Source: Octopus vulgaris (lineage: Eukaryota). From it: 64,000 nt of DNA. Location of the stretch: positions 23,684,001 through 23,748,000 of the forward strand of contig OX597841.1 of the NCBI GenBank assembly GCA_951406725.2. Direction: 5' to 3'. Under the pieces are notes generated by a model. The model was not told the DNA's origin, made no database searches, and saw nothing but the letters and a program-made list of their open reading frames with translations. The translations under genes and the position numbers were made by a program. This document shows, in pieces, positions 1 to 64,000 of this stretch (within the stretch, counting starts at the first letter, position 1; the number at the start of each line of letters is the position of its first letter).

Positions 1-450
1 GAACAAAGCGGTCGTCGGCATCTTCACCATCTCATCTGGCAGCTTGTTCCACGGATCCGCAACCTGGACGGAGAAAGCTCCTCTCCTTCGATTGAGATGA
101 AATCGTCGCAGGTAGAGCTTTTTGGAATGACCCCGCAGCCGACGCTCCGGAGCAGGAGTGAAGAACAGCTCTTTCGAGAGGTTAGACTTTCCGCTTATGA
201 TGTTGTGGGTGAGAATGAGATCACCACGGCGGCGGCGTTTTTCAAGAGAATAAAGGTCGAGCGTCCTCAGCCTTTCTTCGTAGGACAAATTTTTGAGACC
301 ATGCGGGTAGCCAGCCTCTGGACTCTTTCGAGATGCTGTATGTCTTTGAGGAGATAAGGAGAAGAGGCTTGAATCCCATACTCCAATATGGGTCTCACCA
401 GCGTGACATAGAGTGGTAGGAATATGGCTGCTGTGAGCATTCCGAATGAC
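1..450 (-). mobile_element. CR1/L2-type LINE fragment, C-terminal part of the ORF2 reverse transcriptase
   Basis: Minus-strand translation gives LYVTLVRPILEYGIQASSPYLLKDIQHLERVQRLATRMV, then after a frameshift RRRRGDLI...LRGHSKKL...FSVQVADPWNKLP. These are typical CR1/L2 post-RT motifs. Confidence 0.88.
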
Positions 451-992
451 CGTCGAATCAAAAACAGTTTATCTAGTTACATCTGAGATTTTTTTTAAAA
501 GTATGATTCAAGGTTTTAGGAAAGCTAGACTAATACAGTCTTTGAGAAATGTGCTATTTATAACTTTTGGTTCTTTACCAAAACGATTTCTTCTGATTTC
601 ATGGAAATCCTCTTTTTGTTTGCCTCTCAGGGATGATCGTGGCTGGAATGGCTCTGAATATAGGTCTGCTTGATCAGAACTGTCCAACAACATGTGATAC
701 TACTGTGATATGCAAGAAATAGCAGCTAAATCTCACTGAAATTAAATTGTACTGCCTTAAGAAGTGGAGGGTATTTTGAATAAAATATAGTCCTTGACTA
801 GTCAGAAAAAATAAATTTGATATTTGGAAAGGATGGTCATTGTTGGAATGGCTCTGAAACCAGGCCCACTTCATCAGAGCTGTCCAAGAGTTAAACAATA
901 GGATATGTTACTATGGTTGTTTAGGGCCTCACGAGAGAGACACTATGGCATGAAAAGGATAGCAGCCAAATCCCTCTCAAATTATACCTTAA

Positions 993-1616
993 CTAGCACT
1001 ATGACCCGGCAATGCTGGGTCATAGTGCTAGTGCATGCATACAGCTGAGTGCATGCACACATACACGCGAGTACTGCCCAAATCTCCGACCACTCACATA
1101 CAGCTAGCTGGCATTCAATTGGCGTATCAAGTTTCGTGCATTTTGATTGGGTTTTGGATGGAAAATTCACAAAAAAGTCACTTCTATTGATTTTTTAATG
1201 GCTTTATGGGGTGACTGGGGAAATGTAAAGATGTGCACGACCACCCTTGGACGGTTTTGAATGACCATAGAAAGTGCGAGCCCTCTGTGGATTTGTATAA
1301 AGGACACGCACACAGACATCTTCGTTTAGCGTCCGCTTTCCATGCTAGCATGGGTTGGACGGTTCAACTGGGGTCTGGGAAGCCTGAAGGCTGCACCAGG
1401 CCCTGTCTGATCTGGCAATATTTTTACGGCTGGATCCCTTCCTAACGCCAACCACTCCGTGAGTGTAGTGGGTGCTTTTTACGTGCCACTGGCACAGGTG
1501 CCAGACGAGGCTGGCAAATGGCCACGATCGGATGGTGCTTTTTATGTGCCACCAGCACGGAGGCCAGGCGAGGCTGGCAACGGCCGATATCTTGCCGTTT
1601 ATATATATATAGAGAT
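993..1616 (-). mobile_element. Non-autonomous Helitron-like element with a nested SINE-like insertion (1316-1585)
   Basis: On the minus strand the 5' end is TC(TCTATATATA...) near 1616 and the 3' end is a hairpin plus CTAG at 993-996. Termini match the copies at 26649-27043, 51149-51722 and 55280-55669. Confidence 0.6.
1316..1585 (-). mobile_element. Non-autonomous retroelement with (GAT)n tail (called family C here)
   Basis: Shares CGTTTAGCGTCCGCTTTCCATGCTAGCATGGG...CCTTCCTAACGCCAACCACTCC with about 10 other copies in the window. Confidence 0.8.
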
Positions 1617-2029
1617 ACTTTAATTTCAAAATTAAATTTCATGGTTATTCCAGAAATCATGGTAAATATCAGCCAACAACTAGAATTGGTATTTTCTGGA
1701 AGTCATGCTGCTTCAATAAACTTGACACAGATCTCAACAAAATATTAAATTTCAAACATTGACATTCCTCAACAAAAGACAGATGGGTAAATAAAACTGC
1801 TTTCTGAAGTCAAAGGTAATGAAATTTTGAGTGGAAATATCTGATCTCTGCAGTAAAAGAGTTAATTACATTAAATAATGCACTCCTTGATTTGTTAGAA
1901 ACAGTAGCCAAATCTCCCTCAAATCAGAGAGATTTTGACCCTTTAACTGCAAAATTAAATCTTTCCAGTAATGATATTAAATATCTGTCTAAAAATGGAA
2001 TTGGTATTTTCTGCAAGTCATTTTGCCTT

Positions 2030-2348
2030 AATAAATTAGGTTTAGGGATGGGGGAAGGGTATTTTTTTTTCTTCACAAATGTAAGTAAACCCAATCTGTT
2101 TCTTAAACGAGGGACATTTTCATACGGCACAGAATATATTTTTTTTACCTCAATAGACGTCATTGATTGGTTGAAATTACAGAAATTGAAGAAAAAAACA
2201 ACAAATATCTTCCAAACTATAGTATTTTCTCAATAAAGCCAAGAGAAAAAGATGTTTTATAAACACATTCTACCAGTATACGAAGTTTAAAAGTGTTTAG
2301 TTACGTGGAAATTATTTTAAAAAACTGCCGTTCAAACCGAAAAGATCC
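2030..2348. repeat. Dispersed repeat of unclassified family
   Basis: AAAGCCAAGAGAAAAAGATGTTTTATAAACACATTCTACCAGTATACGAAG recurs at about 25320 and three times in 26120-26545. Confidence 0.7.
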
Positions 2349-2444
2349 TCAATATTTCTTTCCGTAAACACATTTAATGGTCCATTGCTGAGATTTCAGC
2401 AAAAAAAGGCCGTATTTAAAACTCTGATTTTAAAGAAAAAATTC

Positions 2445-2880
2445 AAAAAACATTTTTTAACTTCGAAAACTTTAAAAAAAAACCCAACTTTTTTTCGAAA
2501 TCGTAGAAAAGGTTTTCTGAAAATTCCCGAAACTTAAAAAAGTTATGAGGGATTATATAGGGCGCTTAAGCTAGAATTCCACCGCCAACGCTACTAAATC
2601 ATCCTAATCCTCCACGCAGGATTTGCAGAAACCCAAAGATAACAGAAACCACAAAAATATAAAAATAAAAATATTTTTTAACTTCGAAAACTTAAAAAAA
2701 CCCCAACTTTTTTTCGAAATCGTAGAAAAGGTTTTCTGAAAATTCCCAAAACTTAAAAAAGTTATGAGGGATTATATAGGGTTCTTAAGCTAGAATTCCA
2801 CCGCCAACGCTACTAAATCATCCTAATCCTCCACGCAGGATTTGCAGAAACCCAAAGATAATACAGAAACCACAATAATA
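2445..2880. repeat. Direct tandem duplication, about 221 bp x 2
   Basis: CTTCGAAAAC at 2461 and 2682, with near-identical downstream sequence. Confidence 0.85.
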
Positions 2881-3394
2881 TAAAGAATAACAAGATTTAT
2901 CTTTCTTTCTGGGAGTGATGTTATATTTATAGTATTCAAGCTTTTTGCTTGCTTCTTTCTGTCTTTTCTTTCTCTATTCTATAATTAATATGTAAACGTA
3001 TACGGGCAACGTCAGACAAACTGTCTATCTCTACCAGGTCTGTGAAAATGCTTGTGGCCTTGCTTGTTTAAACGTAGTCAGGCCTATTTTGGATGAATGC
3101 CAGTTCGGTGAAAGGAACAATTTTGATGCGGTGTGGAGCCTGGCTGGATAACTTACTGCCGTGGACTTAGTTATTAACATCGCAAACACCAAACATACAT
3201 GTACACATAGAGCAAAAATTCGTGTAAAAAACCCCCCAAAAAACAGAATCTCAGAAGAAAAAAAGAACCATTTTTCATATAAATATATTAATAAAGAATT
3301 AATATAGAATTTCATCCACCAAAAGGACGAAGGTCAAAAAAGTAAAAAAAATATAAAACCCACACTAATTATAAAAAAACACTAACATCTTTCG

Positions 3395-3872
3395 GTACTA
3401 CTAGCGAACAGTGGTCCCGGTGCGCGCACTCGCGTAGTCGCACATCCGCGCTAGCTAATCGTGACTAGTCGATCCTTTCTTCGTATCTTTGTGTATTATT
3501 TACTTTGTTTAATAAATTATTTATTTTGTGGGTACTACTGGAGAACAGCGGTCCCGGTGCGCGCACTCGCGCTGGCTAGTCGTGACTAGTCGATCCTACG
3601 TCTACCTAGCAAAGTAAATAATTTATTTATTTTGTGTTTTATTTACTTTGCTAAGTAGACGTTGTAGGATCGACTAGTCACGACTAGCCAGCGCGGATGC
3701 GCGACTACGCGAGTGCGCGCACCGGGACCACTGTGTTTTTGCGTGTTATTTTACTTTGTGTTTTATTTACTTTGCTAGGTAGACGTTGTAGGATCGACTA
3801 GTCACGACTAGCTAGCGCGGATGCGCGACTACGCGAGTGCTCGCACCGGGACCTCTGTTCTCCAGCAGTGCC
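3395..3872. repeat. CpG-rich foldback: two forward and two inverted copies of a ~75-bp unit around a central hairpin
   Basis: GGTCCCGGTGCGCGCACTCGCG...GTGACTAGTCGATCCT at ~3414 and ~3550, with reverse complements at ~3667-3730 and ~3790-3853. Inner stem CGTCTACCTAGCAAAGTAAATAA / TTATTTACTTTGCTAAGTAGACG. Confidence 0.85.
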
Positions 3873-4049
3873 CGTCTTCTTTCCCTACCTACATTCACCT
3901 CTAACGTTTAAAAATAGTCTACATGCCAAATTTAGTTTCGTATTTTGATGCTAGCTTTACTCTCACGAAGCAGTGCCCGTAATTACACCGCAAGAAAACA
4001 TTCGGAGTTACCCCGTCGTTAGTTTCGCTTTTACTTCTCTTCACTCTCA

Positions 4050-4115
4050 ATGTCTCGTCACTATATGCCTGAAAGGCGGTTCGCACCCGACCCCAATGAT
4101 CAGAACGGCAGAATG
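4050..4115 (+). CDS. Candidate upstream/first exon (MSRHYMPERRFAPDPNDQNGRM), possibly of CHTOP
   Basis: Unique CpG-containing sequence with ATG at 4050, 22 open codons and a perfect donor ATG|GTAAGT at 4115/4116. Phase 0 would join in frame to acceptor 47032 (ISNK-MAQVP). No homology recognised. Confidence 0.3.
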
Positions 4116-4440
4116 GTAAGTTAAAAGAGTTTTGTTTTGTTTACTGTTGTTTTAAACCCCTTGTGTCGGGCTTTTCTTGAGTAAGAACTCTGGCGCAAAG
4201 GGGATTCCTCCCTTGGACAATCCGGTCTCCTTTTTTTTTGCCTTTGCCTTTACTACTACTATGTTGTAGTGATTCCGAAAATGAACTTCCAACTCGCGAA
4301 TGTGCTCGATCGGTTTGTTTTTCTGAGATCGAGAAAGTGCTGCGAAGGGGCCGAACACAACTTCTCTCTGACCAAACCAATACAAAAAAAAAAAAAAAAA
4401 AAAAAAAGGAAAAAAAGAAAGAAAAAAATAGTGAATTATC

Positions 4441-5325
4441 TATGGTTTCTAGCGTGTATTACCCCTTCTTTGTAGCCCCAGACTTCTGCTCAAAAATGTA
4501 TGTCCCCATGACTTCTAGCGTGTATTACCCCTTATTTGTGGCCCCAATGTCCCTATGATTGCTATCGTGTATTACCCCTTATTTGTAGCCCCAATGTCCC
4601 TATGATTTCTAGCGTGTATTACCCCTTATTTGTAGCCCCAGACTTCTGCTCAAAGATGTATGTCCCTATGATTTCTAGCGTGTATTACCCCTTATTTGTA
4701 GCCCCAATGTCCCTATGATTTCTAGCGTGTATTACCCCTTATTTGTAGCCCCAATGTCCCTATGATTTCTAGCGTGTATTACCCCTTATTTGCAGTCCCA
4801 ATGTCCCTATGAATTCTAGCGTGTATTACCCCTTATTTGTAGCCCCAATGTCCCTATGATTTCTAGTGTGTGTTACCCCTTATTTGTAACCCCAATGTCC
4901 CTATGATTTCTATCGTGTATTACCCCTTATTTGTAGCCCCAATGTCCCTATGATTTCTATCGTGTATTACCCCTTATTTGTAGCCCCAATGTCCCTGTGA
5001 TTTCTAGCGTGTTACCCCTTATTTGTAGCCCTAATGTCCCTATGATTTCTAGCGTGTATTACCCCTTATTTGTAGCCCCAATGTCCCTATAATTTCTAGC
5101 GTGTATTACCCCTTATTTGTAGCCCCAATGTCCCTGTGATTTCTAGCGTGTTACCCCTTATTTGTAGCCCTAATGTCCCTATGATTTCTAGCGTGTATTA
5201 CCTCTTATTTGTAGCCCCAATGCCCCTATGATTTCTAGCGTGTATTACCCCTTATTTGTAGCCCCAATGTCCCTATGATTTCTAGCGTGTATTACCCCTT
5301 ATTTGTAGCCCCAGACTTATGTCCC
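4441..5325. repeat. 47-bp minisatellite, about 17-18 copies
   Basis: Unit TATGATTTCTAGCGTGTATTACCCCTTATTTGTAGCCCCAATGTCCC; period 47 (4761, 4808). Confidence 0.95.
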
Positions 5326-6234
5326 TGATGTGTCCATCTCATCGTTTATTCTGACTAAGTGTATCTAGGATTATATTATTTTACGTGCTATCGTTCTTGT
5401 TTAACCCCGAGTCAGTCACGAATAGCTCTATAACCCAAAGATACCTAGCCGTGATCTTTAGTGATAACAGTAGTTCGTATACATAAGTAAATTCGATGTG
5501 ATGTGGTAGAGGAAACATGTGATTTCATCTTAGACGTTTCCAGCGCTCCGTCAATGACCATCGCGTCCTTTTTGGTTTTGTATTTTATTTATAGCTAACT
5601 TATATTCCTCAATACAAACTTTTTCAACTGCTGTGCCATGTATGGCTTGCATTCGCATATATGTGCGGCAATTTTTTTTTTAGACGAGTCAGGAAAATGC
5701 AGATGATTTATGCACCGTACCTCTGCATGAATATATATATTTTGCAACAAAGTACAGTCCATATATCCATCACTGTTTTCATACTTAAAATGATGAAGCC
5801 TTTAGAACGATCATCGTGTACTACGCTTTATATGGTGTCCTGTAGATAGAAAAAAAAGATTAAAACTTGAGGCTCCAATGTGTCCCTGTTTAGGTACTTT
5901 TACTCAGATTTTTTTAATGCGAAGCAAAGGAGATCTGGTTCCTATTTCTACGAGATCTGTTTGATATTTTAGAAGTCTCTTTCATCAGCACATACTGCGA
6001 TTTAATTGATATTTCTACTAATATCTATTATCAGGTAGAAGCATCTCTCTGGGTAGCTGATTAAACATGGCAGGTGTGATTTGAGGGAAATTTGGCTGTT
6101 ATTTCTACCCTGTCTACTACTATGTAAAGGTCTACCTCGTTAGTTCATATATATAGGTGTGATGTGAGATAGATTTAGCTGGTATTTCCAGCTGCTTTAC
6201 AACTATGTAGAAGCCACCCTCCTTGGCTCATGAG

Positions 6235-7240
6235 ATCCGAGGGAGATATGGCTGCTATTTCTACCATTTCTAGCTACCATGTAGATATCTCTCACGTTGG
6301 CTTATACATTCTTATATGCGTACGTAATACAGTAAGGTGTGATTTGGTTGCTATTTCTAGCATCTAGCTTCTGTGTACAGTTTTTTTTTCTTTGGCTCAT
6401 AAGAAAGCAAGATGCAGTTTGAGTGAGATTTGACTGCTATTTTCAGCAGTAGATGTCTTTCATTAGCTCGTACATACCCGTTTACACCTGCATAATACTT
6501 GAATGTAATTTGAGGGAGATATATGGCTGCTATTTCTAGCATTTCTAGCTACCATGTAGATATCTCTCTCGTTGGCTTATACATTCTTATATGCGTTCGT
6601 AATACAGTAAGGTGTGATTTGGTTGCTATTTCTAGCATCTAGTTTCTGTGTACAGGTTTTTTTTCTTTTGCTCATAAGAAAGCAAGATGCAATTTGAGTG
6701 AGATTTGACTGCTATTTCCAGCAGTAGATGTCTTTCATTAGCTCGTACATAATACTTGAATGTAATTTGAGGGAGATATATGGCTGCTATTTCTATCATT
6801 TCTAGCTACCATGTAGATATCTCTCTCGTTGGCTTATACATTCTTACATGCGTACGTAATACAGTAAGGTGTGATTTGGCTGCTATTTCTAGCATCTAGC
6901 TTCTGTGTACAGGTTTTTCTTCTTTGGCTCATAAGAAAACAAGATGCAATTTGAGTGAGATTTGACTGCTATTTCCAGCAGTAGATGTCTTTCATTAGCT
7001 CGTACATAATACTTGAATGTAATTTGAGGGAGATATATGGCTGCTATTTCTATCATTTCTAGCTACCATGTAGATATCTCTCTCGTTGGCTTATACATTC
7101 TTACATGCGTACGTAATACAGTAAGGTGTGATTTGGCTGCTATTTCTAGCATCTAGCTTCTGTGTACAGGTTTTTTTCCTTTGGCTCATAAGAAAGCAAG
7201 ATGCAATTTGAGTGAGATTTGACTGCTATTTCCAGCAGAT
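6235..7240. repeat. Tandem repeat of ~257 bp, about 4 copies, built from TGGCTGCTATTTCTAGC subunits
   Basis: TGAGGGAGATATATGGCTGC at 6511, 6768 and 7025. Confidence 0.9.
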
Positions 7241-8115
7241 CTGACTACTACGTAGATGTCTTTCTTTATGGCAGTGAACTGACAGAAGAATGCTTCGCGA
7301 TATTTCTTTCGACTCGTTACGTTCTGAGTTTCAACAAATTCCGTCGAAGTCGATTTTGCCTTTTATCACTTTCGTGGTCGATGAATCGGGGGTCAGTGTA
7401 ATAGACTAACCCCCTAGCCCCACTCCCGACTCCCCCTCCAAAATTTCAGGCCTTATGTCTAAAGTAAAAAAAAGGATTATTACTGTTATAAATTTTTCTG
7501 TTCGTGCCAGATACGGTTAAAGAATGTTTGAGGGGGCTTTAAAGAAATTATCTTTTGAAAGGAAGGGAGAAAGAGAGATCGGGGGTCAGTGTAATAGACT
7601 AACCCCTAGCCCCACTCCCCCTCCAACATTTCAGGCCTTATGTCTAAAGTGAAAAAAGGATTATTATTATTGTTATAAATTTTTCTGTTCGTGCCAGATA
7701 CGGTTAAAGAATGTTTGAGGGGGCTTTAAAGAAATTATCTTTTGAAAGGAAGGGAGAGATAGATAGGGAGAGATTATGCAGAGATGTACAGAAAAACGAT
7801 GCCAGCATCCCTCTACACTGCGTGTCTGAATACCATATATAGGCTTTGAGACTCGAAAAAAAAAAACAAACATGTTCTCATACACACAGACACACACACA
7901 CAGGTGTAAGGTGCGATGAGCAGGTACTTTTTCTTTACGTCAGACGTTGCGTTTTTTTTTACGTTTCGTTTTAGTCTGCGATACCTGTCCGAGAGACTAA
8001 CAGGCCTTAAAAAAAAAAAACCTCATTACGAAAGGCGTGCCAATCGTGGCCATTCGTTTGTGTTTTATTCATATGCTTGTTTGGTTTTGTAGTCAGCCCT
8101 GAACTAAGCTTAATG

Positions 8116-8562
8116 TGGCGAGCTGGCAGAAACGTTAGCACGCCGGGTGAAATGCGTAGCCGTATTTCGTCTACCGTTACGTTCTGAGTTCAAATTCCAC
8201 CGAGGTCGACTTTGCCTTTCATCCTTTCGGGGTCGATAAATTAAGTACCAGTTACGCACTGGGATTGATATAATCGACTTAATCCATTTGTCTGTCCTTG
8301 TTTGTCCCCTCTGTGTTTAGCCCCTTGTGGGCAATAAAGAAATAAGAAACGTTAGCACGCCGGGCGAAATGCGTAGCTGTATTTCGTCTACCGTTACGTT
8401 CTGAGTTCAAATTCCGCCGAGGTCGACTTTGCCTTTCATCCTTTCGGAGTCGATAAATTAAGTACCAGTTACGCACTGGAGTCGATATAATCGACTTAAT
8501 ACCTATGTCTGTCCTTGTTTGTCCCCTCTGTGTTTAGCCCCTTGTGGGCAATAAAGAAATAG
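8116..8562 (+). mobile_element. tRNA-derived SINE (family A) with internal tandem duplication
   Basis: GGCGAGCTGGCAGAAACGTTAG (A-box-like) ... GAGTTCAAATTCC (B-box). Body duplicated at ~8348. Further copies at ~7270-7470, 9215-9740, 22252-22476, 39960-40125(-) and 57240-57420. Confidence 0.85.
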
Positions 8563-9214
8563 GTACTTCTTCCAGATTTTCGTTCTGAGTCGACCTTTGC
8601 CTTTCGTTATTTTGGGGTCCAGTCTAATCGACTGTGTTCCCCCCTACTTCCCGTTCAAATCTTCAAGCCTTGCACCTGTATTTGAAGGGGATGGGGGAAT
8701 TGAATTTATAACCTGCGTAATTGTATAGAATAGCGTCGGATATTGTCTTGTCGGTAGAAAAACTGCAATTTCTTTGGATTTTTGTTTTAAACACCACAAA
8801 ATATAAATTCTAATGAGAGGTATGCCAACCGAGGCCATTTTTTAAAAAATACCCCCAATTTTTTAATTTTTTTAATTTTAGATATAATCTATTCCGAACT
8901 ACGTTCTTAATGTGAAGGCATAGCCTGGGTAATCCTGTAGAATAGCGTCGAAAATTATCTAGTCTATCAAAAATTCCGCAGTTTCTTTGGATGTCTGTTT
9001 TAAACATCGGGGATTACAATAATAGATTTTATGAAAAGCGGGCCGACCGTGACCATTAACAATAAAAAATTCTGTCTTTTACTCAGCTACGAACAACACT
9101 TTATTTCTTACATTTTGGATGTTTTAAACATCGGAGATTAAGATTCTACAAAAATGGAAGTCATGAAGTCAGTTATTTGACAGAAGTTTCGCTTCTGTAA
9201 TTTTCGTTCTGTTG

Positions 9215-9740
9215 AAGGCGAAATGCTTAGCAGTATTTCTTCTGCCGCTACGTTCTGAGTCGAGGTCGACTTTGCCTTTCAACCTTTCGGGGTCGATAAA
9301 TTAAGTACCAGTTACGCACTGGGGTCGATGTAATCGACTTAATACCTATGTCTGTCCTTGTTTGTCCCCTCTGTGTTCAGCCCCTTGTAGGTAGTAAAGA
9401 AATAGGTATTTCTTCTGCCGCTACGTTCTGAGTTCAAATTCTGCCGAGGTCGATTTTGCATTTCATCCTTTCAGGGTCGATATATTAAGTACCAGTTTCG
9501 CACTGGGGACGATATAATCGACTTAATCCGTTTGTCTGTCCTTGTTTGTCCTCTCCGTGTTTAGCCCCTTGTGGGTAGTAAAGAAATAGAAATAGGTATT
9601 TCTTCTGCTGTTACGTTCTGAGTTTAAATTCCGCCGGGGTCGATAAATTAAGTACCCGTTGCGTACTGGGGTCGATCTAATCTCGACTGGTCCCCTCCCC
9701 CCAAAATTTCAGGCCTTGTGCCTAGAGTAGAAAAGAATTT
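9215..9740 (+). mobile_element. Cluster of family-A SINE copies (3 partial, tandem)
   Basis: TACGTTCTGAGT...GGGTCGAT-A-ATTAAGTACC repeated three times. Confidence 0.8.
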
Positions 9741-9944
9741 TCGTTCTACTGAAAAATGTACAAAAAGAAAAAAAAGAACACATAATTTTTAGACTCAGAC
9801 ATAGCTCAGGTAAGAAGTTTACTTCCTAACCACACAGTTCTGGGTTCAGTTCCACTGCTGGCACATTGGGCAGGTATCTTCTATAGTCTCGGGACTACTA
9901 AAGCCTTCTGAATTTGGTAGACGGAAATAATTTGTGTATATGTC

Positions 9945-10240
9945 TGAAAGCATGTGACCTAGTGGTTAGGGTATTAGCTCATGATCATAAAGTCATGAGT
10001 TCAATTTCCAGCAGTGCGTTGTGCCCTTGAGCAAGATACTAGTTCATGTGGCTTCAGTTCACTCAACTGGCAAAAGTGAGTTGTTTCTTTATTCGAAAGG
10101 GCCAGCCGTGTCACATTTTGTGTCATGCTGAATCACACTGAGAACTATGTTAAGGGTATATGTGTCTGTGGAGTACTCAGCCACTTACACGTTAATTTCA
10201 GATCAACTGGAACCATCACCATCGTAACTGATAGAGTGCT
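9945..10240 (+). mobile_element. tRNA-derived SINE (family D)
   Basis: TAGTGGTTAGG A-box, GAGTTCAATTTCC B-box and a TTGAGCAAGA-AC central domain shared with 22490-22828, 44430-44755 and 45455-45690(-). Confidence 0.75.
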
Positions 10241-10244
10241 AGTT

Positions 10245-11040
10245 ATGGGCATGGACACATTGAAACTCCGACGTCTGGCAGCTGACTTGGCAGACACCCA
10301 TAAAATTATCAACCATCTTACAAACAATAACTCTGAGCACCTTTTCAAACTCCACCCATCTAACACCCGTGGACATATTTACAAAGTGAGAAAACAACAC
10401 AGCTCCCATGACTTCAGGAAACATTTTTTCATGCTGAGAGTTGCTGAAGCATGGAACAAACTACCGGCATCAGTTGTTAGTTGTCGGAGCACTGCATCCT
10501 TCAAAACTTCCATGCTTCCTGAGATTCACCAACACTACACCTGATTTTCTCCCCTCCATTCACACACAAGCATGTATCTGACTCATACACTGTTCACTTT
10601 CCAGACATTTGTACATTACTGCATATGCAGACACCCATAAAATTATTAACCATCTTACAAACAATAACTCTGAGCACCTTTTCAAACTCCACCCGTCTAA
10701 CACCCGTGGACATATTTACAAAGTCAGAAAACAGCACAGCTCCCATGACTTCAGGAAACATTTTTTCACGCTGAGAGTTGCTGAAGCATGGAACAAACTG
10801 CCGGCATCAGTTGTTAGTTGTCGGAGCACTGCATCCTTCAAAACTTCCATGCTTCCTGAGATTCACCAACACTACACCTGATTTTCTCCCCTCCATACAC
10901 ACGCAAGCATGTATCTGACTCATACATTGTTCGCTTTGCAGACATTTCTACATTACTGCATATGCTTTATACTCACTTTTTGACAGGTTGTGGTGCACCT
11001 GAGCACTGTATACAATAATTTCATTATTATTATTATAATA
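10245..11040 (+). mobile_element. 5'-truncated CR1-type LINE 3' end, tandemly duplicated, with (ATT)n tail
   Basis: LRRLAADLADTHKII...NTRGHIYKV...FRKHFF(M/T)LRVAEAWNKLP occurs twice (ORFs ending 10544 and 10881). The 3' UTR ends GCACCTGAGCACTGTATACAATAATTTCATTATTATT. Confidence 0.9.
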
Positions 11041-11077
11041 TATATATATAAACGACCTATTCTTACATCAGTGTATA

Positions 11078-11222
11078 ATCGACATAAAGGATGGTTTAAA
11101 ACTCTCTTCAGCCGCATGCAATTGTTATACCAAAGGTTTGGATTTTTCATAATGTGATGTAAACCTTTGGTATAACAATTGCATGCAGCTGAAGAGAGCT
11201 TTAAACCATCCTTTATGTCGAT
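11078..11222. repeat. Near-perfect inverted repeat, ~62-bp arms
   Basis: ATCGACATAAAGGATGGTTTAAA...ATACCAAAGGTTT / AAACCTTTGGTAT...TTTAAACCATCCTTTATGTCGAT. Confidence 0.9.
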
Positions 11223-11224
11223 GA

Positions 11225-11693
11225 CTGGCACCCGGCAGTTGCCAGGACCGCTGGACTGACTCCTGTGCAGGTGGCAAGTGAAGAAACACCATTTCGACCC
11301 TGTGCTTGAGGAGATCCATTGAGTCAAGTACACCAACATCAAAAATCAATGGAAACTGCAGCTGTGATCCCTGTACCAGTGGCACGTAAAAAGCACCATC
11401 CGAACGTGGCCGATGCCAGCACCGCCTAGACTGGCTTCCGTGCCGGTGGCACGTAAAAAGCACCAATCTGATCGTGGCCAATGCCAGCCTCACCTGGCAC
11501 TTGTGCTGGTGGCACGTAAAAAGCACCCACTACACTCACGGAGTGGTTGGCGTTAGGAAGGGCATCCAGCTGTAGAAACACTGCCGGATCAGACTAGAGC
11601 CTGGTGCAGCCTTCTACCTTCCTAGATCCCCGGTCGAACCGTCCAACCCATGCTAGCATGGAGAACGGACGTTAAACGATGATGATGATGATG
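11225..11693 (+). mobile_element. Family-C retroelement, near full-length copy with (GAT)n tail
   Basis: Internal GGTGGCACGTAAAAAGCACC subrepeats and an AAACGATGATGATGATGA tail. Other copies at 22890-23195, 32205-32550(-), 33655-33960(-), 37090-37372, 37710-38302(-), 38490-38977 and 49300-49522. Confidence 0.85.
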
Positions 11694-11865
11694 ACACTGA
11701 TGTAAGAATAAGTCGTTTATAAAGCTTGAAACACGTGTACCGCAACATCCTTTGTGTTCTGTTTTTGATTTCATTTTATACATATGTCCTCTCACCTCTG
11801 CTACTAGCTGGCCTATACAGGTGCTTACACTTATCAAGTATTCACACCAAATTTATTGTACCTAC

Positions 11866-11911
<46 letters not shown>

Positions 11912-12258
11912 ATTAAGGAATGGCCTTGATAGGCCATTCGACCCACTAGAAAGAGCAGCTAAACTCAAACCGCTAAATAGTTGTAATTCAGAAACCAAAG
12001 GAAAATAAAAATAAAAACATTTACCCTTATCATCTTTGGACTATGCATAGTTTCGACATACATATTGGTAAACCGATTTAATTAAATTAAATTAAATCTG
12101 TTTGCCACTGGCCTGTCTTGTCAGCAAAGAAGCCAGGGAAATATATATCCACAAGGCGACAGCATTGACGCCTTGAGAATATATATTCTAAATTTTCAAA
12201 ATCTACCGTCACCGCGCCAACTTGAATTTTCTTGAATTTTTTGCTACCCTGATATTGA

Positions 12259-12295
<37 letters not shown>

Positions 12296-12603
12296 GTACA
12301 TTGGCGTTAGGAAGGGCATCCAGCTGTAGAAACATTGCCAGATCAGACTGGGCCTGGTGCAGCCTTCTGGCTTCCCAGACCCCAATTGCACCGTCCAACC
12401 CATGCCAGCATGGAAAGCGGACGCTAAACGATGATGATGATGATGATGATACATATATATATATATCTGTGTGTGCATGTGTCTTTGTGTTTGTCACTTC
12501 CACTTGATAACCAGTGCTGGTTTGTTTACATTCCCATAACTTAGCTGTTTGGCAAAAAGAGACCGATAGGATAAGTACCCCATTCAAAAAAAATATATAT
12601 ATA

Positions 12604-12988
12604 AGCGCAGGAGTGGCTGTGTGGTAAGTAGCTTGTTTACCAGCCACATGGTTTCGGGTTCAGTCCCACTGCGTGGCACCTTGGGCAAGTGTCTTCTACT
12701 ATAGCCTCGGGCCAACCAATGCCTTGTGAGTGGATTTGGTAGACGGAAACTGAAAGAAGCCCATCGTATATATGTATGTGTGTGTGTGTCTATGTTTGTC
12801 CCCCTAGCATTGCTTGACAACCGATGCTGCTGTGTTTACGTCCCCGTCACTTAGCGGTTCGGCAAAAAAGAGACCGATAGAATAAGTACTGGGCTTACAA
12901 AAAGAATAAGTCCCGGGGTCGATTTGCTCGACTAAAGGTGGTGCTCCAGCATGGCCGCAGTCAAATGACTGAAACAAGTAAAAGAGTA
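12604..12988 (+). mobile_element. tRNA-derived SINE (family B), full length
   Basis: Head GCGCAGGAGTGGCTGTGTGGTAAG...GGGTTCAGTCCC, central (TA/TG)n and tail CAGTCAAATGACTGAAACAAGTAAAAGAG. Confidence 0.9.
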
Positions 12989-13159
12989 ATATACTGATGT
13001 CAATTCATTTGAATAAAAAACATTTGAGGGATGGCCACAGTCCAGTGACTTAAACTAGTAAAAGCTAAAAGGTAATTGCTGAGGTACGAAGTGTAGACTG
13101 AATTATGTCAAATGTCAGAGAAAGAAATGTAGCTGTTTCCTGCAATAAACACATTGAAA

Positions 13160-16100
13160 ACAAAATCTTTTCATTGACCCTTAACATAGCTACTGTGGGT
13201 CCCCAATTTACTATTTCACTTGTGTGGACCCTTAAAAATCTTATATGGACCCCCAGGTGTCATATGGACCCTGGTTGAGAAGCACTGAGTTAGACCCTTC
13301 AAGGTGGTACCTCAGCATAGCCACAACCCAGTAACTGATTTTGCAATAAATACATCAAAACCAACCCTTTTCATTGACACTTAACATAGCTACTGTGGGT
13401 CCCCAATTTACTATTTCACTTGTGTAGACCCTTAAAAATCTTATATGGACCCCCAGGTGTCATATGGACCCTGGTTGAGAAGCACTGAGTTAAACCCTTC
13501 AAGGTGGTGCCTCAGCATAGCCACAATCCAGTAACTGATTTTGCAATAAATACATCTAAACCAACCCTTTTCATTGACACTTAATATAGCTACTGTGGGT
13601 CCCCAATTTACTATTTCACTTGTGTGGACCCTTCAAGGTGGTGCCTCTGCATAGCCACAATCCAGTAACTGATTTTGCAATAAATACATCAAAACCAACC
13701 CTTTTCATTGACACTTAACATAGCTACTGTGTGTCCCCAATTTACTATTTCACTTGTGTAGACCCTTAAAAATATTATATGGACCCCCAGGTGTCATTGG
13801 ACCCTGGTTGAGAAGCACTGAGTTAAACCCTTCAAGGTGGTGCCTCAGCATAGCCACAATCCAGTAATTGATTTTGCAATAAATACATCTAAAACAAAAT
13901 CTTTTCATTGACCCTTAATATAACTACTGTGGCTCCCCAATTTACTGTTTCACTTGTGTGGACCCTTAAAAATCTTATATGGACCCCCAGGTTGAGAAGC
14001 ACTGAGTTAAACCCTTCAAGGTGGTGCCTCTGCATAGCCACAATCCAGTAACTGATTTTGCAATAAATACATCTAAACCAACCCTTTTCATTGACTACTT
14101 AACATAGCTACTGTGGCTCCCCAATTTACTATTTCACTTGTGTGGACCCTTAAAAATCTTATATGGACCCCCAGGTTGAGAAGCACTGAGTTAAACCCTT
14201 CAAGGTGGTGCCTCAGCATAGCCACAATCCAGTAACTGATTTTGCAATAAATACATCTAAACCAACCCTTTTCATTGACACTTAACATAGCTACTGTGGG
14301 TCCCCAATTTACTATTTCACTTGTGTGGACCCTTAAAAATCTTATATGGACCCCCAGGTTGAGAAGCACTGAGTTAAACCCTTCAAGGTGGTGCCTCAGC
14401 ATAGCCACAATCCAGTAACTGATTTTGCAATAAATACATCTGAACCAACCCTTTTCATTGATACTTAACATAGCTACTGTGGGTCCCCAATTTACTATTT
14501 CACTTGTGTGGACCCTTCAAGGTAGTCCCTTGCATAGCCACAATCCAGTAACTGATTTTGTAATAAATACATCTGAACCAACCCTTTTCATTGATACTTA
14601 ACATAGCTACTGTGGGTCCCCAATTTACTATTTCACTTGTGTGGACCCTTAAAAATCTTATATGGACCCCAGGTTGAGAAGCACTGAGTTAAACCCTTCA
14701 AGGTGGTGCCTCAGCATAGCCACAATCCAGTAACTGATTTTGCAATAAATACATCTAAACCAACCCTTTTCATTGACACTTAACATAGCTACTGTGGGTC
14801 CCCAATTTACTATTTCACTTGTGTGGACCCTTAAAAATCTTATATGGACCCCCAGGTTGAGAAGCACTGAGTTAAACCCTTCAAGGTGGTGCCTCAGCAT
14901 AGCCACAATCCAGTAACTGATTTTGTAATAAATACATCTAAACCAACCCTTTTCATTGATACTTAACATAGCTACTGTGGGTCCCCAATTTACTATTTCA
15001 CTTGTGTGGACCCTTCAAGGTAGTCCCTTGCATAGCCACAATCCAGTAACTGATTTTGTAATAAATACATCTGAACCAACCCTTTTCATTGATACTTAAC
15101 ATAGCTACTGTGGGTCCCCAATTTACTATTTCACTTGTGTGGACCCTTCAAGGTAGTCCCTTGCATAGCCACAATCCAGTAACTGATTTTGTAATAAATA
15201 CATCTAAACCAACCCTTTTCATTGATACTTAACATAGCTACTGTGGGTCCCCAATTTACTATTTCACTTGTGTGGACCCTTCAAGGTAGTCCCTTGCATA
15301 GCCACAATCCAGTAACTGATTTTGTAATAAATACATCTAAACCAACCCTTTTCATTGATACTTAACATAGCTACTGTGGGTCCCCAATTTACTATTTCAC
15401 TTGTGTGGACCCTTCAAGGTAGTCCCTTGCATAGCCACAATCCAGTAACTGATTTTGTAATAAATACATCTAAACCAACCCTTTTCATTGATACTTAACA
15501 TAGCTACTGTGGGTCCCCAATTTACTATTTCACTTGTGTGGACCCTTCAAGGTAGTCCCTTGCATAGCCACAATCCAGTAACTGATTTTGTAATAAATAC
15601 ATCTAAACCAACCCTTTTCATTGATACTTAACATAGCTACTGTGGGTCCCCAATTTACTATTTCTCTTGTGTGGACCCTTCAAGGTGGTGCCTCTGCATA
15701 GCTACAATCCAGTAACTGATTTTGCAATAAATACATCTAAACCAACCCTTTTCATTGACACTTAACATAGGTACTGTGAGTCCCTAATTTACTATTTCAC
15801 TTGTGTGGACCCTATGGGCCCTGGTTGAGAAGCACTGAGTTAAACCCTTCAAGGTGGTGCCTCAGCATGAACACAATCCAGTAACTGAAACAATAAATAC
15901 ATCTAAACCAACCCTTTTCATTGACACTTAACATAGCTACTGTGGGTCCCCAATTTACTATTTCTCTTGTGTGGACCCTTCAAGGTGGTGCCTCTGCATA
16001 GCTACAATCCAGTAACTGATTTTGCAATAAATACATCTAAACCAACCCTTTTCATTGACACTTAACATAGCTACTGTGGGTCCCCAATTTACTATTTCTC

Positions 16101-18850
16101 TTGTGTGGACCCTTCAAGGTGGTGCCTCTGCATAGCTACAATCCAGTAACTGATTTTGCAATAAATACATCTAAACCAACCCTTTTCATTGACACTTAAC
16201 ATAGCTACTGTGGGTCCCCAATTTACTATTTCTCTTGTGTGGACCCTTCAAGGTGGTGCCTCTGCATAGCTACAATCCAGTAACTGATTTTGCAATAAAT
16301 ACATCTAAACCAACCCTTTTCATTGACACTTAACATAGCTACTGTGGGTCCCCAATTTACTATTTCACTTGTGTGGACCCTTCAAGGTGGTGCCTCTGCA
16401 TAGCCACAATCCAGTAACTGATTTTGCAATAAATACATCTAAACCAACCCTTTTCATTGACACTTAACATAGCTACTGTGGGTCCCCAATTTACTATTTC
16501 TCTTGTGTGGACCCTTCAAGGTGGTGCCTCTGCATAGCTACAATCCAGTAACTGATTTTGCAATAAATACATCTAAACCAACCCTTTTCATTGACACTTA
16601 ACATAGCTACTGTGGGTCCCCAATTTACTATTTCTCTGTGTGGACCCTTCAAGGTGGTGCCTCTGCATAGCTACAATCCAGTAACTGATTTTGCAATAAA
16701 TACATCTAAACCAACCCTTTTCATTGACACTTAACATAGCTACTGTGGGTCCCCAATTTACTATTTCTCTTGTGTGGACCCTTCAAGGTGGTGCCTCTGC
16801 ATAGCTACAATCCAGTAACTGATTTTGCAATAAATACATCTAAACCAACCCTTTTCATTGACACTTAACATAGCTACTGTGGGTCCCCAATTTACTATTT
16901 CTCTTGTGTGGACCCTTCAAGGTGGTGCCTCTGCATAGCTACAATCCAGTAACTGATTTTGCAATAAATACATCTAAACCAACCCTTTTCATTGACACTT
17001 AACATAGCTACTGTGGGTCCCCAATTTACTATTTCACTTGTGTGGACCCTTCAAGGTGGTGCCTCTGCATAGCCACAATCCAGTAACTGATTTTGCAATA
17101 AATACATCTAAACCAACCCTTTTCATTGACACTTAACATAGCTACTGTGGGTCCCCAATTTACTATTTCACTTGTGTGGACCCTTCAAGGTGGTGCCTCT
17201 GCATAGCCACAATCCAGAACTGATTTTCAATAAATACATCTAAACCAACCCTTTTCATTGACACTTAACATAGCTACTGTGGGTCCCCAATTTACTAACT
17301 TGTGTAATCTTCAAGGTGGTGCCTCAGCATAGCCACAATCCAGTAACTGATTTGCAATTAATACATCTAAACCAACCCTTTTCATTGACACTTAACATAG
17401 CTACTGTGGGTCCCCAATTTACTATTTCACTTGTGTGGAACCCTTCAAGGTGGTGCCTCAGCATAGCCACAATCCAGTAACTGATTTTGCAATTAATACA
17501 TCTAAACCAACCCTTTTCATTGACACTTAACATAGCTACTGTGGGTCCCCAATTTACTATTTCACTTGTGTGGACCCTTCAAGGTGGTGCCTCTGCATAG
17601 CCACAATCCAGTAACTGATTTTGCAATAAATACATCTAAACCAACCCTTTTCATTGACACTTAACATAGCTACTGTGGGTCCCCAATTTACTATTTCACT
17701 TGTGTGGACCCTTCAAGGTGGTGCCTCTGCATAGCCACAATCCAGTAACTGATTTTGCAATAAATACATCTAAACCAACCCTTTTCATTGACACTTAACA
17801 TAGCTACTGTGGGTCCCCAATTTACTATTTCACTTGTGTGGACCCTTCAAGGTGGTGCCCTCTGCATAGCTACAATCCAGTAACTGATTTTGCAATAAAT
17901 ACATCTAAACCAACCCTTTTCATTGACACTTAACATAGCTACTGTGGGTCCCCAATTTACTATTTCACTTGTGTGGACCCTTCAAGGTGGTGCCTCTGCA
18001 TAGCCTCTGCATAGCTACAATGCCCCAGCCAGTAATGCCTCTGCATAGCTACAATCCAGTTGATTTTACAATAAATTGATTTGTTCAACTAAAACCCTTC
18101 AAGGTGGTGCCCCAGCATGGCCACAGTCCAATGACTGAAACAAGTAAAAGATAAACCCCCAGGTGTCATATACTGGATTGATTTGTTCAACTAAAACCCT
18201 TCAAGGTGGTGCCCCAGCATGGCCACAGTCCAATGACTGAAACAAGTACAAAGATAAAAGATATACTGTGGGATTGATTTGTTCAACTTGTGTAAAACCC
18301 TTCAAGGTGGTGCCCCAGCATAGCCACAGTCCAATGACTGAAACAAGTAAAAGATAAAATATTCTGGGATTGATTTGTTCAACTAAAACCCTTCAAGGTG
18401 GTGCCCCAGCATGGCCACAGTCCAATGACTGAAACAAGTAAAAGATAAAAGATATACTGGGATTGATTTGTTCAACTAAAACCCTTCAAGGTGGTTACTA
18501 TTTCACTTGTGTGGACCCTTCAAGGTGGTGCCTCTGCATAGTACACAATCCAGTAACTGATTTTGCAATAAATACATCTAAACCAACCCTTTTCATTGAC
18601 ACTTAACATAGCTACTGTGGGTCCCCAATTTACTATTTCACTTGTGTGGACCCTTCAAGGTGGTGCCTCTGCATAGCCACAATCCAGTAACTGATTTTGC
18701 AATAAATACATCTAAACCAACCCTTTTCTATTTGACACTTCAACTCTAGCTACTGTGGGTCCCCAATTTACTATTTCACTTGTGTGGACCCTTCAAGGTG
18801 GTGCCTCTGCATAGCCACAATCCAGTAACTGATTTTGCAATAAATACATC
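13160..18850. repeat. Satellite array with 134-bp and 180-bp variant units
   Basis: CTACTGTGGGTCCCCAATTTACTATTTC has period 134 (16071, 16205) or 180 (14111, 14291). The unit contains the SINE-tail motif CCCTTCAAGGTGGTGCC. Confidence 0.95.
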
Positions 18851-21140
18851 TAAAGATATACTGGGATTGATTTGTTCAACTAAAACCCTTCAAGGTGGTG
18901 CCCCAGCATGGCCACAGTCCAATGACTGAAACAAGTAAAAGATAAAAGATATACTGGGATTGATTTGTTCAACTAAAACCCTTCAAGGTGGTGCCTCTGC
19001 ATAGCTACAGTCCAATGACTGAAACAAGTAAAAGATAAAAGATATACTGGGATTGATTTGTTCAACTAAAACCCTTCAAGGTGGTGCCCCAGCATGGCCA
19101 CAGTCCAATGACTGAAACAAGTAAAAGATAAAAGATATACTGGGATTGATTTGTTCAACTAAAACCCTTCAAGGTGGTGCCCCAGCATGGCCACAGTCCA
19201 ATGATTTTGAAACAAGTAAAAGATAAAAGATATACTGGGATTGATTTGTTCAACTTAAAACCCTTCAAGGTGGTGCCCCAGCATTTACAGTCACAATGAC
19301 TGAAACAAGTAAAAGATAAAAGCCATATACTGGGATTGATTTGTTCAAGCTAAAACCGGTTTCAAGGTGATCACCGCAGTGAAGCATGGCCTAGTCAGTC
19401 CAATGACTGAAACAAGTAAAAGATAAAAGATATACTGGGATTGATTTGTTCACATGGCCTTCAAGGTGGTTGAGCATGGACTCGCAGTCCAATGACTGAA
19501 ACAAGTAAAAGATAAAAGATATACTGGGATTGATTTGTTCAACTAAAACCCTTCAAGGTGGTTCCAGCAGAAGGTCCAATGACCAAGTAACTTCTGTTGA
19601 TTTGTTCAACTAAAACTTTCCCTTCAAGGTTTTTGCCTCCTGCATCTTGCAGTCCAATGACTGAAACAAGTAAAAGATAAAAGATATACTGGGGATTTGA
19701 ACCCCTTATGAGCCAGGCATGGCTCGAGAAGGAACAAATTTCATTTGTGTAGACCAGTGGTTTTCAACCAGTGTTCCTCGGAACCTTAGGGTTCCGCCAG
19801 TACAGTCCAGGGGTTCCGCAAGAAGTTGCAAAACTGCTAAAATCGGCAGTAATTTTTAATTCTCCTGTGCAGATATGTGTGCATAAGACAATTAAATTAT
19901 TGCACAGGGGTTCCTCGAGCCAGTGGAATGTTTCCTTGGGGTTCCGCTCCAGCAAAAAGTTTGAAAAACACTGGTGTAGACCCTTAAAAATATACTGGGA
20001 TTGATTTGGTTCACCACTGAGTAAACCCTTCAAGGTGGTGCCCCAGCATGGCCACAGTCCAATGACTGAAATAAAGTAAAAGATAAAAGATATACTGGGA
20101 TTGATTTGTTCAACTAAAACCCTTCAAGGTGGTGCCCCAGCATGGCCACAGTCCAATGACTGAAACAAGTAAAAGATTTGTAGCCAGATGGTTTGGGAAT
20201 ACAGCTGTTGCCATACTATAGACTGGAAGGTGGTGCCCCAGATCCTGTTTAGTCCCAATGACTGAAACAAGTAGATAAAAGATAATACCAACTGGGCCTC
20301 CTTGTTAGTCGCTGTTTAACTATCTGCTCTGATTGATAAGTCAATCAATCAGTAATGAAGGATAAAAGATATACTGGGATTGATTTGTTCAACTAAAACC
20401 CTTCAAGGTGTGCCCCAGCATGGCCACAGTCCAATGACTGAAACAAGTAAAAGATAAAGATATACTGGATTGATTTGTTCAACTAAAACCCTTCAAGGTG
20501 GTTCGGCAAAAGCATGGCCGATAGAATGACTGAAACAAGTAAAAGATAAAAGATATACTGGGATTGATTTGTTCAACTAAAACCCTTCAAGGTGGTGCCC
20601 CAGCATGGCCACAGTCCAATGACTGAAACAAGTAAAAGATAAAAGATATACTGGGATTTGTATTCAACTAAAACCCTTCAAGGTGGTGCCACCAGCAGTG
20701 TTTGTCCACAGTCCAATGACTGAAACAAGTAAAAGATAAAAGATATACTGGGATTGATTTGTTCAACTAAAACCCTTCACTTAGGTGGTGCCCCAGCAAA
20801 AGGAGACTGAAACAAGTAAAAGATAAAAGATATACTGGGATTGATTTGTTCAACTAAAACCCTTCAAGGTGGTGCCCCAGCATGGCCACAGTCAAATGAC
20901 TGAAACAAGTAAAAGATAAAAGACCATCTGTGTAAACACATTTAAAAAAAGAAAAAAACTTTTACAGTCTGTCGGCCCATTTGATGCTCTACCAGTCAAT
21001 GGTTACTGCTGTAATGAGCTGAGGGTTTTGTTTTTATTAGACAGATGGTTGCAAATTGAGATATACTGGGAAGGATTTGTTCAACATAAACCCTTCAAGG
21101 TGGTGCCCCAGACATGGCCACAGTCCAATGACTGAAAAAA
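18060..21140. repeat. 93-bp satellite derived from a SINE 3' end, interleaved with the previous array
   Basis: CTGGGATTGATTTGTTCAACTAAAACCCTTCAAGGTGGTGCCCCAGCATGGCCACAGTCCAATGACTGAAACAAGTAAAAGATAAAAGATATA; period 93 (18861, 18954). Confidence 0.9.
19755..19973. mobile_element. hAT (Charlie-like) MITE with 8-bp TSD
   Basis: TIRs CAGTGGTTTTCAA / TTGAAAAACACTG and a perfect target duplication GTGTAGAC at 19747-19754 and 19974-19981. Confidence 0.9.
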
Positions 21141-21227
21141 TTAGCTTCAGAACTATGAGGTGCATTCCAGAAGTTTTCAGACTTGTGAGTGGATTTGGTA
21201 GACGGAAACTGAAAGAAGCCCGTCGTA

Positions 21228-21279
<52 letters not shown>

Positions 21280-21281
<2 letters not shown>

Positions 21282-21590
21282 CTTTATTCAAAGCAGCAGA
21301 AAATTCAACAAAACCTGTTACTCTGAGTTTCCCATTGCCGTTCGTCGGCAAAACCTGTTACTCTGGGTTTCCCATTGCCGTTCATCGGCAAAACCTGTTA
21401 CTCTGAGTTTCCCGTTGCCGTTCGTCGGACAGTTTTTGCTAGCAAAAACTGTCCGACGAACTGGCCAACTTTCAAATGGCTTTGGGTTTTGTTGAATTTT
21501 CTGCTGCTTTGAATAAAGCACATTACTCTACCACTGGTATTTGAGTACTCTTTTTTCCACCTTGTTTCACATTTATGTGTTTACTCCGGT
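21280..21590. mobile_element. Penelope-like palindromic terminal fragment with three tandem hammerhead-like units on the minus strand
   Basis: Inverted arms CTTTATTCAAAGCAGCAGAAAATTCAACAAAA / TTTTGTTGAATTTTCTGCTGCTTTGAATAAAG, a 40-bp unit x 3 at 21310-21430, and a homologue at 44770-44916. Confidence 0.6.
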
Positions 21591-22489
21591 ATATATATAT
21601 ATATATATATATATAAATATATAAATATATATATATATGTATGTGCGTGTTTGTCCCCCCACCATCGCTTGACAACCGATGCTGGTGTGTTTACGTCCCC
21701 ATAACTTAGGGGTTCGGCAAAAGAGACCAATAGAATAAGTACTGGGCTTCCAAAGAATAAGTCCTGGGGTCGATTTGCTTGACTAAAGGCGGTGCTCCAG
21801 CATGGCCGCAGTCAAATGACTGAAACAAGTAAAAGAGTAAAAGAGTGGAGAAAATAAATAAATCTATTTTTTGGGATTGATATTTAATGCCATTACAGAA
21901 ATAACAGCGCTTGAAATGAGTAAAAGATAAGGAGTATAATTATGTCTGGGTTGAGAGTTGGTCCTGGATCAGCCATTGCTTGAAACCAGTAGTGTACTCG
22001 TGTACTCATGAGTACATGTGTGTATATGTCTTAACTTCCAGCTATTGTTGTCTGTGGAGGTGGGCTTGGTGTTGAAAGGATTGCCAAGAATCTGGTACAT
22101 CTTTCACCATCAGTCAGGCAGCTTAGCTTGCTAGTGGCTTGTTTGCTAATTGATATTCAGCAAGGTAGCTCTGGGGTTGGCTGGGTAGGTGATGTACACT
22201 TTCGAACAGACAATGAGCTTATTGTGATACTGAGCAGGGTAGTATTGGGCTAGGAGCTAGCAGAAACGTTAGCACGCTGGGCGAAATTAGCTGTATTTCA
22301 TCTGCCGTTACGTTCTGAGTTCAAATTCCGCCGAGGTCGACTTAGCCTTTCATCCTTTCAGGGTCAATAAATTAAGTACCAGTTATGCACTGGGGTCGAT
22401 ATAATCGACTTAATCTGTTTGTCTGTCCTTGTTTGTCCCCTCTGTGTTTAGCCCCTTGTGGGTAGTAAAGAAATAGGCATATATATATG

Positions 22490-22828
22490 TGAAGGTACAT
22501 GGCTCAGTGGTTAGAGCGTTGTGCTTACAATCGTGAGTTTGCGAGTTCGAATCCCTGATCGGGCTGCATGTTGTGTTCTTGAGCAAGACACTTTAATTCA
22601 CGTTGCTCCAGTTTACTCAGATGTAGAAGTGAGTTGCGACGACACAGGTGTCAAGCTGTATCGGCCCCTTTGCCTTTCCTTTGGATAACACTGGGGCCAT
22701 GGAGAGGGCAGGCTGGTATGTATGGGCGACTGCTGGTCTTCCATAAACAACCTTGCCCGGACTTGTGCCTGGGAGGGTAACTTTCTAGGTGCAATCCCAT
22801 GGTCAGTCATGACCGAAGGGGGTCTCAG
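22490..22828 (+). mobile_element. tRNA-derived SINE (family D-related)
   Basis: TGGCTCAGTGGTTAGAGCG A-box, GAGTTCGAATCCC B-box and a TTGAGCAAGACACTT domain. Confidence 0.85.
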
Positions 22829-23242
22829 TATATATATACAGGGTGCTTAAGGTATTTGAGGACAGTTATATATGTACACAAAAATGACTCTTAGAAACAC
22901 TCGAGCGTGGCAGTTACTAGCGTCGCCTGATTGGCGTCCGTGTCGGTGACACGTAAAAGCACCAACAGATCGTGGCCGTTTGTCAGCCTCCCCTGGCACA
23001 TGTGCCGGTGGCACGTAAAAAGCACCCACTACACCCTTGGAGTGGTTGGCGTTAGGAAGGGCATCCAGCTGTAGAAACATTGCCAGATAAGACTGGAGCC
23101 TGGTGCAGCCTCCATGGCTTACCAGACCCCGGTTGAACCGTCCAACACATGCTAGCATGGAAAGCGGATATTAAACGATGATGATGATGATGATGAAACA
23201 GACAATAATACCTTCTTACTGAAAAAAGTTTTGATTATCAAT

Positions 23243-23625
23243 AGGCGCAGGAGTGGGTGTGTGGTAAGTAGCTTGCTAACCAACCACATGGTTCCGGGTT
23301 CAGTCCCACTGCGTGGCATCTTGGGCAAGTGTCTTCTGCTATAGCCCCGGGCCGACCAATGCCTTGTGAGTGGATTTGGTAGACGGAAACTGAAAGAAGC
23401 CTGTCGTATATATGTATATATATGTTTGTGTGTCTGTGATTGTCCCCCTAGCATTGCTTGACAACCGATGCTGGTGTGTTTACGTCCCCGTTACTTAGCG
23501 GTTCGGCAAAAGAGACCGATAGAATAAGTACTGGGCTTACAAAAGAATAAGTCCCAGGGTCGATTTGCTCGACTAAAGGCGGTGCTCCAGCATGGCCCCA
23601 GTCAAATGACTGAAACAAGTAAAAA
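23243..23625 (+). mobile_element. Family-B SINE, full length
   Basis: Same head and tail as 12604-12988. Confidence 0.9.
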
Positions 23626-23784
23626 AAAACAAGCTTCAATAACGGCTTTTATGCGATGTCTGAATCCCCTGCATGCTAGGATCAAGGGATCTGTGTTCAT
23701 ATTGGACCTTACTCTGACTATGGAGGCTTTTAGGGATCCTTTGGTGTTTTGAGGGTGCTCATTAATCTCTTTCTCAACTACACG

Positions 23785-24567
23785 CCCTACATGGACAACG
23801 AAAAACCTCGCTGATGACAGTCAAGGCTGATCTGGAACCCAACCTAGGCCCCTACATGGACAACGAAAAACCTGGCTGATGATAGTCAAGGCTGATCTGG
23901 AACCCAACCTAGGCCCCTACATGGACAACGAAAAACCTGGCTGATGATAGTCAAGGCTGATCTGGAACCCAACCTAGGCCCCTACATGGACAACGAAAAA
24001 CCTGGCTGATGATAGTCAAGGCTGATCTGGAACCCAACCTAGGCCCCTACATGGACAACAAAAAACCTGGCTGATGACAGTCAAGGCTGATCTGGAACCC
24101 AACCTAGGCCCCTACATGGACAACGAAAAACCTGGCTGATGATAGTCAAGGCTGATCTGGAACCCAACCTAGGCCCCTACATGGACAACGAAAAACCTCG
24201 CTGATGACAGTCAAGGCTGATCTGGAACCCAACCTAGGCCCCTACATGGACAACGAAAAACCTGGCTGATGATAGTCAAGGCTGATCTGGAACCCAACCT
24301 AGGCCCCTACATGGACAACGAAAAACCTCGCTGATGACAGTCAAGGCTGATCTGGAACCCAACCTAGGCCCCTACATGGACAACGAAAAACCTGGCTGAT
24401 GATAGTCAAGGCTGATCTGGAACCCAACCTAGGCCCCTACATGGACAACGAAAAACCTGGCTGATGACAGTCAAGGCTGATCTGGAACCCAACCTAGGCC
24501 CCTACATGGACAACGAAAAACCTGGCTGATGATAGTCAAGGCTGATCTGGAACCCAACCTAGGCCCC
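23785..24567 (+). repeat. 65-bp minisatellite x 12 at the 5' junction of the LINE insertion
   Basis: CCCTACATGGACAACGAAAAACCTGGCTGATGATAGTCAAGGCTGATCTGGAACCCAACCTAGGC; period 65 (23850, 23915). Confidence 0.95.
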
Positions 24568-24733
24568 CATATCTACGGCGTTCGCCGCTGGAATAAGGAG
24601 TCGTTGGAAATCACGTGGTCGTTAGCCTAAAATCGCCAGGCCTGGTCGGCGTTTGTGAGAGATGCAGCATTGAGGATGGATGAAGCCAGCTCAACCCACC
24701 CCGGGTGAATGTTGTAAGAAGAAGAAGAAGAAG
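23793..24733 (+). mobile_element. RTE-type LINE 3' fragment with (AAG)n tail and 13-bp TSD
   Basis: GQRKTWLMIVKADLEPNLGPHIYGVRRWNKE...NRQAWSAFVRDA, a tail of AAGAAGAAG, and TSD ACACGCCCTACAT at 23780-23792 and 24734-24746. Confidence 0.85.
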
Positions 24734-25592
24734 ACACGCCCTACATAGTAGTCCAGTGGGTTGAGATCTGGGGAGCTAGGAGGCCAAATGTTGGGGGTTA
24801 TGTGGTCATGAAAGTTTTCCTGTAGTCTTGTGTGATGGTGCTGAGTTTTGTTGAAAAACATAAGGTCTTCCGTTGCATACATTGTCGATCCATGGCTTAA
24901 CCACTGTATTCAGAACATCTATGTGGGCAGCAGAGTTTGCTTGGAAGACCTTGTGAAAAGAAGTGAAGAGGCATCACATGTCCTTCATTATTGACAGCCC
25001 CTACAAAACCATGACAGTTTTTTTTTCTTAATTGTTATCCTTAAATTAATTTAACAATTAAGAAAAAAAAAACCGAAAGGCTAAAACTCAAAACAAAAAC
25101 AAAACGAATAATTTTAGACACACACGTAACAATTAAATTAATTTAACAATTAAGAAAAAAAAAAAACGAAAGGCTAAAATTTAGGGTGAGGGTTAGGATT
25201 AGTGACAGGATGTCTCAGTTTTAGACGCAGCAAATGATTTTAGCTAAATAGATGCAATCGATTGGTTAAAATTCGAAAAATTAAACTACGTTAAACTTAC
25301 AAATCACCATTTTCTCGAGAAAGCCAAGAGAAAAAAATGTTTTATTTTGACACATTCTACCAGTATACGAAGTTTAAAAGTGTTTAGTTAACTAGAAATT
25401 GTGTTGAAAACTGCCGTTCAAAAGGAGACAATTTCATACGACACCGCTACGGAAAATGGGATTTTTCTCACGGTATCAAATGAAAATGTCACCCATAATT
25501 ATGGCCCTAGTATCGATCTATTGCATTTCAATCTATTTTAGATTTAGGGTTAGGGGAAGGGTATCTTTTTTTCTTCACAAATGTAAATAAAT

Positions 25593-26000
25593 AGGTGCAG
25601 GAGTGGCTGTGTGGTAAGTAGCTTGCTAACCAACCACATGGTTCTGGGTTCAGTCCCACTGCGTGGCGCCTTGGGCAAGTGTCTTCTGCTATAGCCCCGG
25701 GCCGACCAATACCTTGTGAGTGGATTTGGTTGAGGGAAACTGAAAGAAGCCTGTCGTATATATGTATATATATATGTATGTGTGTTTGTGTGTCTGTGTT
25801 TGTCCCCCAAGCATTGCTTGACAACCGATGCTGGTGTGTTTACGTCCCCGTTACTTAGCGGTTCGGCAAAAGAGACCGATAGAATAAGTACTGGGCTTAC
25901 AAAGAATAAGTCCCGGGGTCGATTTGCTCGACTAAAGGCGGTGCTCCAGCATGGCCGCAGTCAAATGACTGAAACAAGTAAAAGAGTAAAGAGTAAGAGT
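25593..26000 (+). mobile_element. Family-B SINE inserted in the dispersed repeat related to 2030-2348
   Basis: Full head and tail. The host repeat resumes AAACCCAATCTGTTTCTTAAA after the SINE, as in the uninterrupted copy at 2087. Confidence 0.88.
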
Positions 26001-26119
26001 AAACCCAATCTGTTTCTTAAAGGAGGGACATATTCATTATGCACAGAATGTTATTTACCTAAATGGACGTCAGCGATTGGGTAAAATTGCCGAAATGCTC
26101 GAAATTAAAGTCGAAATAT

Positions 26120-26545
26120 CTTACAAACTATAGAATTTTCTCAATAAAGCCAAGAGAAAAAGATGTTTTATAAACACATTCTACCAGTATACGAAGTTTA
26201 ACATTTTTTAGTTACCCAGAAATTATGTTAAAAACTGCCGTTCAAAGCGAAAAGATCCATATCTTGCAAACTCTAGAATTTTCTCAATAAAGCCAAGAGA
26301 AAAAGATGTTTTATAAACACATTCTACCAGTATACGAAGTTTAACATTTTTTAGTTACCCAGAAATTATGTTAAAAACTGCCATTCAAAGCGAAAAGATC
26401 CATATCTTACAAACTCTAGAATTTTCTCAATAAAGCCAAGAGAAAAAGATGTTTTATAAACACATTCTACCAGTATACGAAGTTTAAAAGTGTTTAGTTA
26501 CCTAGAAATTATGTTAAAAACTGCCGTTCAAAAGGAAAAGATCCC
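26120..26545. repeat. Tandem triplication of a repeat terminus (~143-bp unit)
   Basis: TAGAATTTTCTCAATAAAGCCAAGAG at ~26130, 26274 and 26417. Confidence 0.85.
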
Positions 26546-26648
26546 CTCTAAATTTTGTATGTATAAAATGTTTAATTTTCGGATTTTAAAAAAAATATGC
26601 TAGGCCGTTGGTTTTAATTGATTAATATCAATTTCTACCCTCATTTAA

Positions 26649-27043
26649 TCTTTATATATAAAACTGAAGTTGTGTGTCTGTCTCCTACGATTTAGATTCC
26701 TAACTACTCCCACATTTAGCGGTGCAGTTTAACCAAAACCGGGTATCTTATAGTCGGGATTCATATCGAGCCCTTCTGGGTATTAGCGCACGTTTACGAC
26801 GAGTCTACGATTTTAAAAATAATTTACCATCATTTTTTCCCATTTTAATGCATTTTTTCGCTATTTTATAAGGGAAGTAACTCTCTAAAAATGTCTACGA
26901 TGAGTCAACGATTTAAAAAATAATTTACCATCATTTTTTTCCATTTTTAATGCATTTTTTGCTACTTTTTGGCTATAACTCTCTAAAAATGCTTTATAGT
27001 TATTTCCCTTACAAATCCGAGCAACGCCGGGCGATACTGCTAG
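26649..27043 (+). mobile_element. Non-autonomous Helitron, intact termini
   Basis: Start A|TCTTTATATATAAAACTGAAGTTG; end CCGAGCAACGCCGGGCGATACTGCTAG|T (subterminal hairpin + CTAG); inserted between A and T. Confidence 0.85.
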
Positions 27044-27219
27044 TTATATATATATATATATACCTTTTAAATTTTTTTTATGTATCTATTCATCACTGAA
27101 GCATTGTTCCTGTCTCCTCTCTCCTCCCCTCTCACTCTCTCTCTCTCTCTGTATTGAGGAGTGGGAGGAGTAAACTACTTCACTATTGTAGTATCGCTTC
27201 GATCGGCCATTATTTTCGT

Positions 27220-28860
27220 CGGTGTTGCTCCTCTCTTTCTTTCTCTTCCCCCCCTCTGTGTATTGTATTCTCTCCTCTCCCTATCACTCTATCTCTAATC
27301 TGTATCTATCACTTATTTCTCTCTATCTGTTGCTCCTCTCTTTCTTTCTCTTCTCCCCCTCTGTGTATTGTATCATCTCCTCTCCCTATTACTTATCTCT
27401 TTCTTTTTCCTCTCTATTTGTTATCTCCCTTTGTGTATTGTTTTCTCTGCTCTCCCTATCACTCTATCTCTAATCTGTATCTATCACTTATCTCTCTCTT
27501 TTTCTCTCTATCTGTTGTTTCTCTCTTCCCTTCTCTTCTCTCCCTCTGTGTATTGTATTATCTCCTCTCCTTGTCACTCTATCTCTAATCTGTATCTATC
27601 ACTTATCTCTCTCTTTTCCTCTCTGTCTGTTATCTCCCTCTGTGTATTGTTTTCTCTCCTCTCCCTATAACTCTATCTCTAATCTGTATCTATCACTTAT
27701 CTCTCATTTCCTCTCTATCTGTTACCTTTCTCTTTCTTCTCTCTCTCTCTCTCTGTTGTTTGTATCATATTGCCTCTTCCCGTCACTCTCTTTTACATTT
27801 GTAGATATTTCTTTTTCCCTCTCTCTGTTGTATCATATTGCCTCTTCCCTTTACATTTGTTCCTTTTCCCTCTCTCTCTTGTATCATATTGCCTCTTCCC
27901 TTTACATTTGTATATATTTCTTTTTCCCTCTCTCTGTTGTATCATATTGCCTCTTCCCGTCACTCTCTTTTACATTTGTATATATCTCTTTTTCCCTCTC
28001 TCTGTTGTATTATATTGCCCCTTCCTGTCACTCTCTTTTCCATTGGTATACATCTCTTTTTAAACTCCCTCTCTCTGTATCATATTGCCTCTTCCCGTCA
28101 CTCTCTTTTACATTTGTATATATCTCTTTTTCCCCTCTCTCTGTATCACATTGCCTCTTCCCGACACTCTCTTTTACATTTGTATATATCTCTTTTTCCC
28201 TCTCTCTGTATCACATTGCCTCTTCCCGATACTCTCTTTTACATTTGTATATATCTCCCCTCTCTCTGTATCATATCGTCTCTTCCCGTCACTCTCTTTT
28301 ACATTTGTATACATCTCTTTTTAATCTCCCCCCTCTGTTATTTGTATCACATTGCCTCTTCCCTTCACTCTCTTTTACATTTGTATATATCTCTTTTTCC
28401 TCTCTATCTCTCTCTCTCACTCTGTAATCATATTGCCGCTTTTACATTTGTATATATTTCTTTTTCCCTCTCTCTGTATCATATCGCCTCTTCCCGATAC
28501 TCTCTTTTTCATTTGTATACATCTCCTTTTAATTTCCCCCTCTGTTGTTTGTATCACATTGCCTCTTCCCTTCACTCTCTTTTACATTTGTATATATCTC
28601 TTTTTCCCCTCTCTCTCTCTCTGTAATCATATTGCCGCTTTTACATTTGTATATATATTTCTTTTTCCCTCTCTCTGTATCATATCGCCTCTTCCCGATA
28701 CTCTCTTTTCCATTTGTATACATCTCCTTTTAATCTCCCCCTCTGTTGTTTGCATCACATTGCCTCTTCCCGTCACTCTCCTTTACATTTGTATACATCT
28801 CCTTTCAATCTCTCCCTTTCACATCTCTATCTATCTATCCACCTATCTATTTACCCCTCT
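27220..28860. repeat. Pyrimidine-rich degenerate minisatellite
   Basis: Recurrent TGTATCATATTGCCTCTTCCCGTCACTCTCTTTTACATTTGTATA units with strong C/T strand skew. Confidence 0.85.
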
Positions 28861-29394
28861 CTCAATCCTTCTACCCGTTCACTCCGCCGTCTATTTTCAA
28901 CCACTGTGATGTCGCGCCGTCTCAGAGTGTAGGTGTATCTCTGCAGCCATATACCTACACATCTACATACCTACAACACACACACAACACACACACATGT
29001 ATGCACACACAGACCTCACTCTACACTCTCTCATTGCATTCTTCATCATCATTGTCTCAACATCACCTTAATTAACCAAGCACAAGCAGCAACAAAGGTG
29101 ACATCAACAGATCTGCCATCATCATTCATCACCCAGGGACAGAATATATTCACCTACACACACAAAAAACCACACATCTGTGTACATATACAGACGTTTA
29201 TATATATATATATATCTTGTATATATATATCTGTAGCTGTATGTGTATATACCCTAGTGCATAGAATCTCTCTGTGTCTATATATTAATTCATCTGCTGC
29301 TATAGTACTACCCAGGCTCTCCCTATTCTTTCTCTCCCTTGTCTCTGGATTTTGTTATTAAAGAGCAATATGTAAGTAATAAAAGAGTTTTTTA

Positions 29395-29585
29395 TATCAT
29401 ATGTATTATTTATATATGTGTGTATATATGTGTGTGTGTGTGTATTGTGTGTGTATTATATATATATATATATATATTTGTGTGTGTGTATTATATGTGT
29501 GTGTGTGTGTATTATGTGTATATTATGTGTATATATATATATGTGTGTGTATTTTATATATATGTGTGTGTGTGTGTGTGTATTT

Positions 29586-29616
<31 letters not shown>

Positions 29617-29691
29617 ATTATATATGTGTGTGTGTGTGTGTGTATTATATATGTGTATATTATGTGTATATATATATGTGTGTGTGTATTT

Positions 29692-29722
<31 letters not shown>

Positions 29723-29824
29723 ATTATGTATGTGTGTGTGTTATGTATGTGTGTGTGCATTATGTATATGTATGTGTGTGTCTGTCTGTATTATATATAT
29801 GTGTGTGTGTGTGTGTATTATATT

Positions 29825-29857
<33 letters not shown>

Positions 29858-29971
29858 ATGATGCTAACACAGTTGCATGTGTATTTTTATTGCTATCACA
29901 TTTGTGTATACCATATATTTATAATATACATGTGTGTATATATATATATTATGACTATATTTTGATATATA

Positions 29972-30006
<35 letters not shown>

Positions 30007-30196
30007 GGCGGTGCATCAGCATGGCCGCAGCTTTGAGCTGAAACAAGAAAAACGAACATATATATATATATATATATATATGTGTATATATCGGGACTTA
30101 TAGGAAAATATACTATATTTCTATCATGTATTCAGTACTAAAAAAAATCATCCTTTCGTTTAACCATGAAAACACCTCACACCATTGTATATATAT

Positions 30197-30228
<32 letters not shown>

Positions 30229-30490
30229 TGTTTCGGCGGTTTCTTAGAAACCTAGTTTGCCGGGCTCAGTAAACTGAATCCGGCTAAATGAGAACGAAAG
30301 ACTACGTTTCTGTGATAAACCGACGAAGCTTTAAATCGCATGGCCCCCTCGAATCAAACTGTAAAAATGTATATATTGTGTGTATCTATCTATCTATCTA
30401 TTTGTCTATCTATCTGTCTACCTTTCTATCTATCTGTCTGTCCACCTCTATCTGTCTGTACCTCTCTATCTATCTATCTCTGTGTGTCTG

Positions 30491-30521
<31 letters not shown>

Positions 30522-30692
30522 GTCTACCTCTCTATCTGTCTGTACCTCTCTATCTATCTATCTGTCTACCTCTCTATCTGTCTGTACCTCTCTATCTATC
30601 TATCTATCTATCTCTGTGTGTCTATCTATCTGTGTTTGTATGTGTCTGTCTGTTTGTGTGTCTATCTACCTCTCTATCTGTCTGTCTACCTC

Positions 30693-30723
<31 letters not shown>

Positions 30724-30830
30724 CTATGTGTGTCTATCTATCTGTGTTTGTTTGTATGTGTGTCTATCTATGTATCTATCTATCTATCTGTCTGTCTGTC
30801 CGTCCGTCGACACACTCGTGTTGTTTAATT
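29395..30830. repeat. Compound microsatellites (TA/TG)n and (TATC/TGTC)n
   Basis: Seen directly; interrupted by unique sequence at ~30230-30370. Confidence 0.95.
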
Positions 30831-30886
30831 CATAGACCGACAGATAGTTGTATGTATATATATGGCGAGGTGTGTTAAAAATTTAC

Positions 30887-30917
<31 letters not shown>

Positions 30918-31324
30918 CAAAGACGTTTACTGGTTAAAAAGACTCCATCGAATATGAGCGTAGAGCCTTAATATCATAATTTTAATTTCACTGGCAGTGA
31001 CTTCGAAATCTCTATCAATAAAAACTATATTTTATATGGTATTATATCTCTGCAATTTTTCGGCCTTCCTCATTCATTCGTGAAAATCGCTCGCCATTTA
31101 TCTACCCCCTCCATCACTTATATAGTCCAGTTTGTAGAATTTTGACCAATCATCATCTTCGTTTAGACCCCCCCATCCTTTCTATTTCTTTCTACCCTTA
31201 AACGAGCTACCCCGGAGTGGAGTCCATTGCCTTGGATAGGGGCCTTTTGGTGGATCTTCTTCTAATGTGCCCAAAGCGTCCTTGCGCTTTTAGATGTTGA
31301 AATGAAAGCTCACAGATTAGTTGT

Positions 31325-31472
31325 TAAATAATAATAATAATAAACATTGTGTACAGTGCTCAGGTGCACTACAACTCATCTAAAGTGTATGTATAATCAG
31401 GTGTAGTTTCGACGGATTTCGGAAAGCATGAGGGCCTTAAAGGATGCAGTGTCATGGCAGTCAACAACTGTT
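31325..31472 (-). mobile_element. CR1-type LINE extreme 3' end
   Basis: Reverse complement of the 10980-11035 tail (CAGTGCTCAGGTGCAC plus (AAT)n). Confidence 0.75.
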
Positions 31473-32859
31473 ATGACATTGGACGCAAGATCGTAATGTC
31501 GCGATTTCGTTTCCCAGGCCGGGTAGCCCCCTTTTTTTTTTTTTTTTAATCAGCGAAATGCTTTATTTTATTTCTCGTAGTTCCAGTTCACTCAGCTGAA
31601 GATGGTGTAACAGTGGCCACTGGGGTGGGGTGGGAGTTTGATCCTGCGACAGGCAGGCGTCCCCTCCAAGTCAGAGGAGGATGAATCGTAAGGCTGTGTT
31701 TTCGTTTCCTAGATCGGACGGGACTTCACATTTTTCTTTTTAACGAAACGCTTCATTTCGTGTTTTAGTTCACTCAGCTAAAGATAAAAAATCGTTTTAA
31801 ATTGTTAAATACTTTCCAATCACTCGAAATATTTCAAATTGCTTCCCAACCACATGGTTCCGGGTTCAGTCCCACTACACGGCACCTTGGTTAAATGTCT
31901 TCTGCTATAGCCTTGGGCCAACCAAAGCCATGCGAGTGGTTTTGGTAGACGGAAACAGAAGGAAGCCGTATATATACATACATATACACACACACAATCG
32001 ACAACCGATGTTGGTGTGTTTATGTCCCCGTAACTTAGCAGTTTGGCAAAAGCAACCTATGAGTACTAGGCTTACAAAGAAGAAGTCCTGAGGTCGATTT
32101 CTTCAGCTAAAAACCTGAGCATTCGTAGTACATACCTGTTACATCAGTTGATAAAACTCCTTGTATACTCTCTTTCTCTCTCACTATTTATGTATATAGC
32201 AAGACAGGCCAGTCTGATCTGGCAATGTTTCTACGGCTGGATGCCCTTCCTAACGCCAACCACTCCATGAGTGTAGTGGGTGCTTTTTACGTGTCACCGG
32301 CACAGGTGCCAGACGAGGCTGGCAAATGGCCACAATCGGATGGTGCTTTTTTACGTGCCACCAGCACTGAGGCCAAGCGAGGCTGGCAACGGCCACGATC
32401 GGATGGTGCTTTTTACATGCCACTGGCGCGGAGGCCAGTCGGGGCGGCGCTAACAACGGCCACGTTCGGATGGTTCTCTTATGTGCCACCGGCATCACAG
32501 CTATAATTTCCATTGATGTTGATCGATTTCGGTTTTGATTTTGATGCTTGAACGGAGACCCTTGTAAATATATTTTTCACAAATTCTGATGTAATTAGAA
32601 CCTTCATCATCTGAAGCATATTTGTAGAAAATTTCATTAAAAAATATCCATTTTTCTGGAAGTTATGAATAAACAAAGCTGGCTCATGTGAATTTTCCAA
32701 AACTCTTCTCCTCACCCTTGTAAATATATTTTTCACAAATTCTGATGTACTTGGAATCTTCATCATCTGAAGCATGTTTGTTGAAAATTTCATTAAAAAA
32801 TATCCATATTTCTGGAAGTTATGAGGAAATAGTCATTGGATGGGTTACAATTTGTCAGT

Positions 32860-33230
32860 GTGCCTACATTTACTCCATGAACAGAGTCCTCAAAAACATC
32901 CTCTGACTGGGATTTTTGAATGGTGAGAAACAAACACTGCTCATATCAGAAAAGCACTATTGCACCTACTCCCTCCCTTCAATTATGATCAGCACTCAGT
33001 CAAAGTCCTTAAAATCATTCCACTTGTCAGGTCACATTGTCACCAAGTACTTACCTTGGCAAAAGCACGTCCTTGACATAGCTAGGCTGGCATCTCAACG
33101 ACCTGCCCTTCTCTTCAGAGCCAGGAGATACTTACTCTCCCAAGAATTATTTATACTCCACTGGGCTTCCTCACTTGATCCCTTTTTTTGTTCTTTCCTG
33201 TCTTGCAAGTTACTTGGCGACCCCACTACT
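32860..33230 (+). mobile_element. Old LINE reverse-transcriptase remnant, probably continuing at ~34875-35210
   Basis: NGEKQTLLIS...LPWQKHVLDIARLASQRPALLFRARRYL resembles the post-RT region of non-LTR elements. PILQHCPHI at ~34880 resembles P.LEYCSHIW. Confidence 0.55.
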
Positions 33231-34064
33231 TTCTCTCTCTCACTATTTATGTATATATCAAGACAGGCCAGTCTGATCTGGCAATATTTCTACGGCTGGT
33301 GCCGGTGGCATGTATAAAGCACCATCCGATCGTGGCCATTTGCCAGCCTAGTCTGGCACCTGTGCCGGTGAAACGTAAAAGGCACCCACTACACTCACGG
33401 AGTGGTTGGCATTAGGAAGGGCATCCAGCCATAGACACGAACAAAAGCATACACTAAAATGGTTGGCATTACAAAGGACATCCAGTTGTAGAACCATCCC
33501 GAATCTGACTTGCAGCTTCATGCAGTCCTGTAGCTCACTGGATCCTGTCAAACCTTCCAACCCATACCAGCATGAAAAACTGACATTAATCCTTTTGATA
33601 CCAAACCTTTCAAGGCTGCCCATGGGTCTATGACACAAACTTCCTATTTTAACGTGATCATCATCATCTTCGTTTAACGTCCGCTTTCCATGCTAGCACG
33701 GGTTGGACGGTTCAACCTGGGGTCTGGGAAGCCAGGAGGCTGCACCAGGCTCCAGTCTGATCTGGCAAAGTTTCTACGGCCGGATGCCCTTCCTAATGCC
33801 AACCACTCCATGAGTGTAGTGGGTGCTTTTTATGTGCCACCGGCGGCTGGCAAATGGCCATGATCGGATGGTGCTTTTTACGTGCCACCGGCACGAGGCC
33901 AGTCAGGGCGGCGCTGGCAATGGCCATGTTCGGATGGTTCAATGCTGGCAACGGCCACGGATCTAAATTAAAATCCTTTATAAAAATTTCCTACTAATTT
34001 TTATGTTCCGAACTCCAGTTTAATAATCCTTTCTACTGTGGGCACAAGGCCTGAAATATAGCCC

Positions 34065-34760
34065 CGGGCCGACCAAAGCCTTGTGAGTGGATTTGGTAGA
34101 CGGAAACTGAAAGAAGCCCGTCGTATATATGTGTGTGTTTGTGTGTCTGTGTTTGTCCCCCCTAGCATTGCTTGACAACCGATGCTGGTGTGTTTACATT
34201 GCCGTTATTTAGCGGTTTGGCAAAAGAGACCGATAGAATAAGTACTGGGCTTACAAAGAATAAGTCCTTCAGGGTGATTTCCTTGACTAAAGGCAGTGCT
34301 CCAGCATGGCCGCAGTCAAATGACTGAAACAAGTAAAAGGGTAAAAGAGTAAAGAGTAAGCATTTTGCCCAGCATGCTAACGATTCTGCTGGCTTGCTGC
34401 CATGTAAACAAACTAAATAATTCTGTTTCTTTTCTTTTACTTGTTACAGTCATTTGACTGCGGCCATGCTGGAGCACCGCCTTTAGTCGAGCAAATCGAC
34501 CCCGGGACTTATTCTTTGTAAGCCCAGTACTTATTCTATCGGTCTCTCTTGCCGAACCGCTAAGTAACGGGGACGTAAGCACACCAGCATCGGTTGTCAA
34601 GCAATGCTTGGGGGACAAACACAAACACACACACATATATACAACAGGCTTCTTTCAGTTTCCGTCTACCAAATCCACTCACAAGGCTTTGGTCGGCCCG
34701 GGGCTATAGTAGAAGACACTTGCCAAAGATGCTACGCAGTGGGACTGAACCCAGAACCAA
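34065..34760. mobile_element. Two family-B SINEs in tail-to-tail inverted orientation
   Basis: 34065-34358 (+) and 34430-34758 (-), separated by about 70 bp. Confidence 0.85.
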
Positions 34761-35229
34761 AGTTATTTTACTAAGTTTATTATTACCAAAATTAATTAAA
34801 ACAGAAGCAGTGTATTTTAACAGGAGTTCATTAACAAAAGGGTTAAACGATGTCGATGATGATGAAAGTTCAAGTGGGGCCCATACTGCAGCATTGCCCT
34901 CACATCTTGGAGTGTGCTCTTGCTGTATTTGCAGACTGCATTCAAAAAGGGACCACCTGACTGATTGGCCTGAAATAACAGTACCCCCACGGGTGTACAG
35001 TTTTCTCTGTCTTTTATACAATTCCTAGTCATGGCCCCTGATCCTTGGATATGGTTAGACTTGACCCATCTCTACTCTGGCATTATGGTCCCATTCACCT
35101 CTTCGCTTATCACCTTTGTAGTGTCAAACATTCACTCCTTCCCCAGACCCTACACTATTCACTATATCCAAACTTCCCAGAGAAATCAGTCCCTTGGAAT
35201 TCCCTCTATATATCTTTCCCTACAGGGGT

Positions 35230-35950
35230 TATCTCTTCATCTCCCTAGCTCTCTCTTCATCTCCCTAGCTCTCTCTTCATCTCCCTAGCTCTCTCTTCAT
35301 CTCCCTAGCTCTCTCTTCATCTCCCTAGCTCTCTCTTCATCTCCCTAGCTCTCTCTTCATCCCCCTAGCTCTCTCTTCGTCTCCCCAGCTCTCTCTTTAT
35401 CTCCCTAGCTCTCTCTTCATCTCCCTAGCTCTCTCTTCATCTCCCTACCTCTCTCTTCATCCCCCTACCTCTCTCTTCATCCCCCTAGTTCTCTTCATCT
35501 CCCCAGCTCTCTCTTCATCCCCCAGCTCTCTCTTCATCTCCCTAGCTCTCTCTTCATCTCTCTCTTCATCTCCCCAGCTCTCTCTTCATCTCCCTAACTC
35601 TCTCTTCATCTCCCCAACTCTCTCTTCATCTCCCTAACTCTCTCTTCATCTCCCTAACTCTCTCTTCATCTCCCTAACTCTCTCTTCATCTCCCCAGCTA
35701 TCTCTTCGTCTCCCCAGCTCTCTCTTCATCTCCCTAACTCTCTCTTCATCACCCTAGCTATCTCTTCATCCCCCTGGCTATCTCCATCTCCCCAGCTCTC
35801 TCTTCATCCCCCTGGCTATCTCCATCTCCCCAGCTCTCTCTTCATCTCCCTGGCTATCTCCATCTCCCTAACTCTCTCCATCTCCCCAGCTCTCTCTTCA
35901 TCTCCCTAGCTATCTCTTCATCTCCCTAACTCTCTCCATCTCCCTAACTC
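35230..35950. repeat. 20-bp minisatellite (CTCCCTAGCTCTCTCTTCAT)n
   Basis: Seen directly. Confidence 0.95.
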
Positions 35951-36222
35951 AACCTCGAAACCATACGGGTGGTGCAGGGTGAAACTTTACAAAATGATAA
36001 CATATATTATAAACACCTTTAATTTTCACCTTGATTTCGAATTTTATTCACGGTTTTATGATAATTATTTCTAATTAACTTTTCATTAATGCTTCTCCTT
36101 TAATCCTAACTTAAGCAGAGTTACTTGCCTTGGTCTGAGCTACAACACAATATCCTTGATATGACCAAGTTGTTTCATAAGAAGAGCTTCATATGAATTT
36201 TTTTTTATTTTAAAGAGATATA

Positions 36223-36386
36223 AGGCACAGGAGAGGCTGTGGTAAGTAGCTTGTTTACCAACCACATGGTTCTGGGTTCAGTCCCACTGCGTGGCACCTT
36301 GGGCAAGTGTCTTCTACTATAGCCTCGGGCCGACCAAAGCCTTGTGAGTGGATTTGGTAGACGGAAACTGAAAGAAGCCTGTCGTA

Positions 36387-36435
<49 letters not shown>

Positions 36436-36830
36436 GAGTGGCTGTGTGGTAAGTAGCTTGTTTACCAACCACATGGTTCCGGGTTCAGTCCCACTGCATG
36501 GCACCTTGGGCAAGTGTCTTCTACTATAGCCTCGGGCCGACCAAAGCCTTGTGAGTGGATTTGGTAGACAGAAACTGAAAGAAGCCTGTCATATATATGT
36601 ATATATATATATGCGTGTGTGTGTGTTTGTGTGTCTGTGTTTGTCCCCCTAGCATTGCTTGACAACCGATGCTGGTGTGTTTATGTCCCCGTTACTTAGC
36701 GGTTCGGCAAAAGAGACCAATAGAATAAAGTACTAGGCTTACAAAGAATAAGTCCCGGGGTCGATTTGGTCGACTAAAGGAAGTGCTCCAGCATGGCCGC
36801 AGTCAAATGACTGAAACAAGTAAAAGAGTA
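36223..36830 (+). mobile_element. Family-B SINE with duplicated 5' half
   Basis: Head at 36223 and again at 36434 after a (TA)n tract. Confidence 0.85.
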
Positions 36831-39800
36831 AGGTGTAATTTTTAAAAAGATATTTGCTAATAAGGCATGGCTGTGTAGTAAGAAATTTCCTTCCCAACCA
36901 TATGGTTCCAGGTTCAGTCTCATTGCATGGTACCTTGGGCAAATATCTTCCGCTATAAACCCCAGAGCCTACAAAGCTTAGTGAGCAGATTTAGTAGACG
37001 GAAACTGAGAGAAGCCCATTCTGTGTGTGTGTGTCTCACCACATCCCTGTAACTTAGCAGTTCAGCATGAGAAATGGATAGTAAAATAATTCATGGCCGT
37101 TTGTCAGCCTTGTCTGGCCCCTGTGCCGGTGGCACGTACAAAGCACCATCCGATCGTGGTCGTTTGCCAGCCTCATCTGGCACCTGTGCAGGTGGCACGT
37201 AAAAAGCACCCACTACATTCTCAAAGTGGTTGGCGTTAGGAAGGGCATCCAGCTGTAGAAACACTGCCAGATCAGACTGGAGCCTGGTGCAGCCATCTGG
37301 CTTCCCAGACCCCAGTTGAACCGTCCAACCCATGCTAGCATGGAAAATGGGCATTAAACGATGATGATGATGCTTCATAATTGAAATTCTGAGGTTGATT
37401 CATTTCATAAAAATCCTTCAAGGCAGTGCCCCAGCATGGCCAGAGCCCAATGACTGAAACAAGTAAAAAATAAGATTTGTACACCTGCATAATTGTACTT
37501 GTTAAATTAGATTATTTAATCTCTGCTCATCGAGGGCTTTTATTGTCTCTTCATTTTCGTAGTTAATGCTTTAAAATCCTGCACACAAGAAGATAATCCT
37601 TTTGATACCAACCTACCTCAGACTGATCAAGATTAAAATCTTTCAACAAATAACAAAATTATTTTGTTAAATTCTTTATTACTATCGAAATTTATTGAAA
37701 CAAATGAAGCATCATCATCATCATCATCATCATCATCGTTTAGCGTCCGCTTTGCATGCTAGCATGGGTTGGACGGTTCGACTGAGGTCTGGGAAGCCAG
37801 GAGGCTGTGCCAGGCTCCAGTCTGATCTGGCAGTGTTTCTACGGCTGGATGCCCTTCCTAACGCCAACCACTCCGTGAGTGTAGTGGGTTCTTTTTACGT
37901 GCCACAGGCACGGGGGCCAGACGAGGCTGGCAAACGACCACGATCGGATGGTGCTTTTTTAGTGCCACCGGCATGGGGGCCAGACAAGGCTGGCAAACGG
38001 CCACGATCGGATGGTGCTTTTTTAGTGCCACCGGCATGGGGGCCAGACAAGGCTGGCAAACGGACCACGATCGGATGGTGCTTTTTTAGTGCCACCGGCA
38101 TGGGGGCCAGACAAGGCTGGCAAACGGCCACGATCGGATGGTGCTTTTTACGTGCCATCGGCACGGAGGCCAGTTGGGGTGGCGCTGGCAACGGCCACGT
38201 TTGCATGGTTCTCTTACGTGCCACCGGCACTGGTATCACAACTACAATTTCCATTGATGTTGATCAATTTTGATTTTGATATTCACTTGCCTCAACAGGT
38301 CTTCACATATTTCAACATGTTTCTTAATCTTAACTTCTTGAAAAAAAGTAATTCCCTAAATAGTTTCTAATCCACTCACGAGGCTTTGGTCATGCTGGGG
38401 CTATTGTAGAAGACACTTGCCCAAGGTGCCACACAGTGGGACTGAACTCAGAACTATGTGGTTGGAACACAAATTTCTTAACTACACAAAAATCAAAATC
38501 GAAATCGATCAACATCAATGTAAATTGTAGCTGTGATACCAGGGCCAGTGGTACGTCAGTGAACCATCCGAACGTGGCCACTGCCAGCGCTGCCCCGACT
38601 GGCCTCCGTGTCGGTGGCACGTAAAAAGCACCATCCGATCGTGGCCGTTGCCAGCCTCGCCTGGCCTCAGTGCCGGTGGCATGTAAAAAGCACCATCCGA
38701 TCATGGCCATTGCCAGCCTCGCCTGGCCCCCGTGCCGGTGGCACGTAAAAAGCACCATCCGATCATAGCCATTTGCCAACCCCATCTAGCACCTGTGCCG
38801 GTGGCACGTAAACAGCACCCACTACACTCACGGAGTGGTTGGCGTTAGGAAGGGCATCCAGCTGTAGAAACATTGCCAGATCAGACTGGGCCTGGCGCAG
38901 CCTTCTGGCTTCCCAGACCCCTGTTGAACCGTCCAACCCATGCTAGCATGGAGAGCGGACGCTAAACGATGATGATGGCAAACATGCCTGCATCTCTATC
39001 ATCAGTCGTTAGATATAGCAGAAACCCCAACGAGAGATTTCTTGTGTTTCTGTCTTAGGTTTCCACTTCTGTAAGCAGGATCACCCAACCGGAACTGTAG
39101 CGCATGGTGTCTCACCAACCCCTATTCCTGATCTTTCTATGACCAAGCACTTGTCGCTCATTTCCAACATGCAAGCAAGGCTTGTTAATTAACAAGCAGT
39201 ATGGAGAACATTATTAATTACAGCTTGTCCAGTTAGCTAGCTAGCTAGCTAGCACCTGTTGTGCTGTCCACCACTGGAATTTTAAACAGGTATTTGGTCA
39301 AGCCTAGCTTTGGTACCTGGAATTTCAATTGGTGGTGTTGGGTGAAGCAGTGGGGTGTGAGAAGGAGGGGAAATCGGAAGTTTGGGTGAGTAAATAACAG
39401 TATAGTAACTGGTGGTGGTGGATGTGTGTGTTTTGAGGAAGAAGGCTTGTGATTTCCATACACATTTTTGTACATGGGCAAACACAGTACACACACACAC
39501 ACACACAAACACAGTATTTTTTTTTTTACTTGTTTCAGTCATTTGACTGTGGCCATGCTGGATCACCACCTTTGTTTAGTCGCAGAAATCGACCTCAGGT
39601 CTTATTCTTTGTAAGCTTAGTACTTGTTCTGTCAGTCTCTTTTTCTGAACCGCTAAGTTACTCGGACGTAAACACCAGCATTAGTTGTCAAGCAATGGCG
39701 GGGGAACAACACACACGCAGATACATACATACACACGCGACAGGCTTCTTTCAGTTTCCGTCTACCAAATCCACTCACAAGGCTTTGGTTGGCCTGAGGC

Positions 39801-40329
39801 GATAGTAGAAGACATTTGCTCAAGGTGCCGCGCAGTGGGACTGAACCCAGGACCATGTGTTTAGGAAGCAAGCTTCTTACCGCACACCCACACCTGTGAC
39901 TGTCATCGTTTTAAAGTTCGGTTTTCTATGCTTGCATTGGTCAGATGGAATTTGTTAAGTTGATTACATCGACCCCAGTGCGAAACTGGTACTTATTTAA
40001 TCGAACCCCGAAAGGATGAAAGGCAAAGTCGACCTCGGCGGAATTTGAACTCAGAACGTAGGGGCAGACGAAATAACGCTAAGCATTTCACCCGGCGTGC
40101 TAACGATTCTGCCAGTTCGCCGCCTTCAAACCGTCCAACCCATGCCAGCATGGAATACAGACGTTAAACGATAATGCTGAAGCATGGGCAACCCTTTTTT
40201 TTTTTTGAGAAGAGGACCACACTACTAGAAGAAATTGAAGTTAATTTTTCATTAAGCGTGCATCTGAGAAGGTCCCACAAAGTGCAGGTTACCCATGACT
40301 GACCTTCACCATTACTGCCAGGCATGAGC

Positions 40330-42680
40330 ATGGTTGTGGTGGTGGTAGTTGTAGTAGTGGTGGTAATGGTGATGATTGCAGCAGCAGCAGTAATAGTTGT
40401 AGTAGTGTTGGTAGTAGTAGTAGTGTAGTAGTGTGGTAGTAGTAGTAGTAATAGTTGTAGTAGTGTTGGTAGTAGTAGTAATAGTTGTAGTAGTGTTGGT
40501 AGTAGTAGTAGTAATAGTTGTAGTAGTGTTGGTAGTAGTAGTAGTAATAGTTGTAGTAGTGTTGGTAGTAGTAGTAGTAATAGTTGTAGTAGTGTTGGTA
40601 GTAGTAGTAGTAGTAATAGTCGTAGTAGTGTTGGTAGTAGTAGTAGTAATAGTTGTAGTAGTGTTGGTAGTAGTAGTAGTAATAGTTGTAGTAGTGTTGG
40701 TAGTAGTAGTAGTAATAGTTGTAGTAGTGTTGGTAGTAGTAGTAGTAATAGTTGTAGTAGTGTTGGTAGTAGTAGTAGTAATAGTTGTAGTAGTGTTGGT
40801 AGTAGTAGTAGTAATAGTTGTAGTAGTGTTGGTAGTAGTAGTAGTAATAGTTGTAGTAGTGTTGGTAGTAGTAGTAGTAATAGTTGTAGTAGTGTTGGTA
40901 GTAGTAGTAGTAATAGTTGTAGTAGTGTTGGTAGTAGTAGTAGTAATAGTTGTAGTAGTGTTGGTAGTAGTAGTAGTAATAGTTGTAGTAGTGTTGGTAG
41001 TAGTAGTAGTAATAGTTGTAGTAGTGTTGGTAGTAGTAGTAGTAATAGTTGTAGTAGTTTTGGTAGTAGTAGTAATATTTGTAGTAGTGTTAGTAGTAGT
41101 AATAGTTGTAGTAGTGTTGGTAGTAGTAGTAATAGTTGTAGTAGTGTTGGTAGTAGTAGTAATAGTTGTAGTAGTGTTGGTAGTAGTAATAGTTGTAGTA
41201 GTGTTGGTAGTAGTAGTAGTAATAGTTGTAGTAGTGTTGGTAGTAGTAGTAATAGTTGTAGTAGTGTTGGTAGTAGTAGTAATAGTTGTAGTAGTGTTGG
41301 TAGTAGTAGTAGTAATAGTTGTAGTAGTGTTGGTAGTAGTAGTAGTAGTAATAGTTGTAGTAGTGTTGGTAGTAGTAGTAGTAATAGTTGTAGTAGTGTT
41401 GGTAGTAGTAGTAGTAATAGTTGTAGTAGTGTTGGTAGTAGTAGTAGTAATAGTTGTAGTAGTGTTGGTAGTAGTAGTAGTAATAGTTGTAGTAGTGTTG
41501 GTAGTAGTAGTAGTAATAGTTGTAGTAGTGTTGGTAGTAGTAGTAGTAATAGTTGTAGTAGTGTTGGTAGTAGTAGTAGTAATAGTTGTAGTAGTGTTGG
41601 TAGTAGTAGTAGTAATAGTTGTAGTAGTGTTGGTAGTAGTAGTAGTAATAGTTGTAGTAGTGTTGGTAGTAGTAGTAGTAATAGTTGTAGTAGTGTTGGT
41701 AGTAGTAGTAGTAATAGTTGTAGTAGTGTTGGTAGTAGTAGTAGTAATAGTTGTAGTAGTGTTGGTAGTAGTAGTAGTAATAGTTGTAGTAGTGTTGGTA
41801 GTAGTAGTAATAGTTGTAGTAGTGTTGGTAGTAGTAATAGTTGTAGTAGTGTTGGTAGTAGTAGTAATAGTTGTAGTAGTGTTGGTAGTAGTAGTAATAG
41901 TTGTAGTAGTGTTGGTAGTAGTAATAGTTGTAGTAGTGTTGGTAGTAGTAGTAGTAATAGTTGGTAGTAGTAGTAATAGTTGTAGTAGTGTTGGTAGTAG
42001 TAGTAGTAATAGTTGTAGTAGTGTTGGTAGTAGTAGTAGTAATAGTTGTAGTAGTGTTGGTAGTAGTAGTAATAGTTGTAGTAGTGTTGGTAGTAGTAAT
42101 AGTTGTAGTAGTGTTGGTAGTAGTAGTAATAGTTGTAGTAGTGTTGGTAGTAGTAGTAATAGTTGTAGTAGTGTTGGTAGTAGTAATAGTTGTAGTAGTG
42201 TTGGTAGTAGTAGTAGTAATAGTTGTAGTAGTGTTGGTAGTAGCAGTAGCTGTGATGGTAGTCATTGTTGTAGCAGCCGTAGTAGCAGTAGTGGTGGTGT
42301 TTGCAGTAATAATAGTGGTAGTAGTTGTGATGGTTGTTGTAGTAGTGTTGGTAGCGGCCGTAGTATTAGTAGTAGTAGTTGTGGCAGTGGTGGTGTTTGT
42401 AGTAATAATGGTTGTTGTAGTTGTTATCATAGTAGCAGTAGCTGTGATGGTGGTTGTAGTAGTGGTGATTGTAGTTATAGTAGTAGTTGTGATGGTTGTA
42501 GTAGTGGTGGTGGTGCTGATGGTGGTTGTAGGAGTAGCTGTGATGGTAGTGGTTGTAGTTGTAGTGGTGGTAGTAGTAGTGGTGATTGTAGTTGTAGTAG
42601 TTGTGATGGTTGTAGTAATGGTGGTGGTGATTATAGTAACTGGTTGTGTTGGTAGTGGTTGTAGTAGCCACTTGATCTTC
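40330..42680. repeat. (GTA)n-based compound satellite with ~33-bp higher-order unit
   Basis: GTAGTAGTAGTAGTAATAGTTGTAGTAGTGTTG repeated, degenerating at both ends. Confidence 0.95.
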
Positions 42681-43223
42681 AACTAGTTGCATTGACAGAT
42701 TTAAGCGGACACTACTACAACAGTGGCCACCTCATAAACCATCACACTACCACCAGCACCCATACCTACTTCCTCACCATGACCACCACTACCACATTCA
42801 CCATGTATTGTTGCCATTATGCCACCACCACCATCATCACTGTTGGTGGTAGTAGTAGCTGTGATGGTAGTGTTTGTAGTGGTGGTGATTGTAGTACCAC
42901 CATCATCATCATCATCACTGTATTACTTCTACTTCTACTACCGTCAAACTACCACCGCATCACTTACCCATACTATGTCACCCACTATCGTTGCCACCTC
43001 TGTTTCCATCACCCTATGATACCTCTACCACCACCACCACCACCACCACCATCACCACTTAGTTCTACTTCCTCTCCATCATTGCATCACCACACGTACC
43101 ACCTTCATCATTACGTCACCCTTGCCTGCGAACACATTGCCAATGCCGCCTTCCCCGACATAACCACCACCACCACACACATTCGCATACATATACATAC
43201 ATACACACATACATACATACACT

Positions 43224-43261
<38 letters not shown>

Positions 43262-43270
43262 TACATACAC

Positions 43271-43309
<39 letters not shown>

Positions 43310-43488
43310 CATATACACACACATACATACACACACACATATATATATATATATACACATACATATATATATATACACACACATATACATATACATACAT
43401 ATACACACACTTACATACATGTATATATATACATATACATACACACATACATACGTGTACATACATACACATACATATACACACATAC

Positions 43489-43535
<47 letters not shown>

Positions 43536-44049
43536 CACACACACATATACACACACATATATATGTACACACACATGACTATGAATAGAGCTACGCATAC
43601 ATACATATAGCTTGCCTTCGCCACTACCACCACCACCACCACCATCACCCCCACCAATACCATCATCACCATCTGCGTATTTAAACCACTTGTAACACAA
43701 GTATTCTTACAACCAATTGTAGTAGTATTAGTAGAAGTGGTGGTGGCAGCAGCTGTAGTAATGATGGTAGTAATAACAGCAGCAGTAGTAGTAGTAGTAG
43801 TAGTAATGGTAGTAGTATTGGCACTGCTAGTAACTGTAGTAGTAGTAGTAGTAGTGGTGGTAGTATTGATAGACGCTTTTCAAATTAATGTCGGAGGTCG
43901 TTAGACTTGCGTCCAGATCTGTACAGCTGTCTGGTGTGTGTATATATTTTGTGGCAGGAACTGTACAAGACGATACAGAGTTTGAAGAAGGAAGGAAGGA
44001 AGGAGAAGAGAAGAGTTACCCCCTTCTCCATTCATATATTAACACACAA

Positions 44050-44082
<33 letters not shown>

Positions 44083-44379
44083 CATATATATATACGCACA
44101 CACACCTACACACACATATATATATATATGTGATATAGGCATCCAACTCTCACATTTACCTGTATGTGCTTTGTGCGGTAGATCTTGAAAATGTTGCTGT
44201 TTTCAACGGTAAGAAGTTATTATGGCATTCGTAGAAGTGGGTGGGTGGATAGTCGTGGCTTTGGACTGGGTAGAAGTCCGGTAACTTGTCTATTGTTTTT
44301 GTTTATGTCTGTGGCGGTGGTCATGGTATAAGCTTGTACAAAGAAAAAAACATTTTCTTTTCCTTTCTTTAGCTTGTTT

Positions 44380-44428
<49 letters not shown>

Positions 44429-44429
44429 T

Positions 44430-44755
44430 GAGGGCGCGTGGCTTAGTGGTTAGGGCATTCGGCTCATGATCGTAAGGTTGTGAGTTCGATTCCCGGCGAC
44501 GCGTTGTGTCCTTGAGCAAGACACTTTATTTCACGTTGCTCCAGTCCACTCAGCTGGCAAAAATGAGTTGTACTTGTATTTCAAAGGGTCAGCCTTGTCA
44601 CTCTCTGTGTCACGCTGATTATCCCCGAGAACTACGTTAAGGGTACACGTGTCTGTGGAATGCTCAGCCATTTGCACGTTAATTTCACGAGCAAGCTGTT
44701 CCGTTGATCGTATCAGCTGGGACCCTCGTCGTCGTAACCGGCGGAGTCTTTTTTT
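44430..44755 (+). mobile_element. tRNA-derived SINE (family D), full length
   Basis: TGGCTTAGTGGTTAGG A-box, GAGTTCGATTCCC B-box and an oligo-T end. Confidence 0.88.
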
Positions 44756-44770
44756 TAATATATATATGAT

Positions 44771-44815
44771 AAACTGTCCGACGAACGGGAACGTGAAACT
44801 CAGAGTAACAGGTTT
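44771..44815 (+). ncRNA. Minimal type-I hammerhead ribozyme-like motif (Penelope-type, U4C core variant)
   Basis: Stem I CUGU/ACAG; core CCGACGA; stem II ACG-GGAA-CGU; GAAA; stem III ACUC-A-GAGU; GUA cleavage triplet ending at 44807. Confidence 0.6.
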
Positions 44816-45343
44816 TGTTGAATTTCTGCTGCCTTTAAATAAAGCGTATTACTCTACCCCTGGTATTTGAGTACTCTTTTTTCCACCTTGTTTCACATTT
44901 ATGTGTTTACTCTGGTATATATATATATATAGATAGATATATATTTGGTTATTTTTGACTTGTTTTGATCATTGAACTGTGTGACCCCTGGTGGGACACT
45001 TCTGCTTTGGAAGGCTTTTTTTTTCTCTTCTTTCTTTTGAGTCTGATACTCACTTTATCAGGCCCATTCATCAAACCACTAAGTTACAGGGATGTAAATA
45101 AACCAACACCAATTGTCGAGTGATGAGGGTACAAACACACACACAGACACATTTATATAGGTATGATAGATCGTTAGCCACTACACACATTTTTTTCTCT
45201 CCTTGTTTTTTCTGTGTCCCTTTCTGTAGAAGAGTCTAGGCTCGAAACATAAAAGACTTTTTCTATTCCTGAGCATTATACTAATTCATCTGTTTGTTTT
45301 GTACACCACCTGTCTTCGTCTTTTGTTTTTCGTAAACTCTCCC

Positions 45344-45377
<34 letters not shown>

Positions 45378-45454
45378 TATACATGCACATATATATACCT
45401 GTATATACATACGTATACATATATATATATATATAATAAAAAATAAATGCGCCC

Positions 45455-45690
45455 TTTTAAAGCCTAGCCAGGCTCATGGGCCCAGTTTCTCGGTTTCTAT
45501 GGCGTATGTGTTCCCCAGCTGGACGGGACGCCGGTCCATGGCAGCGTTACTCTTTTTTGCCAGCTGAGTGGACTTGAGCAACATGAAATGAAGTGTTTTG
45601 CTCATAACACAATGCATCGCCTGGTCCAGGAATTGAAACCACAATCTTACGATCATGGTGCTGACACCCTAACCACTAAGCCACGTGCCT
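45455..45690 (-). mobile_element. tRNA-derived SINE, minus strand
   Basis: Reverse complement begins GAGGCACGTGGCTTAGTGGTTAGGGTG...GGTTTCAATTCC. Confidence 0.8.
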
Positions 45691-45691
45691 C

Positions 45692-45779
<88 letters not shown>

Positions 45780-46222
45780 TGTATGTATATGTACACATGT
45801 ACTTCCACATAGTTTCTCTCTACTAAATCGACTCGCAAGGCATTGGTTGGCCTGGGGTTATAGAAAAAGACATTTGTCCAAGGTGCTGCTCAGCAGGAAT
45901 GAACCAGAAACCCTGTAATTACAAAATGAACCACTTTACCACACCTTCACCTATACTTATCTTATCATCTTTACCTTATTTGTTTGTCTGTGTGTCTGAG
46001 TGTATTGTGTTGAGTGAGAGATGAAAGGGATTTGATTAGATAAGCTCTGAGGGTTTTTACTGCATTTTTCTGGCATCAGGATTAACATAGTCGACAATAT
46101 AAACAAGCAGATTATTATATAGATACTTCACTTCCATGTTGCCTCTTTTATAATAGCCAAATTTATCTGTGACTTTACTGCTAGACAAATACATGCCATA
46201 AAGCTTCCAAATCTATTATTAA

Positions 46223-46996
46223 CCCTTTCGTTACCAACCCGGCTGAAACCAGCTCTGGCTCTCAATACAAATGTCTTGTTTTCAAAAGTTCTGAATTAAA
46301 ATCTTCCACCAAAACTTAGTCACAATTTATGTTCCTAACACTAGCTTAATGATAACTAAGTTATTTTACTAAACTTTTTGTTATATTTAAAATTAATTGA
46401 AAAAAGCACAGAGCATCTCAACAGAAATATGGTAACAAAAGGGTTGAAATATATAACAGAGAAACAATTCTCAACCCTTTTTGGTACCAACCTGGTTAAA
46501 ACCACCTCTGGCTCTGTGGTAAAATGTCTTGTTTTCATAAGTTTTGAATTGAAATCTTCCACCAAACCTTAGTCGCAATTTATGTTCCTAACACTAGCTT
46601 AATGATAACTAAGTTATTTTACTAAACTTTTTGTTATATTTAAAATTAATTGAAAAAAGCACAGAGCATCTCAACAGAAATATGGTAACAAAAGGGTTGA
46701 AATATACAATAGAGAAACAATTCTCAACCCTTTTTGGTACCAACCAGGTTTTGTTTTCATAAGTTTTGAATTAAAATCTTCCACCAAACCCTAGTCACAA
46801 TTTATGTTCCAAACACTAGCTGAATGATAATTAGGTTATTTTACTAAATTCTTTGTTATATTTAAAATTAATTGAAAAAAGCACAGAGCATCTCAACAGA
46901 AATATGGTAACAAGTTGTTTTACTAAATTCTTAGTTATATTTAAAGTAATCGAAAGAAATACAGAGCATCTCAAAATAAATACAGTAACAAAAGGG
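46223..46996. mobile_element. Tandemly repeated piggyBac-like MITE (~253-bp period) abutting the CHTOP acceptor
   Basis: TTAA|CCCTTTCGTTAC ... GTAACAAAAGGG|TTAA termini; internal unit repeated about 3 times. Confidence 0.65.
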
Positions 46997-47043
46997 TTAA
47001 TATCCTCTGTGTTTTATCATTCTCTTTGCAGATATCCAATAAG

Positions 47044-47105
47044 ATGGCTCAAGTCCCTGCTAAGATAGTGCTAAAGAGCACTACAAGGATGTCACTGAAT
47101 GACCG
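47044..47105 (+). CDS. CHTOP: CHTOP first conserved coding exon (exon spans 47032-47105)
   Basis: Acceptor TTCTCTTTGCAG|47032, AAGATGG start, and donor CG|GTGAG. MAQVPAKIVLKSTTRMSLNDR matches the CHTOP N-terminus as recalled (KVVLKSTTKMSLNER). Confidence 0.93.
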
Positions 47106-47526
47106 GTGAGAAAATATTGCCTTCCGTTTGGAAATTGATTTTATTTCAACTTGGCTTTGCTCAGGCAGATCATATATATATATATGTATATATATCTATA
47201 TATAAATATATATATATATTTATAAATATTATATATATATTATAAATATTATATATATATATTTGATATATTATAAAAATTATATATAATTTTATATATT
47301 GTGAATATATTTTATATATTACAAATATATATATTTTATATATATATATTATAAACATATTATGTATATTTTTATATATATAAAGGAAGTATGCTTTCAA
47401 AATGGTCTGCGAAATAAATATATATATTTGAATAAAGTTAAGTTTATGAAAATGCAACAAAAGTGCTACCCTGATGACTTATTATGTGGGTTGGTGGCTC
47501 TGGCGGCGGCCACAGCAGCATCGGTT

Positions 47527-47806
47527 GTGGGACTCGGTCGTCGAGGGGGAGAGGTGAGGGTGTGGGTGAGTGTAGAGGGGGCCCTGTGCGTGGCGTCTTG
47601 ACTCGGGCTGTGATGTCGGAGGGGGCCCTGGCCCACTCTTCCGTTGCCTCCTCGTCCATGGTATGATGGGCCGCAATCTCTCACCCCCGTGCGTCTCGCT
47701 CCGAGTTGTTCATGGCCACGCCCTCTTTTGGGTTTACTCCGCTACACTACATTCCACCCTCACTCCCTGCCTCCTCACCACCCTGTGTCTCTTCTCGACT
47801 CCCCAC
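47527..47806 (+). promoter_or_regulatory. Predicted long GC-rich intronic RNA stem-loop
   Basis: Eight short helices in nested order, e.g. GUGAGGGUG 47554 / CACCCUCAC 47755, GCGUGGC 47588 / GCCACGC 47715, ACUCGGG 47601 / UCCGAGU 47700. Confidence 0.6.
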
Positions 47807-48213
47807 TTGCCATCCTTCTCCATTTCAGCATTCTCTGTCATCACCATCGTCATCATCTTTCTGCCATCAACATGTCCTCAAAGACTGATTCTCTCCCTCC
47901 TTGTCGATTCTTGTCCACAACTTGCCAGCCAGCCAGCCAGCCAACCAACTGACTAACCAGCCAGCCAGCCAGCTGGGTGGTGACACACAACAGTTGCCTC
48001 TCTTTTCTTTTGTTCTTTCTTTCTTTCTTGCTCTCTTCCTCTGTTGTTGTGTTGCCTCACGTCAGCCCACAGTCACAGTGGTAGCCACATCTGAGCTTAA
48101 TTCCAAAAAGGGCAAAAAAAAAAAATAAATACCACATAATATCTATACATGTCCATGTATATACACTCTCTCAATACACACATACACACACACATATATG
48201 CATATAAATATAT

Positions 48214-48294
<81 letters not shown>

Positions 48295-48441
48295 TAAATG
48301 TATACGTGTGTATAACATAGTTGTGTGCATGTATTGTATAAAATGTATGCACATACTGTGGTAAGTGTATACATTCCAGCTCTGATCCTAAAATGCTACA
48401 AAGTGGTGTGTAGAATTTACATGTGTATATAAATGTTTGTA

Positions 48442-48475
<34 letters not shown>

Positions 48476-48529
48476 TATATGGACGCACGTTTCTGGATTA
48501 GAGTCATAAGATTAATTTCCTTTATCAAC

Positions 48530-48701
48530 ATAATATTCCGATAAATATATCTAGAAATGCTAGGAAATCTTACCCTCCATATTTCCGACCAAGCGACGTG
48601 GATATGCTGATTAGCTTCTGTATGTTCCGATGTCGCTTGGTCGGAAATATAAGAAGGTAAGATTTCCTAGCGTTTCTTAGATTTATTTACCGGAATATTA
48701 T
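48530..48701. repeat. Imperfect inverted repeat (~70-bp arms)
   Basis: ATAATATTCCG...CTAGGAAATCTTACC...ATATTTCCGACCAAGCGAC / GTCGCTTGGTCGGAAATAT...GGTAAGATTTCCTAG...CGGAATATTAT. Confidence 0.85.
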
Positions 48702-48719
48702 ATATGTATATATATATAT

Positions 48720-49296
48720 ATTCTTTTATTTGTTTCAGTCATTTGACTGCAGCCATCCTGGAGCACAACAATTAGTTGAACAAACCGATCCTAGTACTTA
48801 TTCTGTCGGAATCTTTTGCTGAACTGCTAAGTTACGGGGGAGATAGTAAACACACCAGCATCGGTTATCAAGCGATCGGGTGGAGGGACAAACACAGACA
48901 CACAAACATATACATATTTGTATATGACGGGCTTCTTTCGGTTTCCATCTACCAAATCCATTCACAAGGCTTTGGTCGGCCCAAAGCTATTCTTTGTAAG
49001 CCTAGTACTTATTCTGTCGGAATCTTTTGCTGAACTGCTAAGTTACGGGGACATAGTAAACACACCAGCATCGGTTATCAAGCGATCGGGTGGAGGGACA
49101 AACACAGACACACAAACATATACATATTTGTATATGACGGGCTTCTTTCGGTTTCCATCTACCAAATCCATTCACAAGGCTTTGGTCGGCCCAAAGCTAT
49201 AGCAGAAGACACTTCCCCAAGGTGCCACGCAGTGGGATGAACCCAGAACCATGTAGTTAGTAAGCAAGATTCTTACCATGCAGCCACTCATGCACC
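48720..49296 (-). mobile_element. Family-B SINE (minus) with internal 210-bp duplication
   Basis: CTAGTACTTATTCTGTCGGAATC at 48791 and 49001. Confidence 0.85.
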
Positions 49297-49999
49297 TTAA
49301 TCCGTTCGTGGCCGTTTGCCAGCTCTGTCTGGCACCTGTGCAGGTGGCACGTAAAAAGCACCTACTACACTCACGGAGTGGTTGGCATTAGGAAGGGCGT
49401 CCAGCCGTAGGAACACTTCCAAATCTGACTGGGCCTGATGAAGCCTTCCGGCTTCACAGACCCCAGTTAAACCGTCCAACCCATGCTAGCATGGAAAGCG
49501 GACGCTAAACGATGATGATGATGTGCTAGCCTGTTGGAATACCCTGGTCTGTACCTTGCTGTACTCAAGAGGACCCATCCTCCACAGTAGAAGCATTAAG
49601 GCTGCATCTCTTGGTGAAGAGGATTGGCCTGCAAAAGTTTTGTGCTGGTGCCTCATGAAAGTGCCTGTGCCAATGGTATGTATATGGCGGTGCCCCAGCA
49701 TGGCCACAGCTCATGAGCTGAAACTAGAATCAATCATATGCACGCTCGTGCCAGTGCCGCTTGAAAAACACCCTTCGCACACTGTAAAGTGGTTGGCATT
49801 AGGAAGGGCATCCAGCTGTAGAAACCAAACCAAATTGCACTGGAATCCGGTGCGGCTCTCTGGTCTGGCTTGCCAGCTCCAACCCATGCCAGCATGGAAA
49901 AACACATCAAAGGATGATGATGATGATTTTACCGCACCAGGCAACTGAGAGCAAAAACAAATGCAGCATAAGGAAAATACAACATATTTCTCCCTAGAA

Positions 50000-50500
50000 A
50001 AGTGCCTGCAAACATCCAGATTAGATATATCAATGAAACAGGCCCCTTTTGCAAAGTTTTCCTCTTCCCCAATGCCCGCTCTGATATGGTCTTGGAAAAG
50101 TGACTGCATTCCAGGTTCAGATGGGAGTCCTTAGCTCATGCTGCCTTGCTCTTGATAGCAAGTGCCAATGAGCCATTGGCCCTATGGGGCTGTCCATCAC
50201 CACTTCTCATAAGGCAGCCAAAGGGTTTCAAATCAGGAGGTATTTGGGGCTTAAAAGATCGTCTTTGGGGAGTGGTTTACACCTTTTTCTTGCTGCATGT
50301 GTATTGCTCTCTCTTTCTTCCTTTGGACGTGTACCTGATGTCCTCATCTGCGATGCATCATACAGTGGACTCTGCCACCTTGAGATTGGAGGCCCTGCAA
50401 TATGCTAAATTTTTCAATGTTTGTGTCCAGGGTCTTTTTCCTGGTAAAACTCACCCACTCCGATGACTACAGTTTACTAAAGTTGTGTTCACAAATGGCT
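50000..50500 (-). mobile_element. Possible highly decayed Tc1/mariner transposase remnant
   Basis: PPDLKPFG on the minus strand near 50240 resembles SPDLNPLD; otherwise weak. Confidence 0.3.
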
Positions 50501-51148
50501 GGCATACCTGATATATATATATTTATATATATATGTATATTTGCATGCATGTTTATATACACTCTCAGACACCTCAGTAGCCAAGAAAAATATATTACCA
50601 AAATAATAATAGTAATATTATTAATAATAATATTATAATGTTCTATGCTTGCATGAAAAAAAAAATAACAATATGATAAATATTGAGGATCAAATCCAGA
50701 GCTGGGATCGTCAGAAATAAGATTTCTGGTTTTGCTGCAACTCCCTTATCCCTTGCCATCACAACATTCTCTCTCTGTCATACACACTTTTGTGTAAGCC
50801 CATTGCTTTCTTAAATACCATACACCTTGAGAGAGAGTGAGGACGTACGCAGCCTTGATGACGGAACCTAACCCATCCACATCGATCCTGAATGGCTGCG
50901 TCTCTGCCACTCTTGGCTCATCACCATTTCTACTACCTCTGTTCTTCTGCTGGCACACTGTTCTTTCTTTCTACCCTCATTGTGTCACACTGTGCCATTT
51001 CTGTTTTCACCATACTACTGTTCTACCTTCTTTTGGACTTTGGTACGACCTCTTCACTACGGCCCCTATTCCGTCCCGCACCTTGTCCAATGGGTCTACA
51101 TCCTGCCACTCCTACTCCCTAATCACTTCCACTCACCTGTATCTAACA

Positions 51149-51722
51149 CTAGCAGTATTGCCCGGCTCAACGGGGGTTTCAGGGAGTCGCTGGCGATGTA
51201 TCGCGATGATCAAAAATCCGGCCTGCTAAAATTTGGTTAAAGTGATTCAAACTGCAGACTCAATGCAAAATGGTCACATTTAATTCAAAGCGTTAAAAAT
51301 GTTATGAAAACAATTGGTATTTGTTCACAAAGTCCAAACGATTAATACGAAAAAACCCTCCAGGCTACATCCTGAAAATTCATTTCTTTACCGAATTTCT
51401 ACAATGTTTACGGCGATTCGTTTTTATATCTTGATTTTTTATTTTCCATGCAATTTACGCATGCTTGCACACGTGGTGAACACAGTTCATGTCAAACAGC
51501 TGACTGAGTAAAGTTCACTATTCAATGCATGGGATAAGGCCTAAACAAACACATTATCGATTTTTGCACTTGTGAGATGAATTTCGAAACAGAAATAGCG
51601 CAGTTCAATTTTCATTTGCCTAAACTTTAAGTGACCCATTTTTGATGGTTCTACGATTTGTTGGCTAGATGTGCCGGGAAGTTAAACACACAGACACACA
51701 AGTTGAGTTCTATATATATAGA
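51149..51722 (-). mobile_element. Non-autonomous Helitron
   Basis: Plus strand begins A|CTAGCAGTATTGCCCGG and ends TATATATATAGA|T, i.e. TC...CTAG on the minus strand. Confidence 0.8.
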
Positions 51723-51839
51723 TGTCTCTAACTCTTTTAAGATGGAATTGTGTGGATCATAGAAATTTAGCTGCCGTTTCTAACAGGCTAACCGACTTTA
51801 TTGAGACTTTCTAGTTGCACTGTACTATATTTAGTTATC

Positions 51840-52800
51840 GCTGTTGAACCCTAGGTCTGCTCTGATCCAGATGTTTCAGCTGTTACCTTCCTTTATTCAG
51901 GCAAAGTCTACCTAAGCCTACATTACTCAATGTATCCTTCCTTGTTCTTGTTGCTTTGCTCCAGAGGTGACCATCATGTCATTTATTTAGACATAATGTA
52001 TCTAGGACTACACTATCCATTGTGTCCTTCCTAGCTCTTGTGGTTTAACCCTAGGTTGGCTCTGATCCAGCAAACCTATGATCATCCTGGCTTCTATTGA
52101 AATGGATTGTGTCTCTGACTGCATTATTTAATGTGCCATTCCTAGTTTTTGGTCCAGAGGTGACCATCCTGTCATATAGTTTAACATAGTGTATCTAGGA
52201 CTACATTATCTAATGTGTCGTTCCTAGTTCTTGTTTAGCCACAGGTCAGTCCTGATCCAGCAGACCTATGATCAAAGATATTCCAGCTGTGACCATCCTG
52301 TCTTTTATTATTCAGGCATAGTGTATCTAGGAGTACATTATCTAATGTGTCCTTCCTTGTTGTTGTTTAGCCACAGGTCAGTCCTGATCCAGCAGACCTA
52401 TGATCAAAGACATTCCAGCTGTGACCATCCTGTCTTTTATTATTCATGCATCGTGTATCTAGGAGTACATTATCTAATGTGTCCTTCCTTGTTGTTGTTT
52501 AGCCACAGGTCAGTCCTGATCCAGCAGACCTATGATCAAAGATGTTCCAGCTGTGACCATCCTGTCTTTTATTATTCATGCATAGTGTATCTAGGAGTAC
52601 ATTATCTAATGTGTCCTTCCTTGTTGTTTAGCCACAGGTCAGTCCTGATTCAGCATGCTCCAAAGTACTACTGGAGGTAACTAGCCTGTCGTTAATTCAG
52701 ACATAGTGTACCTAAGAGTACATCATCTAATGTGTCCTTCGGGTCTTGTTTAGCCCCAGGTCAGTCTCGATCCAGCATGATCGTAAGTGCCACCAGTGGT
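51840..52800. repeat. Degenerate-to-young tandem repeat (132-bp period in 52200-52660)
   Basis: TACATTATCTAATGTGTC at 52202, 52334 and 52466. Segment 51886-52074 is the source of the 61140 array. Confidence 0.85.
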
Positions 52801-53277
52801 GACTGTTCTGTCTTTTATTCTGGCAGTGTGTGTAAGCTGACACCATTCCGTCCTTCCTTCCTTGCTTCTATTTCTAGCAAGTCAAAGTGACTCTACAGCT
52901 GCTGCTTTGTCGATTTCTCGTTAGGAATTTAGTTAAAACAAACAAATACTAAAAATAATATTTAGAGTAAAATAGGCAACAGTCAACCTGAATGGCTGTC
53001 TGTTTCTCTCCCAAATTGCTGTTGTGGACACCAGTCGTTAGTGAACTAATTAACGAGTGACAAGCATTAGTATGGTACACTGGTAGTTCAGTTAGTTACC
53101 AGGTCGGGTGTCAATTGGAGTAATTCTACACCTCCCCCACCATCAAAGCTGGCCTTGGTCTTTTTTTTTTAGTTTTTGTTTTTGTTCCATGTTTCAGTCA
53201 TTTGACCGTGGCCATGCTGGGGCACTTGTGCATGTTTCAGTCATTTGACTGCAGTCGTGTTGGGGCACAGCTTTCAC

Positions 53278-53735
53278 ATCAGGCCCCCACCACTAGGCTC
53301 CAGCCACCAGGCTCTGGCCAGCAGGTATCACTACCAGGCTCCAGCCATCAGGCCCCCACAACTTGGCTCCAGCCATCAGGCCCCCACCACTAGGCTCTGG
53401 CCAGCAGGTTCCACCACCAGGCTCCAGCCATCAGGCTCTGGCCAGCAGGTATCACAACCAGGCTCTAGCCAGCAGGTCCCACCACCAGGCTCCAACCAGC
53501 AGGTCCCACCACCAGGCTCCCTCCACAAGGCTCCAGCCATCAGGCCCCATCCACCGGCTCCAGCCATCAGGCCCCCACCACAAGGCTCCAGCCATCAGGT
53601 TCTGGCCAGCAGGTATCACTACCAGGTCCCAACCATCAAACCCCAACCACCAGGCCCCAACAGCAGGTTCCAGCCACCAGGCTCCGACCATCAGGCCCCA
53701 ACCACCAGGCTCCAGCCATCAGGCCCCCAACCACC
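53278..53735. repeat. GC-rich minisatellite (CCACCAGGCTCCAGCCATCAGGC-type units)
   Basis: Seen directly. Confidence 0.9.
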
Positions 53736-54192
53736 AGTCTGTGGACCATTTCATACTTGGCGATGCAGAAAGAATATAAAAAGGTTGACGGGGCGGCGGG
53801 GACTGCTGCCACTGTTCCAGTTCGTTTCTACTTCCGTATCACTCTCTCCTCATCACTCATCATTCTCATCTCATCATTCGCCCCCATTTGTGACACCCCT
53901 GAAAAGACACCTCAGTTTGAAGCTGAACATAAATCAGGGTGTCCACCCCACTCTACCATCTATCTCTCTCTTGAAATAAGGGAGTGTGCAGCATGGAATT
54001 TCAAAAGCTCAGGTAGTATATATATATACATCTACATTGCTCTTATATTTCATATGTATATAAAATATATATGTGTGTATATATATAATATATATATGTG
54101 TATATATATATATCTTAAGTGCTTATTTGATTGCATTGGAAAAAAAAAGCTTTTATCAAGCAACAACATTTTGCCAACAAATCATAATAATG

Positions 54193-54224
<32 letters not shown>

Positions 54225-55162
54225 TTGCAAATGAAAAACGATGTGGTAAAATGAATAAAAATTTGCAAAATCCTAAAACCCTCAAAACGGATAAACATAT
54301 ATTTATGCAAATATATGTAATATATTATTATGTTTAATGTGTGTATAATTAAATGAAAACAGCATGTGGCATAAGAAAAATTTGAAGAAAAAAAAAAAGA
54401 GAATCGAAAAACTTGCTCAAGGCAAGATTCTCATGCTGAGTGGCCTCAACACAACATACACTTTGTATTTTTTGCCCTGCATAATTTTTGCTCACGATAT
54501 TTCTGCTGCTGTTTCCACAACTCCACCCCTGCCTTGTGCTGCCTTGCCCTTGCCCTTCTCTTCTCTTCTCTCTGACCCCCATCATTGATGTCTGTCTTAG
54601 CTGCAGTGGCCCAGCACAGTTGTGGAACAGTACAGCATCCCCTCATCATCATCATCGTCATCGTCATCATCTGACCACCTCTTGTAAGACAAAGGAACAG
54701 GCACTTGTTTATCTTCAAAGTGCTCTCTCTGTCTCTCTCCCTCCCTCCCTCCCTCTGTCTCTCTCTTTCTTTCTCTCACTCAGCTGTTTGGTCCCTTTTT
54801 ATCCGATCTGGTGTATGTCTCGTTTTTTGTTTGGACTTCAATTGTATTCCCCCCCATAACTGGCTTCATTTACTGGGTCAAGGGTCGAGTCTCATCTCAG
54901 GTGCTTTCAGTTTTGCATCTTTGCTTTGAATCCCCACATTCACTCTTTCCTCCTTCCACTCTCTCTCTCTTCCATCCTTCCTCTCTCATTTACAATAGTT
55001 TCTGCTTTTTTATGGGCTTATTAGGGTTCACCATTCTGTACCCTTACTTAATCCACTTCTCCTTTGCACATCCACTTCTGCTCCTTCTCTCTCTCTCTGT
55101 CACACAGTGTGTGTGTATGTGTTTACATATATAGATGTATATATATATATATACATACATAC

Positions 55163-55193
<31 letters not shown>

Positions 55194-55217
55194 GATATAT
55201 ATATATACCTACATGTG

Positions 55218-55265
<48 letters not shown>

Positions 55266-55279
55266 TTTATATATATATA

Positions 55280-55669
55280 CTAGCAGTATCGCCCGACGTT
55301 GTTCGGGTTTGTTTCGACCCGCTGGAATTGGAATTTTTGAAAAGTAAAAATTTTGCATTATGTAGCTTGTTATTCTCTTCAAGTGAACATTTTTCTGGTT
55401 GAAATACACCGAAAAGTGGCGACACAGCAGTGAAAAAAATCGTAAAAAATAGGGATTTTCATAGAAAAAAAGCACCTTTTTGATGTAAATAATTTTTGGT
55501 GTTAACATGGTCTGATTTGAATTTTATCTTCTACGGAAGGAAGATCAACCCTTCTATCATACTCTCAATTTTGGTCAACTTGTGCCGCAGGGTCTCGGAG
55601 GAGATAGTGTTAGTTGAAGGCTACCAAACCTGGCGCACACAGACAACTTCAGCTTTATATAGAGAGAGA
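55280..55669 (-). mobile_element. Non-autonomous Helitron
   Basis: A|CTAGCAGTATCGCCCGACGTTGTTCGGG ... ACAACTTCAGCTTTATATAGAGAGAGA|T; termini are reverse complements of 26649-27043. Confidence 0.85.
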
Positions 55670-56125
55670 TAACACACACACATCTATGTATGTATGTATG
55701 TATATATGTACATCTGTCCACTTCTTGCCATATTTTTATCCTTCACTTCCTACACACTCTCACACACAGACACACACACACCTTCTTAGCTTACTATTTT
55801 CTTTCAACAATTGACACTGTCATATATGTATATGTTTGCGTGTCTATGTGTGTAAAGAGAAAGTGTGCTGATAGGCGGAGTAAAAGCCTTTGAAGTGAGA
55901 GAGGGAAATCGTAAAATATTGAGTTTTTTCAAATTTTTGCTTAATTGGGGGTCAAATTGAAAGAAATTTATATGCCATGACCGAATCGAATCTACTTCAA
56001 AAAATCATGGGTAAATTCTAATTGAAGAAATTCTATATTGTAGAATTGTACTAAAAAGGAACATGGGAACAGGCAGAGAAAATCTGCCTTTTATCATAAG
56101 AGATATATATACATGTGTATATATG

Positions 56126-56156
<31 letters not shown>

Positions 56157-56190
56157 TTAAAAAAGATGTGGAACACGAGTTGTGATAGAT

Positions 56191-56489
56191 AAAAAAGGAA
56201 ATGAAGAAAATGCTGACAAAATAATTTAAGTAAGGGAGAGTGTATTTAATTAGGTGAAAGTTCTTTTTACCGGTTGCGCATTTGTTATGCTTATCAAAAG
56301 ATATTTTTTTAAGTGAGATAGAGTTCCTTTCTGATAAAAAATCTATCAGAAAGGAACTCTATCTCACTTAAAAAAATATCTTTTGATAAGCATAACAAAT
56401 GCGCAACCGGTAAAAAGAACTTTCACCTAATTAAATACACTCTCCCTTACTTAAATTATTTTGTCAGCATTTTCTTCATTTCCTTTTTT
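56191..56489. repeat. Perfect palindrome with 146-bp arms and a 7-nt loop (Penelope-like terminus)
   Basis: 56191-56336 is the reverse complement of 56344-56489 with no mismatch seen; loop AAAAATC. Confidence 0.95.
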
Positions 56490-56869
56490 TATATATATAT
56501 AGATATGTGCATATATTTATGTTTGTGTGTATGTCTACATGTGTGTGTGTATATGTATATGCACACAATCACAAATCTGAAACACTAATCACACATCAAC
56601 ATATCCCCAAAGCGCTCATTCTTTCTGTTTGTTTCTTCTTTCACCTCACCCCCTCACCTTTTTTCCTTCTTTTCTATGTCGCATCTTATTTACTTTGTCT
56701 TATTCTCCTAACTATTTTGAGATACGACCTGAGCGTTTCGTAGGTTTTATTATCACAGCCTTACCTAGATATGTTTCAGGGAAATTTATACAAGTTATGT
56801 TGTATTCATAGATAGATTTGTGGGGCTTCTAGTGACTCCGTTAATCGTCCAATGTATAGCAGCACTTGG

Positions 56870-57175
56870 CCCTTCAGCATATAGCAACCCAATCAGTTCT
56901 TCAGCATATAGCAACCCCAGTTGGTCCTTCAGCATATGGCAACTCAATCAGTTCTTCAGCATATAGCAGCACCAGTTGGTCCTTCAGCATATAGCAGCCC
57001 CAATCAGTTCTTCAGCATATAGCAACCCTAATTGGTCCTTCAGCATATAGCAACCCAATCAGTTCTTCAGCATATCAGCATATAGCAGCCCCAATCAGTT
57101 CTTCAGCATATAGCAACCCCAATTGGTCCTTCAGCATATAGCAACCCAATCAGTTCTTCAGCATATAACAACCCC
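56870..57175. repeat. ~27-bp minisatellite (TTCAGCATATAGCAACCC...)
   Basis: Seen directly. Confidence 0.9.
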
Positions 57176-58060
57176 TGTCAGCCCTGCAGTATACCAAATT
57201 TCCATAACCAATACTGATTTATTTCTGGTAATTCTACAGTGGCAAGCTAGCGGAATCGTTACTGTACTGGACAAAAATGCTCAGAAGCATTTCTCTGGCT
57301 CCTATGTTCTTAAGTTCAAATGCCACCGTGGTCAACTTTTGATTTTCATCCTGGGGTCAATGTAATCAACTGACCCCTTTCCCCTTAAATTTGAAGCCTT
57401 TTTGCTTATAATAGAATTATTAATGCTAAATCTTATTTTATTTTCGTAAAGTATACTAGCCATCTCAATATGGCTAACCCCTAAGGGTGGGTGTTACTGT
57501 AGCTTGTAGCCCCAGGAGATCATCGTCTCCAGCTGGCTTTAGGCACACTTTCTGTGCTCTTATGGTATTTGTAAAGGGAGGTCATCCCTCTCTCGTAAGC
57601 CTAAGTGATACGCACGGACTGCAGTTTCGGGGTTGTTGCCTCTTGTCTACGCACGGACTGCAATTTCGGGGTTGTTGCCTCTTGTCAACGTACGGCAATC
57701 ACCGGTTTTACATCTCGTTCAGAGATTTATTATTGCTTATTTTATTTTATTTTGAGAAAACTTCGAAGCCATTCAATCTCTTCCTTTCTTGCTGTTATCA
57801 TCATCCCATCATCATCATCATCACCACTTTCATTTCTCTTGTCATCGTTATAATCCTTGTCATTATCATCAGTTCTTTTACTCTCCCTCATCAGCTCCTT
57901 AATCATCATTTCTCCGACATCGTCGTCACATCACTTTGTTGAGACGAAAGGATTTTTCTTCTTTTTTTCCTTCTTGTTTGAAACTAATTGAAACGAGCAA
58001 AAAAAAAACCCCCCAAAAAAAGACAAAGTGAAAAACACAACCATCATGACGATTGATATG

Positions 58061-58091
<31 letters not shown>

Positions 58092-58468
58092 ATAATAATG
58101 TTGGCAAAATAAGCATATGAAATATATAAATATATATTTGCAAATACATAAGGGCAAAATGAAAAATATTAAAGAAAATAAACAAAGGCCTAAGTTTATG
58201 ATTATTTTGGGCTCATGTAATATGTTGTTGTGATTTTATGGTTGTGTGTGCCACAAGCCACATTTAACGACCACAATGTGTCGCCGTGGCTCTCCTTTCC
58301 CCCTCTCTCTTTTTCTCTCACTCTCCGCTCCCCCTTTCTCTCTCTTTCTGTTACCCCCCCCCCCCCCGGCCCCTTGCCGTGGCCCCGTTACCCCCTCTCC
58401 GTCCCCACCCACCCTCAGTTCGTAAGTGATGAATATACTTTACCGCCCTCCTTTCCCCCCACATGAAG

Positions 58469-58622
58469 CTTCACGAACATACAGAAGAGTCGTCCACCCG
58501 TGACGGTCCAGAACATTCGTGCCAAGATGGCGGCACAGCAGCAGGCGTCGGTGCGGAACCGTAGGCTAGCCCAGCAGATGGCTAACCGACCGAGCGTGAT
58601 CGCGGCCCTGAAGATCAAGAGG
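58469..58622 (+). CDS. CHTOP: CHTOP second conserved coding exon
   Basis: Acceptor ...ATGAAG|C completes CG+C (Arg), and the exon ends at donor AGG|[57 protein letters not shown] matches the CHTOP motif [25 protein letters not shown] as recalled. Confidence 0.95.
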
Positions 58623-58669
58623 GTAAGACTGCATTTTTTCATCTCCTTTTGGCTCTGTCTTACTGGCTA

Positions 58670-59200
58670 TCTACCTCTGTCTGTCTGTGTCTCTATCTTT
58701 TATCCTCTTGTCTGTTTGTCTATCCATCTGTCTATCTGTGTTTATCTCTCTCTGTCTATCTATCTATCAATCCATCTGTCTGTCTGTCTATCTATCCGTC
58801 TAGCTATCTGTCTGTCTACCTCTCTATCTATCTATCTATCTATCCATCTGTCTATCTATCTGTCTGTCTATCTATCTATCTGTCTATCTGTCTGTCTGTC
58901 TATCTATCTGTCTGTCTATCTATCTATCTGTCTGTCTATCTATCTATCCATCTGTCTATCTATCTATCTGTCTGTCTATCTATCTATCCATCTGTCTATC
59001 TATCTGTCTGTCTGTCTATCTGTCTGTCTATCTATCTATCCATCTGTCTATCTATCTGTCTGTCTATCTATCCATCTGTCTATCTATCCATCTGTCTATC
59101 TATCCATCTGTCTATCTATCCATCTGTCTATCTATCTGTCTGTCTATCCATCAGTCTATCTATCTATCCATCTGTCTGTCTATCTGTCCGTCTGTCTCTT
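58670..59200. repeat. (TCTA/TCTG/TCCA)n microsatellite
   Basis: Seen directly. Confidence 0.95.
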
Positions 59201-59796
59201 GTGTCTATCCCCTTCCCTCTTCATCTTTCTATCTATCTTTCCCCTCCCCTCATGTAGACATTATTTGTTATACAACAGTGAATATGTGAAACCTTAGCCA
59301 AACCTGTATGGAAGAACACCTCTACTGTGGTGCTCAGTGGGGTGTGTGTGTGTGTGTATGTGTATGCTTGGTAGTCATTCTGTATGTCTTAGAGTTAGTG
59401 CTTATGTGTGTTAGTCGGTCGGTGTGTGTCTGTCTGCCCGCCTGTGTATGCGTGTGTCCGCTTACGACTGTGTGCCTGTGCATCAGTTAATGTATGTATG
59501 TGTGTGTGTCTATGCATCACTGCTTGTGCCTCAGTTAATGTGTGTGTGTGTGTGTGTGTGTATCAGTTTTGTCAGAGGTGATAGAATGAAAGAAACCCCA
59601 CTGGCCCTATAACCCTTTAGCATTCAGATTACCTTTCCAAATGTAACCCTTATTTATTCACACTGTTTTGAATTGACCCTTTAGCATTTGGATCACACTG
59701 TTAAACATATTGCTTATTTGTTCGCATTATTTCGAATTAATCATGCATTATCTCATAGCTTTGAGATTTCGATGATGTGATTGCATATTTGGCACT

Positions 59797-60887
59797 TCCC
59801 GTGCCGGTGGCACGTAAAAGGCACCATCCGATCGTGGCCGTTTGCCAGCCCCGCCTGGCACCTGTGCCGGTGGCACGTAAAAAGCACCATCCGATCGTGG
59901 CCGTTTGCCAGTCCTGTCTGGCCCCCATGCCAGTAGCACGTAAAAAGCACCATCCGACCATGGCCGTTTGCCAGCCTCGCCTGGCCCCCGTGCCGGTAGC
60001 ACGTAAAAAGCACCATCCGATTGTGGCCGTTTGGCAGCCCCGTCTGGCACCTGTGCCGGTGGCACGTAAAAAGCACCATCCGACCGTGGCCGTTTGCCAG
60101 CCCCGCCTGGCACGTAAAAAGCACCATCCGATCGTGGCCGTTTGCCAGTCCTGTCTGGCCCCCATGCCAGTAGCACGTAAAAAGCACCATCCGACCATGG
60201 CCGTTTGCCAGCCTCGCCTGGCCCCCGTGCCGGTGGCACGTAAAAAGCACCATCCGACCATGGCCGTTTGCCAGCCCCGCCTGGCACCTGTGCCGGTGGC
60301 ACGTAAAAAGCACCATCCGATCGTGGCCGTTTGCCAGTCCTGTCTGGCCCCCATGCCGGTAGCACGTAAAAAGCACCATCCGATTGTGGCCGTTTGCCAG
60401 CCCCGTCTGGCACCTGTGCTGGTGGCACGTAAAAAGCACCATCCGACCGTGGCCGTTTGCCACCCCCGTCTGGCACCTGTGCTGGTAGCATGTAAAAAGC
60501 ACCATCCGACCATGGCCGTTTGCCAGTCCCGTCTGGTACCTGTGCCGGTGGCATGTAAAAAGCACCATCCGACCGTGGCCGTTTGGCAGCCCCATCTGGC
60601 CCTCGTGCCGGTGGCACGTAAAAAGCACCATCCAACCGTGGCCGTTTGCCAGTCCCGCCTGGGCCCCGTAAAAAGCACCATCCGATCGTGGCCGTTTGCC
60701 AGCCCCGTCTGGCACGTAAAAAGCACCCACTACACTCACAGAGAGGTTGGCGTTAGGAAGGGCATCCAGCCGTAGAAGCACTGCCAGATCAGACTGGTCC
60801 TGGTGCAGCCTTCTGGCTTCCTAGACCCCAGTTGAACCATCGAACTCATGCTAGCATGGAGAACGGACGCTAAATGATGATGATGAT
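59797..60887 (+). mobile_element. Family-C retroelement with internal 63-bp unit expanded to about 15 copies
   Basis: AAAGCACCATCCGA at 59881, 59944, 60007 and onward, followed by the normal 3' end with (GAT)n. Confidence 0.9.
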
Positions 60888-61139
60888 TGTTGAGTAGGTG
60901 TGAGAAGCCAGATCTGGCCACTTTGAGCATAAAGCAGGTAGAATATTTTGGCTGAATATGGTTGCTATAACCCTTTCAGCATTGCTTTGAATTAATCATG
61001 CATTATCTTATAGCTCTGAGATTTCAATGAGGCAACTGTTAGTTTTTGATTGACATTGTAGGGTAGGTGTGAGAGGCCAAGTCTGGTCAGTGGAATACTG
61101 TGGCCGGATATGGCTGGTTTAAATGCTAAAGAGTCAATA

Positions 61140-63351
61140 GGCGCAGGAGTGGCTGTGTGGTAAGTAGCTTGTTTACCAACCACTTGGTTCCGGGTTCAGA
61201 TTTGCTGGATCAGAGCCAACCTAGGGTTAAACCACAAGAGCTAGGAAGGGCACAATGGATAGTGTAGTCCTAGATACATTATGTCTAAATAAAGGACATG
61301 GGTCGCCTCTGGGGCAAAGCAACAAGAACAAGGAAGGATACATTGAGTAATGTAGGCCTAGGTAGACTTTGTCTGAATAAAGGAAGGCGCAGGAGTGGCT
61401 GTGTGGTTAGTAGCTTGCTTACCAACCACATGGTTCTGGGTTCAGATTTGCTGGATCAGAGCCAACCTAGGGTTAAACCACAAGAGCTAGGAAGGGCACA
61501 ATGGATAGTGTAGTCCTAGATACATTATGTCTAAATAAAGGACATGGGTCACCTCTGGGGCAAAGCAACAAGAACAAGGAAGGATACATTGAGTAATGTA
61601 GGCCTAGGTAGACTTTGTCTGAATAAAGGAAGGCGCAGGAGTGGCTGTGTGGTTAGTAGCTTGCTTACCAACCACATGGTTCCGGGTTCAGATTTGCTGG
61701 ATCAGAGCCAACCTAGGGTTAAACCACAAGAGCTAGGAAGGGCACAATGGATAGTGTAGTCCTAGATACATTATGTCTAAATAAAGGACATGGGTCACCT
61801 CTGGGGCAAAGCAACAAGAACAAGGAAGGATACATTGAGTAATGTAGGCCTAGGTAGTCTTTGTCTGAATAAAGGAAGGCGCAGGAGTGGCTGTGTGGTT
61901 AGTAGCTTGCTTACCAACCACATGGTTCCGGGTTCAGATTTGCTGGATCAGAGCCAACCTAGGGTTAAACCACAAGAGCTAGGAAGGGCACAATGGATAG
62001 TGTAGTCCTAGATACATTATGTCTAAATAAAGGACATGGGTCACCTCTGGGGCAAAGCAACAAGAACAAGGAAGGATACATTGAGTAATGTAGGCCTAGG
62101 TAGACTTTGTCTGAATAAAGGAAGGCGCAGGAGTGGCTGTGTGGTTAGTAGCTTGCTTACCAACCACATGGTTCCGGGTTCAGATTTGCTGGATCAGAGC
62201 CAACCTAGGGTTAAACCACAAGAGCTAGTAAGGGCACAATGGATAGTGTAGTCCTAGATACATTATGTCTAAATAAAGGACATGGGTCACCTCTGGGGCA
62301 AAGCAACAAGAACAAGGAAGGATACATTGAGTAATGTAGGCCTAGGTAGACTTTGTCTGAATAAAGGAAGGCGCAGGAGTGGCTGTGTGGTTAGTAGCTT
62401 GCTTACCAACCACATGGTTCCGGGTTCAGATTTGCTGGATCAGAGCCAACCTAGGGTTAAACCACAAGAGCTAGGAAGGGCACAATGGATAGTGTAGTCC
62501 TAGATACATTATGTCTAAATAAAGGACATGGGTCACCTCTGGGGCAAAGCAACAAGAACAAGGAAGGATACATTGAGTAATGTAGGCCTAGGTAGACTTT
62601 GTCTGAATAAAGGAAGGCGCAGGAGTGGCTGTGTGGTTAGTAGCTTGCTTACCAACCACATGGTTCCGGGTTCAGATTTGCTGGATCAGAGCCAACCTAG
62701 GGTTAAACCACAAGAGCTAGGAAGGGCACAATGGATAGTGTAGTCCTAGATACATTATGTCTAAATAAAGGACATGGGTCACCTCTGGGGCAAAGCAACA
62801 AGAACAAGGAAGGATACATTGAGTAATGTAGGCCTAGGTAGACTTTGTCTGAATAAAGGAAGGCGCAGGAGTGGCTGTGTGGTTAGTAGCTTGCTTACCA
62901 ACCACATGGTTCCGGGTTCAGATTTGCTGGATCAGAGCCAACCTAGGGTTAAACCACAAGAGCTAGGAAGGGCACAATGGATAGTGTAGTCCTAGATACA
63001 TTATGTCTAAATAAAGGACATGGGTCACCTCTGGGGCAAGCAACAAGAACAAGGAAGGATACATTGAGTAATGTAGGCCTAGGTAGACTTTGTCTGAATA
63101 AAGGAAGGCGCAGGAGTGGCTGTGTGGTTAGTAGCTTGCTTACCAACCACATGGTTCCGGGTTCAGATTTGCTGGATCAGAGCCAACCTAGGGTTAAACC
63201 ACAAGAGCTAGGAAGGGCACAATGGATAGTGTAGTCCTAGATACATTATGTCTAAATAAAGGACATGGGTCACCTCTGGGGCAAGCAACAAGAACAAGGA
63301 AGGATACATTGAGTAATGTAGGCCTAGGTAGACTTTGTCTGAATAAAGGAA
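61140..63351 (+). repeat. Chimeric 246-bp tandem array x 9 (SINE-B head plus inverted copy of 51886-52074)
   Basis: Units start at 61140, 61386, 61632 and onward; they are nearly identical. Confidence 0.95.
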
Positions 63352-63762
63352 GGCGCAGGAGTGGCTGTGTGGTAAGTAGCTTGCTTATCAACCACATGGT
63401 TCCAACGGATTCAGTCCCACTGCATGACACTTTGGGCAAGTGTCTTCTACTATAGCCTCGGGCCGATCAAAGCCTTGTGAGTGGATTTGGTAGACGGAAA
63501 CTGAAAGGAGCCTGTCGTATATATGTATATATATATGCGTGTGTGTGTTTGTGTGTATGTGTTTGTCTCCCTAGCATTGCTTGACAACCGATGCTGGTGT
63601 GTTTATGTCCCCGTCACTTAGCAGTTCGGCAAAAGGGACCGATAGAATAAGTACTGGGCTTACAAAAAAGAATAAGTCCCGGGATCGAGTTGCTCGACTA
63701 AAGGCGGTGCTCCAGCATGGCCACAGTCAAATGACTGAAACAAGTAAAAAGAGTAAAGAGAG
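63352..63762 (+). mobile_element. Family-B SINE, full length, closing the array
   Basis: Complete head, body and AAAGAGT tail. Confidence 0.9.
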
Positions 63763-64000
63763 TACATTACCTTGTAGCTTCAAGTGAGTGTTTGCTTTTA
63801 GAAGAATATTGTAGGGTAGGTGTGAGGGGCCAAATCTGGTCTGTGTGAGCATATCACAAGTGGAATACTGTGGCCGGATATGCCTGGTTTAAATGCTAAA
63901 GAGTTTATCATACATTACTTTGTAGCTTCAAGTGAGTGTTTGTTTTTAGAAGACTATTGTAGGGTTGGTGTGAGAGGCTGGATCTGCCCAGTCTTAACAT

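Follow-up and report, generated by a model that had tools for sequence, protein, structure and literature searches.

The 64,000-nt stretch of Octopus vulgaris DNA analyzed here (the window) contains exons 1 to 3 of the CHTOP gene on the forward strand; the later exons fall outside it. The CHTOP/FOP family N-terminal motif KIVLKSTT..SLNDRF is present together with a second 12-residue motif, with 100% identity to named cephalopod CHTOP proteins. Exon 3 shows no difference from the CHTOP of Octopus vulgaris, O. sinensis or Argonauta (100% identity), and these homologues carry the C-terminal domain PF13865. The donor of exon 1 reads ATG|GTAAGT and is followed by an intron 1 of 43 kb. Since the coding part of exon 1 ends at 4115, the interval 47106-58468, with GT at 47106 and AG at 58467-58468, is intron 2. 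The features of the gene and of this intron are as follows:

4050..4115, + strand: coding part of CHTOP exon 1 with the upstream in-frame ATG (MSRHY...NGRM), located by tblastn with the O. vulgaris/O. sinensis protein
47032..47105, + strand: CHTOP exon 2, 74 nt (ISNK-MAQVPAKIVLKSTTRMSLND-R), with a CAG acceptor
47106..58468, + strand: CHTOP intron 2, phase 2, 11,363 nt (GTGAGA...ATGAAG), orthologous by position to the vertebrate intron
47107..47109, + strand: in-frame TGA on read-through into intron 2
56191..56489, no strand assigned: perfect 146-bp inverted repeat with a 7-nt loop, probably an inserted element
58466..58468, + strand: AAG acceptor of intron 2, non-YAG, common to the fish-type and most other loci
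58469..58622, + strand: CHTOP exon 3 (FTNIQKS...ALKIKR)

Intron 2 splits the Arg codon of SLND-R-F as CG|C, and read-through gives GAC CGG TGA, as the first-pass annotation had reported. Its caution that the stop alone is weak evidence applies even more strongly than stated: any phase-2 GTRA donor produces an immediate stop, and GTAG does so as well as GTAA and GTGA, making the stop trivial. Among the 12 CHTOP loci in which both intron ends were available, 11 have the immediate stop; L003 lacks it.

Comparison with other animals adds support. Codon and phase are the same in all 12 loci with both ends, including the fish-type locus L015, so that the position is common to fish-type, insect-type and other invertebrate loci. 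In genomic gene calls that read through the intron, with an exon 3 that matches named proteins of oyster and mussel, the break likewise falls at R|F. Human CHTOP exon 2 is given as 81 nt in the consulted part of PMC5175361, which would fit 65 coding nt plus 16 nt of UTR and would support an equal intron position in human. Octopus has the AAG acceptor, and so do 8 of 11 non-redundant other loci, which represent four of seven other lineages; the remaining three lineages do not have AAG. In eight loci where the intron-1 acceptor was assigned by eye it is always CAG, and five of these eight have AAG at intron 2 (Fisher p 0.026 for the contrast between the two introns, with loci that are not independent). 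Among 34 read-through proteins, the implied base at -3 was by our own reading a purine in 10, a pyrimidine in 9 and ambiguous in 15. A search for further CHTOP loci gave none in viral contigs and a single C-terminal fragment in prokaryote genomes.

A candidate regulatory element emerged from intron 2 of other invertebrates. Across 11 loci, 10 copies of the motif GTAAG[TA]G were counted in 16.0 kb of intron-2 sense sequence, as compared to 2 in 40.0 kb of other sense sequence and 4 in 56.0 kb of antisense sequence; note that the motif was noticed in the very loci used for counting. L003, L023 and L024 are without it. In L017-L020 the motif sits in a hairpin with a UAAG bulge, in which 18 of 18 pairs are kept, six of them by compensatory changes (0 of 500 shuffles scored as high). 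When these four loci were used to build a first covariance model (R1), L017 yielded a second copy (E 4e-5) and L005 a weak match (E 0.22). With a refined model (R2), L004, which had been held out, was recovered (E 0.002), as was a second copy in L005 (E 0.09); each of the eight R2 matches lies in intron 2 on the sense strand. The covarying hairpin is thus found in two invertebrate lineages, with two copies in two loci, and it is the sole interior part of intron 2 that can be aligned in L017/L019 and in L004/L005. Both models miss the fish-type and insect-type motifs, and the hairpin has no match in Rfam. Neither a protein tree (quick method) nor a homologue search placed the hosts of L004/L005 and L017-L020, which we therefore call unplaced invertebrates.

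Reading the 35-nt element of L017-L020 as a micro-exon was dropped, as the AG is missing from L019 and the GT is changed in L020. L020 keeps the hairpin despite its changed GT site, which points to a binding element rather than a donor. The covarying UAAG-bulged hairpin is a small, testable candidate RNA for recognition by the CHTOP N-terminal domain.

Neither model gave an intron-2 match under E 3 in the octopus window. The closest local sequence and the two half-sites considered in octopus are:

48300..48385, + strand: possible local hairpin, weak, containing a GUAAGU site in a TA/TG-rich context (z -1.8; rank 2 in the motif scan; no covariance-model match)
54798..54810, + strand: candidate 5' half of a bulged helix, chosen post hoc, ranking first among partners in introns 1 and 2 and on the minus strand
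58416..58433, + strand: candidate 3' half containing GUAAGU, a donor-like site that lies 47 nt upstream of the acceptor

Only the two distant half-sites, 3.6 kb apart, fit the hairpin in octopus, and this fit is post hoc. Pairing as good as that of 54798-54810 was obtained in 21 of 150 shuffles, 2 of which also fit the consensus. Among about 128,000 positions, 58416-58433 ranks 5 when one insertion is allowed and 753 without; alone, this half-site is not distinct from SINE-derived sites. A further site at 53032 was rejected, its partner being at chance level (56 of 150 shuffles). The count of GTAAGTG in octopus intron 2 (3 versus 0.8 expected) is inflated by repeats.

The first-pass annotation had pointed to three non-repetitive, structured blocks in intron 2:

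47385..48181, + strand: block 1, with no dispersed repeat elsewhere in the window
53745..55106, + strand: block 2, pyrimidine-, CAT- and AAT-rich, without dispersed repeat in the window
57696..58468, + strand: block 3, reaching the acceptor, with no dispersed repeat in the window

The blocks are indeed free of repeats dispersed elsewhere in the window, with 13-21% tandem repeat, but their description as structured was not borne out, as folding is at the level of shuffled sequence. Of 33 windows of 150 nt taken within the blocks, a single one passed z < -2.5; block 1, folded as one 321-nt unit, gave z -1.9 (6 of 100 shuffles fold equally well), and block-to-block pairing was not above shuffles (best case 4 of 25). 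Block 1 ranks as the best long-range partner of the C-rich intron end, but this pairing was rejected, since the rank is due to block 1 being the stretch richest in G, and it has its own local partner. Describing the remainder as nearly all repeats was, by the repeat mask used, an overstatement: the mask covers 42% of intron 2 as compared to 74% of intron 1, and since it comprises tandem and in-window repeats, some unmasked stretches may still be repeats. Further unmasked stretches of at least 250 nt number five in intron 2 (3.9 kb) and 18 in intron 1, so the three blocks are not the sole unique parts of intron 2. They match no non-cephalopod CHTOP intron among the compared loci. Thus, of the proposal that the equivalent intron is a regulatory module in a mollusc, positional orthology and an old regulatory site are supported, the latter by the conserved AAG acceptor and the covarying hairpin in intron 2 of other invertebrates; the three octopus blocks as a conserved module are not. 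As judged from sequence comparison, octopod CHTOP intron 2 is orthologous and is probably an ancient, regulated intron.

Sequencing runs matched to 53745-58622 were also inspected. None of the 22 is on record as RNA, and they are silent on expression. In eleven of them at least half of the 489 words searched are present (0.51-0.71); all eleven are from one organism and three studies, with an RNA status that is guessed. Their assemblies comprise 86-199 million letters, and exon 3 makes up 3% of the searched stretch. Runs of two other organisms hold 0.23-0.30 of the words. Runs were ranked by this word share, which is no readout of retention or of which part is conserved.

Block 1 contains a G-rich segment (47480-47680) with 45 G-runs per kb versus about 6 per kb. 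hnRNP H binds G-runs. The two best U1-complementary donor-like sites of intron 2, at 47554 and 47566, lie in the same segment, ~450 nt into the intron. Their predicted U1 binding (-10.2 and -9.9) exceeds that of the true donor (-8.3); two such strong sites occurred in 6 of 1000 shuffles, and the remaining 10.8 kb of the intron has none as strong. All five sense AATAAA of intron 2 are in the blocks; the other 8.4 kb have none, an outcome seen in 0 of 100 shuffles. With tandem arrays set aside, AATAAA occurs 11 times on the antisense strand of non-block intron 2 and never on the sense strand, as compared to 18 times on each strand of intron 1 (p 0.003 in a post hoc test).

According to the consulted part of PMC5175361, human CHTOP autoregulates by retention of its intron 2 (1.64 kb, retained in full) and NMD; the intron has two conserved stem-loops, which contain repeats and are bound by the N-terminal domain of CHTOP, and hnRNP H binds in its 5' part. 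Octopus resembles this system in the gene, in the second intron following a short exon that holds the N-terminal ATG, in the stop at the intron 5' end and in an abundance of G-runs a few hundred nt downstream of the donor. It differs in intron length (11.4 kb) and in that no local stem-loop was found. In L005, L017 and the fish-type L015 the motif is present twice per intron, reminiscent of the two human stem-loops with repeats. In the consulted part of PMC4379411, SRSF5 shows deeply conserved unproductive splicing, detected at the transcript level and linked to sequence of high conservation. Both are RNA-binding-protein genes with a regulatory splicing position lasting across animals, whereas the CHTOP loci share splice-site features and a small hairpin only. 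The CTE in NXF1 intron 10, as covered in the excerpt of PMC4338338, is likewise a structured intronic element of an mRNA-export factor gene; it is conserved from fish to human and helps the retained RNA to be exported and translated. Unlike it, the CHTOP event ends in decay, and the invertebrate hairpin is absent from Rfam.

The shared intron place and the shared rare AAG acceptor suggest that octopus intron 2 may well still work as a self-limiting splicing switch, a reading by analogy that we put somewhat short of probable. Excess CHTOP would slow removal of intron 2, leaving the early stop in an RNA whose predicted fate is detention or decay. The weak AAG acceptor may make excision slow, CHTOP would bind exon 2 and an intronic element, hnRNP H/F on the G-runs may oppose CHTOP, and the U1-like decoy sites may compete with the true donor. 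Much of the retained RNA may remain nuclear instead of reaching NMD because the intron is 11.4 kb long. In a bolder and improbable version, the switch would be as old as the bilaterians: it would rest on the weak AAG acceptor and on a UAAG-bulged hairpin ancestral to the human stem-loops, and octopus would have rebuilt the helix at long range (54798-54810 with 58416-58433) near the branch region, the switch thereby surviving in a transposon-stretched intron.

An ordinary, constitutively spliced intron is an unlikely but serious rival to the switch. The blocks would then be old intron DNA with decayed microsatellites and the AAG a leftover, the hairpin switch having been lost in the lineage. 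The failure of both hairpin models in octopus intron 2, the unstructured blocks, the 18 comparable unmasked stretches of intron 1, the tolerance of kilobases of insertions and the trivial stop are all in line with this, as is the turnover of such events among SR-gene paralogues described in the excerpt of PMC4379411. The AAG kept in octopus and across lineages argues against it, as do the two unusually strong donor-like sites within G-runs, the lack of sense-strand AATAAA in the inserted part and the far lower repeat fill of intron 2 than intron 1. In a second rival, the unproductive RNA would stem from an alternative donor instead of whole retention: joining 47554 or 47566 to exon 3 would keep ~450 nt with the TGA and yield a short exportable NMD substrate. 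Both sites are predicted to bind U1 better than the true donor, with no equal elsewhere in the intron, and a retained 11.4-kb intron would presumably be a poor export substrate. However, the human event is full retention in the consulted part of PMC5175361, and the hairpin of L020, kept with an altered GT, suggests a binding element; we consider such an alternative donor doubtful.

Intronic polyadenylation, or nuclear detention without NMD, with ends at block poly(A) signals gated by the nearby U1-like sites, seems more doubtful still. The confinement of all sense AATAAA to the blocks would fit, but five are fewer than the 7.2 expected from block composition, so that enrichment was rejected, and the introns of other loci do not have such a pattern. 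The blocks are very unlikely to be exons of a nested or antisense transcript, or a small-RNA host, separate from CHTOP control. Each has purine-rich minus-strand frames of 60-109 codons, but these are low-complexity repeat translations; none of six block frames matched a Pfam family above the cut-off, and for a hosted RNA none of the 50 Rfam matches listed reaches the gathering score.

No invertebrate CHTOP switch or element of this kind was found in Rfam or in the literature searched. Deep conservation of unproductive splicing has precedent, so a switch in octopus would be only moderately surprising. If true, the feedback loop described only in human cells would extend to invertebrates and date to early animals, and octopus would be a test of whether a switch of this sort can outlast a several-fold lengthening of its intron.

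Two coordinates fix the 5' part of octopus CHTOP within the window:

ends at 4115: CHTOP exon 1
47032-47105: CHTOP exon 2

Therefore, 47106-58468 is intron 2. CHTOP from Octopus vulgaris, O. sinensis and Argonauta matches exon 3 (58469-58622) at 100% identity, that from a cuttlefish at 96%. Intron 2 splits the Arg codon of SLND-R-F as CG/C and read-through gives GAC CGG TGA, confirming the split codon and stop seen in the first-pass annotation, to which this intron looked like an invertebrate version of the human CHTOP retention/NMD switch. Its caution that the stop alone is weak evidence also holds: any phase-2 GTAA, GTGA or GTAG donor yields the same stop, which carries almost no evidential weight. 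Exon 1 (4050-4115) has an in-frame upstream ATG adding 26 residues ahead of the conserved MAQVP start; a decapod-like protein has an extension unlike this one. The insert after exon 3 in O. sinensis isoform X5 is similar to what a common repeat would encode if translated (window ~18860-20660, minus strand), suggesting from sequence likeness that this gene model contains an exonised SINE.

A metagenome scan provided 25 further CHTOP loci, host-DNA or transcript-like: 3 are spliced, 2 are cut before the acceptor and 20 contain the acceptor, with both intron ends present in 12. Intron 2 interrupts the same codon in the same phase in all 12, including fish-type L015 and insect-type L007 (our labels, from protein likeness; a protein tree gave no placement for the other loci), and read-through gives an immediate stop in 11. 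Human CHTOP exon 2 is 81 nt long, with a stop at the 5' end of the following intron (PMC5175361). Judged from this published description, exon size and stop fit the same intron position. One CHTOP copy (L003:1-2510) has intron 2 but not intron 3, and no acceptor precedes its exon 2. Its intron-2 donor is GTGTG, and read-through there gives no immediate stop; the copy is perhaps partly processed. Intron 2 of some insect-type loci carries a 2.6-kb insertion (L012:4021-9536 versus L007, L010 and L013). L007 and L010 share 95-98% identity over 300 nt at the 5' end and 1.1 kb at the 3' end of intron 2, versus 81-93% in flanking introns.

AAG is rare among acceptors. With the nine insect-type loci counted once and a duplicate removed, intron 2 ends in AAG in octopus and in 8 of 11 other loci (4 of 7 lineages); insect-type loci, L023 and L024 have CAG or TAG. 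The intron-1 acceptor, assigned by eye, is CAG in 8/8. Position -3 in 34 read-through gene calls (purine 10, pyrimidine 9, unclear 15) roughly matches this pattern. By sequence, AAG is a conserved, putatively weak acceptor of CHTOP intron 2 across lineages.

The strongest new result is a hairpin family located outside the octopus window. Across 11 loci, GTAAG[TA]G is enriched in intron-2 sense sequence, at 10 occurrences in 16 kb versus two in 40 kb of sense sequence from elsewhere and four in 56 kb of antisense sequence. In L017-L020 this motif makes up the 3' strand, with its bulge, of a helix that keeps 18/18 pairs and shows 6 compensatory changes. None of 500 shuffles and no slid control reached this level, in only four sequences from which the structure was itself predicted. 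A covariance model of these four found L017 to contain another copy and L005 a weak one; the refined model recovered L004, which had been held out, and a further copy in L005, all 8 matches lying within intron 2 in sense orientation.

Covarying UAAG(U/A)-bulged hairpins in CHTOP intron 2 of unplaced invertebrates
L004:1-63, one copy
L005:5263-5339 and 5359-5444, two copies
L017:410-480 and 998-1072, two copies
L018:655-725, one copy
L019:5196-5266, one copy
L020:1486-1557, one copy

Between L017 and L019, and between L004 and L005, the hairpin is the sole alignable interior portion of intron 2. It has no Rfam match. The core motif is present twice in L015 and twice in insect-type loci, neither recovered by the models, and is absent from L003, L023 and L024. 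Two hairpin copies per intron recall, in number, the two repeat-containing stem-loops of human CHTOP.

Neither model gave an intron-2 match under E 3 in the octopus window. Two weaker candidates were noted:

58416-58433: 3'-half-like candidate, GUAAGU 47 nt upstream of the acceptor
48300-48385: second weak hairpin candidate

Of all partners for 58416-58433 across 118 kb of real sequence, 54798-54810 is the best, with a predicted pairing of 6 bp, a UAAGU bulge and then 6/7 bp. This half-site pairing, a pattern written after seeing the site, was matched by 21/150 shuffles, 2/150 also fitting the 5'-half consensus. Alone, 58416-58433 is not distinct from SINE-derived sites.

Three blocks of intron 2 (here delimited as 47385-48181, 53745-55106 and 57696-58468) had been described as non-repetitive and structured amid near-continuous repeats. 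They are free of dispersed repeats, judged within the window, but 13-21% is tandem repeat. The surroundings appear less repetitive than described (42% of intron 2 masked versus 74% of intron 1, repeats again judged within the window), with five further unmasked stretches in intron 2 and 18 in intron 1. Nor do the blocks show more structure than shuffles: z falls below -2.5 in 1/33 windows, and block 1 gives z -1.9. Block-to-block pairing does not exceed chance, and no Pfam or Rfam family fits these sequences, which are rich in pyrimidine, CAT and AAT. The only strong hairpins of intron 2 come from two palindromes that lie elsewhere than in the blocks: 56191-56489, a perfect inverted repeat (146 bp, 7-nt loop), and 48530-48701 (z -17). 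Both would give long double-stranded RNA and may be A-to-I editing substrates or small inserted elements. Garbled copies in long tandem arrays of intron 1 (13200-21100) look like assembly noise.

Human CHTOP autoregulation is the direct model for octopus intron 2 (PMC5175361), and deep conservation has precedents in SRSF5 (PMC4379411) and the NXF1 CTE (PMC4338338). Passages of PMC6675937, PMC6547761 and PMC12398788 hold nothing further on invertebrates. In the literature searched, we found neither CHTOP retention in an invertebrate nor a hairpin in intron 2; subscription papers and the PMC5175361 supplement may bear on the point.

Block 1, ~450 nt into the intron, is dense in G-runs (45/kb) and holds the intron's two best U1-complementary sites, both beating the true donor; two such sites arose in 6/1000 shuffles. 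The human element lies ~330-470 nt into its intron, by our reading of the coordinates in PMC5175361, and hnRNP H binds that part (same source). In non-block intron 2 outside tandem arrays, AATAAA occurs 0 times in sense and 11 times in antisense, versus 18:18 in intron 1 (a post hoc comparison). Among the rival readings, an ordinary intron that has lost the switch is somewhat unlikely. Use of alternative donors at 47554/47566, yielding a short NMD substrate, is improbable. Intronic polyadenylation or detention only is more doubtful still. A nested transcript is very improbable. Our preferred reading, held tentatively and by analogy with human CHTOP, is that octopus intron 2 may still be CHTOP-sensitive and slowly excised, so that retained RNA would carry an early stop.

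Follow-up and report, generated by a model that had tools for sequence, protein, structure and literature searches.

The window, that is, the whole 64-kb stretch of DNA analyzed here, carries the 5′ portion of an octopod CHTOP gene, encoded on its + strand. An exon at 4050–4118 (end approximate), upstream of exon 2, was located by tblastn with residues 1–24 of the proteins P0003 and P0004 (96% identical) and corresponds to the N-terminal extension of the annotated Octopus proteins. Exon 2 (47032–47105) follows a CAG acceptor and encodes, from the ATG at 47044, MAQVPAKIVLKSTTRMSLND and two bases of an Arg codon. Exon 3 (58469–58622) gives 51 residues that are 100% identical to four octopod CHTOP entries from Argonauta hians, Octopus vulgaris and O. 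sinensis, the O. sinensis one being named chromatin target of PRMT1. The octopod proteins P0001–P0004 read SLNDR/FTNIQ across the exon 2/exon 3 junction, and together these matches bear out the initial annotation, which had placed its finding in a CHTOP intron just downstream of this donor. The RG-rich CHTOP exons lie beyond the window and are known here from relatives; the N-terminal region is the most conserved part of our 12-protein CHTOP alignment. Residues 99–128 of P0004, an extra exon in the annotated O. sinensis CHTOP isoform, match a multicopy repeat of the window (e.g., 18075–20899) and may be an exonised repeat or a mis-annotation.

Intron 2 extends from 47106 to 58468 (11,363 nt, phase 2) and holds many microsatellites and interspersed repeats. 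Its donor (47106–47111, + strand, GT at 47106) puts a TGA (47107–47109) in frame if the intron is retained, an immediate stop that is automatic for any phase-2 GTRA donor. The acceptor (58449–58468, + strand) is a C-rich pyrimidine tract ending in AAG. A degenerate (AT)n tract (47172–47384) lies between the donor and a structured block which, with a G+C content of 0.67 over 47501–47700, is the most G+C-rich non-repeat part of the intron; on the far side another AT tract begins near 48176. The block had been described as starting about 420 nt downstream of the donor, and position 47527 is indeed at +422 from the donor GT. Open frames of up to 126 codons between stops are found in it; a coding reading was rejected, as no insert at the junction was seen in the CHTOP proteins examined (10 of 27).

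Two further features of the intron deserve mention. A pyrimidine-backed CAG (58416–58427) stands 50 nt before the true acceptor and is followed after 3 nt by GTAAGT; its use would lead to a stop two codons on, or to a 3-nt microexon, as at a possible unproductive or decoy site. The non-repeat blocks at 50600–51150, 53740–53900, 54220–55100 and 57750–58460 have in common an A/T-rich run followed by a C/T-rich tract with CAT repeats and are perhaps remnants of a once shorter intron that insertions have broken apart.

All 16 motifs quoted in the initial annotation occur at their positions, and five of its eight helices are present in every context folded (47554/47755, 47569/47742, 47588/47715, 47601/47700 and 47630/47667), with mean pair probabilities of 0.94–1.00. 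The remaining three fared less well. AGAGGG 47574/CCCUCU 47721 overlaps both of its neighbors and formed in no fold. The two outer helices are displaced in longer folds: UCGAGGGGGAGA 47541/UCUCUUCUCGA 47788 was formed in none, the G-run at 47541 pairing instead with 47770–47776 in short folds and with 47891–47903 in long ones, and GUGGG 47527/CCCAC 47802 appeared in the 293-nt fold (47520–47812) only. What had been claimed as a nested stem-loop of ~280 nt is thus predicted to be a shorter rod within a larger structure. The context-independent rod core (47554–47763, + strand; +449 to +658 of the intron) spans 210 nt and has 75 predicted pairs (48 G-C, 15 A-U and 12 G-U). The G-U pairs had been taken as a sign of an evolved RNA, yet their excess follows partly from halves that are G+U-rich and C+U-rich, and no covariation was found among the near-identical alleles compared.

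Around the rod, a larger structure of ~625 nt is predicted (47463–48088, + strand; +358 to +983 of intron 2), with outer helices at 47465/48080, 47475/48071 and 47486/48066. A duplex of 47523–47553 with 47891–47922 appears when more context is folded, and the outer part of the G-rich arm switches its partner with the folding context. Folding energies were compared with those of shuffled sequences on both strands: 47520–47812 gave −132.9 kcal/mol (z −3.78, none of 200 shuffles as good), against −114.2 kcal/mol (z −2.02, 7 of 200 as good) for its minus strand. As the two halves differ, G-rich first and C-rich second, shuffling was also done in separate blocks. For 47527–47806, the bounds of the initial annotation, z was −2.9 in the whole shuffle (1 of 100 as good), −4.2 in halves, and −2.2 both in quarters (70-nt blocks, 3 of 100) and in eighths (35-nt blocks, 1 of 100). 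The bounds of the core and of the larger structure were picked from the fold, so that their z values are upper estimates: −4.2, −4.2, −3.4 and −2.9 for the core in one, two, four and six blocks (2 of 150 shuffles as good in the 35-nt blocks), and −4.95, −5.0 and −4.07 (the last in 52-nt blocks; 0 of 45 as good each time) for 47463–48088. The 57 long-range pairs of the core were reached by 0, 1, 0 and 2 of 150 shuffles for the same series of blocks, and those of the larger structure by 0, 1 and 3 of 45. On these predictions the rod is present and exceeds what composition gives.

The rival reading is that the fold is a by-product of a G-rich tract followed by C/U-rich sequence (61 G/31 C in the first half, 22 G/62 C in the second), with any function residing in the linear G-runs. 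The modest z of −2.2 for the originally drawn bounds in block shuffles fits it, and so do several other results. By energy, the finding ranks fourth among 456 windows of 280 nt plus itself. Seven of the 14 most stable 280-nt windows have z values of −9 to −22, like true inverted repeats, and three others have z −2.5 to −2.8, which is how 47527–47806 scores. No 120-nt window inside the rod has a z below −1.0. Moreover, the G-rich arm is predicted to pair as well with unrelated C-rich repeats (duplex energies of −127.8 and −126.2 at 53341–53690) as with its local partner (−124.2), and its top duplex among 174 windows beyond the intron is as stable (−128.1). A bridge from this arm to the acceptor region was considered and dropped: its single match of 12 nt is equalled by other C-rich tracts, and the acceptor region of intron 2 has no fold of its own (z 0.11).

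Comparison of alleles bears on the same question. The block stretch is present, by at least half of its sequence words, in 20 of the 24 sequencing runs listed (8 studies, 3 organisms), none of them on record as RNA. Of the 20, 13 are marked as guessed RNA and have 79–199 million letters of contigs, the other seven having 1,859–3,828 million; presence in a run is not used here as evidence of expression or retention. Four of the 20 (X2, X12, X18 and X20) were aligned to 47385–47920 at 80% likeness. A single contig of X2 covers the whole region, and one of X12 covers it from 47437 onward; neither shows a joint or a loose end. The genome-sized X18 contributes a piece over 47765–47920 at a depth of 5.1, plus two short ones at the A+T-rich beginning, and X20 gave no aligned piece. 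Within the rod three places vary: C47641T (X12), A47749G at a bulged base (X2) and T47752G (X2 and X12), with refolding costs of −0.4, 0.0 and +1.2 kcal/mol, respectively. The first gives a U-G pair by the window fold, yet the apical 4-bp helix dissolves on refolding; the last, common to both runs, turns a G-U pair into G.G. Of all 741 single substitutions, 25%, 40% and 57%, respectively, disturb the fold no more than these do, so the rod alleles are not notably gentle. None of the three places shows a compensatory change, these being near-identical alleles only, and one shared allele breaks a pair, as the by-product reading would allow.

Most of the between-allele variation lies elsewhere, in a large predicted loop (47764–47890, + strand). 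Nine more variant places and several indels fall at 47814–47862, partly in a TCA-type triplet repeat, and no difference was seen over 47863–47920, which includes most of the partner strand 47891–47922, in any of the three covering runs. Outside a 25-nt repeat, four of the six X2 substitutions are in the loop, which makes up 102 of 511 positions (binomial 0.017, from one or two haplotypes); with X12 pooled the value is 0.033, still from very few haplotypes. This clustering counts against a by-product of composition, as does the standing of the block as the most G+C-rich non-repeat one in the intron. With local composition kept, z remains at −2.9 to −4.2 for the core and at −4.1 to −5.0 for the larger structure. 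We regard the by-product reading as unlikely, though one that retains real weight.

The most stable helices of the rod contain two donor-like motifs (47551–47571, + strand), GAG/GTGAGG with GT at 47554 and TGG/GTGAGT with GT at 47566, which are two of the four G/GTRAG sequences in the 11.4 kb of intron 2. They are unpaired at a mean of 0.11–0.12 in the predicted fold, the second rising to 0.23 with the 47752 allele. The rod might gate these sites, so that when folded it would protect the true donor and when opened it would offer decoy or alternative donors, causing stalling or a stop-bearing isoform. An acceptor-like CAG (47162–47164) is at hand for such an exon, and an intronic element common to two other animal loci (L004 and L007) also ends in a donor-like sequence. 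According to the available text of PMC6097662, decoys typify retained introns longer than 1 kb, and several sites in them frequently compete. Gating is nevertheless improbable. Shuffling the arm 2000 times gives a pair of such motifs in 10% of cases, so that the pair is not clearly above chance, the implied exon would include the 213-nt AT tract, and both sites are bridged by single unbranched contigs in X2 and X12, although contigs drop rare forms.

The initial annotation had further read the G-runs as hnRNP H/F-type motifs. There are seven G-runs of 3–5 in the 5′ arm; all are paired in the predicted fold, so that access of hnRNP H is not given. Its remark that hnRNP H opposes CHTOP intron retention in human agrees with the available text of PMC5175361, in which hnRNP H promotes removal of intron 2.

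A role of the rod as an ADAR substrate, whose editing would tune CHTOP splicing, had also been suggested and is highly improbable in our assessment. It is a long bulged duplex in a coleoid, and one A>G was found at the bulged A47749 in X2. However, this change occurs in one of two covering runs, in the absence of matched DNA, and leaves the fold unchanged. The idea is further weakened because the core has only 15 paired A and no unbroken helix longer than 9 bp, and because better substrates exist in the same intron, namely a perfect 146-bp hairpin (56191–56489) and an inverted repeat near 48441–48720. The former has a 7-nt loop and is a strong dsRNA candidate, or else a very recent inversion or assembly artefact. 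Other MITE-like fold-back repeats of the window, with z values of −9 to −22 as at 48441–48720, are located at 3501–3780, 11061–11340, 21281–21560 and 34301–34580.

The chance is slim that 47463–48094 is a separate non-coding RNA of box C/D scaRNA type, or the 3′ terminus of a transcript polyadenylated within the intron. TGATGA (47472–47477) and CTGA (48091–48094), resembling boxes C and D, stand at the ends of the larger predicted structure, a likely coincidence, and AATAAA occurs at 47413, 47431 and 48124. Yet the C-like box lacks a leading purine and is itself predicted to pair with 48071–48075, and AATAAA is common in an A+T-rich context, with eight such hexamers in the intron. The 620 nt are also long for the box C/D scaRNA class. 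Against 4227 Rfam families, the window gave no match at gathering level, and the 81 matches obtained with E values of up to 10 all fell outside 47554–47763. Slimmer still is the chance that the block is a fold-back transposon (MITE) in decay or a repeat of another kind: repeats abound in the intron, true inverted ones among them, but those have z values of −9 to −22, the many copies and long near-perfect inverted arms of MITEs are not seen here, no second copy of the block exists within the 64-kb window (where nothing of it recurs but 18 nt of a common repeat, 47511–47528), and no further copies were seen in X18, which has no coverage of 47457–47764 and whose filter drops some records. The block does not behave like a recent DNA inversion, as the initial annotation had argued, nor like a multicopy element. 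In the metagenome contigs the exon-2/donor pattern was found in no stretch, and a 22-nt piece of the rod had no match in the viral contigs.

The 12-protein CHTOP alignment was also used for a scan of other animals, which gave 36 loci from 148 candidate stretches; 12 match the N-terminal part and 24 the C-terminal part, 14 of the latter with genomic-looking upstream DNA. Intron 2 is complete in three of these loci (2.13 kb in L002, 1.39 kb in L007 and 0.51 kb in L034), and its 3′ part is seen in L004, L015 and L018. Its phase and place are identical in all six other animal loci that show its acceptor. An in-frame stop at the start of intron 2 is found also in L007 and L034, while in L002 the first stop comes at codon 63. 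In none of the three full distant introns was there blastn likeness to the rod or a block rich in G+C, the maximum being 0.47 per 150 nt; the rod is hence not a feature of animals at large. In a search for common short words, an ACAGTG-type word with small hairpins near the distant donors was dropped: there were 30 common 6-mers against 20.8 ± 4.7 expected (8 of 200), two common 7-mers (49 of 200) and no common 8-mer.

What these loci do have in common is the acceptor triplet. Intron 2 ends in AAG in six of the seven animal loci, namely at 58466–58468 of the window, 2279–2281 of L002, 1335–1337 of L004, 5928–5930 of L007, 850–852 of L015 and 1681–1683 of L018, and in CAG in L034. Counted by lineage this is four of five, as L004/L007 and L015/L018 are related pairs. 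None of 17 other CHTOP acceptors (14 of last exons and 3 of exon 2, read by eye without transcripts) ends in AAG. The contrast has a Fisher p of 5e-5 by locus and of 0.048 by lineage (4/5 vs. 0/4), both uncorrected for descent and for a pattern noticed before testing. In the competition experiments described in the accessible part of PMC2018619, AAG is the third acceptor triplet, below CAG and TAG.

One contig adds to this. L002 (87–3026) has a short leader and exon 2 ahead of the 2.13-kb intron, after which the CHTOP frame is open without a break as far as the stop. It looks like a transcript that retains intron 2 alone, given that it lacks the later intron present after exon 3 in all six genomic-looking loci (L004, L007, L015, L018, L020 and L034); it could also be a one-intron gene. 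Among the six transcript-like contigs over the junction, L002 is the one that keeps the intron, and L001, L003, L006, L008 and L029 are without it. The weak acceptor and L002 make a better-supported new point than the rod, and one that bears on the intron, not on the rod. The weak acceptor in several animals suggests that control of CHTOP intron 2 is old.

Some elements of the distant introns were noted in passing. The L002 intron carries an inverted-repeat element (about 726–1273). Intron positions 824–894 of L007 and 1–63 of L004 form the common element mentioned above, which ends in GTG/GTAAGA; L007 has a second motif at intron position 768, and the element is a candidate cryptic exon in the CHTOP intron 2 of another lineage. 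The ~330 nt before AAG are 81% alike in L015 (526–852) and L018 (1348–1683), with a GTAAGT in one of them.

Our preferred reading, held with somewhat less than even confidence, is that the block likely acts in cis within a feedback loop, through which CHTOP would slow the removal of its own intron. By analogy with the human CHTOP loop, the folded block likely helps to keep intron 2 unspliced. The host gene, the intron position, the in-frame stop at the donor and the AAG acceptor are features of the locus itself. The rod is predicted to hide the seven G-runs and the two donor-like motifs. From the weak acceptor in distant animals and from L002, the intron would seem to be built for slow removal, with retention probably visible in at least one other animal. 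As in human, the conserved N-terminal domain of CHTOP would then bind the block and raise retention, RNA containing the stop would be detained or degraded, and hnRNP H/F-type proteins would oppose retention when the G-runs are exposed. Hidden donors could supply a stalling step, yet the frequency of such motifs in shuffles and the unbroken contigs tell against this part. For a retained intron of 11.4 kb, nuclear detention appears more likely than cytoplasmic decay.

Several points are consistent with such a feedback element. The octopus block lies at +358 to +983 of the intron, as compared with about +325 to +465 for the human stem-loops, the transcribed strand has the better fold, and substitutions avoid the paired part. 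The want of covariation, the dissimilar distant introns, the different shape of the human element and the equally good pairing of the G-rich arm with unrelated C-rich repeats weigh against it. The best reading we can offer is that an old control of CHTOP, of the retention type, is served here by a structured element peculiar to the lineage, unlike the human stem-loops in shape and possibly their octopod counterpart in job rather than in sequence; the structure appears lineage-specific and the regulated intron old. A bolder and doubtful extension is that self-limiting retention of CHTOP intron 2 could be an old animal trait in which the weak AAG has been kept and the structured sensor rebuilt in each lineage, in octopods as a ~625-nt RNA that would be opened by CHTOP or by G-run-binding proteins, exposing hidden donors. 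If true, an intron fixed in place, its weak acceptor conserved but its structural sensor replaced, would clearly exemplify regulatory logic that outlasts its sequence. Should the rod instead merely reflect composition, the AAG acceptors and the L002 contig would still provide a lead on conserved CHTOP intron retention.

Among known systems, MITE-type fold-back repeats, which serve as dsRNA and ADAR substrates, resemble the rod in forming a long intramolecular duplex inside an intron. They differ from it in that the rod has short bulged helices, is A-poor, has no second copy found and reaches a z of about −3 to −4 vs. −9 to −22. The decoy exons of SF3B1, OGT, ARGLU1 and DDX39B (Parra et al. 2018, PMC6097662) are another such system. 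In the available text of that study, retention of long introns (>1 kb) is promoted by decoy exons that offer multiple competing sites; such exons are deeply conserved and are seen by junction reads under NMD block. Intron 2 of octopod CHTOP is likewise a large intron (11,363 nt) of an RNA-processing gene with neighboring donor-like motifs; these are, however, buried in a helix, not clearly above chance, and without joints in the X2 and X12 contigs, for which NMD block is not on record and in which rare forms are lost.

The closest likeness is to the human CHTOP element Int2-1-2-2 (Izumikawa et al. 2016, PMC5175361). As far as the available portion of that paper goes, human CHTOP promotes retention of its own intron 2, an in-frame stop lies at the 5′ end of this intron, and NMD removes the RNA. 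The protein contacts exon 2 through its RG domain and, through its N1 domain, a region of 142 nt in which two stem-loops are predicted; their offset we calculated from the coordinates of the paper. Later papers (PMC6547761 and PMC12385487) merely cite this work, judging from their accessible text. Among the papers listed on these subjects, mostly outside subscription journals, we found no report of the octopus element or of CHTOP retention in an invertebrate. The initial reading as a candidate cis-regulatory RNA is the best one, with the reservation that the block is closer to the published human stem-loops than had been supposed. Both systems have CHTOP as host, with its conserved N-terminal domain, the second intron with a stop at its start, and a predicted structure with G-containing stems a few hundred bases past the donor. 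The human element, conserved in vertebrates and tested by binding and minigenes, consists of two short predicted hairpins with conserved repeats in 142 nt of a 1.6-kb intron. That arrangement was not found in octopus, where one 210-nt rod within a ~625-nt predicted structure occupies an 11.4-kb repeat-rich intron; the comparison is one of shape, not of letters. The octopus block is kept with few changes in runs of three organisms and is absent from the three full distant introns. We conclude that the predicted structure is real but was over-described, and that it lies where human CHTOP has a known regulatory stem-loop.

Follow-up and report, generated by a model that had tools for sequence, protein, structure and literature searches.

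Human CHTOP limits its own level by retention of intron 2, and the resulting RNA is degraded by nonsense-mediated decay (NMD; PMC5175361, available in part). In the accessible part of that paper, the retained intron comes after exon 2 (81 nt) and carries an in-frame stop at the 5' end. Regulation maps to exon 2 and to stem-loops towards the 5' side of the intron, and a fragment close to the intron 3' end is dispensable (PMC5175361). Decoy exons have been described in large retained introns of SF3B1 (intron 4), OGT, ARGLU1 and DDX39B (PMC6097662, available in part). Exons with a distant branch point and an AG-exclusion zone include PTBP1 exon 11 and alpha-tropomyosin exon 3 (PMC1431707, available in part).

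We analysed a 64-kb stretch of Octopus vulgaris DNA (the window, 64,000 nt; all positions refer to it). The gene encodes the RNA-export factor CHTOP: the protein sequence of its exon 3 matches the CHTOP proteins from Octopus vulgaris, O. sinensis and Argonauta with 100% identity. The first-pass annotation had rightly taken the host for a cephalopod, and had given neither the gene name nor the known retained intron. A Pfam search with the two exon peptides assigned no family; PF13865, the C-terminal part of CHTOP, lies outside the 64-kb window. The coding exon at 4050..4115 ends in the donor ATG/GTAAGT, and its 5' end is left undefined. It encodes an N-terminal extension that is wholly unlike in Octopus and cuttlefish proteins, and the first intron behind it (4116-47031) spans about 43 kb.

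Table 1. Features of the CHTOP locus, in window positions
Feature	Positions	Strand	Basis
Upstream CHTOP coding exon (longer N-terminus)	4050..4115	+	tblastn, P0003/P0004 residues 1-22; sequence
CHTOP exon 2, 74 nt	47032..47105	+	sequence; loose end of contig X3-25 (junction) matches its 3' end
Host intron, 11,363 nt	47106..58468	+	RNA contigs; phase/codon match in distant loci
Stretch identical in organisms A and B, with predicted distant branch A58267	58151..58297	+	organism A/B comparison
159-nt AG-free zone with 127-nt C-rich/CU tract	58258..58416 (tract 58290-58416)	+	sequence
Spare acceptor CAG (AG 58417-58418), TTC (58419-58421) and donor GTAAGT (58422-58427), candidate decoy	58416..58427	+	sequence; identical in organism B
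3' splice site in use: TGAAG, with predicted branch A58442 (-26) and a C-rich 20-nt tract	58438..58468	+	X3 junction contig; YTNAY scan; distant loci
CHTOP exon 3, 154 nt, phase 2 to phase 0	58469..58622	+	protein identity; spliced ends at 58622

Exon 2 carries a Met at 47044 and ends in a phase-2 donor, CCG/GTGAGA. If the intron after it is retained, TGA is read at once, i.e. the stop is the first intron codon; such an in-frame stop follows automatically from a phase-2 GTGAG donor. The intron occupies the same phase-2 position and codon in the seven distant loci whose contig includes exon 2. It probably lies at the codon position of human intron 2 as well, and the octopus intron appears to be the homologue of the human one. 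Both belong to the same gene, follow a short exon with the start codon and open on an in-frame stop, and both species have RNA that keeps this intron (in octopus, its 3' end) but has a later intron removed. They differ in length (1,641 nt in human, 11,363 nt in octopus), and the accessible part of the human study describes no decoy at the 3' end of the intron (PMC5175361).

At the 3' end of the octopus intron, two 3' splice sites stand 50 nt apart. A recheck of the sequence returned tract, CAG, TTC, GTAAGT and AAG exactly where the first-pass annotation had placed them. The tract is 88% pyrimidine over 127 nt (73 C, 39 T), and the AG-free zone varies in length, not only between species but also within organism A. 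U2AF binds C-rich tracts poorly. The spare acceptor had been called strong, which stands for its pyrimidine share; it is strong by pyrimidine count only, since the tract is U-poor, with 12 C and 1 T in the 16 nt ahead of the CAG, where the exon 2 acceptor has 11 T. The donor, described as perfect, does read GTAAGT, but fits the 9-nt consensus at 6/9 positions, equal to the real donors 47105 and 58622. The predicted reading frames all held on translation: joining 47105 to 58419 gives ...NDRS-stop, with an in-frame TAA at 58423-58425, joining 47105 to 58469 keeps the CHTOP frame open, and including TTC between exons 2 and 3 adds one Ser. A box C/D snoRNA (GTGATGA...ATGA) was rejected here, as the candidate spans only about 41 nt and lacks an Rfam match. 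Rfam covariance models gave no match over 58100-58470, and across the intron and 13 other loci none reached the gathering score.

The AAG at 58466-58468 is spliced to exon 2 in one of the three RNA runs described below (contig X3-25, depth 255.8), which bears out the earlier view of it as a real, weak acceptor. A YTNAY scan predicts separate layouts for the two sites: a distant branch A58267, a branch-point consensus at the upstream edge of the AG-free zone, serving the first AG at 58418, and a near branch A58442 serving TGAAG. The latter, at -26, falls within the usual branch-to-acceptor distance of 19-35 nt (PMC5378181, available in part). The spare donor starts 20 nt upstream of A58442, leaving a remainder of 47 nt up to 58468. 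In vertebrates the least distance from donor to branch is about 40-50 nt. The 47-nt remainder is therefore unlikely to serve as an intron. Around A58267 the stretch 58200-58300 showed no significant fold against shuffles (z -0.61). No A>G difference that would indicate RNA editing at the acceptor is listed among the contigs, which are insensitive to it. The TGA inside TGAAG is a stop in the frame of exon 3. Two poly(A)-signal hexamers lie at 58168-58182, where organism B shows no change, and contigs read through both.

To follow this intron end in RNA, we compared 4 of the 24 listed runs with 58105-58715, using contigs throughout. Three are RNA-type, judged so from their spliced contigs, and the fourth is the DNA run X18 (organism C), which gave repeat matches only, though it contains 0.51 of the words of the region, and is silent on conservation. 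All three RNA-type runs, from three studies and two organisms, contain contigs that run unspliced across 58418 and 58422 into exon 3 (X1-1, depth 22.7; X3-21, 12.6; X13-9, 31.9). These contigs begin at 58105 or 58151; X1-1 and X13-9 reach 58622, and X3-21 reaches 58497. RNA keeping the 3' end of the intron behind the start-codon exon, as expected of a retention switch, was found in 3/3 RNA runs. Its intron portion continuous with exon 3 is the last 320-360 nt, and RNA from an internal start site or spliced at a far-upstream acceptor would give the same picture. As these runs are also spliced at 58622 (exon 3 donor AGG/GTAAGA), contaminating genomic DNA is an unlikely source: spliced loose ends at this position occur in all three, a contig entering the next intron in none, and the single contig X1-1 carries both the intron end and the splice after exon 3. 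Missing contigs past 58622 are no proof in themselves, since a filter can remove contigs. The first-pass annotation had thus pointed correctly to unproductive RNA at this site, but the form that we observed, retention of the intron end, was absent from its options.

A contig joining exon 2 to exon 3 exists in X3 only, and X1 and X13 show none. No loose end or joint at 58419 or 58421 was found in the listed contigs (7/7 of X3, 4/4 of X13, 8/9 of X1), and since contigs drop rare forms, this rules out only major use of these sites. On one side, several of the pieces are short (29 nt in exon 3 for X3-21, 29 nt past 58622 for X1-1, 30 nt on the compared stretch for X3-25) and fall just under the 31 nt of the tool's bridging rule. 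At the level of sequence words, 11 of the listed RNA-type runs from organism A, which come from 3 studies, contain 0.84-0.88 of the 43 words of 58200-58660, and another contains 0.70, all of them ranked and selected by their share of these very words; about 0.29 could come from exon 3 alone and about 0.91 from the exon together with the intron end. The donor at 58622 has at least three downstream partners, two of them with similar depth in X3 and X13. X1-1 joins it to a SINE-derived in-frame exon, as in O. sinensis isoform X5 (P0004), which lies outside the window. This retained form is the sole on-locus contig of X1 over 58105-58622, and the main spliced forms do not appear there. The short truncated peptides had no candidate among the stored proteins, where they would possibly fall below the length limit of the collection.

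Organism B differs from organism A by 8 substitutions and 6 insertions (14 events), all within 58298-58411. There are no differences in 58151-58297 or 58412-58622, CAG-TTC-GTAAGT is identical, and the tract, though altered, is still AG-free and 87% pyrimidine. The chance of identity over the 57 nt is P of about 0.03 even at the inflated rate of the tract; it is weak evidence, because organism B is so close that exon 3 shows 0 differences. So far, the element has been found in two close octopus-type species.

We then looked at more distant animals. A metagenome scan gave 27 loci, of which 19 were scored, with acceptors deduced from the reading frame; left out were L004, L006, L011 and L012 (redundant with the L005 group), L015 and L018 (match at contig start) and L023 and L025 (no intron here). 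Eight of the scored acceptors are AAG, five of these TGAAG, and 11 are CAG. By protein similarity the loci fall into nine distant groups, and an AAG acceptor occurs in 5/9 of them, TGAAG in three. With an assumed AAG background of 5-15%, the binomial P for this recurrence is 3e-5 to 0.006, or 4e-4 to 0.02 with two similar groups merged, for groups that are not phylogenetically independent. As judged from these sequences, a weak acceptor at this intron recurs in other animals. Read-through open reading frames (P0011/P0013 and P0020) likewise imply, from their codons, non-YAG acceptors in bivalve-like sequences. In these very distant animals the intron ends in the rare acceptor TGAAG that octopus has, at 58464-58468 of the window, L002:1333-1337, L003:2995-2999, L016:2968-2972, L019:2170-2174 and L027:2968-2972, mostly after a C-rich tract.

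Retention, too, may extend beyond octopus. L001 (152-2281), L022 (1-597) and L024 (1-2368) are transcript-like: the intron is kept and the downstream coding sequence is continuous, a pattern that suggests that other phyla retain the intron too. L022 shares 98% identity with L023, which is fully spliced, and is without introns that are present in its genomic relatives L020/L021, and it keeps a later intron as well. L001 and L024 have no genomic copy to compare.

A motif GAT.AATATAC occurs at 58428-58438 of the window and at -118 (L003), -240 (L026) and -30 (L024) from the acceptor, a post hoc and weak observation; L003 and L026 share 17 identical bases (E 0.002). In L014 (658-693) and L017, a pyrimidine tract and a second TGAAG lie 194 nt upstream of the acceptor, and use of this site would lead to a stop. 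It opens a 200-nt block that is 87% identical between both loci and is a candidate poison acceptor or decoy of that lineage.

What does the spare site do? The arrangement is real and unusual, and it sits at an intron known as regulatory in human. We favour the reading that CAG-TTC-GTAAGT is a rarely spliced decoy that lowers use of the TGAAG acceptor and favours intron retention, with a probability of roughly 45%. It is the simplest functional reading, as the unproductive RNA seen is the retained form. The AG-free C/CU tract and the distant branch A58267 would draw 3' splice-site factors to the CAG at 58418, while U1 on GTAAGT, 20 nt from A58442, would hinder the branch point needed by exon 3 (U1 versus U2). 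The 3-nt spacer and the 47-nt remainder would make the spare sites poor substrates, so that the intron would usually stall and be retained, with no more than leaky splicing at 58419. Neither the retained RNA, with its stop at the first intron codon, nor the leaky RNA, with its stop at 58423, would yield full protein, and both might be held in the nucleus or removed by NMD. The balance between retention and splicing would be tuned by the level of CHTOP, and octopus CHTOP probably has a feedback loop like the human one. For octopus we infer feedback and NMD by analogy, whereas for human they are described in the accessible part of PMC5175361.

The element resembles known decoy exons in that an acceptor is paired with a donor, the retained intron around them is large (>1 kb) and belongs to an RNA-processing gene, their use would bring in a stop, and the element is rarely or never found spliced (PMC6097662, available in part). 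It differs from the SF3B1 decoys, which are 29-56 nt long and deeply conserved in vertebrates, in being 3 nt long and in lying close to the terminal acceptor (47 nt away) and next to the branch point of that acceptor (PMC6097662). With distant-branch exons, as the accessible part of PMC1431707 presents them, it shares an AG-free zone of more than 150 nt, a branch consensus at the 5' end of that zone and a long CU/C tract; unlike those, its first AG is not productive, and the productive AG has a near branch. Against a decoy speak the position of the human cis-elements at the other end of the intron, the U-poor tract and the many CT tracts that octopus introns carry. Moreover, a weak acceptor may suffice by itself, since several distant groups have one without a tract-linked spare acceptor and donor. 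We consider it rather unlikely that both layers hold, namely a retained-intron switch common to animals through a conserved TGAAG and a non-spliced 3-nt decoy added in octopus as a brake.

The alternative that survives best is that the spare site is incidental: a C/CT microsatellite-like tract would end in CAG by chance, followed by a chance GTAAGT, and retention, itself real, would be set by the ancient weak TGAAG together with CHTOP binding elsewhere, as in human. We regard this as doubtful. The tract is variable in length and U-poor, no spare-site junction appeared in the three RNA runs, and the human cis-elements known from the accessible part of PMC5175361 lie at the opposite end of the intron. 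In addition, a tract-linked YAG-N(0-3)-GTRAG, including CAG-NNN-GTAAGT, was found in 0/9 distant groups. AG-N-GTAAGT without a tract does occur within 250 nt in L003 and L014 (2/9 groups; 3/500 shuffles), and is absent from their relatives L002 and L017. Chance fits less well with the standing of the site within the window, where 58418 ranks first of 2157 plus-strand YAG sites by 125-nt pyrimidine share. On both strands, only one of the 72 YAG sites with a pyrimidine share of at least 80% over 25 nt has a GTRAGW donor within 30 nt; this is 58418, and it adjoins the real acceptor. The branch-point consensus where the AG-free zone begins and the flanks that are unchanged in organism B also speak against chance.

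Next, the CAG could be a poison acceptor, joined to 47105 at a substantial, regulated rate through the distant branch, with the stop at 58423-58425 leading to NMD and GTAAGT of secondary importance. It would be the choice of scanning, as the first AG after the predicted distant branch (PMC1431707, available in part), and its stop lies 197 nt before the next junction, past the 50 nt used as the criterion for poison sites. The product would be hidden by NMD, and rare forms are lost from contigs; the lack in 3/3 RNA runs of a contig with 47105-58419, the junction that the first-pass annotation had proposed, is thus a weak negative. Still, no loose end marks 58419 and the retained contigs run unbroken across it, the known CHTOP route is retention, and the spare donor is left unexplained. 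We therefore think a poison acceptor unlikely as the main role, and possible as the leak beside the decoy.

The first-pass annotation had also offered TTC as a 3-nt microexon or the whole as a recursive-type site. A recursive splice site is an acceptor AG directly followed by a donor GT; with 3 nt between AG and GT, the site here is not one. A true microexon would add a Ser or, because its donor is too near the branch point of exon 3, be mutually exclusive with exon 3, at the cost of a frameshift. Its acceptor and donor are complete, and the long AG-free zone, the UCUC-rich tract and the frame-preserving length are like those of SRRM4/eMIC-dependent neural microexons (PMC8797185, available in part); a neural form could have escaped these runs, and a 3-nt bubble is easily lost from contigs. 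However, those exons have a UGC beside the acceptor (PMC8797185), and here the nearest TGC is at 58375-58377, 41-43 nt upstream of the AG. The downstream intron would be 47 nt long, with 20 nt from donor to branch, inclusion was seen in contigs of 0/3 RNA runs, and X3-24 is unbroken from 58468. Among relatives, 67 of the 85 stored proteins match the exon 2 motif and all 67 read R then F; 0/67 have a Ser or any other residue in between, although clustering at 90% can hide such forms. Taken together, a microexon is very improbable.

Finally, the motif might be a 5' hairpin arm, pairing with the used junction and the opening 11 nt of exon 3 so that the acceptor is masked, and its splice-site likeness would be secondary; this is the minimum-energy and centroid fold of 58410-58485, but at -7.5 kcal/mol it is matched by 41/200 shuffles (z -0.88), another fold wins in a slightly wider window and 13 other loci have no common structure, which makes it scarcely credible.

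In a literature search with most subscription papers outside reach, we found neither a description of this intron being retained with a conserved weak acceptor outside vertebrates nor one of octopus CHTOP regulation. If the decoy reading and its feedback are true, the CHTOP feedback intron described in human cells would exist in a mollusc too, and probably in many more animals, and the weak TGAAG acceptor would be an overlooked, very old cis-element. The 60 nt at the end of an 11-kb intron would also offer a compact test case for decoy-driven retention.

Other parts of the locus gave minor observations. Near the 5' end of the intron, a GC-rich stretch that does not look like a repeat (47460-47830) ends in an AG-free tract with a CAG at 47828. 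Its position resembles that of the CHTOP-binding region in human, but 47460-47760 folds no better than shuffles (z -0.15). In the intron 3' of exon 3, SINE-related tandem arrays occupy 59798-60720 and about 61140-63400, with units of about 63 nt and about 250 nt. Within the host intron, 56267-56413 forms a long, near-perfect inverted repeat with hairpin-type Rfam hits below gathering scores, and this repeat is a possible double-stranded RNA editing substrate.
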